From Promethearchaeota archaeon (lineage in GTDB: Archaea; Asgardarchaeota; Lokiarchaeia; Sigyniarchaeales; SOKP01), in assembly GCA_016839745.1 (NCBI GenBank), contig JAEOTS010000131.1, positions 1 to 46,856 of the forward strand: a stretch of 46,856 bases of DNA, written 5' to 3'. Positions 1 through 46,856 of the stretch are shown in pieces. The first letter of the stretch is position 1, and every line of letters begins with the position of its first letter. A program made the position numbers and the translations under genes. Below the pieces are notes generated by a model. That model did not search any database and was not told where the DNA came from. It worked only from the letters and a program-made list of their open reading frames with translations.

Positions 1-1014
1 ATTTCTGGTTTAGTAAATTCGTCTATTCTGGGATTTCCACAGATACTATATCAAGGACCCATAGTTAATATTACAATTCCTATCAACAATACTCGGTCTA
101 ATGATGTTAATTTAACTGTTTCCATGGAAGGAGCCGATTTAATTACTGAAATTCAAAATATAACCTTTATTACTAATGTCTTAACAAATGTGTCATTTAA
201 CCTAACAACAACTCTCGGAGCTGCTATTGGCCCTCATACTATTAGTTTTAATTTCAAAGAAGGGAATATTACTTATTTAGAAATAAATAGAAGCCTTACT
301 ATTGGACATTCGTTCGATTACTCAAGTTTCATATACGAAAGTATTACAGTAAATGGAGAAAGTGCTTTTGTATCCATGACTTTAACAAATTTCTTACCCA
401 ATAGTACTCAAATCTTTAATATTAGTTTCTATCAAGATGAATCTGTAATTTTTAAAGAACAAATATTTTTATTCGAAAAGGAAATCAAAACCGTGTATTT
501 CGATTTGAATTATTCTACTAGCGAGAGTGATAGTATTAATATTACAATGAAAATTTCTAAAGGTGACACAATTTTCTATATTAGGCAATTCAATGTTGAA
601 TTAATACCAAAGTACGAAATATTAAGTATAGCCTTTCCAGAAACTATAGAACAAGGTGTTGTTGCTCAATTTATTCTGACTATTCAGAACAATCAAGATA
701 AATCTGAATCCTTTACACTTTATGTAAATGGAGATCAGGTAACAACCAATCTCAACGGATTTGGACCTGGAATCAATAGGGTTGTGTTTGAGGTAATTCC
801 TAGCATAAATCCTTATGATTTTGAAAAAAAATCTTATGTATTCGAATTGAGAGATAGTTCTAATAATCCCATTGCAAGATATTACTATGAAGTACAATTG
901 GAACTATCCACATTCAATTTAATTGTATTTTATATTCTGCCTGTATTGATTCCAATATGTATTGTTTTAATATATAAAAACAAAGAGATTAAACATAAGC
1001 TTTTAAGAAGATGA
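1..1014 (+). CDS. C-terminal part of a secreted, C-terminally membrane-anchored beta-sandwich (Ig/CARDB-like) surface protein; 5'-truncated
   Basis: Frame is open from base 1 (ISGLVNSSILGFPQ...) through the ORF-track Met at 124. Beta-rich with many N-x-S/T sequons, C-terminal TM helix (LIVFYILPVLIPICIVLIY) followed by a basic tail. Confidence 0.75.
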   Translation: MSGLVNSSILGFPQILYQGPIVNITIPINNTRSNDVNLTVSMEGADLITEIQNITFITNVLTNVSFNLTTTLGAAIGPHTISFNFKEGNITYLEINRSLTIGHSFDYSSFIYESITVNGESAFVSMTLTNFLPNSTQIFNISFYQDESVIFKEQIFLFEKEIKTVYFDLNYSTSESDSINITMKISKGDTIFYIRQFNVELIPKYEILSIAFPETIEQGVVAQFILTIQNNQDKSESFTLYVNGDQVTTNLNGFGPGINRVVFEVIPSINPYDFEKKSYVFELRDSSNNPIARYYYEVQLELSTFNLIVFYILPVLIPICIVLIYKNKEIKHKLLRR

Positions 1015-1021
1015 TTGAAAA

Positions 1022-2737
1022 ATGAGTAGAAAAAATGCATCAATAAGGTTATTTTTGATTATATTTACTTTTATGACATTATTCTTAAATATATGGGCAG
1101 TTTCAATAAATATTAACAATAACTTTACCCTGAATAATGAAGCAGAAAGTATACATATTGATTTTCATGACAAATCTGCGCTGAAAAGCTCCGATAACGG
1201 TAATCCTTCTTTAGATTATTCATCCTTCCACCAAAACGCAACGAAAGTATATAGATTATTTCAATCTATTAAATTTAACATTAATGCTTCAAAATTTAGT
1301 AACCCGAATTATACAGTTATGCGTATTCGTTATTTTAATGATGTTGAAGAAGATTTTAACATGAATCATGAATCTGGCACAGAAAATTTCACATATATTT
1401 ATACTCCAAGATACAATGACCATACTGGATTAACATTTGTAAGTTTCTTAATATATAATATAACTGATGATCTTCTTAGTTCTACAATTCCAATTACTAA
1501 TTTTACGATAAATTCAAATTTTTTGTTATTTTTTACCAGCCCAGAACTAGAATACCATAGAAATGATACACTCTCTGCGGAAATAATAGTCAACGATGAA
1601 CCTCAGCCTTACGACTTTAACTGGAATGTAACTATAGTTGATAGTGACAATGAAACCCTTCAAAACAATTTATTTGATGTGGGTAATAACTTAGGGGAGT
1701 TTTCATTCGTCGTCGATAATAGGTTTAATTTTACGAATGATTTTTATTATGTCAAGATCAATATGACGAATTCATCTGGGATTCCTAACGTAGCAGCATA
1801 TTATCCATTCAAAGTTTTAAACTCTTTACCAGAAATCATAGTCCCTTCTATAAGCTTTTCTGTATCACCTTTAATGAGAGCAGAAGATTGCACACTTAGG
1901 TTAAATGTTACTGATAGTGACACATACACTTTACCAGAAAATCTAACAGTTACTATGATTGTTCAAACATCCGCAGGCGTATTAGAAGCTCCTATTGAAT
2001 TAACTAACCATAATAATTGGACTTTTTCAACGATTTTTTCAGTAGGATTAACTAAACCAGTAGGTAGATATCAAATCCATATAGAATTAGAAGACCAGTA
2101 TGGTGGAAAAGACAATACTACTGTGTTTCTTTCTATCGAAAATAATCCTCCTGAAATCCATGATTTTTGGGTTAATGGACTTGCTATGGATCAGAGCGTA
2201 TCGGTAAATTATGGAGAAGATTTAATCTTTACTTTTAATGTTAGTGATGCTGAAAATACAATTGATTACATAACAGTTTCTCTTTTAGATACAGAATATA
2301 ATTGGTATAATATATCAAGAATCTATATCCCTGGTATGAAAATTACAGTCAGGACAGAAGAATTAATAACGGGAGTTTGGTATGCTTATGTTTCTATAAC
2401 CGATGTTGATGGCGCGACAACTTACCTCAATTCAGGCTATGGTTTAGCGCCTCAAGAAATCAATATAATCCCTGATTTGCTAACACCTGTCCTTCCATGG
2501 ATTGGATTTTTTTTCGGACTACTAATTGGCATTTTAGTTGGCGTAGGGATATTATATAAGAAATTTAAGACTAAATATGTCGAACCAAAAGAAGTGCCCT
2601 CAAAAAAACCATCGAAAGCACCGAAAACCGTTCCCTCTAAAAAGAAAGTAGTAAAAGAAGTTGAAAAAATTGAAACCAAAGAAAGCGATGAAGTCTATAA
2701 AGAACCACAGAGAAAGATAAAAAGAAAATTAAAATAA
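1022..2737 (+). CDS. Single-pass cell-surface glycoprotein with tandem Ig/cadherin-like domains
   Basis: N-terminal signal/TM; repeats starting NSLPEI / NNPPEI with NVTDSD / NVSDAE / ITDVDG motifs; TM (WIGFFFGLLIGILVGVGILY) then a Lys/Glu/Pro-rich cytoplasmic tail. Confidence 0.7.
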   Translation: MSRKNASIRLFLIIFTFMTLFLNIWAVSININNNFTLNNEAESIHIDFHDKSALKSSDNGNPSLDYSSFHQNATKVYRLFQSIKFNINASKFSNPNYTVMRIRYFNDVEEDFNMNHESGTENFTYIYTPRYNDHTGLTFVSFLIYNITDDLLSSTIPITNFTINSNFLLFFTSPELEYHRNDTLSAEIIVNDEPQPYDFNWNVTIVDSDNETLQNNLFDVGNNLGEFSFVVDNRFNFTNDFYYVKINMTNSSGIPNVAAYYPFKVLNSLPEIIVPSISFSVSPLMRAEDCTLRLNVTDSDTYTLPENLTVTMIVQTSAGVLEAPIELTNHNNWTFSTIFSVGLTKPVGRYQIHIELEDQYGGKDNTTVFLSIENNPPEIHDFWVNGLAMDQSVSVNYGEDLIFTFNVSDAENTIDYITVSLLDTEYNWYNISRIYIPGMKITVRTEELITGVWYAYVSITDVDGATTYLNSGYGLAPQEINIIPDLLTPVLPWIGFFFGLLIGILVGVGILYKKFKTKYVEPKEVPSKKPSKAPKTVPSKKKVVKEVEKIETKESDEVYKEPQRKIKRKLK

Positions 2738-2783
2738 AAGTTATTTTCCCTTTTTTAAGAAAAAAACTACTCTTTTTTGTTAG

Positions 2784-3695
2784 TTAAGTTAAAACATCGT
2801 ATAATCGATATTGGAACTTTCCAAGTCTACCCCCATAATTACCTGCACTTATTTTATTAATGCCGGGAATTTGAACAGCTGCTTGAATACCTAACTTCAT
2901 TGCTTTTTTAATAGCATCTTCGGTAGCGCCATCTAGAATTACTTCATACACACAATTATCCTTTTCTCCTAGCAATGACCTTTCAATTTTATTCCGGAGA
3001 GTAGGACAGAGAGGATCGTTAGTTGATGCGTTTAAAAAACTATATTGCGACCCTACTTTAGAACCAGAACGAGCAATTCCCCCCGGGAAAGGGGCAATCA
3101 CATTCTCTAAATCTTTTATAGCGTCTATTGCATTTTCAGCCGCTCTTAAGGCAGCTTCTTGGGTTTCACCAAATATCAAGAAATTTCCTCCTGCGATTCC
3201 TTTTCCAACTTTAAAATTACTTTGAACGGTGAATTCCCCATCCATAACTGGAATTTTCCACGCTTCAAAAGGATAGAGTCCTTCTACTTTTTCTTCGAAT
3301 TTATCACCAAAAAACTTTAGTTTGAACCCTGTTTTTATTTCAAAATCTTTTTCTGGGGCGACTGAACTATTTAAAGCATCAAAACAGGCTGTAGTAGGAC
3401 AGGTTAATATACATTGCCCAACTCTATTCAATAATACATGATCCATCTTATCTTTTTTAGTTTTAAAGAACATCAACACAGCTCCCGGGCGATTATCGGG
3501 AGTATCATTCGCAGAAACGAATACATCCACACCTGCTTCTGAATCACAGTGGATTGTCGAAGTACCATAACCAGTTGCGATTTGACTAGCAATTTTGACC
3601 CATTTCTCATTTATAGCAGTCACTAAAATTCTCGTAAAAACAGCTCCAAAAGCTTCACAAAAAGTATCTTCAATTTCTACTCCATTTAATTCCAT
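2784..3695 (-). CDS. ftr: Formylmethanofuran:tetrahydromethanopterin N-formyltransferase
   Basis: IEDTFCEAF N-terminus, TPDNRPG, RVGQCILTCPTTACF, GGNF, PFPGGIARSGSKVGS, ISAGNYGGRLG. Confidence 0.96.
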   Translation of the reverse strand: MELNGVEIEDTFCEAFGAVFTRILVTAINEKWVKIASQIATGYGTSTIHCDSEAGVDVFVSANDTPDNRPGAVLMFFKTKKDKMDHVLLNRVGQCILTCPTTACFDALNSSVAPEKDFEIKTGFKLKFFGDKFEEKVEGLYPFEAWKIPVMDGEFTVQSNFKVGKGIAGGNFLIFGETQEAALRAAENAIDAIKDLENVIAPFPGGIARSGSKVGSQYSFLNASTNDPLCPTLRNKIERSLLGEKDNCVYEVILDGATEDAIKKAMKLGIQAAVQIPGINKISAGNYGGRLGKFQYRLYDVLT

Positions 3696-3750
3696 TTAAT
3701 TCCATCTCATTATTTTTTTGAAATATTGTATTAAATATTAGACATCTATC

Positions 3751-3760
3751 TTATATAAAA
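3751..3760. promoter_or_regulatory. Candidate archaeal TATA box in the divergent ftr/mtd intergenic region
   Basis: TTATATAAAA (minus strand TTTTATATAA) about 55 nt upstream of the ftr start; the AT-rich background lowers specificity. Confidence 0.35.
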
Positions 3761-3849
3761 TTTTAAAAAAAAAATAAAAACATTGAAAAATTGTTAGGTT
3801 ACATAATCCTAATTTTAAAATCTGAATTTACAAATAAAAGTTGTGAAAA

Positions 3850-4698
3850 ATGAGTGAAGAAGGGAAAGTACTGAATATTGGTATCCTTAAAAATGGGACA
3901 ATTGGCTCATCTTTATTACTTGCTTTTTTAATGGATGAGAGAGCAGAAGCTAATAGAATAAATGTAAGAGAAGTAACTTCTGGCGCTAAAATGCATCCCG
4001 CAAACCATTGTGTAGATACTATGAAAAAATTACTTGAATTTGGATCGGAATTAATAATAATGTCTAGTCCAAATGCGGCCTTAGGCGGACCAAAAGCGGC
4101 AAGAGAAATTGCAAAAGAAGCAGGGATTCCTACTATTATAATTTCTGACTCTCCTGCAAAAAAAGCAGTCGAAGAAATTCAAGAAAAAGGAATGGGTTAT
4201 ATTCTAGTGAATTGTGATAGTATGATAGGCGCTAGACGCCCTTTCTTAGATCCTGTTGAAATGAGCTGCTTTAATGCTGATTTATTAAAGGTTCTTGCAA
4301 TTACGGGAGCTCTTCAGCTTATTGCCGAAGAATTAAATAAAGTAATAATGGATATGCTAGAAGGAAGAACTCCTACCTTACCCAAAATCATTGTAGATTC
4401 TACTACAGCTATAAAAACCGCTAAATTTGCAAACCCTTATGCTGAAGCTAAAGCTATAGCTGCTTTTGAATTAGCTGCTTCAGTATCCAAGGTAACGGGA
4501 AAGGCATGTTTTAAACTTCAAGAAAGATCTGATTATATGCCTTTACTTGCAGCGGCTCATGAAATGATGCGAACAGCTGCGATGATGTGCGACGAAGCTC
4601 GAGAACTGGAGAAATCAAATGACACTGTAATTAGAAGACCTCACCATGCAAAACAGCACATGCTAACAAAAGTAAAATTGCACGAAAAAGAAGCATAA
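3850..4698 (+). CDS. mtd: F420-dependent methylene-H4MPT dehydrogenase
   Basis: GTIGSS, DERA, SGAKM, SPNAALGGP, DSMIGARRPFLDPVEMSCFNAD, AAAHEMMR, RRPH motifs typical of Mtd. Confidence 0.95.
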   Translation: MSEEGKVLNIGILKNGTIGSSLLLAFLMDERAEANRINVREVTSGAKMHPANHCVDTMKKLLEFGSELIIMSSPNAALGGPKAAREIAKEAGIPTIIISDSPAKKAVEEIQEKGMGYILVNCDSMIGARRPFLDPVEMSCFNADLLKVLAITGALQLIAEELNKVIMDMLEGRTPTLPKIIVDSTTAIKTAKFANPYAEAKAIAAFELAASVSKVTGKACFKLQERSDYMPLLAAAHEMMRTAAMMCDEARELEKSNDTVIRRPHHAKQHMLTKVKLHEKEA

Positions 4699-4779
4699 AT
4701 AAAGTGATTTATTTATAAATTAAATAAATTCTGTTTTTTATTTTATAATTAACAAGTAAAAGGGACTTAGAGTTAGTAA

Positions 4780-5733
4780 TTAAAAATCATTCCTATTGAG
4801 GAATTTTATCAGATTTTTAAAATCTTCTCCGTTAAAGGATTTAATAACAGCGTTAAATGTCTCCTCGTTTTTGGTTCTTGTAACTATCATCAACACAGAT
4901 CCATTACTCACCTCTCTCACCAAAATATAGTTATTATCACTTTCATATATAACTATGGATAATTCTAAAGGAGAAATCGCAGAATCAGATAGATTCATAA
5001 TCTTAGTAAAGATTTGATAGATATTGGAATCAAGAGTACCTATTTCGAATTTCATAAATTGGAGAGGTTTATGCTCAAATTTACCGAAAGTTGAAGCGAT
5101 TAATAAACCATCAGGTTGATTGAATAAGAAGTATTCCGAAAGCGTAGTTAACTTCAATTGATCTAGCATATGCCGTATTTTTCCAAGTCTTTGTAACGCT
5201 AATGTATTCTGCTGAATTTTGTAATCAAGTATTTCGATCAACCTATGTTGGGCACTCCCTTCCTTCACCGATACAGGAGTAAAAACAACTTTGCTTTTTA
5301 AATCATCTGTGAGGTCTTTAATCAAAAGATCATAAATTTCATCTTCCTTTGATTCCTGAAGATCGATTTTATTTAATAAAACATACACCATATCAACTTC
5401 AGGACTAAATTTAAAAATATTTTTCATAAAATTATCAAAGATTTCTTTTAACTTGGGTTCCTCTGCTGCTGAATCAACCATGAATACTGCAGTCATCACT
5501 TCAGAAAAAACAAGCTCTCGCTTCTTTTCTGAAAAATAACTGTCCATGTAGAGTTGTTGACCTCCCAGGTCCCAGATAGATAGTTCCATAATCCCTCTAA
5601 ATATAAAATTCTCGCGGCTAACGCCTTTTGTGGGCGTTAAATTGAGTACTTTCATGAAGTTATAGCCTAAACAAGTAGTTCGCATAAGTGATGTTTTACC
5701 TGCTCCACCCGGACCAAACAGAAGTACTTTCAT
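4780..5733 (-). CDS. Rag/Gtr1-like GTPase with C-terminal roadblock domain
   Basis: G1 GPGGAGKTS, G2 PT, G3 WDLGGQ..YMDSYF (cf. RagA WDCGGQ..FMENYF), G4 NKID; C-terminal YFLFNQPDGLLIAST...YILVREV...VLMIVT roadblock-like pattern. Confidence 0.85.
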   Translation of the reverse strand: MKVLLFGPGGAGKTSLMRTTCLGYNFMKVLNLTPTKGVSRENFIFRGIMELSIWDLGGQQLYMDSYFSEKKRELVFSEVMTAVFMVDSAAEEPKLKEIFDNFMKNIFKFSPEVDMVYVLLNKIDLQESKEDEIYDLLIKDLTDDLKSKVVFTPVSVKEGSAQHRLIEILDYKIQQNTLALQRLGKIRHMLDQLKLTTLSEYFLFNQPDGLLIASTFGKFEHKPLQFMKFEIGTLDSNIYQIFTKIMNLSDSAISPLELSIVIYESDNNYILVREVSNGSVLMIVTRTKNEETFNAVIKSFNGEDFKNLIKFLNRNDF

Positions 5734-5958
5734 TTTAGTTCACCGTCAATCTTTTATTGTATTATTTAATGAGATAATTGATTTTTTTTTAATTTATAAA
5801 ATCGACTAATATATTTTTTATGAATTAATGATTATTTAATCTTTTTCTAATTATTATACGATTTATGAGATTTTAAATGCATGGACGATTGAGTTAAATA
5901 TAATTTTAAATTACCTTAAATACAATTTAATTTTATATAAAAAAGAATGTGATCAACT

Positions 5959-6486
5959 ATGAATTTGGAAGAATATATTCGTACCGTTGATGGTTTTCCT
6001 AAACCAGGGATATCTTTTAAAGATATTACAACATTATGTAAAATTCATGCTCCCTTTAAGGAATCTTGTGATATTTTGGTGAATCACTTTAAAAATAAAG
6101 GAATCAAAAAAGTAGCGGCAATCGAAGCTAGAGGATATGTTTGGGGCGGAGTCTTAGCATATCAATTGGAAGCAGGATTTGTCTTAATACGAAAACCCGG
6201 TAAACTACCTGCTGAAACGATCAGTGAAACATATGAACTTGAATATGGAACAGATACAATTGAAATGCACTATGACGCAATAGAAAAAGGAGAAAAGGTC
6301 TTATTGTTTGATGATTTATTGGCAACAGGAGGCACAGCAAAAGCTGCAGCTAATTTAATTGAAAAGGCTGGTGGAATTATAGAAGGAATTGCATTTGTTA
6401 TTGAACTTACTGGCAGTTTACATGGTCGTGATAAATTAAAGGGTTACAAGATGATTAGTCTGATAGAGATCCCTGTAGAAGAATAG
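5959..6486 (+). CDS. apt: Adenine phosphoribosyltransferase
   Basis: FPKPGISFKDITT, IEARGY, RKPGKLP, YELEYGTD, PRPP-binding DDLLATGGT. Confidence 0.96.
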   Translation: MNLEEYIRTVDGFPKPGISFKDITTLCKIHAPFKESCDILVNHFKNKGIKKVAAIEARGYVWGGVLAYQLEAGFVLIRKPGKLPAETISETYELEYGTDTIEMHYDAIEKGEKVLLFDDLLATGGTAKAAANLIEKAGGIIEGIAFVIELTGSLHGRDKLKGYKMISLIEIPVEE

Positions 6487-6632
6487 CGTAGAGAAAGGGT
6501 TCACAAATCATACTCTATCAAAAACCCATTTTTTTCCCTTAAAGTTCTCCGTATTTTTTAGTCTGAAAACTTAAATAATTCTCTGTACTTTATACTCACA
6601 ATATTAAAATAAACACATTATTAGGTGTAGAT

Positions 6633-7721
6633 TTGATTACGGACCTAAAAAAAACTCCTTTCTACAACATCCATATAAAATTAGGGGCAAGAATGGTAGA
6701 TTTTGCTGGCTTTAGCATGCCAGTTCAATATGAAAGTATTATTAAAGAACACGAAGCAGTACGAACTAAAGTTGGGGTATTTGATGTTTCTCATATGGGC
6801 GAGTTTCTGTTGGAGGGAAGTGATGTAATAGATTTTCTTCAATATACTATGATTAACGATTTGAAATTACTCGAACCGTCAAAAGGTCAATATTCTTGCA
6901 TGTGTTATGAAAATGGAACGGTTGTTGACGATCTTGTATATTATGAGGAAGCAATTGATCGATTTAGAATGATTGTCAATGCTGGTAATATCGAAAAAGA
7001 TTTTCATTGGTTAAGCAAGCATATTAGCGGGTACGATGTTAAAATAACTAATTTATCATCAAAACGATGTCGTTTAGCGTTTCAAGGGCCTAAATCTGAC
7101 GAATGCCTCCAACCTTTAGTAGATATCGACTTATCAACGATAAATAGATTCTATTTTGCTCACTGTAAGTTAAGTGGGATGCCGATTTTTATAGCTAGAA
7201 CTGGATATACAGGTGAACGCGGATTTGAAATATCATTTGATAATGAGTATGCTGAAAAAATCTGGAGTGAGCTGATAAAAGCGGGAGCATCACCAGCTGG
7301 GTTAGGAGCTCGAGACTCGTTAAGACTTGAAGCAACATATTCCTTATACGGTCACGAAATAAACGACTCTATAACGCCTGTTGAAGCGGGATTATTTTGG
7401 CTTGTTAAACCTAAAAAGGGTATTGATTATATTGGAAAAAGGGTTTTGATAAAACAAAAAGCAGAAGGAACTGATCGAATCTTAGTTGGATTAAATTTAT
7501 TGGAAAGGGGCGTTATTAGAGATGGTTTCAAAATTTTAAAAAATAATGCTGAAATAGGGTATGTAACATCAGGCGGTTATTCACCAACCCTTAAAAAGAC
7601 AATAGGTTTAGGTCTTATTAAAAAACAATATAAAGAAGAAGGGACAGAACTTGAAATTGAAGTTCGGAATAAATATCTTAAAGGAGTAGTGGTATCTACA
7701 CCGTTTTATCGTAATGTTTAA
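6633..7721 (+). CDS. gcvT: Glycine cleavage system aminomethyltransferase T
   Basis: FAGFSMPVQY, FDVSHMGE, RTGYTGERGFE, GLGARDSLRLEA; TTG start preceded by AGGTG SD-like motif. Confidence 0.96.
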   Translation: MITDLKKTPFYNIHIKLGARMVDFAGFSMPVQYESIIKEHEAVRTKVGVFDVSHMGEFLLEGSDVIDFLQYTMINDLKLLEPSKGQYSCMCYENGTVVDDLVYYEEAIDRFRMIVNAGNIEKDFHWLSKHISGYDVKITNLSSKRCRLAFQGPKSDECLQPLVDIDLSTINRFYFAHCKLSGMPIFIARTGYTGERGFEISFDNEYAEKIWSELIKAGASPAGLGARDSLRLEATYSLYGHEINDSITPVEAGLFWLVKPKKGIDYIGKRVLIKQKAEGTDRILVGLNLLERGVIRDGFKILKNNAEIGYVTSGGYSPTLKKTIGLGLIKKQYKEEGTELEIEVRNKYLKGVVVSTPFYRNV

Positions 7722-7754
7722 ACTAAAAAAAGTTAATAGTAAATGGTGAATATT

Positions 7755-8150
7755 ATGGAACACGAATTTCCGAGCGAACTTATGTATCTCCAAACACATG
7801 AATGGGTTCGCATCCAAGATAATATTGCAACTATAGGGATCACAGACTTTGCTCAACATCAATTAGGTGATATAGTTTACGTAGAACTTCCTGAAATCGG
7901 GAGCACTTTTAATAAAGGTAGTAATGTAGTTGAAATCGAATCTGTCAAGGCTGTAGGTGAATTAGTAATGCCTTTATCTGGAAAAATCCTCGAAGTTAAT
8001 ACTGATCTTGCTGATAATCCAGAATCAGTAAACTCTTCTCCTTATGGAACTGGTTGGATGATAAAGATAGAGCTTTCAAATAAAAGCCAAATTAACGAAT
8101 TATTATCTGTGGAAGCTTACAAAGAAATTGTAGAAGCTGAGAAAAAATAA
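7755..8150 (+). CDS. gcvH: Glycine cleavage system H protein (lipoyl carrier)
   Basis: THEWV, GITDFAQ..LGD, lipoyl-Lys motif IESVKAV, PY..GWM. Start placed at ATG 7755 after GGTGA; the ORF track starts at 7743. Confidence 0.95.
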   Translation: MEHEFPSELMYLQTHEWVRIQDNIATIGITDFAQHQLGDIVYVELPEIGSTFNKGSNVVEIESVKAVGELVMPLSGKILEVNTDLADNPESVNSSPYGTGWMIKIELSNKSQINELLSVEAYKEIVEAEKK

Positions 8151-8208
8151 ACATTTAATCTAATTTTTAATTTTAATCCTTATATTTTTGAAATTTGAGT
8201 TGTTTAAT

Positions 8209-9549
8209 ATGGATTTTATACCTCATGATGAGAAAACTATTGCTGAAATGCTTAACATTATTGGCGTTACCAATATAGAAGATTTATTTAAGGATATTCC
8301 TAAAGATTTGATAATCAACGGTTTAAATCTTCCTGAAGGATTATCGGAACCAGATGTTTTAAAGAATTTACAGGAATTAGGCAAAAAAAATAAAATTTAT
8401 TCTGATTCTTTTTTAGGGGCGGGATGCTATTTTCATTATATACCTAGTTTAGTGGATTTTGTAATTAGTCGTTCTGAATTTTATACTTCTTATACGCCAT
8501 ATCAAGCAGAAGCTAGCCAAGGCTATTTACAAGCAATTTATGAGTATCAGAGTGCAATTTCTCGACTCACTCAAATGGATGTTGCCAACGCGAGTATGTA
8601 TGACGGTTCAACGGCTCTTGCAGAATCAGCTATCATGGCATCTATTATCACAGGGAAAAACCAAGTTATCGTACTAGAAGGGGTTCACCCTGAATACGTA
8701 GAAGTTGTTAAAACTTATTGTTGGGGTCAAAAAATAGCACTTAAGATTGTACCCGTAGAAAAATTAGAAGACGAATTAAACCAAGAGATTGCAGCTGTTT
8801 TATTTCAAAGTCCTAATTTTTTTGGTGATATAGAAGATGTGTTAATTCTTGCAAAAAATATTAAAAAAAAATCTCCAAAATGTCTAGTAATCCAATGTAT
8901 GACTGATCCTACCTGTTTAGGTATTCTGAAACCACCTGGAGAAACAAAAGTAGACATTTTTGTAGCCGAAGGACAGTCTTTTGGAATAAGTCCCTCATTT
9001 GGAGGACCGGGATTAGGAATTTTTACAGCAAAAAGAGAATTTTTGAGAAAAATACCTGGAAGATTAGTTGGAAAAACAAAAGAGATTAACGGGGAACGCG
9101 AAGGTTTTTTATTAACTTTACAAGCTCGGGAACAACATATAAGAAGAGAAAAAGCAAGTTCGAATATTTGCACTAATCAGGCATTATGTTCATTATCCGC
9201 TTTGGTTTATCTTGTTTCGTTAGGAAGAACGGGGTTACGTGAAGTAGCCACTCAAAATATTCAAAAAGCTCATTATGTTAAAAATAAATTAAAAGAAATT
9301 CCGGGGTATGAGATCTTAAATACAAAACCTACATACAATGAATTCATCGTAAAATGCCCCAACATCGATTCCTTAATCCAAGAATGTAAGAAACTCAACT
9401 TACTTCCTCCCCTTCCTCTTTCAAAATACTATCCCGAAAGGAAAGATGTAGCTCTAGTTTGTGTAACCGAATTGAATTCCCAGGAATCCATTGAAAAGTT
9501 CATCAAAGCCTTAGAACTTGCAAATAGCAATGAGGAGGGGAAGGTCTAA
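8209..9549 (+). CDS. gcvPA: Glycine dehydrogenase (decarboxylating) subunit 1
   Basis: FLGAGCY, YTSYTPYQAEASQG, NASMYDG, REQHIRREKASSNICTNQ. Likely start ATG 8209; the ORF track uses TTG 8188. Confidence 0.95.
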   Translation: MDFIPHDEKTIAEMLNIIGVTNIEDLFKDIPKDLIINGLNLPEGLSEPDVLKNLQELGKKNKIYSDSFLGAGCYFHYIPSLVDFVISRSEFYTSYTPYQAEASQGYLQAIYEYQSAISRLTQMDVANASMYDGSTALAESAIMASIITGKNQVIVLEGVHPEYVEVVKTYCWGQKIALKIVPVEKLEDELNQEIAAVLFQSPNFFGDIEDVLILAKNIKKKSPKCLVIQCMTDPTCLGILKPPGETKVDIFVAEGQSFGISPSFGGPGLGIFTAKREFLRKIPGRLVGKTKEINGEREGFLLTLQAREQHIRREKASSNICTNQALCSLSALVYLVSLGRTGLREVATQNIQKAHYVKNKLKEIPGYEILNTKPTYNEFIVKCPNIDSLIQECKKLNLLPPLPLSKYYPERKDVALVCVTELNSQESIEKFIKALELANSNEEGKV

Positions 9550-10985
9550 TGGATGAAAAAGATTCTTTGATCTTTGAAAAAGGTAATAAGAAAGCTCAGA
9601 TCAATTTTATTCCCAAAATGGATATTGAATGCGATGAACTTAAAGATATTATTCCTAGTAATTTAATTCGAAATGAAATTCAGATTCCAGATATCCCTGA
9701 AGTGGAGATTGTTCGCCACTATGTTAAATTAAGTAAAATAAATTACGGTGTCGATTCAGGTATTTACCCATTGGGCTCTTGTACGATGAAATATAATCCT
9801 AAAATCAACGAACATATAGCTCGATTAGCGGAATTTTCACAAATTCATCCTCTTCAAGAAGAAAGGGAAGGTGCTCTACAACTATTACATTATATTTCTA
9901 AGATTTTAGGTGAAATAACAGGCATGGACGGGTTTACACTACAACCCGCAGCTGGAGCGCATGGAGAACTAGTCGGATTGTTAATAATGAAGAAGTTCTT
10001 TGAGACTAAAGGAGTAGTAAAGAATAAGATTATTGTTCCCGATTCTGCCCATGGAACTAATCCCGCATCGGCTAAAATGGCAGGATTTTCGATAATTGAA
10101 TTACAATCAAATAAATACGGAGAGGTTCCTTTAGATCATCTTGAATTTGCAATGCAACAAGGAGACGTAGCAGGAATAATGCTTACAAATCCCAATACAT
10201 TAGGTGTTTTTGATAGACAAATTAAAGATATAACTAAAATCGTCCATAAATACGGTGGATTATGTTATTACGATGGAGCAAATTTAAATCCCATGTTAGG
10301 AATTTGTCGCCCAAGAGATATGGGTTTCGATATAGTCCATTTAAATTTGCATAAAACTTTTTCGACTCCTCATGGAGGAGGAGGTCCTGGTTCAGGACCT
10401 GTAGGGGTTACAAATGAATTGATCCCATTTCTCCCCATACCTTGCATCATATCAACTGAAAATGGTATTGTGTGTAACCATGACAGTAATCACTCCATAG
10501 GGAGAATTAAAGCTTTTTGGGGCAATTTTGGGATAATACTACGAGCTTATGTATATATTCTTTCGTTAGGCGCCGAAGGGTTGAAAAGCGTTGGGCAAAT
10601 AGCAGTGTTAAATGCAAATTATCTTAGAATTCAACTACAAAAAAAATATAATCTTCCGTTTAACCGAATGTGTCAACACGAATTTGTCTTATCAGATAAA
10701 GATATGCCAAACGAGATTAACACTGAAGATATTGCTAAAAGAATACTAGATTATGGTTATTATGCTCCAACAATTTACTTCCCGTTAATCGTAAATGGAG
10801 CCTTGATGGTTGAACCAACTGAAACAGAATCCAAGAGTTCTTTAGATAATTTTGTTGAAGTTATGTTTAAGATTTACGATGAAGCGTTAAACCAGCCTGA
10901 AAAATTGAAAAATGCGCCACTGAATACTCCTGTCGGGCGATTAGACGCTGTCACTGCAGCAAGAAATCCAGTGTTAAAGGATTAA
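9549..10985 (+). CDS. gcvPB: Glycine dehydrogenase (decarboxylating) subunit 2
   Basis: YPLGSCTMKYNP, SAHGTNPAS, PLP-Lys motif HLNLHKTFSTPHGGGGPG, EPTETES; start overlaps the gcvPA stop (TAATG). Confidence 0.96.
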   Translation: MDEKDSLIFEKGNKKAQINFIPKMDIECDELKDIIPSNLIRNEIQIPDIPEVEIVRHYVKLSKINYGVDSGIYPLGSCTMKYNPKINEHIARLAEFSQIHPLQEEREGALQLLHYISKILGEITGMDGFTLQPAAGAHGELVGLLIMKKFFETKGVVKNKIIVPDSAHGTNPASAKMAGFSIIELQSNKYGEVPLDHLEFAMQQGDVAGIMLTNPNTLGVFDRQIKDITKIVHKYGGLCYYDGANLNPMLGICRPRDMGFDIVHLNLHKTFSTPHGGGGPGSGPVGVTNELIPFLPIPCIISTENGIVCNHDSNHSIGRIKAFWGNFGIILRAYVYILSLGAEGLKSVGQIAVLNANYLRIQLQKKYNLPFNRMCQHEFVLSDKDMPNEINTEDIAKRILDYGYYAPTIYFPLIVNGALMVEPTETESKSSLDNFVEVMFKIYDEALNQPEKLKNAPLNTPVGRLDAVTAARNPVLKD

Positions 10986-11012
10986 TAATAATAGAAGTAA
11001 AATTTACTTCTA

Positions 11013-11876
11013 CTATAATAGAGCGTCTGTAAGAGAGTGGTGACAAAGACAATCTCTTTTAATGTCGATTTTTTGAATAGTTAATTCAAGCAACTTCTTT
11101 AAATTTTCAGCACTTTTAACCATCGTTTCTAAAACTTCTGGTACATTAACAGATAACTTATTTACGGTTCCACCACACTTTTCGCATCTTTGAGCAAATT
11201 CAACAATACCGCATTCTGAGCATTCACCGGCCCAAACATCCAAATCAGTGACCATCGCAATACAGCAATAACAAATTTCTTTTTCTGCTGAGAGAACAAC
11301 TTCGGGGTAATTAGTCATTCCTACTACGTCCCCTCCCCATTGGCGAAACATTTTTGATTCTGCTCTTGTCGAAAACCTTGGACCTTCAATACAGATGTAA
11401 ACTCCTCCATTTTGAATATCAAACTCTAAATCTTTTCCAGTTTCAAAGAAAAGTTTATTTAAATATTCACAGTATGGATCAGCTTGTCCAATATGACATA
11501 ACTGACCACCCTCATAAAAAGTTTCAGCTCTTTTTTTAGTTCTATCTATATATTGGTCTATCAAGATAAATTTCCCTTTACTATGCGTTTTATTTAGCGA
11601 TCCTACAGCAGATGGAGATATAATGAATTTCGTACCAATTTTTTTCAAAGCCCAAATATTTGCTCTGAAATTTATTTTATTAGGAGGAATTGAATGATCT
11701 ATGCCATGCCGAGGAATATAAGCAACTTTTTTCCCCTTAAAATCACCTATGGATATTGCTGCTGAGGTACTACCATAAGGGGTATAGATTTTTATTTTTT
11801 CTACATTATCTAGAGTGATATCAGAACCTGTCCCTCCTATTATTGCCAAATCAACCAGCCTTTCTTTATCTTTCAT
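11013..11876 (-). CDS. mtnP: S-methyl-5'-thioadenosine phosphorylase paralogue with Zn-ribbon insertion
   Basis: IIGGTG, PRHG..H, NFRANIWAL, SAVGSL, EGPRFSTRAES, VGMT, VTDLD followed by CSECG...CEKCG insert. ATG at 11876; the ORF track extends to 11882. Confidence 0.88.
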   Translation of the reverse strand: MKDKERLVDLAIIGGTGSDITLDNVEKIKIYTPYGSTSAAISIGDFKGKKVAYIPRHGIDHSIPPNKINFRANIWALKKIGTKFIISPSAVGSLNKTHSKGKFILIDQYIDRTKKRAETFYEGGQLCHIGQADPYCEYLNKLFFETGKDLEFDIQNGGVYICIEGPRFSTRAESKMFRQWGGDVVGMTNYPEVVLSAEKEICYCCIAMVTDLDVWAGECSECGIVEFAQRCEKCGGTVNKLSVNVPEVLETMVKSAENLKKLLELTIQKIDIKRDCLCHHSLTDALL

Positions 11877-11982
11877 ATTCAATTCACATTGTTTTTATAT
11901 TATTAAAACAAAATAAAATAAAATTTGAGCAATTTTAAATATTATATAAATTATAATTTAAAAACTCTGCATAGTGTGTATA

Positions 11983-12732
11983 ATGGTTAAAATCGGAATA
12001 ATTGGCGGTTCTGGATTAGATAATCCAGACATTTTAAAAGATGTTAAAGAAGTAGAAGTTAGTACACCATATGGAAAACCAACTTCACCTCTAAAGTTAG
12101 GGAAGATTAATGATGTTGAAATTGTTCTCGTAGCAAGACATGGGAGAAACCACACTATTCCTCCAACGCAGGTAAATTATAGAGCTAACATTCAAGCATT
12201 GAAAGATCAAGGATGTACTCATATCTTAGCAACAACAGCTTGCGGTAGTTTGAGAGAAGAAATAGGAAGAGGCGATTTCATCATTATTGATCAGTTTATT
12301 GATTTTACAAGGCTGAGGAAAGTAAGTTTTTTTGATGAATTTCCACCGGGCGATGCTAAACATACTGCAATGGCTTACCCTTATTCGGAAGATTTAAGAA
12401 AGATTCTTATTGAAACTGCTAAGGAACTTAATCTCAAATATCATGAGAAAGGAACTGTTGTTACAATCGAAGGCCCTAGATTTTCAACTAGAGCAGAATC
12501 TGAAATGTTTAGGATATGGGGTGCTGATGTAATAAATATGAGTATAGCTCCTGAAACAATTTTAGCTAACGAAGCAGGAATTCCATATGCGGCTGTAGCT
12601 ATGTCTACAGATTATGACTGCTGGAAAGACGATGAAGCTCCTGTAACTTGGGACGAAATATTAGAAATTTTTGGTAAAAATGTAAATAATGTTATCGCTT
12701 TACTGACAAATGCGATAAAGAAAATAAAATAA
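11983..12732 (+). CDS. mtnP: S-methyl-5'-thioadenosine phosphorylase (eukaryote-like MTAP)
   Basis: VKIGIIGGSGLDNPDIL, ARHGRNHTIPP, TTACGSLREEI, EGPRFSTRAES, STDYDCW. ATG at 11983; the ORF track starts at GTG 11974. Confidence 0.93.
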   Translation: MVKIGIIGGSGLDNPDILKDVKEVEVSTPYGKPTSPLKLGKINDVEIVLVARHGRNHTIPPTQVNYRANIQALKDQGCTHILATTACGSLREEIGRGDFIIIDQFIDFTRLRKVSFFDEFPPGDAKHTAMAYPYSEDLRKILIETAKELNLKYHEKGTVVTIEGPRFSTRAESEMFRIWGADVINMSIAPETILANEAGIPYAAVAMSTDYDCWKDDEAPVTWDEILEIFGKNVNNVIALLTNAIKKIK

Positions 12733-12832
12733 CTTTTTCCTTTTTTTTAAAATAATCAGAAGATTGAAATTTTTTGAATTTTTATCCTAATCTAATCTGT
12801 TCGAAAATTTTTTTACCTAAAAGAAGATATCA

Positions 12833-14137
12833 ATGCCACTTATAAAATTCCTCGGGGGATGTAGAGAAGTAGGACGTTCAGCAGTTCTAATTGAGTCAAA
12901 AAATGGAGCACAATGTATTCTAGATTATGGTGTAAGATTTACAACTGAGGATAGGTTACCTTCCAACGGAAATATTGATAACCTTAAAGCTATTGCGTTA
13001 TCTCATTGCCACATAGATCATTCGGGAGGGTTACCATTATTATTTAAAAATAATGATGTTCCATTATTTACTAATCCGTTAACGCTAAGAATATCGGAAA
13101 TTTTACTAGAGGATATGATAAGAATCTCTAATTTTCCGTACCCATTTGGATATAGAGAATTACAAAAAACTAGAAAAAATGCGTTCTTCTTAAAAAATAA
13201 AGTGCGTCAGAAGATTGATGAAAATTTCTTTATTACATTTTTTAACGCGGGGCACATCCCGGGGAGTGTATCTGTATTAGTAGAAGTAGATAATAGTAGA
13301 ATTCTTTATACAGGTGACATTAATACTCAAGAAACGAATCTAATTTCTCCCGCTAATCCTAATGAGTTACCTGAAATTGATGCGTTAATTATAGAATCAA
13401 CTTATGCTCCAAGAGAACATCCCTTAAGATTAGACCTTGAAAAAAAATTTATTGATGATACTCTAAATATAATTGAAAACGGTGGAAATGTACTCGTCCC
13501 TGCCTTTGGTGTTGCCCGTTCACAAGAAATACTATTGATTTTAGAAAAATACAATTTTAAAAGCGATATATTCATTGATGGATTAGCTAGAAAAATTTTA
13601 ACTGAATACTCTCAATTCCCGGATTCATTTAAAGATTTCGCAAGATTTAACTCTGCTGTAAGAAAAGCTAAATTAGTCTCTAAAGAATGGAGAAAGAAAC
13701 TTAAAAAAGGAACTAAAGGTTTAATTATATCCCCCTCTGGCATGTTAAAAGGAGGAGCTGCTATTGAATATATTCCTACATTTTTAAACGATCCTAGCTC
13801 TGCGGTATTTCTGGTTGGATATCAAGTTGAAGGGACTCCAGGAAGAAAATTAATAGATGAAAGAATTTTCGAATTTAAAGAAGATAAAAAACGAAAATAC
13901 CAATCATATGACCTATCAATCAAAGCAAAGTGTAATATAGATTATTATGATTTTTCGAGTCATGCTGACAAAATTCACTTAAACAATTACATAAACGATA
14001 TAACATTTCGTAACGAGGCTAAATTTATCTTTTGTGTGCATGGTGATGAAAAATCAACAACTTCCTTCGCGAAAGATTTGACAAAAAGAGATTATATTTC
14101 GGTAGCACCTGAAACTGGAGAGACTTATAAGATATAG
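12833..14137 (+). CDS. Metallo-beta-lactamase/beta-CASP ribonuclease (aCPSF2-like, no KH domains)
   Basis: GGCREVGRS, HCHIDH, AGHIPGS, YTGD, IESTY, GYQVEGTPG, FSSHAD, VHGD. Confidence 0.9.
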   Translation: MPLIKFLGGCREVGRSAVLIESKNGAQCILDYGVRFTTEDRLPSNGNIDNLKAIALSHCHIDHSGGLPLLFKNNDVPLFTNPLTLRISEILLEDMIRISNFPYPFGYRELQKTRKNAFFLKNKVRQKIDENFFITFFNAGHIPGSVSVLVEVDNSRILYTGDINTQETNLISPANPNELPEIDALIIESTYAPREHPLRLDLEKKFIDDTLNIIENGGNVLVPAFGVARSQEILLILEKYNFKSDIFIDGLARKILTEYSQFPDSFKDFARFNSAVRKAKLVSKEWRKKLKKGTKGLIISPSGMLKGGAAIEYIPTFLNDPSSAVFLVGYQVEGTPGRKLIDERIFEFKEDKKRKYQSYDLSIKAKCNIDYYDFSSHADKIHLNNYINDITFRNEAKFIFCVHGDEKSTTSFAKDLTKRDYISVAPETGETYKI

Positions 14138-14161
14138 AAAATCAATGTTAACGCCTTAATT

Positions 14162-15679
14162 TTATTTTATTCCTAATTGTTTTTTAATTACTATGTTGCA
14201 ATTCTCTAAAAAGATATCAATTTTATCAATAGGTACTTTTGTACCTGCAGCTGGAGGGTGTCCTCCTCCTAATGCCTTAAGATTTGAAAGTTCCAAAGCT
14301 TCTCTAATTGCCTCTGAAAGATTTACGCCCTTTTTTACAATACTTTCATGTGCTCTCCCAGATATTTTATAAACCTCTTCATCTTTTCTTTTTGCGCACC
14401 CAAAAACAGGTTTTGATAGATCAATATCTCCGCTTTTGCTGAATATTAACATTGAAGCAATCGTACCAATTATATTCTCTGGGATGATATTTTCTCCAAA
14501 AAAGAATTGTATGTAATCTTTATACTGGATTTTATTTTTTTCTTGTAACCACGATAATGATTGAACTAAAGATTTTCTGTAATTTATTAGATGGTCTTTA
14601 GCTTTATTGTAAGCCATTCTTCTATCCCCCATTGCAATAGCAATTCCTAACGACCCATTATTACTCCTTCCACATGAGTTTAAAAGATAAGAAAATTCTT
14701 TTAAATCGTGTAACTCAGATCCAACTAATTCATTTTTTAGGATATACCTATTAATTATAAGTTTTTTTATAATTTCTGAGGGTTCAATGTCAAGTTTAAG
14801 AGATATGTATTCAATAATAGCTGAGGAAACCTTTTGTTTTTCGTCTTGATTAAGATCATTTAATGTTCTTATACCTCCCTCTGAATTTTCCATTAAAATC
14901 CCTAAAGATTGTAAAAATTTAAGCATTTTACTCGTATTTTCGCTTAATCCCGGTAGGTGAATATCACTCGAATACGAAATTGCTTCATTTAAAGGTTTAA
15001 TCGGAGAAAAGTTTAGGTCGTTTATTACTTCGACTAAATCTTTTGTAATAGCGTGCTCTAAAATTGTAGAGTTTAATCCAATAAAAGAATTATTAGGACC
15101 TTGACTTTGAATATCGCCAGTAGCTCCTACTAGCGCAATAGTAGATAAATCGATATTTTTCTCGTTTAACATTTTTGCAAAAAAATAACAGACTCCCGCA
15201 CCAGATATTTCTCTACTACCATCAACATCGTAAAAATACGGATTGATATGCCAAGGTCTTGAATTTATGTAAATCTCTTTAATATTCTCGTCATCTTTAG
15301 TTGATATATTTTGCGGTAGATGGTGATCTAAAATAAGGAAAGGATTATTCCCATCTTTGGTATTCAATTTTTGAATAAGTTCTAAATATTGCCCGCTTCC
15401 AAAATCAGAAAATATCAAAAAACTCTTAGTATCCTGAGTTTCATTTACTATTTTAACGATTTCTTCTCTTTCTAACTGTCTTAAAACAGAAATCTGAAAA
15501 GGAATGTTTTCTCGATAAAAAGCTTTCCCAAGAATTGCTCCAGATGATAAACCATCTGCATCTAGATGAGTATAAATATGAACAGAGGTTCCTAATTCTT
15601 GTAAACATTCTAAAAACCATTTTTTCGTCTCAGATAGATCAGAATTGAGTAGTTTAAGGCTTCTATTTATACTATTCAT
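14162..15679 (-). CDS. RecJ/Cdc45-like (GAN-type) DHH-DHHA1 nuclease
   Basis: HLDADG, SDFGS, LDHH, HINP, GATGD, NSCGR, GGGHPPAAG; long helical insertion between DHH and DHHA1 typical of archaeal RecJ/Cdc45. Confidence 0.88.
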   Translation of the reverse strand: MNSINRSLKLLNSDLSETKKWFLECLQELGTSVHIYTHLDADGLSSGAILGKAFYRENIPFQISVLRQLEREEIVKIVNETQDTKSFLIFSDFGSGQYLELIQKLNTKDGNNPFLILDHHLPQNISTKDDENIKEIYINSRPWHINPYFYDVDGSREISGAGVCYFFAKMLNEKNIDLSTIALVGATGDIQSQGPNNSFIGLNSTILEHAITKDLVEVINDLNFSPIKPLNEAISYSSDIHLPGLSENTSKMLKFLQSLGILMENSEGGIRTLNDLNQDEKQKVSSAIIEYISLKLDIEPSEIIKKLIINRYILKNELVGSELHDLKEFSYLLNSCGRSNNGSLGIAIAMGDRRMAYNKAKDHLINYRKSLVQSLSWLQEKNKIQYKDYIQFFFGENIIPENIIGTIASMLIFSKSGDIDLSKPVFGCAKRKDEEVYKISGRAHESIVKKGVNLSEAIREALELSNLKALGGGHPPAAGTKVPIDKIDIFLENCNIVIKKQLGIK

Positions 15680-15774
15680 TTTTTTTAATAAATTTAAAAT
15701 AAACTTAATGTTAATAATTTAAATTTAAATTAAAATAAGAATTTAATATTAAATACTCAATTAAAAAAAAATGC

Positions 15775-16782
15775 GTGAAAAATATGACTCACCACATTAA
15801 AATTAACGAGTTAGCTTTAAAGCTTGTTCAAAATATAATAGAACGGAAAGAATATTATGAAGCTGAAATATTAAAATACGATAATGGAGCTACAGTTTTA
15901 GATATGACAAACGCTTCGTGGGGTGGTGGAAAATTAGTAGGCGAAATTTGTATGGGGGGATTAGGAACAATTGACTTTGCTTCTTATGATTTAGATGGTC
16001 ATTACTTACCAAGTGTTACTGTTTATACTTCCCATCCTTTAATCTCTTGCATGGCATCTCAACTCGCGGGATGGAATGTAAAATTAAAGAAAGAAGTCGA
16101 AAAAGATGGTGTAATGAAAAAAAAGAAAGTTTTTGAATCTTTAGGATCAGGACCCGCTAGAGCTAAGAGTAAAGTTGAAAAATTATTCGACGAACTTAAC
16201 TATAATGATGATTCTGATTGTGCTGTTATCGTTTTTGAGACTCCAAAATTACCTAACGAAGAAGTGATGACATTAGTGGCTGAAAAATGTGGAGTGGCAC
16301 CAAACAAGACTTATGCTGTCTGTGCACCAACTGCAAGCTTAACTGGGTCTATTCAAGTTGCGGCGCGAATTGTCGAAACAGGAATTCATAAGTTACACGA
16401 AATAAAATTTCCGTTAGATGTTATTAAGGATGGATTTGGGACCGCTACTATCGCTCCTATTGCCAAAGATGATTTAGGAGCAATGGGTCGAACAAATGAC
16501 TCAATTAGCGCTGCAGGTATGACATATTACACTATCGAGGTTGAAAAAGACAAACAAGATGAAATTTTTAATCTCTTGAAAAAAGCTCCTGCAAATACTT
16601 CATCTAGTTATGGTAAACCTTTCATAGAAACATTTGAAGCAGCTAATTATGATTTTTACGCAATTGATCCAGGATTGTTTGCCCCAGCGGTATATACAGT
16701 GACAAATATAAAAACAGGAAAAAGCGTCACTGTCGGAGAAATTAACCATACGCTACTAAAAGAATCTTACAAGTTAAATTAG
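15775..16782 (+). CDS. mch: Methenyl-H4MPT cyclohydrolase
   Basis: EICMGGLG, CMASQLAGW, GSGPARA, PTASLTGSIQVAARIVETG, MGRTND, FYAIDPGLFAPA. Confidence 0.96.
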   Translation: MKNMTHHIKINELALKLVQNIIERKEYYEAEILKYDNGATVLDMTNASWGGGKLVGEICMGGLGTIDFASYDLDGHYLPSVTVYTSHPLISCMASQLAGWNVKLKKEVEKDGVMKKKKVFESLGSGPARAKSKVEKLFDELNYNDDSDCAVIVFETPKLPNEEVMTLVAEKCGVAPNKTYAVCAPTASLTGSIQVAARIVETGIHKLHEIKFPLDVIKDGFGTATIAPIAKDDLGAMGRTNDSISAAGMTYYTIEVEKDKQDEIFNLLKKAPANTSSSYGKPFIETFEAANYDFYAIDPGLFAPAVYTVTNIKTGKSVTVGEINHTLLKESYKLN

Positions 16783-16836
16783 AAGTTATTAACTCTTACT
16801 TCCTCATTTACTATTTCTTAAAAATTATATCTAGTT

Positions 16837-17988
16837 TTAAAAATTAGTTAATTCTTCTTGATATTTGAGAATTTCTGCATCAGAAATATCTCTATCAACA
16901 GTAATTTGTTTTTGGACACCTAAGTAAGCACAGGCGATTTTAGCAGCAGCAGCAATTTCTGCTTTTTTTAATGTCAGGGAATATTCATCAATTGATTGTA
17001 CTGATCCATTGTTTAGTGAATCATCATACCTCAAATTGTCATAATTTTTTTTATCCTGCAATTGAAGAGATCTTTCAGATTTCATTTTAAACAATAAAGA
17101 ACCCATCTTATCAGCAACATTAAAAGGTAAATTGTTTTTATCTATTAGTCTGATAATATTATTGATGTCAAAATAATTTAAAGTGTCATACTTAACCCTT
17201 AAAAAACTTTTAAGGTTGTCAGAATTTGTTTGGCACTCAATCTCAGTCCAATCGTGAATTGCTAATCTTCTTCTAAAAAAGATATATTCCCAATCAATTC
17301 CTAACTCTTTTATAAACCCAAGTAACTTATCATCATTTGGTTTTCTTGATTCTATTATGATGAATAATTGCAAGCCATAGTATTTATGTTCTTGTTGGAG
17401 AAAATAACCTCGCTGTTGCATTGAGGCAAGTATCATAATTTTAACTGAATAAATATTATCAGAAACATCTCTTTTCTCGCACTTTAAATAAATGACGTTT
17501 CCTTCTTCGCTTATATATTCACTATCTAGAAAACCTAAGATGCTATCATTATTTTCTTTAATAAAGTCTCTCAAACCACTTAAAGTCGGTTTTACGTCAA
17601 ATTTTATTAAATCTTTCTCTCTGATAGTAACATAATCATTATTACTTCCTCCAACAGCAAGTTTAATGGAACGCAACTTTAACTCTTTTTCCTCTCCAAA
17701 CGTATTTTTAAAAGCATCTATCAAAGGGAAAATTTCTACTTCTAATATATTAAGATTAGCCATTGAACTTTCAAAAGGTTGAGGACTTTCTAATATTGTA
17801 TTTAATACAGGTGCTTCTGAAGAATCTACTTCAATTTCATAATCTTTAGCTAAATTCTTACGAATTACACAGACCGATCTCCTTTTTTCATTATACATAG
17901 AAAGAGACGTAGAACTGTCAATAACCGCACGAAATTCTTCAATGAATCTCTCATCAGAACCTTTAGATTTAAGCTTTCTTTTTGCCAT
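16837..17988 (-). CDS. Hypothetical soluble protein (383 aa)
   Basis: Long ORF with normal composition; no family motif recognised. Confidence 0.8.
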   Translation of the reverse strand: MAKRKLKSKGSDERFIEEFRAVIDSSTSLSMYNEKRRSVCVIRKNLAKDYEIEVDSSEAPVLNTILESPQPFESSMANLNILEVEIFPLIDAFKNTFGEEKELKLRSIKLAVGGSNNDYVTIREKDLIKFDVKPTLSGLRDFIKENNDSILGFLDSEYISEEGNVIYLKCEKRDVSDNIYSVKIMILASMQQRGYFLQQEHKYYGLQLFIIIESRKPNDDKLLGFIKELGIDWEYIFFRRRLAIHDWTEIECQTNSDNLKSFLRVKYDTLNYFDINNIIRLIDKNNLPFNVADKMGSLLFKMKSERSLQLQDKKNYDNLRYDDSLNNGSVQSIDEYSLTLKKAEIAAAAKIACAYLGVQKQITVDRDISDAEILKYQEELTNF

Positions 17989-18247
17989 AAACTCAGTTAA
18001 AATTTTGAATAAATTTAATTCTTTCTCTGTTGATATAAAAAAATGACAATCTTATAATTTTATGTCTTTTAGTTTATGTTTCTCATTTAATAATCTAATA
18101 TCTTATAAAAATTAAAATAAAGATGAAATTTATCGTTTCTTGTGGTTTTAAATCGAATTTAATTCAAATCCATCACTACTTAAATTCTATTTAAAGTTAA
18201 AATTTTATAATTGACAAAGCAAATTAGACTCAATTAAGATTCTGAAA

Positions 18248-18442
18248 TTAATCTAATTCTGTTTCTAGGTAATAATTGTCGTCCTTTTTGTAATATATTA
18301 CCGTAGAACCAAAGTTATTACGTACTGTATATTTCTCTCCTTCGATATCTAATAATTCAATCGAATAAGGCAACCTTCTATTTTGTAAAATTTCCTCAAC
18401 GACTCTTTTCTCTTCAACAGGATCCATATCATTATTTATCAA
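18248..18442 (-). CDS. Small hypothetical protein (about 59-64 aa)
   Basis: Protein-like composition (helix followed by beta strands), same strand and just downstream of the flavin-binding gene; true start may be the internal ATG (MDPVEE). Confidence 0.6.
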   Translation of the reverse strand: MINNDMDPVEEKRVVEEILQNRRLPYSIELLDIEGEKYTVRNNFGSTVIYYKKDDNYYLETELD

Positions 18443-18498
18443 GCAAATAAAAAAAATTTTATGATTCTATTAATTTCTATTATGATTTTATAAAACTT

Positions 18499-18993
18499 CT
18501 ATTCTGAGGCTTTCCCTGTAACCTTCTTAATATCCAATCTCATAATACATGTGTCGACATAACTTTTTTCATTTTTAAAAAATCTCTTTTTCATTTTACT
18601 TGGATTTTCTTCTAAATGGTTTAAAAGTACGTCAAAACCGTGCTTTTTTTCTTCTAAATCTTTTATAATTACCATTTCCCCCCAAAATACAATAGACCGA
18701 TATTTATGTGAACAAGCACCCCTAATGTAGCCTAAATCTTCGATGATTGTACCGCATACCTTAGGATTTTCCTTTAGAATATCAAGCTTTAACCCCAAAT
18801 TCGTGCTGTGAAAGTATAAAGTATTTTGCTCCTCGTCAAAACCATAGCTTAAAGTAATAATATAAGGTTCGTCCATTTTACACATTGAAATTGTTACATA
18901 CTTGCCCTTCTTCAAAATTTGTTCTATACTGTTTTTGTCTGTTATTTCTCTTTCTTTTTTTTGCATATGGTAACTCTGCATAAATTTTTCCAC
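18499..18993 (-). CDS. Pyridoxamine 5'-phosphate oxidase-like / NimA-family flavin-nucleotide-binding protein
   Basis: KKEREITD, EPYIITLSYG, LYFHS...GLKLDIL..NPKVC, YRSIVFWG, C-terminal TGKAS. Start codon uncertain. Confidence 0.88.
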   Translation of the reverse strand: MEKFMQSYHMQKKEREITDKNSIEQILKKGKYVTISMCKMDEPYIITLSYGFDEEQNTLYFHSTNLGLKLDILKENPKVCGTIIEDLGYIRGACSHKYRSIVFWGEMVIIKDLEEKKHGFDVLLNHLEENPSKMKKRFFKNEKSYVDTCIMRLDIKKVTGKASE

Positions 18994-19242
18994 CTAAATA
19001 CTTGAGGTATATATTAAAAATAACTATGACTAAAAGTGGGTATTTATGATAATTCTTCTGGATATTACTTCGATATTTAAAAAAATAAAATAAAATCAAA
19101 ATAATTACTTATAAAATTAACCATTTTAACGATTTTATTAAGAAACCGTGAAAATTTTAATAAAAGAAACAGTTTAAAAACCTAGATATATGTCTATATA
19201 TATATAATATTATTAATAATATTTTTTCTTGGGACTCAGACT

Positions 19243-20490
19243 ATGGCTAAACAAGCTCTTGACATTGGTTTTTTTAGCACTATGTATAGTCAGATCAACG
19301 GAACTGCTCATGCTGTTAGATTCCTTTCAGAAGCAATTGCAAATCTTGGCCACAATGTCCATGTATTTGCACCACGAATTCAGAATGGATATAATATACC
19401 AAAAACCTTGCATTTTCACGAAATTGGAGGTGCAATTATCGGACATAATACAGGATTCGTTTTAAGTGCCCCTTTACATAAGATCTTTTTCTGCCAACAC
19501 GATTATTTAGATATTACTCATATCCATACACACGCAGTAGTAGGAACTATGGCTATCAATTGGGCTAAATATTTAGGAATACCTATGATAGGAACTCACA
19601 ATAGTCCTATGCAATATTATACGGCTCAGTATGTCCCTGTAATTGGTAAACTGTTGACTAAAGGAGATCTTATTTGGAGATACGAACGCCATATTGTCGA
19701 TAAATATGATTTTGTTCATGTAGCCACTAAATCTAAAAAAGATTTATTAAGAGATTATCGGTTTAAGGAACCTATTGTATGTATGACTAATGGCATAAGA
19801 GATTTGTATTATACAAATTTAAAAGAGAATGGAATTCGCGAAAAATATGGTTTAGAAGGTAAAAAGGTTCTTCTCTATGCTTCGCGATTATCTCCAGAAA
19901 AACATCCAATAGATATTATTAAAACATTCAAAAGAGTACACGATGAAGTTCCCGATGCGCACTTGTTATTAGTGGGTAGCGCTGGTCCATCAAAGGATCA
20001 CGTGAAACGAATAATAAAGAAGAAACAATATAAAGATTTCGTGTCTTATGCGGGTAGGGTTCCTTTTCCAGATTTGCTAAAGTTGTATAATGCGGCAGAT
20101 TTAACATGTTTATGGTCATGGATTGAAGCTGAAGGGCTTGTATTACTAGAAGCGATGGCCCAAGGAACACCTAATGTTGGAGCAAATGCGTGCGGTATTA
20201 GTAATATAATCCGCCACGGTAAGACAGGGTACTTAGCCAATAACCTTGATCAATTCAAAGATTGTGTCGTAAAACTGTTAAAGGATGATGATCTCAGAGC
20301 AGAATTTGGAAAAAATGCTCAAGAAATTGCTCAACATTATAGAGTAAGTGAGATAGCAAAAACTTGGGCAAAGTTATACAAATTCACTATTGACCAACTC
20401 TATCCATTACGATTTAATAGAGAAGATAGAAAAGTTCGAGTTGAGTTAATTAAAGAATACGTCCAACACTTACCTAATGTGACATTTTAA
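19243..20490 (+). CDS. GT4-family glycosyltransferase (resembles diacylglycerol glucosyltransferases)
   Basis: QINGTAHAV, GHNVHVFAP, HIHT, SRLSPEKH, EAEGLVLLEAMAQGTP (E-x7-E), GKTGYL. Confidence 0.9.
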   Translation: MAKQALDIGFFSTMYSQINGTAHAVRFLSEAIANLGHNVHVFAPRIQNGYNIPKTLHFHEIGGAIIGHNTGFVLSAPLHKIFFCQHDYLDITHIHTHAVVGTMAINWAKYLGIPMIGTHNSPMQYYTAQYVPVIGKLLTKGDLIWRYERHIVDKYDFVHVATKSKKDLLRDYRFKEPIVCMTNGIRDLYYTNLKENGIREKYGLEGKKVLLYASRLSPEKHPIDIIKTFKRVHDEVPDAHLLLVGSAGPSKDHVKRIIKKKQYKDFVSYAGRVPFPDLLKLYNAADLTCLWSWIEAEGLVLLEAMAQGTPNVGANACGISNIIRHGKTGYLANNLDQFKDCVVKLLKDDDLRAEFGKNAQEIAQHYRVSEIAKTWAKLYKFTIDQLYPLRFNREDRKVRVELIKEYVQHLPNVTF

Positions 20491-21173
20491 AAGTTATTGG
20501 TCGTTCTGATGTTTTCTAATTCTGATTTACATTTCTCACATAAATGATTCGACTTACTATCAATTTCTTCAATATTTGCAGAAAACCGCATAACACAATT
20601 ATCATTAAAACAATGTTCAGGACCTAATATTAAATGCCCAATCTCGTGTATAGCTTCTTTTATTATCCTATTTTCAGCTGTTTCACTTTTATAAAAATTC
20701 AATAAATTATGAGTCGAAATTATAGCACAGTTATGTTTAAGATTTGCTTCCCCAAAAAGAAAAAGTAATTTCTCATCACTACTAGAATAAATTGGAAGGT
20801 TTGTCAATCCTAAACCAATAGCTAAATTTTTTTCTGACATTTGGATTTTTATTATTGAATAAAAATTATTAGTCGGATAAAGGATTACTTTTGTTAAAGT
20901 TCTGTCTAATAAGTTAAATTCCTCCTTTGTGTATAAATTATTTAAGCAAGTATCTAAATTCTTCTCCCTAATAAATGTGATATCAAAAAAAAAGGAATCG
21001 AACACTAATTTTATTTGAAATTTTAATTTTTCTAAAATAGATGGAGATATCTTACCAATAAATAAGATTCCCAAATAACAAGGATAGAGGTTTTTAACAT
21101 AGGTTTTTTGATTTAAGTGTAAGTTTAAAGCATGTTTAACTAGAAAATTTTGTTCTTTTCGATATTTTGACAT
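20487..21173 (-). CDS. Archaemetzincin (M54) zinc metalloprotease
   Basis: FLFGEA, KEAIHEIGHLILGPEHC...CVMRFS...EID.K...LCEKC (HExxH plus Cys4 site). Confidence 0.88.
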   Translation of the reverse strand: MSKYRKEQNFLVKHALNLHLNQKTYVKNLYPCYLGILFIGKISPSILEKLKFQIKLVFDSFFFDITFIREKNLDTCLNNLYTKEEFNLLDRTLTKVILYPTNNFYSIIKIQMSEKNLAIGLGLTNLPIYSSSDEKLLFLFGEANLKHNCAIISTHNLLNFYKSETAENRIIKEAIHEIGHLILGPEHCFNDNCVMRFSANIEEIDSKSNHLCEKCKSELENIRTTNNF

Positions 21174-21293
21174 AGTAGAATTATTTTACAATCCGAGTAT
21201 ACTATTTTATAATTCATTATTATTATATATTTAAGTTATTAATAATTTTCATAATTTAAATTATTATTATAAAAAATAAAAAACAATATTATC

Positions 21294-22358
21294 ATGCCAA
21301 CTAACCCTGAGACTTTAGATACTCAAGATGATAGCCGAGAAGATCTTGAACCAAATTTAGTTAGTACTGAACATCAAAAAGAAATTATAGAAAAGGATTT
21401 TGTTCCTCATTTTCTTCCCACATATCGAATTAAATCATCCTTGTATCCTATACCTATTATTATTGCTATAATAATTGCGGGTGTATTAGCTTATCTCACA
21501 TTTTTTGTCGCTGATGTCCAAGTAGATGAGAGTTACTTCCCTGAAGACGAATTTGGAGCCTTAGGTGTTGTATTAAATGGCGTTATTTTCACAGTAATTG
21601 CTGCAATTTCAGCGTTTACGATAATATTTTTCATGCGTAGATTTGGGATGGGGGTATTGAAATATTTGTTTGGATTGAGTTTTGGTTTTGTCAGTTTCTT
21701 TATGACATTAATGTTTTTAGATGTGATAATTTTTTTAATATTTGTTCAATTTCCTGAAACCAATTTCGTGCTCAACTTTTATTTTTTATTCACGAACATC
21801 TATATCCCTGTATTAACAGCAGTTTTAGTATTTCTACTCATTTACAATTATTTTACCTCAAAATCAATTAAAACTAAAAATTTTATTGTATTATATATTA
21901 GCTTATTAGTTAGCGCTTCAATGAGTATAATTTTACCCTTTTGGAGCACACTAGCTATATTAATAGGTATTTCATTGTGGGATATTTTTGCGGTCCTCTA
22001 TAAGCGTGGTCCTATTAAAACAATGATCGATATTGTGTCCAACAATGATGATGAGAGCGGTTTGAGTAAAACTGAGGTTGAAGAGAAAATTAAAAGCGGT
22101 GAAAGCGTATACGATACTTCCAAATTAGAGATAGGAATTGGAGATCTAGCTTTTTATAGTCTACTTACTTCTTCTGTCCTTCTTTTTACTAATAATATAA
22201 TAATCGTTATATTAACAACAGTTGCAATTCTAATTGGTACGGGAATCACAATATCGGGATTAAAACGGAATAAAATTTTACCGGGTCTTCCAATCTCGAT
22301 ATTCATGGGAATAGGTACTTTTGCGATTTATCAATTGATAGTAATTTTTTTTATATGA
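21294..22358 (+). CDS. Presenilin-family (A22A-like) GxGD intramembrane aspartyl protease
   Basis: About 9 TM helices; SLWDIFAVLYKRGPIKTM (cf. PS1 SVYDLVAVLCPKGPLRML), IGIGDLAFYS (LGLGDFIFYS), LPGLPISI (PALPISI). Confidence 0.9.
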   Translation: MPTNPETLDTQDDSREDLEPNLVSTEHQKEIIEKDFVPHFLPTYRIKSSLYPIPIIIAIIIAGVLAYLTFFVADVQVDESYFPEDEFGALGVVLNGVIFTVIAAISAFTIIFFMRRFGMGVLKYLFGLSFGFVSFFMTLMFLDVIIFLIFVQFPETNFVLNFYFLFTNIYIPVLTAVLVFLLIYNYFTSKSIKTKNFIVLYISLLVSASMSIILPFWSTLAILIGISLWDIFAVLYKRGPIKTMIDIVSNNDDESGLSKTEVEEKIKSGESVYDTSKLEIGIGDLAFYSLLTSSVLLFTNNIIIVILTTVAILIGTGITISGLKRNKILPGLPISIFMGIGTFAIYQLIVIFFI

Positions 22359-22434
22359 TTTTTGATTATTTCATATAAGGATTTATTTTCCACATTTATT
22401 TTAATAGCAGAAATTCTTGAGGTATAATATTAAA

Positions 22435-23625
22435 ATGGTAGATTTAAATCGTGTTAAGACATTTGTAGTTGTTGGGGCGGGGACAATGGGCAGGGAAATA
22501 GCACAAGTCGCTCTAATGTCAAATTTATTTGAAAGGGTTATTTTAAACGATATTAATGAAAATGCTCTAATCACTGCAAAAGAATATATAACTAAAGGTC
22601 TTGAGAAAATCGAATCAAAAGGAAAATTGAGGCAAGGTTTAACATCAAAATCATTAATTAACAACCTCTTTACTTCGAAAAATTTAATAACTTCAATTAA
22701 AGAAGCTGATTTTATTGTAGAGGCAATACCAGAAGTAATGGAATTAAAACAAGATTTATTTAAAGAACTAGGGGAATATGCACCAGAGCATGCTGTTCTA
22801 GCAACAAATACCTCAACGATGAGTATTTCTAAAATAGCAGAAGCGTCAAACAGACCCAAACAAGTAATTGGTATGCATTTTTTTACCCCAATTCCTTTAC
22901 TTAGGTTAATTGAATTAATAAAAGGGGAAAAAACATCACAAGAAGCATTTAACATAGGGATAGCCATTGGACAAAAGTTACCGGCACTCAAAGGCAAAAG
23001 ATATATTGCAAAAATAGAAAAAGAAAGTCCAGGATTTATTGTAAATCGCTTAACTATTGCAACAAGCCTCTTATTTAATTGGATTTTAGATATGGCTACT
23101 GATAAAGGGATTCCCTACGAGAAGATCGACAACGATTTTGTGTCTCCCCCTGAATTGGGCCCCTTAGCTAAATGGGATTTTTTAGGTTTAGATGTTATTT
23201 GCGATGTAATGAATTATTTTGTTAAAGAAATATCGCCTGAATTTGCTCCCGGTAAAACATTAACAAACCTTCTCAAAGAAGGTAATCTGGGAAGAAAAAC
23301 GGGGAAAGGTATTTACGAGTGGGTTGAAGGAAAACCTAATATTAAAACTAGTGAAAAAGCAGGATTATTCAACTCAGAACAATATTATGCGATTCAATTA
23401 AACGAAGGCTGTAGACTTTTAGAAGAAGGAATAGTCTCTGGTTATAAGATCATCGATGATACGATGCTAGCTGGTATGGATATGCCAGGACCATTTGGAG
23501 CCGGTAAAAGAAATTACGAAAAATGGTCACTAATGCTAGAAGAACTCGTTAAAACTACCCAAATAAACTACTTTAAGCCTTGTGAAATGATGAAATCGGG
23601 CGCTTTTCTTCCCCTTAGAAAGTAA
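22435..23625 (+). CDS. 3-hydroxyacyl-CoA dehydrogenase (NAD-binding domain plus duplicated C-terminal domain)
   Basis: VVGAGTMG, EAIPE...LKQ, ATNTST, GMHFF, PGFIVNR, LGRKTGKGIY. ATG at 22435; the ORF track starts at TTG 22417. Confidence 0.92.
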   Translation: MVDLNRVKTFVVVGAGTMGREIAQVALMSNLFERVILNDINENALITAKEYITKGLEKIESKGKLRQGLTSKSLINNLFTSKNLITSIKEADFIVEAIPEVMELKQDLFKELGEYAPEHAVLATNTSTMSISKIAEASNRPKQVIGMHFFTPIPLLRLIELIKGEKTSQEAFNIGIAIGQKLPALKGKRYIAKIEKESPGFIVNRLTIATSLLFNWILDMATDKGIPYEKIDNDFVSPPELGPLAKWDFLGLDVICDVMNYFVKEISPEFAPGKTLTNLLKEGNLGRKTGKGIYEWVEGKPNIKTSEKAGLFNSEQYYAIQLNEGCRLLEEGIVSGYKIIDDTMLAGMDMPGPFGAGKRNYEKWSLMLEELVKTTQINYFKPCEMMKSGAFLPLRK

Positions 23626-23738
23626 ATAATTTTTAAAATGGGAGTTCACGCTAGAAGCAATAATAAAATTAAAGTATGAGAATTAAATATTCTAAATCTT
23701 TAATTAAAGTATATTAAAATCAAATTGAATTTTATATT

Positions 23739-24029
23739 TTGACTGAGAAAAATACTAGCCCTCAAACTGGTTTTGAAAAAATAATCGATTTCTTCAACAC
23801 AAATCTTGAAATAAATCGCCCTATAGCTATAGCAGAAGTCGTTGAAAGAACCGGATTTTCGTGGAGCTTTGTGAAAAAAACATTATCTAGAATAAAAGAG
23901 GATTACGACGGATTTCATTTTGAAAAATCCGGGAGCACTTGGATTATTTGGAAAGACAGAAATCATATAATTAAAAAATTAGAGGAAACATGTTCGCGCT
24001 TTTTGGATGAAAATGATGACAATTGCTAA
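23739..24029 (+). CDS. Small winged-helix (HTH) protein
   Basis: IAIAEVVERTGFSWSFVKKTL helix-turn-helix followed by a beta-hairpin (FHFEKSGSTWIIW). Confidence 0.6.
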   Translation: MTEKNTSPQTGFEKIIDFFNTNLEINRPIAIAEVVERTGFSWSFVKKTLSRIKEDYDGFHFEKSGSTWIIWKDRNHIIKKLEETCSRFLDENDDNC

Positions 24030-24054
24030 GGATTATATCATAGGCGTCTAAAAG

Positions 24055-24441
24055 CTAATCTACGATCATCTTCAATGATTTTGGGGGATTATCCGAAAAA
24101 TACATCTGAATAGAAGAAATGTTGAGCTTGTTTAAAGCTGCTGCGTTTTTACACGACGCTACTAAGATTCTTTCCTGATTAAGGAATGGTTGTATTAAGA
24201 TTACTCCATCAGTACAATCAACCAAAATACGTTTTAGATTGCTATCTATTGTTTCGTGAATGAGTTCTCTACCTATACATTTTAGAGCAGCACACATTCC
24301 GGATATAAGAGTTTGATCAGAGGTTTGAACAGAAGAAGCGAGAGCAATCGGAAATCCTTCATTACTCACAACGATGAGATCGTTTATATCATCAATTTCG
24401 CTACATAAATATTCTAAATATTCTGCCAGATCAGAAATCAT
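24055..24441 (-). CDS. Roadblock/LC7 (MglB/LAMTOR-like) protein
   Basis: LIVVSNEGFPIA, ISGMCAAL..IG, LKRILVDCTDGVILI pattern; 128 aa. Confidence 0.88.
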   Translation of the reverse strand: MISDLAEYLEYLCSEIDDINDLIVVSNEGFPIALASSVQTSDQTLISGMCAALKCIGRELIHETIDSNLKRILVDCTDGVILIQPFLNQERILVASCKNAAALNKLNISSIQMYFSDNPPKSLKMIVD

Positions 24442-24752
24442 TACTATAACCTTGGTTTGGTTTTCGCTTAGAAAAATTTAACCAGAAGATGTTAAGAAAC
24501 TTAGATATATATGTCTTTGTGTTGAGAATTATTTTTAAAAGTGATGCAGATATTCGTCAGGTTTTGAAGTTTAATTGAGTAAAATAATATATTCCATATA
24601 AAACATAGCAAACTTTAATGTATTATTCTGGAATCCTCATTATCTCGAGAGTGTGAAATTTCGTTTAAAACTTATATGCTATGATTTATTTTACTACTCA
24701 ATAATTAAAGATTATTTAATGATATTCTAAATCAGATAAGTGAATTTATACT

Positions 24753-25694
24753 ATGAAGATTGAAAAATCAAGCCAAGATCTTGAAAATGAAGTTATCTTT
24801 GGAGAATTATGCATTCATTGCGGAAGTTGTAACGCATTTTGTCCACACATGGATTTCGACAAGGAAACTGGACAAGCTTATGTTGTTGATGAATGTGCTG
24901 AGACTGTAGGTTTGTGTTATAATGCCTGTCCACGCAGTTTTTTACCTATTTCAGAAATCGAGCAAAAAATGTTCGGCCAAACTCGCGTAGATTTAGGCGT
25001 AGGTGTGTATAAGGATATTATCCAAGTGAAATCTAAAAATAAAGACGACATTCTTTATAATTTAGTTTTAGCTGCCTTTGAGTCTGGAGTAACAAATCAT
25101 TTTGTTTTGTCCGAACCCAAAAGCACAAAACCTCCAGTAGCGTTCCCTGTAGTCGTTGATGATGCTAAAACGGCAAAGAATTACATTCCTAAAAAAACAA
25201 TGGATAACGCAGGTCCTTTGATTACCGGAATTGGTCAAGCTTACCTAGACAAGAAACGGGATATTGGTATCATTGGAAACCCTTGCCATTTACAAGGATT
25301 GGCCAAAATACTTACAAGCGACTTCAATACAGGAGCAGAAAGGACTACATTAAAAATTGCTTTCGCTTGCTCATCTGGTGGAATGACTGGTTGTAAATAT
25401 TGCACTGATTTCTCAGGAGAATTCTCAGATATTACTTTCAGTCCTTGGGGTGCACCTAAAGGTTCTAATGAAGCATTTTTGATTATTAGAACTGATGTTG
25501 GCCAAAAAGTCGTCGACAAAGCAATAAAAGATAAATTACTCGAAATTACTTCAAAAGAACCAGATCTTAGCGAGATGAAAAAATTCTTAAACAGGAAAAG
25601 AAAGAAAAATTTCTTAAATTTACTCGGCAGAGATTTAATAACTGCGAAATACCTTAAACTTAACATTGATGAGTTTAAGGATATACTAGAATAA
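24753..25694 (+). CDS. FrhB/FdhB-family F420-interacting beta-subunit-like protein with N-terminal ferredoxin domain
   Basis: CIHCGSCNAFCP, GLCYNACPR, IIGNPCH, GCKYCTDFSGEFSDI, IIRTDVG. Confidence 0.8.
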   Translation: MKIEKSSQDLENEVIFGELCIHCGSCNAFCPHMDFDKETGQAYVVDECAETVGLCYNACPRSFLPISEIEQKMFGQTRVDLGVGVYKDIIQVKSKNKDDILYNLVLAAFESGVTNHFVLSEPKSTKPPVAFPVVVDDAKTAKNYIPKKTMDNAGPLITGIGQAYLDKKRDIGIIGNPCHLQGLAKILTSDFNTGAERTTLKIAFACSSGGMTGCKYCTDFSGEFSDITFSPWGAPKGSNEAFLIIRTDVGQKVVDKAIKDKLLEITSKEPDLSEMKKFLNRKRKKNFLNLLGRDLITAKYLKLNIDEFKDILE

Positions 25695-25785
25695 GAATCT
25701 TAAACTAACTATTTTCTTATTTCTTTTTTTTAAACATTAATCTTAAAATGATTTATAGGTGTTTTTTTTATTATTTATTTTGTAT

Positions 25786-26160
25786 TTAGCTCATATCCAC
25801 AGATCTTGCCAAAAGATAAGCGATTATAAAAACTATCATTGTAATGACAGAAAGAAACCAGAAATAAGTATATAATATATTTATAACCATTATTCCTACT
25901 ACAACTGGTATTGCTGTCAAAAGTAGAATATCTTTACGCTCGATTGGATTACGATCAGCCCATATAAGTAGAATCGTCCATCCTAGCATTAAAAAAGCTC
26001 CCGTTCCCGTTTGATATTTATAAGAGACATCTGTGCTTACATTCGTCATTGTAACTGAAAATTCAAATATTATAGAAATAATCATATCAAGGAAAACCAA
26101 TAGATCAAGAAAAGCACCGTACCAATACGTGAATCTGATAAAAATAATTTTTTTTTCCAT
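25786..26160 (-). CDS. Small 4-TM membrane protein
   Basis: Four hydrophobic segments; LMLGWTILLIWADRNPIERKDILLLT; GGTGA SD upstream. Confidence 0.8.
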   Translation of the reverse strand: MEKKIIFIRFTYWYGAFLDLLVFLDMIISIIFEFSVTMTNVSTDVSYKYQTGTGAFLMLGWTILLIWADRNPIERKDILLLTAIPVVVGIMVINILYTYFWFLSVITMIVFIIAYLLARSVDMS

Positions 26161-26273
26161 TTATCTCACCATTTAAATGAGTTTAATTAGTCTTAATAGT
26201 ACTCGCTTGTTAAAATTAATTATTTCGTTGTTAAAATCATAAAAAGAAAAAGAAATATTATTAAAAAAAAAGA

Positions 26274-27044
26274 TTATTTATTTTTTATAGCTGAAAAAAT
26301 GCCAAAACCACCGAATCGCTGATATGAAAGCTCTTGAAACCCATGCTTTTCAATAAGTTTGCGCCAGTATTTATAAGGTTTAAACACAAAACAAAAGATT
26401 CCTATAAATATAATTGTAAGTAAGGAGTTCCTATTCCATTCACTAACATATAAATATCCTCCAGGCTTTAAAACTCGATTTGCTTCATCTAATGCTTTTT
26501 CAGGGCCATTCTCCATATGAAGTTCATGTAATACTGAAGAAAAATTGACTATATCAAATTTTCCATTATCAAATGGGATATCAATTGCAGTACCATATTG
26601 AAATGTTGTTCGATCTTCAACCTCTTCGATTCTGGCATTCTTCTGTACAGTATAAAGTGAATTCCCTGCTATTGCTTTCTTCTCATAGATATCTATTCCA
26701 GTTAGGTGTCCTCCATTTTGTAAAATTTTAGCAATTTTCACTGCTGTTCTGCCAGTACCACACCCTACATCTAAGATTTGTAGTGATTCTGTTTTGTAGA
26801 GAGCTTCCATACTTTTATCTAAATACAAAGTATCACCAATCGTAAGATTAAGAGCTGTCATTCCAACACCTGGCCATAGAAACAAAAACATAAGGACCAC
26901 ACCAATACAAATAAGAATGATTCTTAAAATACCATGTAAATATAGCCCAAAAATCAAAGTAATTAAACCTATAAGACCAATAATAATGAAACTGATGATT
27001 AAATCTCTTACATACCATCCATACTTAGGTTTTTCTTCTTTCAA
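26274..27044 (-). CDS. Membrane-anchored class I SAM-dependent methyltransferase
   Basis: Two N-terminal TM helices; ILDVGCGTG, GIDIY, IPFDNGKFDIV, RVLKPGG. Confidence 0.9.
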   Translation of the reverse strand: MKEEKPKYGWYVRDLIISFIIIGLIGLITLIFGLYLHGILRIILICIGVVLMFLFLWPGVGMTALNLTIGDTLYLDKSMEALYKTESLQILDVGCGTGRTAVKIAKILQNGGHLTGIDIYEKKAIAGNSLYTVQKNARIEEVEDRTTFQYGTAIDIPFDNGKFDIVNFSSVLHELHMENGPEKALDEANRVLKPGGYLYVSEWNRNSLLTIIFIGIFCFVFKPYKYWRKLIEKHGFQELSYQRFGGFGIFSAIKNK

Positions 27045-27077
27045 TTTACATAACCCTAAACTTTAATTGATTATTAC

Positions 27078-27134
27078 TTGTGACTAAGTGTCGCGACTAT
27101 TTAAATGTTGTTGTGTCATGACCTATAGTCACAA
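27078..27134. promoter_or_regulatory. Inverted-repeat operator between the divergent methyltransferase and TrmB genes
   Basis: TTGTGACTA-N3-GTCGCGAC (27078-27097) and GTCATGAC-N3-TAGTCACAA (27115-27134); arms match at 15/20 positions and flank TATTTAAAT. Confidence 0.7.
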
Positions 27135-27167
27135 CCTTTTTATAGTTGAAAACCTAAATAATAATTA

Positions 27168-28028
27168 ATGGCAGATAATACAACTGAAGAATACATACGA
27201 GGTTTGGAAAAAACAGGATTAACACGGGAAGAAGCTTTAATTTATATTACTCTTATACAACATGGCAAAAAGGGAACGTATATTAAAGATTTAACAGATC
27301 ATCTACCTATAAAAAGGACAACAATCTACTCTATCCTTAATAGACTTCATGATAGGGGGTGTGTAAGAGAAAACTCAGAATATGAGGGTCCTAAAGGTGC
27401 GAAAATCTATGCCGCAATAAGTCCTGAATTGTATATGAGTAGAATAATAAATAAGAAGAAAAAGGAATTTGAAATACTTGAAAAAATTGAATTAGATGTT
27501 ATTGATAGATTAGAAACCATGTATTTAGAGAGTATTGAATTTTCTGTCAATGAAATTGATGATTTTTTGAAACCATATTTGAGTCCTCTTTATGAAAAAG
27601 GCTGGAAAGTTATTGAGCATATTGTCGAGAAATTTCAGATCACACATGAATTTGAAGCGTACGATACTACTTTGTTGGTCCCCGATGCAAAAATTGTAAA
27701 AGATGCTGGATTTATGGTATTTAAGTACAATCGAGATGTTGAAAATGATGAAAACACATTGAATTATATGTTTGATATGCTTTCAAGAAAAGGTAAGGAG
27801 GAAGTTTTAAATAAGGGTATAGGAATAGAGGATGTCGAGTTAATTGAAAGTGTAATTGAGATTAAAGGTAAAAAATTTAAAGGACATTCACCTAAATTTA
27901 AATTTGAACATACAGATAAATATATACAAATGACAGAGACGGTAATGATTCCCATTAAAGATAAGATATTTTTTATGTGGGCTGAAAATCATAAATTCAT
28001 CTTGGAAATGGCAGATAGAATACTGTAG
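27168..28028 (+). CDS. TrmB-family transcriptional regulator
   Basis: LEKTGLTREEALIYITL...IKRTTIYSILNRLHDRG...IYAAISPE TrmB wHTH signature; C-terminal domain not recognised. Confidence 0.88.
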   Translation: MADNTTEEYIRGLEKTGLTREEALIYITLIQHGKKGTYIKDLTDHLPIKRTTIYSILNRLHDRGCVRENSEYEGPKGAKIYAAISPELYMSRIINKKKKEFEILEKIELDVIDRLETMYLESIEFSVNEIDDFLKPYLSPLYEKGWKVIEHIVEKFQITHEFEAYDTTLLVPDAKIVKDAGFMVFKYNRDVENDENTLNYMFDMLSRKGKEEVLNKGIGIEDVELIESVIEIKGKKFKGHSPKFKFEHTDKYIQMTETVMIPIKDKIFFMWAENHKFILEMADRIL

Positions 28029-28115
28029 ATTGAAATAAATAAGATGAATTTCTTAAAGAGGTTTAAGAGAAATTGGTTAGAATTAGATTGTTTTATTTTA
28101 ATCCCTACAGATTCT

Positions 28116-28667
28116 TTAAATAATGTCTCTTTGTTTTAACATTGCTTCTGTGAGCATTTCAAACGCATTTCTATTGTTTTCCCCTGTTTTTGAGCTCGTT
28201 TCGATAAGATAAGGAATGTTTAATTCTTTTTGGAACTCCTCGGCTTCCGATCGTTCAACAGTCCGTCTATATGAAGCGAGGTCAGCTTTTCCACCGATAA
28301 GTAGAAATACAGTATCAGTGTTAGTATTCTGCTTTACGATATCATACCATTCTTGGAGATTTTGAAAGCTCGTATACCTTGTTATATCGTAGCATAATAA
28401 ACAACCTTGAGCACCTCTTGCATAATTTGGTAAAAAGAATCGAAAGCGTCGCTCGCCTGCGAAATCCCATATCTGTAACTTCACGGAAATGTCTTCATAA
28501 TTTATGTCGTAGGATGCCAAGTCAGTACCAATTGTAATTTTCATCGGTACGAACTGTCCAGTGATCAATCGCTGTATCATTGTGCTCTTACCAACACCAC
28601 CATCTCCTACAACGACAATCTTAAAGAGATATTGATGTTTTTGATTTGGTTGTTGCGACATCTCCAT
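28116..28667 (-). CDS. Rab-like small GTPase
   Basis: YLFKIVVVGDGGVGKS, TIGTD, KLQIWDFAGERRFR, YARGAQG.LL.YDIT, GGKAD, ETSSK; no C-terminal prenylation Cys. Confidence 0.92.
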   Translation of the reverse strand: MEMSQQPNQKHQYLFKIVVVGDGGVGKSTMIQRLITGQFVPMKITIGTDLASYDINYEDISVKLQIWDFAGERRFRFFLPNYARGAQGCLLCYDITRYTSFQNLQEWYDIVKQNTNTDTVFLLIGGKADLASYRRTVERSEAEEFQKELNIPYLIETSSKTGENNRNAFEMLTEAMLKQRDII

Positions 28668-28728
28668 GCAATTATTTAAATTTTATAATTATAATAAATT
28701 AAGTTTTAATAAACTTTTTTTCAATAAT

Positions 28729-29610
28729 TTATTCATTATTTAAATCTCGGTTATACTTCCTATTGATATTTCCAAAATTCTTAATAATAAGTTTTCGGAT
28801 TTCTTCAGGCAATTCTTTAAAAGAATTGATGATATCAGTTGGTGTTATGTTGTTTAAAGCCCTATAAATAACGAGAAGCAATAAACTAGCTACTATAGGC
28901 GAAATCCCTATAATAATAAACAACAGAATAGTAATTTTTAATGGTAATGAATTTTCGGTTCCTGTACCAGGTAAATAATACGAAAATCCTAAAATTATGT
29001 TATTATCTGTAAGTAGTACAAGACTCACATTTAACACATTTAAGAGTATAAAGGTACTCAAATTTGCGATGGTTATCCACTTAAAATGTCCCATGGTTAG
29101 TAAAGAAATTGTCTTATCTATACTATTTCTCTTTAATCTAATCGTTATTTTTGCATATTTCCAAACATCGATTAGAATCCAATAAAAACCAAAGGTGAAA
29201 AAAAAGGGAAAAACCAAGTTAAAAAACAAGTCGTAAGTTTCAATAAGCTGAGGATGGTAATATGATTCTGCTCCAATCCAAAACAGTAAAACTAATTGGA
29301 GTAAAGCTGTAAAATTTAACCTATTTGCGTGTTTTTTTTCCAATCCGAGAGGATTATAGGTAATTAGATTGTTTTCTAGAAATATTCTATATTTATTAGA
29401 ATTAATAATTCTAAAAAATAGAGAATAGCCAAATGTAATAATAGGAAAAAGCAATAAGAAAATGTTAGTCCAAGACTGAGAGAGAATAAATAGGTACAAA
29501 ATAGCAAATATAAACGCATCTCTAATAAGTGTTTCATTAAGTATTTCTCTTAGTCTTAAAAAGTCCTCTTTAGAATTATTTTCACTCATTTTTTTATTAA
29601 AAGTAAGCAT
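28729..29610 (-). CDS. Hypothetical polytopic membrane protein (about 6 TM)
   Basis: Multiple hydrophobic helices; NPLGLEKKHANRL, AESYYHPQL, LPGTG loops; 61 nt upstream of the Rab-like gene on the same strand. Confidence 0.75.
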   Translation of the reverse strand: MLTFNKKMSENNSKEDFLRLREILNETLIRDAFIFAILYLFILSQSWTNIFLLLFPIITFGYSLFFRIINSNKYRIFLENNLITYNPLGLEKKHANRLNFTALLQLVLLFWIGAESYYHPQLIETYDLFFNLVFPFFFTFGFYWILIDVWKYAKITIRLKRNSIDKTISLLTMGHFKWITIANLSTFILLNVLNVSLVLLTDNNIILGFSYYLPGTGTENSLPLKITILLFIIIGISPIVASLLLLVIYRALNNITPTDIINSFKELPEEIRKLIIKNFGNINRKYNRDLNNE

Positions 29611-29692
29611 TAATAAATAAACTTATATGGTCTTTACAAATATAAATTCTAAATTAAACTTAATTCTATAAGAAAACTCACGATTTCTGTTT

Positions 29693-31666
29693 ATGAATTA
29701 TTCAAACTTCTTCCCTTATGAGCAATATAGGCAAGACCAAGAAAAGATCACTATTCAAATTGAACAAGCTTCAATTGATAAAAAGAACTCTTTACTATCA
29801 GCTCCAAATGGCACCGGTAAAACCATAATTGCTTTGAGTGCGCTGCTACCTTTAGCTTTAAAAAATAAATTAAAGATCATCTATCTATGCCGAACTCATT
29901 CTCAAAATACAAGAATAATTAAAGAACTCACAAAAATTTCGAAATTTTTAGTTAAAAACAATCTTAATATCAAGGTAAACGGCCTTTCCATTAGGGGAAG
30001 AAACGAGATGTGTCTTAACGAAATACTCTTATCTTTAAAGCTTAAACCCCGTGAATCAATGGCAGTTTGTGGAGATTTAAGAAAAAATAAGAGCTGTAAG
30101 TATTTTCTCAATTTATTAAAGAAAAAAGATATGCACGATAATCCGATCAATATAGCTCCCGATTTGCTAAATAAACCAATTGATGCTGAAGAGTTAATTC
30201 ATTTCTGTAAAGATAAACAGTTATGTCCTTATTTTTTGAGTAAGTTTCTGTTAAAAGAAATGAAGTTAATAATATGTAATTATCAATGGATTTTTAATCC
30301 ATTTATTCGCCAAAATTTCTTACAATACATAGATAAGGAGCTTAGTGACTGTATTTTAGTTCTTGACGAATGCCATAATGTAATTGATATGGCAACAGAA
30401 GTCAATTCTGATAGGATAACGCCTTACTCCCTAAGACTGTGTTTGAAGGATTTAGAGATGTATCGGTCAACGAGCGATATGCAGAGATTCGTGCAGTCAC
30501 TCTTAAACCATTTGGATAAGAAGAAAAAAACCCTTATTGATGTAGAAAAAGAAATAGATTCAGAGAAACTGTTAACTCAAGTTATTACTATGATGCGTTT
30601 TGAAAATTTGAACGAATTTAGAAATTTTATTAATGACCTCCAAGATTTTAGCGTATCTATTCACGAAGAAAAATTAGCTAACGGGGAAATATCAAGAGAT
30701 TATTTAGGACCTCTTGCGGAGTTCTGGATGAAATGGATGAAATGTTATTTATTAGATAATTATTTCTTTTGCTATAATATTAAAACTATCAAGGGTAAAT
30801 CTGCAATATCCATGGAAATTATAGCTTTAGATCCCAGAGAAATTGCTATTCCTATACTAAGGGAGTGTTATACTAGTGTCCATCTTTCAGGAACAGTAAA
30901 TCCTTTCGTTTATAACAGCCTAATGGGGTTGCAAAATAGCGGTAAAGGTTACAAGGGTATTGTCGCGGATTCACCTTTCCACAAAAAAAACATAAAAGCA
31001 GTAATTACAGAAGGAGTAGATACTCGTGGGAAGAATCGAAATACATCAATGTTTAAAAAGATGCTCTCTAAAATAAACGAAGTTTTATATTGCACACCCG
31101 CGAATGTTGGAATTTTTTGTGCTTCCTATAAAATTCTCAACGAATTAGTTAATAATGGCATTGAATCTATAGCCCTCAAGAATAATAAACAATTATTTAT
31201 TGAGGAACCTGGGCTTTCGGCCTCAGAAAATGCTTATCTCGTTAATGATTTCAAGTCTATGGCAAATTCTTCTCGGAATGGGGCTGTTTTATTGGGTGTG
31301 TGCGGGGGAAGAAATTCAGAAGGAGAAGATTATCCCGGCGATCATATGAATTCCGTGGTAATTGCGGGATTTCCGTATCATTTACCCACTCCTCGAGTTG
31401 AAGCAAAAATAGAGTATTACGATAAAGTTTTTGATAACCAAGGATGGAATTTTGCTTATTTATACCCTGCTATTCAGAGAGCTAACCAAGCTTCAGGTCG
31501 ACCCATAAGGAAAATAAAGGATAAGGGTGCCATCATTTTCATGGATTCACGATTTATGCAGAAATCTAAATGGATTGCAGAATGGATTCGGAAAGAATTA
31601 GAAATAATACCAGATAATCCTAACGCTCTCCTTAAGAATTTAAATTCTTTTTGGAATCCTGTATAA
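29693..31666 (+). CDS. xpd: XPD/Rad3-family Fe-S 5'-3' DNA helicase
   Basis: FPYEQYRQDQ (Q motif), APNGTGKT, RTHSQ, four Fe-S Cys (EMC, AVC, SCKYF, LCPYF), LDECHN, SGT, GRNSEGED, QASGRPIR, MDSRF. Confidence 0.9.
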   Translation: MNYSNFFPYEQYRQDQEKITIQIEQASIDKKNSLLSAPNGTGKTIIALSALLPLALKNKLKIIYLCRTHSQNTRIIKELTKISKFLVKNNLNIKVNGLSIRGRNEMCLNEILLSLKLKPRESMAVCGDLRKNKSCKYFLNLLKKKDMHDNPINIAPDLLNKPIDAEELIHFCKDKQLCPYFLSKFLLKEMKLIICNYQWIFNPFIRQNFLQYIDKELSDCILVLDECHNVIDMATEVNSDRITPYSLRLCLKDLEMYRSTSDMQRFVQSLLNHLDKKKKTLIDVEKEIDSEKLLTQVITMMRFENLNEFRNFINDLQDFSVSIHEEKLANGEISRDYLGPLAEFWMKWMKCYLLDNYFFCYNIKTIKGKSAISMEIIALDPREIAIPILRECYTSVHLSGTVNPFVYNSLMGLQNSGKGYKGIVADSPFHKKNIKAVITEGVDTRGKNRNTSMFKKMLSKINEVLYCTPANVGIFCASYKILNELVNNGIESIALKNNKQLFIEEPGLSASENAYLVNDFKSMANSSRNGAVLLGVCGGRNSEGEDYPGDHMNSVVIAGFPYHLPTPRVEAKIEYYDKVFDNQGWNFAYLYPAIQRANQASGRPIRKIKDKGAIIFMDSRFMQKSKWIAEWIRKELEIIPDNPNALLKNLNSFWNPV

Positions 31667-32843
31667 TTTTCTTATAAGGTTTGAACCGTAGCGAAATGAT
31701 AATTAAAGATATAACTGGAAAGATTATCATAAAGTACATAGATAAATAATAGTCATCAAAAAAAACCAGTAGCAATAAACTAAAAAATAATCCTCCAAGA
31801 GAGTCACCTGCAAACGCACTGGTATTAGCATGACCTATATATCGTCCTTTATTCTTAGGAGTTGAATTTTGAGCAATATAGGTTATGGATCCCATCCATA
31901 ATAGAGAATAACTTAGTGACATGAAGAGTTGAAAAATAAAAAATCCCCAAAAATCAATCGAATAAATATAACCAAAGATAACAAATATAGAAATAATATA
32001 ACCCAGAAGCACAATGAGCTTAAGATTTTTCTTTGTTATAATTTTTCCAATCAATATCATAAGAAAAAACTGAAATAGAGGATTAATTCCAATTAAGAAC
32101 CCTTTTTCAATATCATTAGTTAGGTGGAAACTCATTATAATAATAATACTTCCTAAAAGTGGACGAAGTCCAAAACTTCTAAAAAACAAGCTGGAAAGAA
32201 TAGTCTTAAAACTTGACCTCTCATCTTCAAACTTACTAAAGATACCGGAGCTTTGATTACTCTCACTTAACTTTTTCGTTTGTTCTAAAATTAATTGTCT
32301 ATCTTCTTTTATGAAAATAACAGGAAAAATAGATAACACAAAAGGAATGAGACTAAACAAAAAAATATGTCCTATACCATAAATATCAATGAGAATGCCT
32401 CCCGTTTGAACTCCAAAGAACCATCCAGCCGCCATACAAGCATTATATATAGAAATTTTCTTTGGATCGTTTTGTACTACCTCGACATACAAAGTAAATA
32501 AAGCTATGAATGAAGAGCCAAAGAATCCAAAAATAAATAATAAGATATTGATGAATATCAAATTTTTAGTAAATAACAACAAGAATATAGATCCAATCAT
32601 TCCTATCGTTCCAATTAATATGAAATAATATCTGTTTTGAATCCTATCTGACAGCTGCCCTACAAAGCTTGGGAAGATAAAAAAAGTAGATATAAATATC
32701 GATCTGGTCAGTTGGATCATTGGACCTGGTGTGCCTATATACGCTAAATAACTAGGTAAGAACGCATATATTATCATTACAGCAAAATAGAGCATGAAAA
32801 TCGTAACTAAAATAAGGATGAAAGATCTTTTAGAAAGTATCAT
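31632..32843 (-). CDS. Major facilitator superfamily transporter
   Basis: 12 TM pattern; motif A-like VGQLSDRIQNR; PKNKGRYIG. Confidence 0.88.
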   Translation of the reverse strand: MILSKRSFILILVTIFMLYFAVMIIYAFLPSYLAYIGTPGPMIQLTRSIFISTFFIFPSFVGQLSDRIQNRYYFILIGTIGMIGSIFLLLFTKNLIFINILLFIFGFFGSSFIALFTLYVEVVQNDPKKISIYNACMAAGWFFGVQTGGILIDIYGIGHIFLFSLIPFVLSIFPVIFIKEDRQLILEQTKKLSESNQSSGIFSKFEDERSSFKTILSSLFFRSFGLRPLLGSIIIIMSFHLTNDIEKGFLIGINPLFQFFLMILIGKIITKKNLKLIVLLGYIISIFVIFGYIYSIDFWGFFIFQLFMSLSYSLLWMGSITYIAQNSTPKNKGRYIGHANTSAFAGDSLGGLFFSLLLLVFFDDYYLSMYFMIIFPVISLIIISLRFKPYKKIIQDSKKNLNS

Positions 32844-32867
32844 TTTTTATTCCACTTTATCTAAATT

Positions 32868-34688
32868 TTAATCTGGCTTAAGTAAATCAAGATATAAACG
32901 AGCTAATTTCTTTGTAGTTATACTCCATGTGAAATTCTCTTTCACCCTTTTATAACAGTTTTCTTTAATATTGAAGAAAAAATTAGGATTAAGAAGAACA
33001 TGGGATTTTATAATTTCATCTGGAATTTGATTTACGATGTTTAGAGTATCAGTTTTGTAGAGCGTATGACTTTCAGATTCTTTTACTTGAAACGCTGCCT
33101 CTGAAGATTTTAATAACGAAACTAACGCTTTAGCTAACTGAAGGGGATTATCTTTTGCTATTAAGAGACCAGTACCTATTTTTGGGTATAATCCTGCATC
33201 TATTATTGTCTCTTGCAAGCCTCCTACTTTCGTTGCAATAATGGGAATTTTACATGCCATTGCTTCTAAAGCCATAATCCCGAACGGTTCCCATCGGGAT
33301 AAAGCGCAATAAATATCTGCACTGATATGAGCTAAATAAAAAATATCTGAAGCTACTCCAAAGATTATTCGGATGTTTTCCGGATATTGTTTTACATAGT
33401 CAGAATAGATCTTTATTTCGTTCAAACTATAATCTGTGGGTAATATTAGAAAAAGGAATTTAGCATTTGGAATTACTTTCAAGACCTCAGGGATTGCTTC
33501 AAAAATAGTGTCAAAACCTTTTTGTGGGGATATTCTTCCTGTAGTAAGAATTAAAGGCCCTGAATCTGAAAATGCTTTGATATTTCCGTTTTTAATAAAA
33601 GGATTTCCATTTGAAATTAGGTTTATCGCATTTAGAACATTTGGAGAATTAATTAATGGACTTTGACTAAGGTTCCCTATTTTATATTTTAAAAGGAATT
33701 CCTTCATACGTGCTTCATTTATCTCATTCCAATAAGATAATTTTAAAATTTCAATAATTTCTGCTCCATGAATGGCTACTACTTTATCAAAAATATCGAA
33801 ATAATCCCAATCACACCCATCCCAAATAAAATCGGCTTTAAATTTAATCAACTGATTACCACAATTTGGAATAATATCTGACATTAAATACGATTGACTA
33901 ACCGTGGTTACTAAATCTGAGATAATTGCTCCAATTTTTTCAACTGAAGGTATATGATTATCTGTTGTGTATCCGTCGCTTTCTTGAGATAATAGAAATA
34001 TATCCCTTAAGTTCAACATCTTAAACCCATCACTCATCAAAACCTTAACGGGTGTATCATCTATACCACTTATTCTATAAAATTCATATTCAAATCTCGG
34101 CCAAGTTAATAAATGTATAGTTAATATTGAAGTAATTTCTAACCCTTTCTTAGCTAAAGCTTGCTTCATACCTAAATAGCCCAAAACTACGTGATAATCG
34201 TGAAGATGTACAACTTCTGGTAACTTTTCTTTGTAATTTTCTATAAAATGACTTACTAAGCAGCGAACCCCTAAACTGAAAAGTGCAATTTTCCCCCTTA
34301 TTGTAGTAGGATTATAAACCGTTATATCATCCAAATATTTAGATGTGAATGAATTTTCTCCAGAAAGCAATATAATATTCACATTTTCTATTTTAAACCT
34401 ATAAAATCTGATATCACAATTCGCTTCTGATTGCTCCGATCCAAATAAGGATGGATTAATTTGACCAACGCACTTAAATGGTAACTTTTCCAATTTATAT
34501 TTACTTTTTAAACCTTCAATTTGGCCATGAGAGGGCATAAGTACAGTAATATCGAACTCCTCAGCTAAATGTTTAGCCTGATTAGCAGGAACTTCCCCTA
34601 AACCTCCTACTTTAGCTACACCAGCATACTCAAATGAAAAAATCCACACTCTTTTCTTATTTTCCATCAAAATAGGTCCTTTTTGCAT
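32868..34688 (-). CDS. glgA: Glycogen/starch synthase (GT5)
   Basis: FEYAGVAKVGGLGEV (KxGGL), HLHDYH, TTVS, GRISPQKGFD, SRWEPFGIMALEAMA, VGGLQETI. Confidence 0.85.
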   Translation of the reverse strand: MQKGPILMENKKRVWIFSFEYAGVAKVGGLGEVPANQAKHLAEEFDITVLMPSHGQIEGLKSKYKLEKLPFKCVGQINPSLFGSEQSEANCDIRFYRFKIENVNIILLSGENSFTSKYLDDITVYNPTTIRGKIALFSLGVRCLVSHFIENYKEKLPEVVHLHDYHVVLGYLGMKQALAKKGLEITSILTIHLLTWPRFEYEFYRISGIDDTPVKVLMSDGFKMLNLRDIFLLSQESDGYTTDNHIPSVEKIGAIISDLVTTVSQSYLMSDIIPNCGNQLIKFKADFIWDGCDWDYFDIFDKVVAIHGAEIIEILKLSYWNEINEARMKEFLLKYKIGNLSQSPLINSPNVLNAINLISNGNPFIKNGNIKAFSDSGPLILTTGRISPQKGFDTIFEAIPEVLKVIPNAKFLFLILPTDYSLNEIKIYSDYVKQYPENIRIIFGVASDIFYLAHISADIYCALSRWEPFGIMALEAMACKIPIIATKVGGLQETIIDAGLYPKIGTGLLIAKDNPLQLAKALVSLLKSSEAAFQVKESESHTLYKTDTLNIVNQIPDEIIKSHVLLNPNFFFNIKENCYKRVKENFTWSITTKKLARLYLDLLKPD

Positions 34689-34868
34689 CGAACTTAACTT
34701 ATAAAGAAAAAGCTCAAGATATTATTTATTATTATTATCTATTTAAAGTCATAAAATATTACTTTTATTAAAGGTTATTTAAATCAATCTATTGTGTGGG
34801 TCAATAGAAGCAAAAATTAATAATATTTAAGGATTTATCTTAAGAATTATTAAAACCACTTGTATTTT

Positions 34869-36248
34869 CTACTTTATTTCATTTAGAAACTTTTTTGTGC
34901 CAGTTTCTATATAGGCGCCACATAGAGGACTAAAACACATAAACGGTTCATACCCACCCTCATTTATATACATTTCTAAGGGAAATAAGTAACCTATCCA
35001 ATCTTGAGAATTTTGGAAAATTATTGTATTCTCTTCTGAAGTTGGAGCTTCTTGTATTATATTTCTTCCCATTTCTTCAAATAATTCACCTGGTATCGTT
35101 ACTAAACCGTAAGTATTACCATCCGATGCTGTAAATTTTATAAATTGAACTAAAGTTTTTCCATAATTCTTTAAATGTTTCCGTTCGATTGTGAAGAATG
35201 GGAAATTAACATACTTCTCATCAAATTTAGCTATTTTAAACAAGAAGTATTTCTTTATCAACCACTTTAATTTATTTGAGAACCATACCTTTGAGTAGTA
35301 TTTAGCATCTTTCTGAGGAATTAAAAATCTCCGTGTATATACATCAACATCCATATTGGTATAGTAATTTTCTTCAGGAATAGAATTTGCTAATTTTAAG
35401 GCTTCTTCACCAATAGTATACCCAATTTTTTTTGTATGCTCATAAGTTCCCAGCTGGTCATAAGAAAGAGTTTTATCCTTGTCAATTTTGTCCAAATTTG
35501 TCCCAGATGTCGTTATAGGATTCAAATCTCCGGAAGGACCATTGAAATAAATTGATTTAATTTTATTATTAGTTAATTCATCTATTTTAGAAATTACTCT
35601 TCCAGGGAAATCGGCAGATAATTTATTATTCTGAAAAGATAAAGTAGTTGGATGGCAAGCGTAATTTATAATGATACCAATCAAGCTATTATCTACTATT
35701 CTTTTAAAAGATATAATTCCTAAATCTGGTAAAACTTTTCTCGTAGGCCATCTTCGATTAAGAACTATATCAGGATTAAATTTTTCTTTTTTCCAAGCGA
35801 TTTTACATGGCTCTAAATCCTTAAATAATTTCTTTACCATTCTTACTATTCTATCAGTCATCCAAACAATAAAATCATCGTTTTTATTATCAGCAAACAT
35901 AACTCCTTTTATAAAAGCCGATGTTCCACCAGGAAAGTAAAATTCTCCTGTAAGATCAAATGAAGAATGGGTGTGAGTAGCATGTATTACTATTGCATTT
36001 GATTTTAAAGGCTTATATTCCGAAATCAGTTTCTTTTTTATATATTCTACAATTGAAAGGGGTAATTTTAAAATATCAACTGAAATCACAAGTAAGTTAG
36101 TATTTTTATTATTTTGGGTTATCAATACACCATAAGCATGAATATCATCTAACTTTCCTAAGCAAGGATCTTTACGAGCATAACCCGCCATAGGTTTACC
36201 TATGTAATCCTTTGGTGTAATTTTTATCTTACCAAACGCAACATTCAT
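34869..36248 (-). CDS. Neutral/alkaline ceramidase-like amidohydrolase
   Basis: ITP..GKPMAGY, HATHTHS, NYACHPT, SADFPG, GPSGDLNP, PGELF, GY...GGYE. Confidence 0.8.
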   Translation of the reverse strand: MNVAFGKIKITPKDYIGKPMAGYARKDPCLGKLDDIHAYGVLITQNNKNTNLLVISVDILKLPLSIVEYIKKKLISEYKPLKSNAIVIHATHTHSSFDLTGEFYFPGGTSAFIKGVMFADNKNDDFIVWMTDRIVRMVKKLFKDLEPCKIAWKKEKFNPDIVLNRRWPTRKVLPDLGIISFKRIVDNSLIGIIINYACHPTTLSFQNNKLSADFPGRVISKIDELTNNKIKSIYFNGPSGDLNPITTSGTNLDKIDKDKTLSYDQLGTYEHTKKIGYTIGEEALKLANSIPEENYYTNMDVDVYTRRFLIPQKDAKYYSKVWFSNKLKWLIKKYFLFKIAKFDEKYVNFPFFTIERKHLKNYGKTLVQFIKFTASDGNTYGLVTIPGELFEEMGRNIIQEAPTSEENTIIFQNSQDWIGYLFPLEMYINEGGYEPFMCFSPLCGAYIETGTKKFLNEIK

Positions 36249-36397
36249 TTACCTATATTAAAGCAAAGAATTTCAAAAATGTTTTCTTTTTTTAAAATTA
36301 ATAATTTCTTTTGTTCTTTTAGGAAAATTTTTATTTTTTTAAGTATTTTATACCATAATTCCTTAAGTTAAATTGAATTTGAAAAGAGTCAATCTAG

Positions 36398-36691
36398 ATG
36401 TCACTGAATAAATTAGGTATATTAGGTATGGTAGGCACGATTTCCAATTATAAACAAGGCCGCCACACTCTACACCCAAAGCACTGTATAATTGTTTTTC
36501 CCAATATTAAGAATAGAAAAGAAGCAAATAAATTAATAGGTAGAACCGTAGTATGGATAAGTTCTACAGGAAAAGAATTGAAAGGAACAATAACGCGTGC
36601 TCATGGCAACAACGGTGCTATTAGAGCCCATTTCAAAAAAGCTGGTGTACCGGGTCAAGCACTGGGAACTAAAGTGAAAATTATAAAATAA
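36398..36691 (+). CDS. rpl35ae: 50S ribosomal protein L35Ae (eL33)
   Basis: YKQGRHT, LIGRTVVW, GTITRAHGNNGAIRAHF, PGQALG. Confidence 0.93.
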   Translation: MSLNKLGILGMVGTISNYKQGRHTLHPKHCIIVFPNIKNRKEANKLIGRTVVWISSTGKELKGTITRAHGNNGAIRAHFKKAGVPGQALGTKVKIIK

Positions 36692-36850
36692 CTATTTTTT
36701 TAATGTTGTTCCTACAAATTTCAAGGACTTCTTAGGTAATATTTCAATAACATACTTATTTTTGAAGTAAATTTTCATCTATTTCTGTTGATAAAGCGAT
36801 CAAAAATTGTGTTATTTTTAATTTTAATAAAATCGGGTTAAAAAGTAAAT

Positions 36851-38956
36851 ATGTCGGAGCAACACTTCCAAATCTGCCGGTTCTGCCAGCGAAATGTAAA
36901 ATTGGCTTATTATTGTGAGGAATGTGGAACCAGTTGTTGTTCTGATTGTTTACATGAAGAAAAAATTGATTCTTATCTTTGTCAAGATTGTAATTCTAAA
37001 AATATAATCGTCCCAGAATCTGGTAATAAGAGAGCTTGCAAAGATTGCGGAGCAGAAAATATAGTCAGATCTAATCAACTCTTAAAATCTTGCCCTAAGT
37101 GTCACTCTCATCAAATAATAAACATCTATGAGAAAAAAGAAGACCTAGAAAAAATATTTATGGAATTAATCAAAAATTCAAGATCATTTATAGATCCGTT
37201 AAGAGATTTACTAAACGCTCTATATACGTTAAAACAAAAAATTCTAGATGCAAGAGCTCCACCTGTTAAATGTTTTCATTATCCTACTATGGAATTAGAT
37301 TTATTAGCCCTCTTTAAATTATTTATCTACGCAAAGGAAACTCTTATTGAGAAGATTCGCAATTTTGTCCAGCACTTATCAATCAACAAAGAATATTTTT
37401 TTGATATCTACACTCAGCAGAATTCTAATATACGAATTATTGAAGACATTCTTGAGAACTTGAACAGAAGCTATAATTCAATAAAGGATTTTATTGAGAA
37501 TAATGTAAATACCATAGATACTAGCATAGTAAATATTTCAAAGAATTTAGTTTTCATCGACAAGATTACTTTTTATTTCAAAAACTATATTAAATTCCTC
37601 AATTTGGCAGAAGAAGAAAAGCCAGTTTATGCAATATACGCTAAATTAGCTAATGGACTTAATACGCAGGACAAATACAAAAAAAATAAAGGAATTCTTT
37701 TTATAACCAATTTTGACTTATCTTTTGTCCATGAACACGGAAAGCGAAAGAAAAAGCAAGAAGGTATTTTTAAAGCACCTGTAAAGGATTTAACGAAAGT
37801 CCAAATAAGAGGGAAATTGTTTAAAAAACTTTATATTGAATTCCCTTATGGGAGATATGAATTTACGCTTCCCCCAAATTCTATATCGAGAGTATTAGAT
37901 TATCTCTTACTCGCCAGAAGTTTTGATGAGACTATTATTTATGATAAATTGGCTGCTAAGAAACTATATAATATCGAAATCGATTTGAGTGATATCTCAA
38001 ACTATATTGAAGAAGCTATAAATTCCTTCTTTAGTTTAAAATGCCAATATAATAATATTAATTCGAATAATAAAATGGCTGAGTTTAATGTCGCATCATC
38101 GTTGATCAACCAAAATCAGAATAACTTGCCTAATAGAACTCCATTCCAGACTCAAAGCCAAATTATGAATCCTTACAATAATAATATTCCCTTTCCTCTT
38201 TATCAAAACTATAAATACACACCCGAGAATCCAATGCTTTATCAAAATAACATGAGAATTCCTAATCCAAGGATGGGTCAAATCCAAACTCCTGACGATT
38301 TAAATTATTACGGTAACGCAATGAGACAATATTTACCTCCCAATTATAACCAAAATGACTTTTTCTTACAAAATTTTTACGAAACCAACAGGATTCAGAA
38401 CTATGAGCCTAAACGATTTAATAGTGGTTTTGGCAATAATATCTCTGACATCGATGAAAAAAACCTGCTGATGAGAAAATTGGAACAACTACAGAGACAT
38501 GATAAATCCTTCCCTCCTCTAAATGGAATACATAACTCTAATGACTTTTTAACCGATCCTGCTTATTATAACTATAAACAAAAAGATAGAAATATGCCGC
38601 ATTACCGAGAATATTCAAGGAATCACCTTTCGGAATTATTTAGCCGTGATTATGGTTCTAATCATCCAGGCGAAAGCTCTAGCTATCATTCAAAGAAACA
38701 AAGTAAAACAAGACGCAAGAAAATGTTTGACTTGGATAAAGAGAAATATAGTCTAGAGGAAACTTTAAAAGCATTGGACTCTAAATTTGAATCCGGAGAT
38801 ATTTCTGAAATTGATTATTTTAAAAATTTTAAGAATTTACAAAAGGAAATATACATAATTGAAAAAAACATAGAAGCCCTAGACTCTGACATGGAAGATG
38901 AAGAATTTTTAAGAAGTTCAGCTAAAGAATTTGATAGAAAAAGATATTACACTTAA
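36851..38956 (+). CDS. Multidomain ESCRT-I-like protein: Zn-finger cluster, coiled coil, PH(GLUE/GRAM)-like domain, low-complexity region, steadiness box
   Basis: N-terminal CRFC/CEEC/CSDC/CQDC/CKDC/CPKC; LAEEEKPV...KGILFITNFDLSF...KKLYIEF PH-like segment; C-terminal EKYSLEETLKALDSKFESGDISEIDYFKNFKNLQKEIY resembles the TSG101 steadiness box. Confidence 0.7.
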   Translation: MSEQHFQICRFCQRNVKLAYYCEECGTSCCSDCLHEEKIDSYLCQDCNSKNIIVPESGNKRACKDCGAENIVRSNQLLKSCPKCHSHQIINIYEKKEDLEKIFMELIKNSRSFIDPLRDLLNALYTLKQKILDARAPPVKCFHYPTMELDLLALFKLFIYAKETLIEKIRNFVQHLSINKEYFFDIYTQQNSNIRIIEDILENLNRSYNSIKDFIENNVNTIDTSIVNISKNLVFIDKITFYFKNYIKFLNLAEEEKPVYAIYAKLANGLNTQDKYKKNKGILFITNFDLSFVHEHGKRKKKQEGIFKAPVKDLTKVQIRGKLFKKLYIEFPYGRYEFTLPPNSISRVLDYLLLARSFDETIIYDKLAAKKLYNIEIDLSDISNYIEEAINSFFSLKCQYNNINSNNKMAEFNVASSLINQNQNNLPNRTPFQTQSQIMNPYNNNIPFPLYQNYKYTPENPMLYQNNMRIPNPRMGQIQTPDDLNYYGNAMRQYLPPNYNQNDFFLQNFYETNRIQNYEPKRFNSGFGNNISDIDEKNLLMRKLEQLQRHDKSFPPLNGIHNSNDFLTDPAYYNYKQKDRNMPHYREYSRNHLSELFSRDYGSNHPGESSSYHSKKQSKTRRKKMFDLDKEKYSLEETLKALDSKFESGDISEIDYFKNFKNLQKEIYIIEKNIEALDSDMEDEEFLRSSAKEFDRKRYYT

Positions 38957-38990
38957 AACCTCTCTATACTGTTCATCCAGTCTGAAAATA

Positions 38991-39650
38991 TTAGCTACCT
39001 TCTAACTCTTTTCTTAATTTATCTATCTCGTCTTCTAGTTTTGCTTTTGTTCTTATTTCAGGTTCTTCTTCTATCTCGTCAAACTCTGAAATGTAGGCAA
39101 GTTCATCATCCGGTACTTCTGGCATTTGTCCGCCTTGTTCTAAAAGCATTTCCGTCTCAAGTTGGTTTAATTCGTCAGTTACATCAATTGCTAAATCAAT
39201 TTCTGGATCTCCCGCAAGAATTTCAGCAGACTCTTCTATTTCTGCAACATATTCTTCTGAATCTTCTGCAATTTCAGCGATCTTAGTGGGAGCGGCTTTA
39301 CTAGCGATATCTTGTAATTCATCTCTAATTCCGCCCATTAAATCTCCTGTCATTGAAATCATACGGCCTTCATCAATTGCTTCGATCTGGCGTTCTATCT
39401 TAGCCCTAATGTTGTTCGCGCGATCTACCTTCATCTGATACTGTTTATGTTGAATAAGATAGTTTTTAGCTCTGTTTCTCTCTCCTCTCTTTATTGCTAT
39501 TTTAGCGTTCTTTCTTGCAATCTCTGCTCTTTTATTATATGTTTTATTTGCTAACGCGATTTTTCTAATGTGAGCCTTTGCTTTAATTACAAGCTCCTCT
39601 TTTTCTTTATTTTTCCTAGGAAAAAGTTTTCCTTTTAATTTCGCACACAC
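38991..39650 (-). CDS. ESCRT-III Snf7-family protein (Vps20/32/60-like)
   Basis: Basic N-terminal helical hairpin (AKIAIKRGERNRAKNYL), acidic C-terminal half, DVTDELNQLE, MIM2-like MPEVP, terminal helix LEDEIDKLRKEL. Confidence 0.88.
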   Translation of the reverse strand: MCAKLKGKLFPRKNKEKEELVIKAKAHIRKIALANKTYNKRAEIARKNAKIAIKRGERNRAKNYLIQHKQYQMKVDRANNIRAKIERQIEAIDEGRMISMTGDLMGGIRDELQDIASKAAPTKIAEIAEDSEEYVAEIEESAEILAGDPEIDLAIDVTDELNQLETEMLLEQGGQMPEVPDDELAYISEFDEIEEEPEIRTKAKLEDEIDKLRKELEGS

Positions 39651-39789
39651 TTTCTAATCACTCGAAATTTTATGATGTCTCTTTTATAATTATTATGATT
39701 TTATTTACTTAAAAATTTGATAGAATTTAATTTAGTATAATGATTCTTATCAATAAAACTTTCAGAGTCCAAACTTTGATGATTCTAAA

Positions 39790-40893
39790 ATGAAAAAAAT
39801 AATTTTAAATTTCGAGAAAAAAACAGATAATTTTAAAGCTTTAATACAAGAAGCTTTGAACATGAATCTCCTTAATATTTTGCTCTCTAAAGAGACTTAT
39901 CCCGAGTTAAAAAATATTGAACGTATTAATACTTTTACTAAAGATACCGAACTGCCTGTTAAAAATTTAATATTTAAAAATCTTGAAAATCTCAAAAGCA
40001 TTATCAAATTTGAAGCAAAAAGAGGAATTATTTTAGAATTAACGACCAAAGCGGATGAACAAAAAGTGATAGAGCTTTCAAAAATTAACGAAGTTGATTT
40101 TATAATTGTATCAGCAAAAGATTGGAAAATTATACCCTTTGAGAATCTTATTGCAAAAATGCATACTAATGATACAGAACTAATTGCCTCGGTTGAGAAC
40201 TTAAAAGAAGCGGAATTAATGTTAAAAACCCTTGAAATCGGCACAGATGGAGTATTAATTACTCCAATAGAAGTCGATGACATCATTAAATTGAAGAAAT
40301 TGTTGGTAAGTGGATACGATATTGATTTAGCAAGAGCAAAAGTTATCGATATACAAAATATTCCCGAAAGCGAAAGAGTGTGTGTTGATACTACTTCATT
40401 ATTAAGTTATGGTGAGGGGATGCTTATTGGAAGCACTGCAAAAGGATTTGCTTTAGTGCATGCTGAGGTATTCGAAACTCAATTTGTTTCCTCAAGACCT
40501 TTCAGAGTTAATGCAGGGGATGTTTCCGCATATATTTTAGTTCCAAGCGATACTAAAGATGAAATATATCAAACGAAATATTTAAGCGAATTAAAAGGGG
40601 GAGATCGAGTTATTGTTGTAAAAACTAATGGTGAGGCGCGAAATATCACAGTAGGTAGAGTTAAGATTGAGACGCGCCCTATGCTAAGATTAGAATTAGA
40701 AATTGATAAGCAAGGTAAAAAAGTTAAAATAAATTATATCGGGCAAAATGCAGAAACGATTCGATTAGTTAACTCTGATGGTGATCCTGTTTCCATTGTA
40801 GATATTAAGGTTGGAGACGAAGTTTTAGTCCACATCGGTCCTGGCGCAACTCATTTTGGTACAAAAATTGATGAAACTATTGTTGAAAAATAA
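39790..40893 (+). CDS. 3-dehydroquinate synthase II (archaeal aroB')
   Basis: DWKIIPFENLIA, LEIGTDGV, RVCVDT, SRPFRVNAG, YLSEL, VGRVKIETRP, QNAETIRL, ATHFG..IDETIVEK. Confidence 0.95.
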   Translation: MKKIILNFEKKTDNFKALIQEALNMNLLNILLSKETYPELKNIERINTFTKDTELPVKNLIFKNLENLKSIIKFEAKRGIILELTTKADEQKVIELSKINEVDFIIVSAKDWKIIPFENLIAKMHTNDTELIASVENLKEAELMLKTLEIGTDGVLITPIEVDDIIKLKKLLVSGYDIDLARAKVIDIQNIPESERVCVDTTSLLSYGEGMLIGSTAKGFALVHAEVFETQFVSSRPFRVNAGDVSAYILVPSDTKDEIYQTKYLSELKGGDRVIVVKTNGEARNITVGRVKIETRPMLRLELEIDKQGKKVKINYIGQNAETIRLVNSDGDPVSIVDIKVGDEVLVHIGPGATHFGTKIDETIVEK

Positions 40894-40908
40894 ACTGTAC
40901 TAATATTT

Positions 40909-41370
40909 CTAATCACCTTTATAAACAGCAGTAGTGCTTTTTGATTCTTCAAGTTTTACTGTAATTTTTTTATCAGAATAGATCTCTTTTAACTTATCGT
41001 GAACATACTTTGCTAAAAGTTCACTAGTTGTTTCTGGTAATGGCAATAGCTTCACATCCGTTTTAGGAAAAACATAACGCTTATTAGTATTAGTTACAAC
41101 TTCGATTGATTCTAAAGTTTCTGAAATTGTTAGATCGCGAGACAATTTAGGAATCAAAACACGATGATCTAAAGTCTCTGCTATAGTTTTTATTTTTTCT
41201 TTTAATTCAATGAAATCTACAACAAAATAATTCTCGTCTAGTGGAGCCTCTACTTCTACAGATACATAATAATTATGTCCATGAAGCTTTGAGCACTGAA
41301 AGGGCTCTTTTAAAAAATGGGAGGCACTAAACTTTACTTGAGTTGCATTAACTATAGCTTTATAACTCAT
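40909..41370 (-). CDS. queD: 6-carboxy-5,6,7,8-tetrahydropterin synthase / PTPS family (long form)
   Basis: FSASHF, CSKLHGHNY, VVDF, LDHRVLIP, TTSELLA. Confidence 0.88.
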   Translation of the reverse strand: MSYKAIVNATQVKFSASHFLKEPFQCSKLHGHNYYVSVEVEAPLDENYFVVDFIELKEKIKTIAETLDHRVLIPKLSRDLTISETLESIEVVTNTNKRYVFPKTDVKLLPLPETTSELLAKYVHDKLKEIYSDKKITVKLEESKSTTAVYKGD

Positions 41371-41509
41371 AGAATTCTGCTTTCAATTTCTTTTTAAAAT
41401 TTATATATTTTACCCTTAAAAATCATAAAATTTATGTTTTAGATTATTCACTATTTTTTAATTTATATCCTCTAAATATAAATTTATTCCAGAAATAATA
41501 ATCAAAGGA

Positions 41510-43063
41510 ATGTCAGAAAAAATAAAAATTGCAGTTACAGGTGCAAATGGATATCTTGGAATGCAAACGATTAAACTAGCGTTAGAGAGAGATATTTCAG
41601 TAAACGCTATTGTCCGAAGGAGTGAAGTAATTAAATCTGTTAAAAAGAATGGAGTTAAAGCTTTTTTAGTTAAAAACTTTGAAGTAGAAGCCTTAGAGGA
41701 TGCCTTTAAAGGATGTAATGCCGTCATCCATTTTGCTAACATTGTTTGTGGAAGTAGAGCTCTATTTGAAGAAGTTAATATCAACGGGTTAAAAAAAATC
41801 ATTACCGCAGCAGAAAATGTTGGGGTTTCGAGAATAGTTTATCCCTCTGGCCTTGGGGTGGATAAATTCGGCGAAAAAGACTGGGCGAATAATAATTACT
41901 TCTATTCTAAAAACAAAGCAGAAGAATTATTAATTAAAAGTAAGGTTGCTTACATTATTTTTCGACCGTCGTATATTCTTGGTTCAAATGATGAGTTAAT
42001 ACCAGATCTCATTGAACAAATCTATGATGGTAAAGTATACATTGCTGGCGATGGTGAAATACCAATGCAACCTATTTATGTAGAAGATGCAGTAACTGCA
42101 TTTTTAAATGCCTCTCTGGGAAAAGGGGAAAATAATAAAATATATGACTTAGTAGGTTTGCAAACCCTAAATATGAAACGTATAATAGAGATGGTGTGGC
42201 ATTCCATAAAGGCTATAGGTTTGAATATTCCTCCTCCTGTTTATGAATATATCTCTTATGATTCTGCACCTGCAAAGCTAGAAATATGTAAAGAAATGGT
42301 AGATGTAATGAAATGTGATATCATTGCTGATGGTAAAATAGCTGCAGAAGCATTAGGGTTCAAACTATCTCTAGTCGAAGACGCAATTAAGAAAGCCGTG
42401 AAATTAAAATTAACATCCAACAATATAGATCAACAAAACAAAGCTGTATTAATGTTGTCCGGAGGTATCGACTCGGCAACAGCTCTATTTTGGGCTTTGA
42501 GTAAAAATTACGATATAATTGCATTAGCTATGAACTACAAGTGGAGGCCAAAAAAAGAAATAGAGGCTACTAAAAAACTTGTCGAATTAACAGAGGTTCC
42601 TTTAGTTGAAGTATCGGTACCTTATATAATGGGGGCTGTAGATTTAAGGTTCGAGGGTTACCCAATTCCTTCGGCTGAAAATGCTCCTGAAGGTTTCATA
42701 CCTCTAAAGAATTTAATATTTTACTCTATTGCTGCATATTTTGCTAAAGTTTATGGGTGTAATATTATTATTGGTGGACACATTCAAGATGATATCAATA
42801 AATTTTCGGATGTTGGTTTATCTTTTTTTAAATCGTTAGAAAAGATAATTGAAATCTCTAAACATGATAAAGATTTACAAGCTATAGAATTTATAATGCC
42901 CCTATCTAACAAAACAAAGGAGGAAGTGTTTGAATTAGCGAGTGAATTAAAAGTTCCTATTGATGTTACTTGGAGTTGCTACGGAGATTTTGAAGAGCCT
43001 TGTGGCAAATGTTCGTCTTGTATCTCCCGTCAGAAGGCTTTAAAGTTAATTAAAAAGAACTAG
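41510..43063 (+). CDS. Fusion of an atypical SDR/NAD-dependent epimerase domain (aa about 1-300) with a QueC-like 7-cyano-7-deazaguanine synthase domain
   Basis: VTGANGYLG, YFYSK, FRPSYILG, QPIYVEDAV; then AVLMLSGGIDSAT, FIPLKNLIF, TWSCY...PCGKCSSCISR, all in one continuous frame. Confidence 0.85.
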   Translation: MSEKIKIAVTGANGYLGMQTIKLALERDISVNAIVRRSEVIKSVKKNGVKAFLVKNFEVEALEDAFKGCNAVIHFANIVCGSRALFEEVNINGLKKIITAAENVGVSRIVYPSGLGVDKFGEKDWANNNYFYSKNKAEELLIKSKVAYIIFRPSYILGSNDELIPDLIEQIYDGKVYIAGDGEIPMQPIYVEDAVTAFLNASLGKGENNKIYDLVGLQTLNMKRIIEMVWHSIKAIGLNIPPPVYEYISYDSAPAKLEICKEMVDVMKCDIIADGKIAAEALGFKLSLVEDAIKKAVKLKLTSNNIDQQNKAVLMLSGGIDSATALFWALSKNYDIIALAMNYKWRPKKEIEATKKLVELTEVPLVEVSVPYIMGAVDLRFEGYPIPSAENAPEGFIPLKNLIFYSIAAYFAKVYGCNIIIGGHIQDDINKFSDVGLSFFKSLEKIIEISKHDKDLQAIEFIMPLSNKTKEEVFELASELKVPIDVTWSCYGDFEEPCGKCSSCISRQKALKLIKKN

Positions 43064-43112
43064 CTAAGAATTATAAATTTGTACTTGATGATTATAATAA
43101 AATCGTTAAAAG

Positions 43113-44381
43113 TTGAATAATAAAATGATATATTGGGCTCCGTTATTACATATGTATCAACCTAGTTTTCAAGATAGCGAGGTATTACGACAGATAGATA
43201 AAGAATGCTATAAACCATTATTTAGAATGCTAGATGAGCACGACAATGTTAAAATTAGTCTAAACATTAATGCTGTTCTAATAGAAATGTTAGAAGAATT
43301 TGATCTATACGATACCATAGAATTAATAAAAAATCTGGTGTTTGATAATAAAATTGAGATTGTTGGGACCGCAAAATTCCATCCTATCCTTCCACTTATT
43401 CCACAAAATGAAGCTGAACATCAGATAAAAATAAATGAACAAACTATTAGAAAAGAATTTCAACAATGGAAAAGATTGGGATTTTTCCCTCCTGAAATGT
43501 CAATCAGCTCTCAAGTTGCAAAGTTTATTCGCGCAAAGGGGTATAAATGGGTAATGATGAGCGGTATAGCTTGTCCTATCGAATGGCCTAACGATCAAAT
43601 CTATTCTTCCCCGAATGGTTTAATGTTATTCTTTAGAGATGATATTTTAAGCAATAAAATTGCTTTCAACGACATAACAGCAAAAGAATTTGTCGAACAA
43701 TTAGAGGTAAATTTTAACAACGGAAAACATGAAAAAAATGAGGATAAATTCTGCATAACAGCAATGGATTCAGAAACTTTTGGGCATCACGTAAAGAAAT
43801 TTGAGAGGATATTTTTAAGCAAAACTTTTGAGCTTATTAACAATCGAAAGGAAATAGAAATAGAGTTTATTTCTAATTTAAATAAACATTTTCCTATTCA
43901 TAATGAAAAAATAATCCCAAAAGAATCGAGTTGGAGTACCACTTATGACGATATGAAGTTAAATATTCCATATCCTTTATGGAACCATCCTGATAATCGT
44001 ATTCATTCGCTCTTTTGGAAAATTATGAGGAGCTTAAACAATTTAATGAACTTAATAGAAAATATAGATTTGACATTTGACTGGGAAATAGAGAGACATT
44101 ATAATACCGCTAGATGGTTTTATGATAGAGCTATTTGTTCTGATACAACCTGGTGGGCTAATTATGATCGTGGGATGTGGAGCCCAAATTTGATTTATAA
44201 GGGAATAGAATTACTCATGAAATCTGCGTTGAACGCTCAACTTGCTTTAGTACACGCTAATCAATCTGATTTAGGAGAAGGATATTTTGATTCGATTTCC
44301 TTTTATCATAATTTGATATTAATGGAGCTCTACTCAAGAACTAAAACAATTAAGAAATATAGAAAAGTGAATTCCCAGTAA
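43113..44381 (+). CDS. Glycoside hydrolase family 57 protein
   Basis: LHMYQP, HPILPLIP, GFFPPE (nucleophile), FRD..LSN.IAF, AMDSETFGHH (acid/base), SSW, SD..WW. Confidence 0.9.
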   Translation: MNNKMIYWAPLLHMYQPSFQDSEVLRQIDKECYKPLFRMLDEHDNVKISLNINAVLIEMLEEFDLYDTIELIKNLVFDNKIEIVGTAKFHPILPLIPQNEAEHQIKINEQTIRKEFQQWKRLGFFPPEMSISSQVAKFIRAKGYKWVMMSGIACPIEWPNDQIYSSPNGLMLFFRDDILSNKIAFNDITAKEFVEQLEVNFNNGKHEKNEDKFCITAMDSETFGHHVKKFERIFLSKTFELINNRKEIEIEFISNLNKHFPIHNEKIIPKESSWSTTYDDMKLNIPYPLWNHPDNRIHSLFWKIMRSLNNLMNLIENIDLTFDWEIERHYNTARWFYDRAICSDTTWWANYDRGMWSPNLIYKGIELLMKSALNAQLALVHANQSDLGEGYFDSISFYHNLILMELYSRTKTIKKYRKVNSQ

Positions 44382-44525
44382 AAAAAAAGAGAGCCTATTT
44401 CTTATTCCACAATTTGTTAAATGTTAATATATCATTTTGTTTGTATTAAATAACAATAAAATATATAATTTCTAATTTTATATATTAAACTAAGTACGCA
44501 TTACCAGAATAAAATTACATATATA

Positions 44526-45653
44526 TTGAGAATAATGTCAAATGAGAATGAAAAACAGCGAATAACTAAATTTTGCGTGTATTGTGGCACTACAATCGAA
44601 GAAAATACAGCATATTGCCCTAATCCTAAATGTGGAAAATTAGTGATAAAAATAAAACCGGGTGAAGATAGTCTCAAGAAACAAATATCAACACTAGAAA
44701 CAAAAGAAAAGAAAAAACTATCCCGAAAATGTTCGGGATGTGGGTCTATAATAAGTTCCTCGATATTAGAGCAATGTCCTATATGTGATACCAAATTAGA
44801 AAAAATCCCCGAACAAAAAGGTGTTGATCAAGATAAAGAGCCTCAAAGAAAAACTGGTTATGTTTTTAGAAATAAAAAGCTAGTACCAGAACAAAAATTT
44901 ATCTTAAAACGAACCGAATGGAATTTTAGGGAAGGAATAAGTGTTTTCGGTAACTCCTTAATGGTGTATGTTACGATTCGGTTAATTTTAACTATGATAT
45001 TAACTTTACAGTTAGAATCGACAGATTTAATGGAATTGAACATCACAACATTTTTCTTAAGTCAAATTCCAGAAATTATTTTTGGCGTGTATCCCCTGTA
45101 TTACATTCTTTCAAAAAAACACAAAATCCAAAAATTAGGTTTAACGCTAAAAAACAGATATGTTATAATTGCTTTGATTATTGGAATTATTGGAAGTGCA
45201 GGGTTGATATTAATCGACAACTTTTCATCTACAATAATCACCTTTATGTACAATTCGGGTATCAATTTTTTCGACATTAATGCTTATTTAGAAGAGGAAT
45301 ATCTAATTCTTCGAAATACAGATTTAATTCTTATAGTATTACTTATAGCAGTTATGAGTTTATCAGTAATTTCAATCGAAATCGCTTTTAGAGGCGTCTT
45401 ACATAACACTCTAAAAGCATACTTTGATAATGATTTCCTCGGTAGAACTTCAGCAGTTCTCGTAGTCGCTGTGATTTATTCGGCTCTTTTCCTCTTTTTT
45501 ACGCTGCCTATCGGAATCTATTTCTTTATTCCTAATATCATGGTCTTCCTATTTTTAGGTATCATTTATGAAATTAATAAGAATCTACTAAGTACAATCA
45601 TAGCCAATTTAGCCTATAACATTTTCTTAATTATCTTAATTGTATATTTCTAA
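44526..45653 (+). CDS. Double zinc-ribbon plus CPBP/Abi (Rce1-like) membrane domain protein with degenerate catalytic motifs
   Basis: CVYC..CPNPKC and CSGC..CPIC; TM domain with SIEIAFRGVL, IYSALF, FLGIIYE..KNLLSTIIANLAYN. Probable ATG start at 44535. Confidence 0.75.
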   Translation: MRIMSNENEKQRITKFCVYCGTTIEENTAYCPNPKCGKLVIKIKPGEDSLKKQISTLETKEKKKLSRKCSGCGSIISSSILEQCPICDTKLEKIPEQKGVDQDKEPQRKTGYVFRNKKLVPEQKFILKRTEWNFREGISVFGNSLMVYVTIRLILTMILTLQLESTDLMELNITTFFLSQIPEIIFGVYPLYYILSKKHKIQKLGLTLKNRYVIIALIIGIIGSAGLILIDNFSSTIITFMYNSGINFFDINAYLEEEYLILRNTDLILIVLLIAVMSLSVISIEIAFRGVLHNTLKAYFDNDFLGRTSAVLVVAVIYSALFLFFTLPIGIYFFIPNIMVFLFLGIIYEINKNLLSTIIANLAYNIFLIILIVYF

Positions 45654-45772
45654 TTTTTAGATTAATTTTCATTATCATTTAATATATAAATTTAATAATA
45701 AGAAAAATCAAATATCTCTAGTGGTATTATTAGCAACATATGTTCTTTTAAATACGATACGATTTAAACAGC

Positions 45773-46504
45773 GTGGAGAAAGAGATATTGGGTAAAAAGT
45801 ATTATACCAATAAGGGAAGCAAAGACAACATCATTATATCTATTGCTGGAGCACATGGAGTTGGTAAAACGACCATATTTAATCATTTAAAGAATTTTTT
45901 AGGAGAAAATAGTAAATTTAAATTTTTTCCCGAACGATACAAAAAAATTCCTCCTTTTCCTTTTGGATCTGAAAATAAACAGATTGCTTTCCGTAGCGAA
46001 ATTCACTTTCTTCAACAATTAATAAAGAGAAATAAAAATATTACAAATTTTGACAATATCTATAATGGTAGAGTGATAATTTTAGATAGAACGCCTATCT
46101 GCGTCTTAGTCTATTCAAAAAGCCTTTATCTTAAAGAAAAGGACTATAATCTTATCCTTGACATGTATAAATCGGTAAAGTGGAAAGAAGATTATATCAT
46201 ATATCTTACAGCTCAACCGGATACGATATTAAAAAGAATTATTCAAAGAGGCTCTATTGATAAAATTAGAAGAGAATGGAACGAAGACGATAAAAAATAT
46301 TTGCTAGAAATACTCTCCTACTATAATCAGTTTCTTTTTTCTGAAAATCAAACTAAAAAAGTATTTACACTCGATACAAATAATTTAATTTCGGAAGAGG
46401 TAGTAGAAGAGATTAAACGAATAATTACTGATACCTCCGGATATTCCTTCGACAAAATCGATAATACTCCCTCTACGCAGAAGAATTTAAATGATTTCGT
46501 ATAA
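45773..46504 (+). CDS. Deoxynucleoside kinase / thymidylate kinase-family P-loop kinase
   Basis: IISIAGAHGVGKTT, FFPE, IILDRT, IIYLTA.PDTILKRI..RG. Confidence 0.85.
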   Translation: MEKEILGKKYYTNKGSKDNIIISIAGAHGVGKTTIFNHLKNFLGENSKFKFFPERYKKIPPFPFGSENKQIAFRSEIHFLQQLIKRNKNITNFDNIYNGRVIILDRTPICVLVYSKSLYLKEKDYNLILDMYKSVKWKEDYIIYLTAQPDTILKRIIQRGSIDKIRREWNEDDKKYLLEILSYYNQFLFSENQTKKVFTLDTNNLISEEVVEEIKRIITDTSGYSFDKIDNTPSTQKNLNDFV

Positions 46505-46611
46505 GGAATTATGATAAAATATATTAATCTAGATTTTATGATATAAATTAAAAGAATATAAAAATTAACGATTTTTAATAATCTTTAATCCAAAAAGGAA
46601 ACTGATTTGAT

Positions 46612-46856
46612 ATGTCGTCCCTTGTGCAAGGTATACGAGATAATATGATGAAAATTTTAAGATTCGAAGAAGACAGAACTGATTTAGAAAATTTAGCGGT
46701 ATTATCTAGGGTAGGTATGAAAGTCGCTTCTGCTGCTTCATCTGAACTTGACGCAGATGCAACTTCTGCCTCTAGTACTGCGTTAATTGATTTGGGATTA
46801 AGACTAAGTGAAGCAACTGCTCATGGAGCTTTAACAGAAATTATTCTTCACAATAC
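46612..46856 (+). CDS. Roadblock/LC7 domain protein, 3'-truncated (absent from the ORF track)
   Basis: Manual translation MSSLVQGIRDNMMKILRFEEDRTDLENLAVLSRVGMKVASAASSELDADATSASSTALIDLGLRLSEATAHGALTEIILHN..., open to the window end; roadblock pattern (AVLSRVG..VAS, helix, G.L.EIIL). Confidence 0.85.
   Translation, partial: MSSLVQGIRDNMMKILRFEEDRTDLENLAVLSRVGMKVASAASSELDADATSASSTALIDLGLRLSEATAHGALTEIILHN

Follow-up and report, generated by a model that had tools for sequence, protein, structure and literature searches.

The closest described system to the locus analysed here is a family of Asgard proteins named Znr_CC_PH_SB (also Znr_PH_CC_SB; asCOG cog.011556), in which three zinc modules made of CxxC pairs are followed by a coiled coil, a PH domain and a steadiness box (Makarova et al., 2024, mBio, PMC10936438). 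These authors assigned membrane binding to the PH domain, reasoned about the zinc fingers by analogy to Vps36, regarded the family as a likely ESCRT-I component on account of its steadiness box, and noted that eukaryotes lack it. Their published example, As_004-p_01543 of Lokiarchaeum sp. GC14_75, lies in the gene order L35Ae, cog.011556, MetE, Vps20 (minus strand) and dehydroquinate synthase (PMC10936438). On the ESCRT-III side, PDB 9FN1 is cited in a paper on Lokiarchaeota ESCRT-III filaments (Melnikov et al., 2025, PMC11791191), and Souza et al. (2025, PMC11804906) state that B-type subunits initiate remodelling in Asgard archaea and eukaryotes. Two further systems for comparison are CdvA of Thermoproteota, which binds the membrane and recruits CdvB, a homologue of ESCRT-III, and Vps36/EAP45 (PDB 2dx5, 2j9u), which has a GLUE split-PH domain and, in yeast, NZF fingers. 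To our knowledge, Asgard archaea lack ESCRT-0, Vps36 and Vps37. The wider question behind this adaptor family is how ESCRT reaches its membranes in the archaea that are related to eukaryotes.

The window, that is, the whole stretch of 46,856 nucleotides analysed (contig JAEOTS010000131.1 of a Promethearchaeota archaeon), contains a gene of this family (Table 1), whose product, P0001, is the Lokiarchaeial orthologue of the Asgard-specific Znr_CC_PH_SB. All defining features are present, namely the zinc module with three sites of CxxC pairs, the helical or coiled-coil region, the PH domain and the C-terminal steadiness box; in P0001 the order is Cys12 zinc module, four-helix region, PH domain, disordered linker and steadiness-box-type hairpin. 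Domain set and order, as well as the taxon range (Asgard only), are identical to those published, although P0001 has 701 residues and As_004-p_01543 has 650. Orthology between these two proteins is based on the published gene order together with two loci of genus g12 that share its gap of ~1.1 kb. More than 250 full-length homologues with 50–93% identity were found in Lokiarchaeial metagenome-assembled genomes, a search of 1.8 billion representatives placed the family in 132 clusters at 50% identity, and the family profile matched 361 of 400 Asgard genomes (E ≤ 1e-5). The sequence-only reading of this locus had implied that the adaptor architecture was new; this does not hold, as the architecture, the functional inference and the locus are all in Makarova et al. 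(2024, PMC10936438). The locus is thus confirmed as real and correctly interpreted, and as known since that publication.

Table 1. Features of the adaptor locus, with nucleotide positions counted in the window
Feature	Residues	Nucleotides	Strand	Basis or remark
Ribosomal protein L35Ae gene, upstream synteny anchor		36398..36691	+	Pfam Ribosomal_L35Ae, E 6e-16
Znr_CC_PH_SB family gene (P0001)	701 aa	36851..38956	+	ORF
Cys12 zinc module	9-84	36875..37102	+	apparently a B-box-like double-zinc part (first 8 Cys), then a zinc ribbon (last 4 Cys)
Helical region ('CC' of the family name), four long helices	92-250	37124..37600	+	AlphaFold2 model
PH-superfold domain with conserved basic loop GKRKKKQ (297-303)	258-356	37622..37918	+	confident model
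Low-complexity N/Q/P/Y-rich linker	405-620 (~215 aa)	38063..38710	+	composition, per-column conservation, alignment
Steadiness-box-type helical hairpin	609-699 (Vps23-aligned core 623-669, nt 38717-38857)	38675..38947	+	model and profile
ESCRT-IIIB gene (Vps20/32/60-type Snf7), GTG start	219 aa	38991..39650	-	Pfam Snf7, PDB 9fn1_U
3-Dehydroquinate synthase II gene, downstream synteny anchor		39790..40893	+	Pfam DHQS, E 3e-103

The six CxxC pairs already noticed at the N-terminus comprise 12 cysteines that are invariant in both the 52-member and the 66-member sets of the family. When the 52 members were scanned against Pfam, the zinc module matched zf-B_box in nine, ANCHR-like_BBOX in five and Zn_Ribbon_TF in four, and the best of these matches exceeds its cut-off. 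Searched against PDB, the family profile recovered B-box chains (TIF1beta, 6o5k_A, E 0.007), as well as the zinc ribbons of RPABC4 and MCM. From these similarities the module looks like a B-box-like part plus a ribbon, so that, compared with the published description, the first eight cysteines would be of the B-box-like cross-brace type rather than two separate ribbons, which is a refinement and not a conflict. The long helical stretch that had been proposed was modelled by AlphaFold2 as four helices (residues 92-113, 115-135, 147-178 and 191-245; pLDDT 94-98), with an arginine, R135, that is invariant across the aligned family. In a Foldseek search with residues 1-400 the best matches were DH/PH tandems (E about 3e-6), but with TM-scores of 0.22-0.31 and rmsd of 17-27 Å. 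Low-rmsd alignment was limited to the PH domain and the helix preceding it, and alignments over 200 residues had rmsd of 8-20 Å; we read the match as driven by the PH domain, and a DH-PH RhoGEF was therefore rejected.

The segment that had been called PH-like indeed adopts a PH fold in the model, with Trio, Lam6 and MTMR2 scoring above GLUE in structural comparison. The disordered region behind it was likewise borne out; short motifs in it are kept in Lokiarchaeia (NRIQNYxP, LLMRKLEQ and NHLSxLF), while its PPNY is kept in the alignment only among close relatives, and no P[ST]xP motif was found in P0001. Because the open reading frames of distant Asgard members are about 490-530 residues long and leave little room between the N-terminal match and that of the hairpin, the long linker is probably a Lokiarchaeial expansion.

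The proposal that the C-terminus is a steadiness box is upheld by both model and profile. This region models as a helical hairpin, for which the nine best PDB matches in Foldseek are all ESCRT-I core chains (rmsd 0.6 Å over 57 columns to Vps23-C 2f6m_C; range 0.6-0.8 Å). Similarly, the family profile matched the Vps23 core (2p22_A, E 2.1e-4; 2f66_A, 4.4e-4; 2caz_A, 1.3e-3) and, more weakly, VPS37B and TSG101 (both 0.035) and Vps28-N (0.065), and the alignment to the Vps23 steadiness box runs in a single ungapped register of 57 residues with 19% identity. The Pfam model Vps23_core (PF09454) scored 16.5 bits on P0001 (E 0.008), under its gathering threshold of 26.8; 16 of 52 family members match it at E < 0.01, the best with 22.7 bits. 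A phmmer search of P0001 alone against PDB gave only noise and an NCBIfam search nothing useful. By phmmer the hairpin is linked to P0248, an Asgard protein of 80 residues that scores above the Vps23_core cut-off, and to P0250, which combines a UEV domain with the hairpin. Such UEV-plus-hairpin proteins are encoded by separate genes in Asgard archaea (P0250; L065:907-1704), and no UEV/UQ_con match was found in P0001, in agreement with the absence of UEV noted from the sequence. When the genome itself was searched for UEV, neither the search nor its control gave a match. Compared with the eukaryotic ESCRT-I core of Vps23/TSG101, Vps37 and Vps28 (PDB 2p22, 2f66, 2caz, 6vme), P0001 is thus alike in its hairpin, but lacks UEV and PTAP and scores below the Pfam threshold. 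We know of no eukaryotic ESCRT-I subunit that carries zinc fingers and a PH domain at its N-terminus. In a rare relative from genus g63 (P0209), ESCRT-II (EAP30) winged helices stand in place of the hairpin, giving a Vps36-like plan.

The spacing of 34 nt to a convergent ESCRT-III gene was also verified, and the spacer contains no inverted repeat and no terminator-like hairpin. The neighbour matches Pfam Snf7 (E 1.4e-9; 38.3 bits against a threshold of 27.3) and, over residues 5-217, chain 9fn1_U, 'Vps20/32/60-like protein (ESCRT-III)' (E 3e-86). In a tree that splits into two clades it belongs, with 100/100 support, to the B clade; it is thus a full-length match to Loki CHMP4-7 (ESCRT-IIIB, 9fn1) in the same clade, from another genus. 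Only two Snf7 genes were found in the genome, this being one of them. The main cluster with ESCRT-IIIA, Vps4, Vps25 and Vps22 sits on a separate contig (C35), as the proposed separation of the pair from it demands, and Vps28 on another (C66); a 466-residue SB-like protein is encoded on C115. The flanks, L35Ae, a convergent Vps20-type ESCRT-III and dehydroquinate synthase, are those of the GC14_75 locus, where MetE lies between the pair in place of the 34 nt.

Conservation of this linkage was examined in a sample of 60 loci. At the genus and family level, ESCRT-IIIB follows the adaptor on the opposite strand in all 29 other loci, directly in 27 and after an insert of ~1.1 kb in two (L034 and L038, genus g12); the ORF in the gap of L034 is MetE-like. 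Far beyond the genus, 12 of the 16 informative Asgard families sampled (f1, f3, f4, f10, f11, f19, f20, f21, f26, f28, f30 and f31) have an ESCRT-III gene no more than 5 kb from the adaptor; in the other four (f6, f7, f13 and f18), none turned up out to 8 kb. By our own estimate, with two ESCRT-III genes in a 3.5-Mb genome, about 0.6% would be expected by chance. The linked ESCRT-III is of the B clade in all but f31 and f20. L35Ae lies upstream of the adaptor in f1, f3 and f4, and dehydroquinate synthase keeps its position in relatives. Local coincidence does not account for the tail-to-tail arrangement; in evolution the adaptor has stayed linked to an ESCRT-III gene, which at this locus is of B type. 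In several other Asgard families, the adaptor, ESCRT-IIIB and the ESCRT-IIIA/Vps4/Vps25/Vps22 genes are all still clustered; in Lokiarchaeia the pair stands apart from this cluster. The sequence-only reading had named a generic C-terminus, a middle domain that is not PH, or an unconserved adjacency as grounds for abandoning it, and none of these was found.

We consider it likely that P0001, as a Znr_CC_PH_SB orthologue, serves the ESCRT pathway as an adaptor close to the membrane. A CdvA-like mode of action deserves comparison, in which membrane-bound P0001 would nucleate ESCRT-IIIB directly, through the hairpin or the conserved C-terminal tail and without ESCRT-I/II, and the gene pair would work as a module of its own, for instance in division or in the repair of membranes. 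Such a reading is compatible with tail-to-tail pairing kept in at least 12 Asgard families, and P0001 and CdvA have in common a steadiness-box-related hairpin, a gene adjacent to ESCRT-III and presumed membrane tethering. However, Pfam detects no PRC barrel in P0001, whose membrane element would be the PH domain. CdvA binds a winged helix in CdvB, and the ESCRT-IIIB of this locus has none, as it consists of the Snf7 domain only. Furthermore, the hairpin profile scores Vps23, Vps37 and Vps28 above all else in PDB, CdvA and unrelated hairpins match about equally well in structure, and the sole CdvA-related match, of residues 620-674 to the Pfam coiled-coil model, is weak (E 0.036). Such direct recruitment is accordingly unlikely, and we give only a small chance to the adaptor and ESCRT-IIIB being an autonomous two-gene module that nucleates without ESCRT-II, the Asgard counterpart of CdvA-CdvB. 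If it were true, this module would be the oldest layer of ESCRT targeting, to which the layer of ubiquitin, UEV and Vps28 was added later.

P0001 might instead correspond to the GLUE head of Vps36 on the ESCRT-II side, its zinc/PH head docking through the hairpin on the steadiness box of Asgard Vps22. This is quite improbable: GLUE is not the top match of the PH domain, and P0001 has no EAP30 match. A further difference from Vps36/EAP45 is that the zinc module of P0001 lies ahead of the PH domain and is not inserted in it. EAP30 winged helices were present only in the g63 relative, one of 85 genera sampled, and because they are nearer to Vps22/SNF8 than to Vps36, this fusion is probably a late, independent event. 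That P0001 is a zinc-finger coiled-coil protein unrelated to ESCRT, its hairpin a generic coiled coil and its adjacency meaningless, would fit the Pfam matches on P0001 itself, all of which are under curated cut-offs, and the fact that helical hairpins match many unrelated folds. Against this stand the ESCRT-III linkage across deeply diverged families, profile matches specific to ESCRT-I core chains (E 2e-4) and the fusion of the module to an ESCRT-II core in one lineage, and we regard it as highly implausible.

As a membrane-proximal adaptor, P0001 would be held on anionic membrane surfaces by the PH domain and its conserved basic loop, while the zinc module would bind cargo or a partner, possibly ubiquitin. 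The hairpin may pack on other steadiness-box hairpins (Vps28, a Vps22 bearing this box, or other such proteins) to form an ESCRT-I-like headpiece, which would place the B-type ESCRT-III, the polymer-starting subunit, at the site. Candidate activities are the binding of ubiquitin by the zinc fingers and the recruitment of the adjacent ESCRT-III by direct contact. Both the family and the idea of a membrane head are already in print, and the present locus contributes detail only: figures for the linkage to ESCRT-III (mostly B type) across the phylum, a model of the zinc, helical and PH parts with high confidence, and a zinc module refined to a B-box-like part plus a ribbon. Znr_CC_PH_SB is a good target for experiment, and the most evident candidate for the membrane-binding head that is missing in Asgard ESCRT.

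The adaptor ORF ends 34 nt from a convergent ESCRT-III ORF, in a window whose G+C content of about 30% is even throughout. The protein belongs to a family that Makarova et al. described in 2024 (mBio, PMC10936438) as 'Znr_PH_CC_SB/Znr_CC_PH_SB' (asCOG cog.011556), and is thus already known. According to that study, the family combines three Zn ribbons, a PH domain, a coiled coil and a steadiness box (SB), does not occur in eukaryotes, is probably ancestral in Asgard archaea, and represents 'a likely ESCRT-I component' with the PH domain 'expected to be membrane associated'; a 2023 preprint had already labelled it a steadiness/Vps23-box asCOG. No experimental study of the family was found in the literature. 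The sequence-only reading of an ESCRT adaptor therefore described a real feature and interpreted it correctly, and only its novelty falls, since both the family and the same interpretation had been published. For Lokiarchaeum GC14_75, Table S2 of PMC10936438 gives L35Ae, cog.011556 (650 aa), MetE, Vps20 (-) and 3-dehydroquinate synthase; the window shares the order L35Ae, adaptor, ESCRT-IIIB/Vps20 (-) and dehydroquinate synthase, without the MetE gene that GC14_75 has between adaptor and Vps20. The N-terminus of a 459-aa ORF upstream of the adaptor resembles neutral/alkaline ceramidases (PF04734, 30.5 bits, just below the cut-off of 32.1), and this ORF is kept as a neighbour of the adaptor locus in the genus.

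Coordinates of the adaptor, its parts, its neighbours and related loci
Feature	Position	Strand	Source or remark
Ceramidase-like ORF	34869-36248	-	upstream of adaptor
L35Ae	36398-36691		upstream of adaptor
Adaptor ORF, 701 aa	36851-38956	+	ORF calling
Linker and C-terminal motifs	38350-38953		kept in Lokiarchaeial members
ESCRT-III ORF, 219 aa	38991-39650	-	ORF calling
Dehydroquinate synthase II	39790-40893		beyond ESCRT-IIIB
Small beta zinc module	aa 1-91		AlphaFold2 model
Four long helices	aa 92-250		AlphaFold2 model
Seven strands and helix	aa 258-356		AlphaFold2 model
Further helices	up to aa 399		AlphaFold2 model
PH-like Pfam model	aa 274-332		sub-threshold
CdvA coiled coil	aa 620-674		Pfam, sub-threshold
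Vps23_core	aa 623-669		Pfam, E 0.008, sub-threshold
Zinc-ribbon protein, 305 aa	L009:3429-4346		own genome, C66
SB-like protein, 466 aa	L074:95-1495		own genome, C115
g63 EAP30 variant	L065:7995-9800		G298, contig C138; also L071, L072
Longin/Arf-like GTPase fusion	L065:6059-6916		G298
VTT-domain protein	L065:3963-4805		G298

The elements named by the sequence-only reading are all present where it had placed them, including six CxxC pairs (aa 9, 22, 30, 44, 63 and 81). None of the 12 cysteines of these pairs varies in alignments of 52 and of 66 family members with identity to the query down to about 20%. Among family members, the first eight cysteines match Pfam B-box models (zf-B_box in nine members, ANCHR-like_BBOX in five) and the last four match TFIIB-type ribbon profiles, so a B-box-like double site with a ribbon appears the better description of the zinc module. 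Alone, the adaptor gave only sub-threshold Pfam hits. For aa 1-400, AlphaFold2 gave a confident model from the 66-sequence alignment (pLDDT 92.9, pTM 0.81), and in an exhaustive comparison with 48,161 PDB representatives its top 50 structural matches, covering residues about 235-363, were of the PH superfold only. Pfam bPH_3 scores above its cut-off of 23 bits in several relatives, the best of which reaches 28.6, and there are GRAM matches in six; together with the structural matches, the bPH_3 hits bear out the proposed PH-like middle segment. The DH/PH RhoGEF tandems ranked first by Foldseek were dropped, because TM-scores near 0.26 and rmsd above 17 Å indicate that they share only the PH domain and the preceding helix.

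At the C-terminus, the best matches of the family profile were the yeast Vps23 core (2p22_A, E 2.1e-4; 2f66_A, 4.4e-4; 2caz_A, 1.3e-3), in a single ungapped register, followed by VPS37B, TSG101 and Vps28-N. In a library of 1.8 billion proteins, the adaptor C-terminus found an 80-aa Asgard protein passing Vps23_core (P0248), a Vps23-like protein with UEV plus hairpin (P0250) and a short protein with PH plus hairpin (P0223). The profile matches uphold the proposed steadiness box, and at the sequence level the evidence is diagnostic of a predicted hairpin of this type. The preceding linker (aa 405-620) is rich in N/Q/P/Y; in more distant members, whose open frames span about 490-530 aa, the N-terminal match lies close to the hairpin match, so the long linker looks like a Lokiarchaeial expansion. 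Within this otherwise variable linker, NRIQNYxP, LLMRKLEQ and NHLSxLF are kept in Lokiarchaeial members, as is FDxKxY[YF][TS] at the extreme C-terminus, and these motifs are candidate partner-binding peptides.

The convergent gene passes Pfam Snf7 and matches PDB 9fn1_U, 'Vps20/32/60-like protein (ESCRT-III)', at E 3e-86; 9FN1 is cited in a paper on the cryo-EM structure of a Lokiarchaeota ESCRT-III filament (PMC11791191). The ESCRT-III genes of the sampled loci form two clades in a tree (support 100/100), and the window's gene falls in the B clade. The genome is a MAG of 3.5 Mb (192 contigs, 89% complete), in which only a single further Snf7 gene was found; it lies on contig C35 and has Vps4, Vps25 and Vps22 next to it. 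The pair thus stands apart from the main ESCRT/Vps4 cluster, as had been proposed. UEV (PF05743) gave no match in this 89%-complete MAG, nor in the control genomes, so that this negative is no evidence of absence. Vps28 lies on contig C66, and directly upstream of it, co-directed, is a protein with an N-terminal zinc ribbon, which may be another Asgard-specific ESCRT-I/II component. On C115, a second protein resembles a steadiness box at its C-terminus (E 7e-10 with the C-terminal family profile); Pfam gives no match to its N-terminal ~350 aa.

Of 400 Asgard genomes, 361 have a match to the family profile at E<=1e-5, strong in most families and no more than weak and partial in some. Linkage to ESCRT-III is conserved, both in the same genus and family and in distant Asgard families. 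Among the 60 loci sampled, 29 besides our own come from the same genus or family, and in 29/29 the adaptor gene is followed by ESCRT-IIIB on the opposite strand, with nothing in between in 27 loci and an insert of about 1.1 kb in two. In L034 this insert holds a MetE-like ORF, recalling the MetE gene of GC14_75. ESCRT-III lies within 5 kb of a family member in f1, f3, f4, f10, f11, f19, f20, f21, f26, f28, f30 and f31, and was not found within 8 kb in f6, f7, f13 and f18; f2 was uninformative. Adaptor, IIIB and IIIA stand in immediate succession in f11, f19 and f30, and in the same order in f21 and f28, where they are spaced by 2-4 kb of other sequence. Joint placement thus seems to be the older state, from which the Lokiarchaeial adaptor/ESCRT-IIIB pair would have split off. 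In f31 (L053-L055), the directly convergent gene is of the A clade, in contrast to the B clade in the other families where this gene was placed. Since related genomes are non-independent samples, all these counts speak for persistence rather than forming a statistical test.

These observations are consistent with a model in which the PH domain, with its conserved GxxKKK loop, would tether the adaptor to the membrane, while the hairpin would join other steadiness-box proteins (Vps28, the SB-bearing Vps22 and the SB-like C115 protein) in a complex that would position B-type ESCRT-III, described in the abstract of PMC11804906 as the initiating subunit. Two rival readings share the core of a membrane adaptor and differ in the partner: the protein might recruit ESCRT-IIIB directly, in the manner of CdvA, or might be a Vps36-GLUE-like head working on the ESCRT-II side. 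The latter finds some support in g63 (f26), a small-genome Asgard genus in which the same N-terminal module continues into EAP30 winged helices by a fusion that replaces the steadiness box in 3/3 genomes. The domain plan is Vps36-like, but the winged helices are nearer Vps22/SNF8 than Vps36, and the fusion occurs in one of 85 genera sampled, so a late, independent fusion is likely. A separate 248-aa Vps22 is present in 3/3 g63 genomes, and Vps36 is absent from Asgard according to the literature. The G298 ESCRT genes have two neighbours of membrane-trafficking type, a longin-domain/Arf-like small GTPase fusion and a VTT-domain membrane protein. The interest of the locus is mainly as a target for experiments.

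Follow-up and report, generated by a model that had tools for sequence, protein, structure and literature searches.

An SDR-QueC fusion divergent from queD in Asgard archaea, a possible substitute for QueE and QueC in 7-deazaguanine supply

Why should an archaeal QueC be carried on the same polypeptide as an SDR oxidoreductase, head-to-head with queD? The question is raised by a locus of a Promethearchaeota archaeon (Asgardarchaeota; Lokiarchaeia; Sigyniarchaeales; SOKP01; assembly GCA_016839745.1, contig JAEOTS010000131.1), a MAG that is 89% complete. The whole stretch of DNA analyzed, 46,856 nt in length, is referred to as the window. The uninterrupted 517-aa frame joining SDR and QueC, described in an earlier note on this DNA, was verified with both domains complete; the PF06508 match begins at about nt 42440, in line with the QueC start placed there near 42437, and the motifs GANGYLG, YFYSK, SGGIDS and SCY...CGKCSSC are all found in the fusion. 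The divergent PTPS/QueD frame is likewise present at the distance given (Table 1), and the region between the two genes presumably holds a promoter. No Rfam family was found at gathering score anywhere in the window.

Table 1. Coordinates of the queD/SDR-QueC locus in the window
Feature	Coordinates	Strand	Description
SDR-QueC fusion gene	41510..43063	+	517 aa, ATG start, no internal stop; Pfam and NCBIfam domains
Extended SDR domain, residues 1-300	41510..42409	+	TGANGYLG, R36-R37, S113, Y130-x3-K134, QPI, C-terminal CD motif
Inter-domain linker, residues ~302-310	42413..42439	+	Low-confidence block in full-length model
QueC domain, residues 311-512	42440..43045	+	SGGIDS PP-loop, Y343, K400, F432-S-D434, C490-Y491, C498/C501/C504
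queD (6-carboxytetrahydropterin synthase type)	40909..41370	-	153 aa, CxxxHGH, PF01242 83 bits
Divergent intergenic region, queD/fusion	41371..41509	.	139 nt, common to both genes

The fusion is neither a chance read-through nor an assembly artifact, because its architecture recurs in more than 200 clusters, purifying selection acts on both halves and Bathyarchaeia have the two halves as adjacent separate genes. At least 217 clusters at 90% identity contain proteins of 513-570 aa with the SDR-QueC architecture, and such fusions were detected down to 35% identity. Fused or fusion-derived copies are found at 65 independent genome loci, with split adjacent genes at 3 more, and dN/dS is 0.11-0.22 across both fusion halves. 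Absence from related genomes had been named as the sign of a lost stop codon or an artifact; the fusion is present in the relatives. In the full-length AlphaFold2 model (pLDDT 94.9, pTM 0.87), which spans the 9-residue linker, residues 301-310 form the sole low-confidence block between the domains (mean pLDDT 77), and the linker lies where, in the split Bathyarchaeia pair, one gene stops and the next starts. The SDR accompanies this QueC clade in three states: unlinked, adjacent and fused. The fusion, unfamiliar to the earlier note, is missing from the 2026 survey of the QueC family (PF06508; PMC13082051), and no description of it was found in the other literature searched.

From its residues, the SDR half looks catalytically competent and NADP-specific. 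Its N-terminal part (residues 4 to ~230) matches the NAD_binding_10/Epimerase/NmrA families (PF13460, 83 bits; PF01370, 67 bits). The Rossmann motif TGANGYLG is invariant among the aligned fusions, as is the basic pair R36-R37 after strand 2, which we take to be the usual NADP signature. Residues S113, Y130 and K134 are invariant in 20 aligned fusions; in the wider SDR subfamily (29 members) S113 is again invariant, with Y130 and K134 conserved at 90% or more. Selective constraint on this half (dN/dS 0.14-0.17) equals that on QueC, and its domain model has a pLDDT of 96.8 (AlphaFold2). The best sequence match is NDUFA9 (E 3e-11), and Foldseek retrieves NDUFA9 (TMq 0.81-0.82) together with NDP-sugar epimerases and dehydratases (0.73-0.79); relatives of solved structure also include cinnamoyl-CoA reductase, and there are weak matches to NAD_binding_4 and thioester reductases. 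The subfamily, about 300 aa long and found in bacteria and archaea, is marked by the motifs SGLGV, YFxSK, FRPSYIxG, MQPI, DLVGP and CD. We considered Cys80 as a covalent catalytic residue and rejected it, since it shows no conservation outside the fused clade. The unlinked SDR of G165 and L073 lies among glycoside hydrolases and may not be a true functional ortholog.

The active-site core of the QueC half appears essentially canonical. It matches PF06508 with 154 bits (Pfam gathering score 22) and TIGR00364 with 129.6 bits, which falls short of the equivalog cut-off (150.3); with the latter model, sister genome G213 has a standalone QueC scoring 195.9. Among solved structures, it matches B. 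subtilis QueC (3BL5, E 4e-17) and Cap9 (9nto_B, E 1e-7). The PP-loop, S317-G-G-I-D-S322, shows no variation across 57 fused, 3 split and 24 standalone sequences, and the zinc site (C490-Y491, C498, C501 and C504; Cx8CxxCxxC) is also invariant. The mouth of the pocket is remodeled in a clade-specific manner: within YxQxHxxE, Y343 and E350 are invariant, Gln is replaced by Trp, Leu or Tyr and His by Pro throughout the clade (NYx[WLY]RPxxE), and a Leu has become Y405. The deviations from VPGRN to IPLKN and from YPDCR to FSDVG listed in the earlier note hold against 3BL5; the weight given to them was overstated. The window has Lys400 in place of the Arg of VPxRN, an Arg retained in 86% of the fused and all of the split sequences, and at F432-S-D434-V the aromatic residue and Asp of YPDC are kept while Pro and Cys are lost. 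The consensus of the fused family at this position is FPDA, and the standalone Asgard QueCs of families f7, f10 and f29 also carry (F/Y)PDN, those of f29 adjoining QueE. Because standalone archaeal QueCs next to QueE have FPDx too, this replacement of YPDC does not mark new chemistry. Four residues of E. coli QueC are experimentally essential (Y35, R99, Y131 and Y189, with Y131F partly active; PMC13082051), and their counterparts Y343, K400, F432 and Y491 are retained or conservatively replaced.

The two partners of the locus differ in their history. The window's QueD is a vertical ortholog, sharing 62% identity with its counterpart in the queE-queD-queC clusters of the family, whereas the fused QueC shares only 26% with the standalone QueC found there and groups with the split Bathyarchaeia QueC in a separate clade (support 97/93); on these grounds QueD was kept as QueC was replaced and QueE lost. 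In 57 of 68 loci queD adjoins the module (median gap 178 nt), and the divergent arrangement is retained in two different synteny backgrounds. QueD has a dN/dS of 0.09-0.24 in QueE-less genomes, with its catalytic residues conserved, and shows one module-specific change, His23 to Pro, next to the catalytic Cys. Annotation of the conserved neighbors at the 68 loci returned queD, DHQS-II, GH57, DUF166 and others, and no DpdA, extra TGT, QatB or CBASS partner; a transporter gene was not found as a conserved neighbor. A recurrent 287-aa ORF beside queD in the standalone-QueC relatives, considered as an unfused SDR, is a radical-SAM/Fer4_12 QueE. The Bathyarchaeia neighborhoods have no consistent partner: the two amidohydrolases there are non-orthologous, and the Fe-S protein turned out to be a reductive dehalogenase.

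We cross-tabulated the module with QueD and QueE in the 121 genomes of the window's family, which are MAGs and, being relatives, not independent samples: 56 carry an intact fusion (QueD in 54/56, family-type QueE in 0/56), 17 carry family-type QueE (QueD in 17/17, intact fusion in 0/17) and 42 carry neither (QueD in 0/42). Intact fusion and QueE occur together in 0/73 genomes. The window's genus has 23 genomes with the module and 18 without it; within it, nine fusion-less genomes are also without QueD, and in G171 the fusion and queD are decaying together. Three Bathyarchaeia genomes with split SDR and QueC (one of them a complete chromosome) and G165, with an unlinked SDR and a sister QueC, have arcTGT and neither QueD nor QueE. 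Both arcTGT and ArcS are found in nearly all genomes, including relatives without any que genes. As discriminators, ArcS, arcTGT and the two types of GTP cyclohydrolase I tell nothing about the module, because the first two are near-universal and the two cyclohydrolase types jointly cover nearly every genome.

The source genome itself encodes the GTP cyclohydrolase I FolE. Of the genes that the earlier note asked about, arcTGT and ArcS are present and QueF was not found; as for a second canonical queC, the fusion is the genome's sole QueC over the cut-off. No QueE turned up in the source genome, either with four NCBIfam models or with two Asgard QueE proteins as queries, which, together with the 0/56 among its fusion-bearing relatives, speaks against QueE as the supplier of CDG to the fusion. 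As no QueE was found with the fusion, the step to be explained therefore lies upstream of QueC and not, as previously envisaged, downstream. The QueE query from a sister Asgard family proved insensitive, missing QueE in genomes with the canonical cluster, and the search was repeated with a QueE from the family itself. Where fusion genomes are complete, or rated 100% complete, the best "QueE" matches are NrdG. The source genome's two most QueE-like radical-SAM genes were examined as a hidden QueE and rejected, since across the genus neither follows the presence and absence of the module. A separate folE/queE-like/queC-like cluster does occur in one genome with the fusion, G104.

The reading that we tentatively favor is that QueD and SDR-QueC replace QueE and QueC in preQ0 supply, with the SDR as the bridging redox step; the end product, the substrate of the SDR and the replacement of QueE by it are what we infer from this pattern. 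The bifunctional fusion and divergent QueD would form a self-contained two-gene module, acting in one Asgard family in place of canonical QueE and QueC and supplying a 7-deazaguanine base, most likely preQ0. FolE would provide dihydroneopterin triphosphate, and QueD would turn it into 6-carboxytetrahydropterin (CPH4) or something closely related. On the QueD-made intermediate, the extended-SDR half may then carry out an NADP-dependent hydride transfer, a step that would substitute for or bypass the radical-SAM ring contraction of QueE. The QueC half, with its PP-loop and zinc site, would use ATP to activate the carboxylate and form the nitrile; arcTGT would insert preQ0 into tRNA and ArcS convert it towards archaeosine.

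Several observations argue for this replacement. Within the family the fusion is strictly co-inherited with QueD and excludes QueE and canonical QueC, as they exclude it (54/56, 17/17, 0/42), and the vertically inherited QueD contrasts with a fused QueC from a separate clade. The source genome has FolE, arcTGT and ArcS, a single QueC over the cut-off and no QueF that we found; the essential QueC residues are retained or conservatively replaced, the Ser-Tyr-Lys and Arg-Arg residues of the SDR are intact under constraint equal to that on QueC, and the full-length model has a pTM of 0.87. QueD remains under purifying selection without QueE and has acquired a module-specific change; the two QueE-like radical-SAM genes do not track the module, and the best "QueE" matches in the most complete fusion genomes are NrdG. 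Against it stand the Bathyarchaeia split pair and G165, which lack QueD and QueE, so that QueD is not needed everywhere, a pattern that fits salvage better. The NADP-type signature suits a net reductase better than a catalyst of transient oxidation, and because arcTGT and ArcS persist in relatives without que genes, imported preQ0 evidently suffices in the lineage. A non-homologous QueE may lie elsewhere in the genome, where two candidates were tested, and G104 has its additional cluster besides the fusion. We know of no way to convert CPH4 to a 7-deazapurine without radical chemistry, and of the pterin-to-pyrrolopyrimidine ring contraction solely from radical-SAM QueE. The SDR shares its fold with sugar epimerases and dehydratases, which remove and return a hydride. 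By analogy, the NADP-bound SDR could do the same on the tetrahydropterin product of QueD and drive the ring contraction, handing the intermediate straight on to the QueC half; QueD and one fusion would then lead from dihydroneopterin triphosphate to preQ0 by a QueE-independent, non-radical 7-deazaguanine route. This particular chemistry is speculative, and we regard it as improbable.

The absence of QueD and QueE from the Bathyarchaeia with the split pair and from G165 with the unlinked pair, all with arcTGT, would be expected if SDR and QueC served in salvage, turning an imported or recycled 7-deazaguanine derivative (CDG, its amide ADG or some other compound from the breakdown of Q, G+ or modified DNA) into the preQ0 used by arcTGT, with the SDR adjusting the oxidation state and QueC performing the ATP-dependent nitrile step. 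An essentially canonical QueC active site suits such a role, as does the persistence of arcTGT and ArcS in que-less relatives, where uptake of precursor is evidently enough. Recycling leaves unexplained, however, why QueD is retained in the family solely with the fusion or QueE (54/56, 17/17, 0/42), and why it stays under purifying selection and in divergent pairing through two synteny backgrounds; no transporter is among the conserved neighbors, and we know of no salvage substrate that requires an SDR step. We hold it to be possible, if somewhat doubtful.

Two further readings differ in what they ask of the SDR. If the idea of the earlier note is widened, the QueC half would adenylate a carboxylate, of CDG or CPH4, and the SDR, acting as in a carboxylic-acid reductase, would use NADPH to reduce the acyl group so activated. 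The resulting aldehyde, alcohol or amine, for which 7-formyl- or 7-aminomethyl-7-deazaguanine and 6-formyl- or 6-hydroxymethyl-pterin are candidates, would not be destined for archaeosine. An NADP-type SDR with an intact triad and acyl-thioester reductases (cinnamoyl-CoA reductase) among its solved relatives is consistent with this, as are the clade-specific pocket mouth, the His23 to Pro change of QueD and a compact two-domain model that appears compatible with hand-over of an intermediate. Yet the strict mutual exclusion between the fusion and canonical QueC with QueE (0/73 genomes with both intact) is predicted by functional replacement and not by a side branch, the annotated conserved neighbors at the 68 loci included no new acceptor (DpdA, extra TGT or QatB-like), and the module is dispensable within the genus, unlike an essential cofactor route. 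We also know of no close precedent for direct hydride reduction of an acyl-adenylate, and we consider such a product unlikely. At the other extreme, the fusion would be an ordinary preQ0 synthase acting on CDG from an unrecognized QueE analog elsewhere, and the SDR a non-catalytic NADPH-binding, regulatory or structural domain of the NDUFA9 or NmrA-sensor kind. Its closest solved relatives are indeed the NADPH-binding complex I subunit NDUFA9 and a bacterial homolog, for neither of which is catalysis established to our knowledge; the QueC core is canonical and the databases label the protein plain QueC. That this is a mere passenger is nevertheless the least probable of these readings: S113, Y130 and K134 are invariant in the fusions and nearly so in the standalone SDR subfamily, the SDR is as constrained as QueC and travels with its clade whether unlinked, adjacent or fused, QueE searches with the four NCBIfam models and the pair of Asgard proteins found none, and the module's distribution is not followed by either of the two QueE-like radical-SAM genes.

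All 7-deazapurines known to us, from queuosine and archaeosine to toyocamycin-type antibiotics and the deazaguanines in the DNA of phages and bacteria, have been traced to one pathway keyed by QueE. Fusion-bearing archaea probably make or recycle the precursor of archaeosine by an undescribed route: this Asgard family has kept QueD, arcTGT and ArcS, shows no QueE in the searches made and has exchanged its QueC for a form with a reductase attached. Should preQ0 be made by the module, this would represent new enzymology for construction of the deazapurine ring; if the module salvages, it would be the first archaeal enzyme pair dedicated to deazaguanine recycling. Databases already label the fusion protein merely as "7-cyano-7-deazaguanine synthase", an annotation that hides the reductase half, and the archaeosine capability of Asgard and Bathyarchaeia genomes is liable to be misjudged.

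With canonical QueC (3BL5, Pectobacterium 2PG3, E. coli) the fusion shares the fold, PF06508, SGGxDS, Cx8CxxCxxC and the link to queD, and it retains the Tyr of YxQxHxxE, the Asn of VPxRN, the Asp of YPDC and the Cys-Tyr pair. It differs in its 300-residue N-terminal NADP-type SDR, its score under the TIGR00364 cut-off, the loss of Gln and His from YxQxHxxE, the Lys at the R99 position and FSDV for YPDC in the window, its separate clade and its occurrence where QueE was not found. The GAT-QueC fusion of Crenarchaeota, reportedly proposed by Phillips et al. in 2012 as an archaeosine-forming amidotransferase, also joins an archaeal QueC to a second catalytic domain in an archaeosine context; here the partner is an SDR, with no GATase family among the Pfam/NCBIfam matches, and no alternative archaeosine synthase is needed because ArcS is present in the source genome. 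The SDR half finds its best sequence and structure matches in NDUFA9, the 39-kDa complex I subunit, and its alphaproteobacterial homolog (9g83_P), with which it shares the NADP(H)-type signature and YxxxK, but it lies outside a respiratory complex, is fused to a PP-loop ATPase and belongs to the distinct subfamily. Carboxylic-acid reductases and NRPS terminal reductases, a functional analogy only, also combine an ATP-dependent carboxylate-activating module with an NADPH-dependent SDR in one polypeptide; unlike them, the fusion has a PP-loop ATPase in place of an ANL adenylase, has no carrier-protein domain and places the SDR first. The anti-phage proteins QatC and Cap9 are likewise diverged PF06508 members, Cap9 being detectable from the fusion, but the annotated conserved neighbors at the 68 loci include neither QatA, QatB or QatD nor a CBASS CD-NTase or TGT-like Cap10, and the fusion is linked to queD and is much closer to true QueC.

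The SDR-QueC fusion is encoded by a single frame, and ORF calling in the window places queD divergently, 139 nt upstream. Pfam matches assign residues 4 to ~230 to an NAD(P)-binding extended SDR (NAD_binding_10, 83 bits; Epimerase, 67; NmrA, 58) and residues 311–512 to QueC (154 bits). The AlphaFold2 model of the whole protein (pLDDT 94.9, pTM 0.87) has a lower-confidence stretch only in a linker of ~9 residues, and a structure search returned no solved structure covering both halves. Every motif quoted from the two proteins in the earlier note is present, and its reading of VPGRN as IPLKN and of YPDCR as FSDVG agrees with our alignment against B. subtilis QueC (3BL5).

Features of the SDR-QueC locus and its flanks in the window
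Feature	Coordinates	Strand	Details
701-aa protein	36851-38956	+	N-terminal zinc-ribbon-like Cys motifs; N/Q/P/Y-rich low-complexity middle; weak Vps23-core match
Snf7/ESCRT-III family protein	38991-39650	-	PF03357, E 1.4e-9; just upstream of the locus
Flanks with archaeal 3-dehydroquinate synthase II (DHQS-II; 346 bits) and GH57 glycoside hydrolase	39790-40893 and 43113-46504		
queD, PTPS/QueD family	40909-41370	-	153 aa; CxxxHGH motif; Pfam/NCBIfam match
SDR-QueC fusion ORF	41510-43063	+	517 aa, uninterrupted

The neighbouring Snf7, weak Vps23-core and archaeal DHQS-II proteins, together with the source names of homologues, indicate an Asgard archaeon as the source. Two unrelated synteny backgrounds were found over 68 loci, with the divergent queD as the only constant neighbour (57/68 loci, median gap 178 nt); a radical-SAM gene adjoins the fusion at none of the 68. 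Both ESCRT-type genes (36851-39650; clusters c13 and c14) are kept beside the locus in the window-type synteny. The flank genes for DHQS-II, GH57, a zinc-ribbon and CAAX-protease-like membrane protein and a deoxynucleoside-kinase-like P-loop protein are not tied to the fusion in the second background.

The fusion is real. Its two-domain architecture recurs in at least 217 protein clusters (90% identity) of 513–570 aa, 65 of 69 loci from species-representative genomes are fused or fusion-derived (3 are split), and both halves are under similar purifying selection (dN/dS 0.14–0.17 for the SDR vs 0.11–0.22 for QueC), bearing out the genuine single frame described in the earlier note. When 1.84 billion representatives were searched exhaustively, fusions were recovered down to 35% identity (proteins P0123 and P0124), and the ESM Atlas holds two clusters with this architecture, both all-archaeal. 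In three Bathyarchaeia genomes the SDR and QueC are separate, adjacent, same-strand genes, and the junction at one such locus (L067) consists of a TGA stop, three bases and a GTG start. The occurrence of the same pair in split and fused form argues that the two halves work together.

The canonical QueC signature is defined in a PF06508 survey published by the de Crecy-Lagard laboratory in 2026, and Y35, R99, Y131 and Y189 of E. coli QueC are essential by mutagenesis, with Y131F partly active (PMC13082051). Throughout the fusion clade our alignment finds Y343, Y491, the PP-loop and all four zinc cysteines invariant, Arg at position 400 in 86% of sequences (Lys in the window's subclade), and always an aromatic residue (Phe) at position 432. 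On sequence, the catalytic core of the fused QueC is essentially canonical. Clade-specific changes occur at the pocket mouth (YxQxHxxE to NYx[W/L/Y]RPxxE, Leu to Tyr405, and loss of the YPDC Cys). The deviant motifs to which the earlier note drew attention are present, but the YPDC change is not diagnostic, since FPDx also stands in for YPDC in Asgard QueCs that are not fused (families f7, f10 and f29), and those of f29 adjoin QueE. The fused domain scores 129.6 bits, below the TIGR00364 equivalog cut-off of 150.3. A maximum-likelihood tree groups the fused with the split QueCs in a single clade (support 97/93). Its sister is the standalone QueC of genome G165, whose SDR orthologue (38% identity) is unlinked to its QueC, and the family to which the window belongs has its standalone QueC in a distant part of the tree.

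Compared with known systems, the fusion is a QueC homologue that resembles canonical QueC in fold and catalytic core and departs from it in equivalog score and in a pathway context where QueE was not found; three motif features (YxQxHxxE, VPxRN and YPDC) are matched only in part. Unlike GAT-QueC it has no amidotransferase domain. It also differs from QatC and Cap9, being nearer to true QueC and lacking their defence partners. The likeness to carboxylic-acid reductases goes no further than the linkage of an SDR with an ATP-dependent activating module.

The earlier note had suggested looking for further deazaguanine genes in the window's genome (3.5 Mb). ArcTGT, ArcS and FolE are present; neither QueF nor a second QueC over the cut-off was found in this 89% complete assembly, nor was QueE, using four NCBIfam QueE models and two Asgard QueE proteins. 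As candidates for a hidden QueE, the genome's two radical-SAM genes closest to QueE were rejected, since their presence across the genus does not track that of the module. QueD of the window shares 62% identity with that of the family's canonical clusters, vs only 26% for the fused QueC and their QueC, so QueD was inherited vertically, QueC was replaced and QueE was lost. Module QueDs are under purifying selection (dN/dS 0.09–0.24) and retain intact catalytic residues. Residue 23, three before the catalytic Cys, is Pro in 98% of 57 module QueDs and His in 5/5 QueDs of the family's canonical queE-queD-queC clusters (7/10 in other Asgard families), a candidate co-evolved specificity change.

Within the window's GTDB family, sister genera have ordinary queE-queD-queC clusters; in the sister family, the complete genome G213 encodes QueC, QueD and QueE. 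We tabulated co-occurrence across 121 genomes of the window's family, all of them MAGs, in which absence means not found and is never proven. Genomes with the intact fusion (n = 56) have QueD in 54/56 and family-type QueE in 0/56; genomes with QueE (n = 17) have QueD in 17/17 and an intact fusion in 0/17; and those with neither (n = 42) have QueD in 0/42, counts that reflect few evolutionary events among related genomes, not 121 independent trials. Seven further genomes hold fusion fragments only, and nine genomes of the window's genus without a QueC above cut-off, several of them 99–100% complete, are also without QueD. The module is decaying in G171 (C53:5697-6390), where a QueD with five in-frame stops lies beside a 92-aa QueC fragment, and both systems are degraded in G304, with a 133-aa QueC remnant beside queD-queE and an SDR-QueC copy without the PP-loop (L123, L124). 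Within the window's genus, G335 has a canonical cluster, and the fusion-bearing G104 has a second compact cluster (C7:63481-65995) that combines FolE with a QueE-like gene and a divergent gene resembling QueC; this cluster may be a deazaguanine island of mobile or defence type. ArcTGT (101/121) and ArcS (116/121) occur whatever the que state, including in a genus without any que genes, so precursor uptake must be enough for this lineage. Across the family, the two types of GTP cyclohydrolase I are complementary with hardly an exception and distributed independently of the module: FolE (PF01227) occurs in 16/121 genomes, the window's own among them (C104:5831-6361, L120) and most from a single subclade of its genus, GCYH-IB/MptA (PF02649) occurs in 94/121, and almost no genome has both.

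The three split-pair Bathyarchaeia genomes and G165 all contain arcTGT, and PTPS/QueD and QueE were found in none of them, so that outside the window's family the SDR-QueC pair appears to work without a de novo source of CPH4, the QueD product, or CDG, the QueC substrate.

The SDR half belongs to a subfamily of ~300 aa that also stands alone in bacteria and archaea (27–46% identity), with signatures SGLGV, YFxSK, FRPSYIxG, MQPI, DLVGP and a C-terminal CD. Alignment of the fusions shows TGANGYLG, R36-R37, S113, Y130-x3-K134 and QPI to be invariant; an Arg-Arg pair is the usual NADP signature. Cys80 was ruled out as a family-wide catalytic residue because it is confined to the fused clade. The closest solved relatives in both sequence and fold are complex I NDUFA9 and its alphaproteobacterial homologue (E 3e-11; TMq 0.81–0.82), followed by NDP-sugar epimerases, dehydratases and cinnamoyl-CoA reductase. 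A carbohydrate-related ancestry is possible for the wider subfamily. In two Asgard genomes the unlinked SDR orthologue, at L112 (G165:C15) and at L073:9830-10894, has GH16 and GH63/trehalase-like glycoside hydrolases on its flanks, and the GH57 gene of the window lies directly 3′ of the fusion.

We tentatively favor the reading that QueD and SDR-QueC together supply preQ0, or a base very close to it, and do so without QueE; the SDR would then be the obvious enzyme to provide the missing step. Functional replacement is the most economical account of the exclusion with QueE and canonical QueC, the vertical and constrained co-inheritance of QueD, the canonical QueC core and the presence of arcTGT and ArcS throughout. 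The extended-SDR fold serves epimerases and dehydratases that act by transient oxidation, which suggests that the SDR could take a hydride from C6 of CPH4 where QueE abstracts a hydrogen atom; such a step would be without precedent, and we regard a non-radical ring contraction of this kind, argued by analogy, as doubtful. A QueE-independent route, if proven, would be categorically new. Salvage or recycling by SDR-QueC, which draws its best support from the Bathyarchaeia and G165 genomes without QueD, is rather unlikely and does not account for why QueD is retained.

The different, reduced product proposed in the earlier note would suit the coupling of an adenylating domain to an NADPH-dependent SDR, but it fits mutual exclusion with the canonical pathway poorly and we consider it unlikely. 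It is more improbable still that an ordinary QueC carries a passenger NADPH-binding domain and relies on a hidden QueE: the SDR catalytic triad is invariant, SDR and QueC co-occur fused, split and unlinked, and the search for QueE failed.

Our literature search found no published description of an SDR-QueC fusion, the 2026 PF06508 survey makes no mention of an SDR or epimerase fusion (PMC13082051), and public records name the protein simply QueC. Another, apparently bacterial, QueC fusion (P0196, P0218, P0250 and P0270; 458–730 aa) joins an N-terminal ComB-like 2-phosphosulfolactate phosphatase (PF04029) to a canonical QueC (237–247 bits), and one of its clusters carries an Elusimicrobiaceae name.
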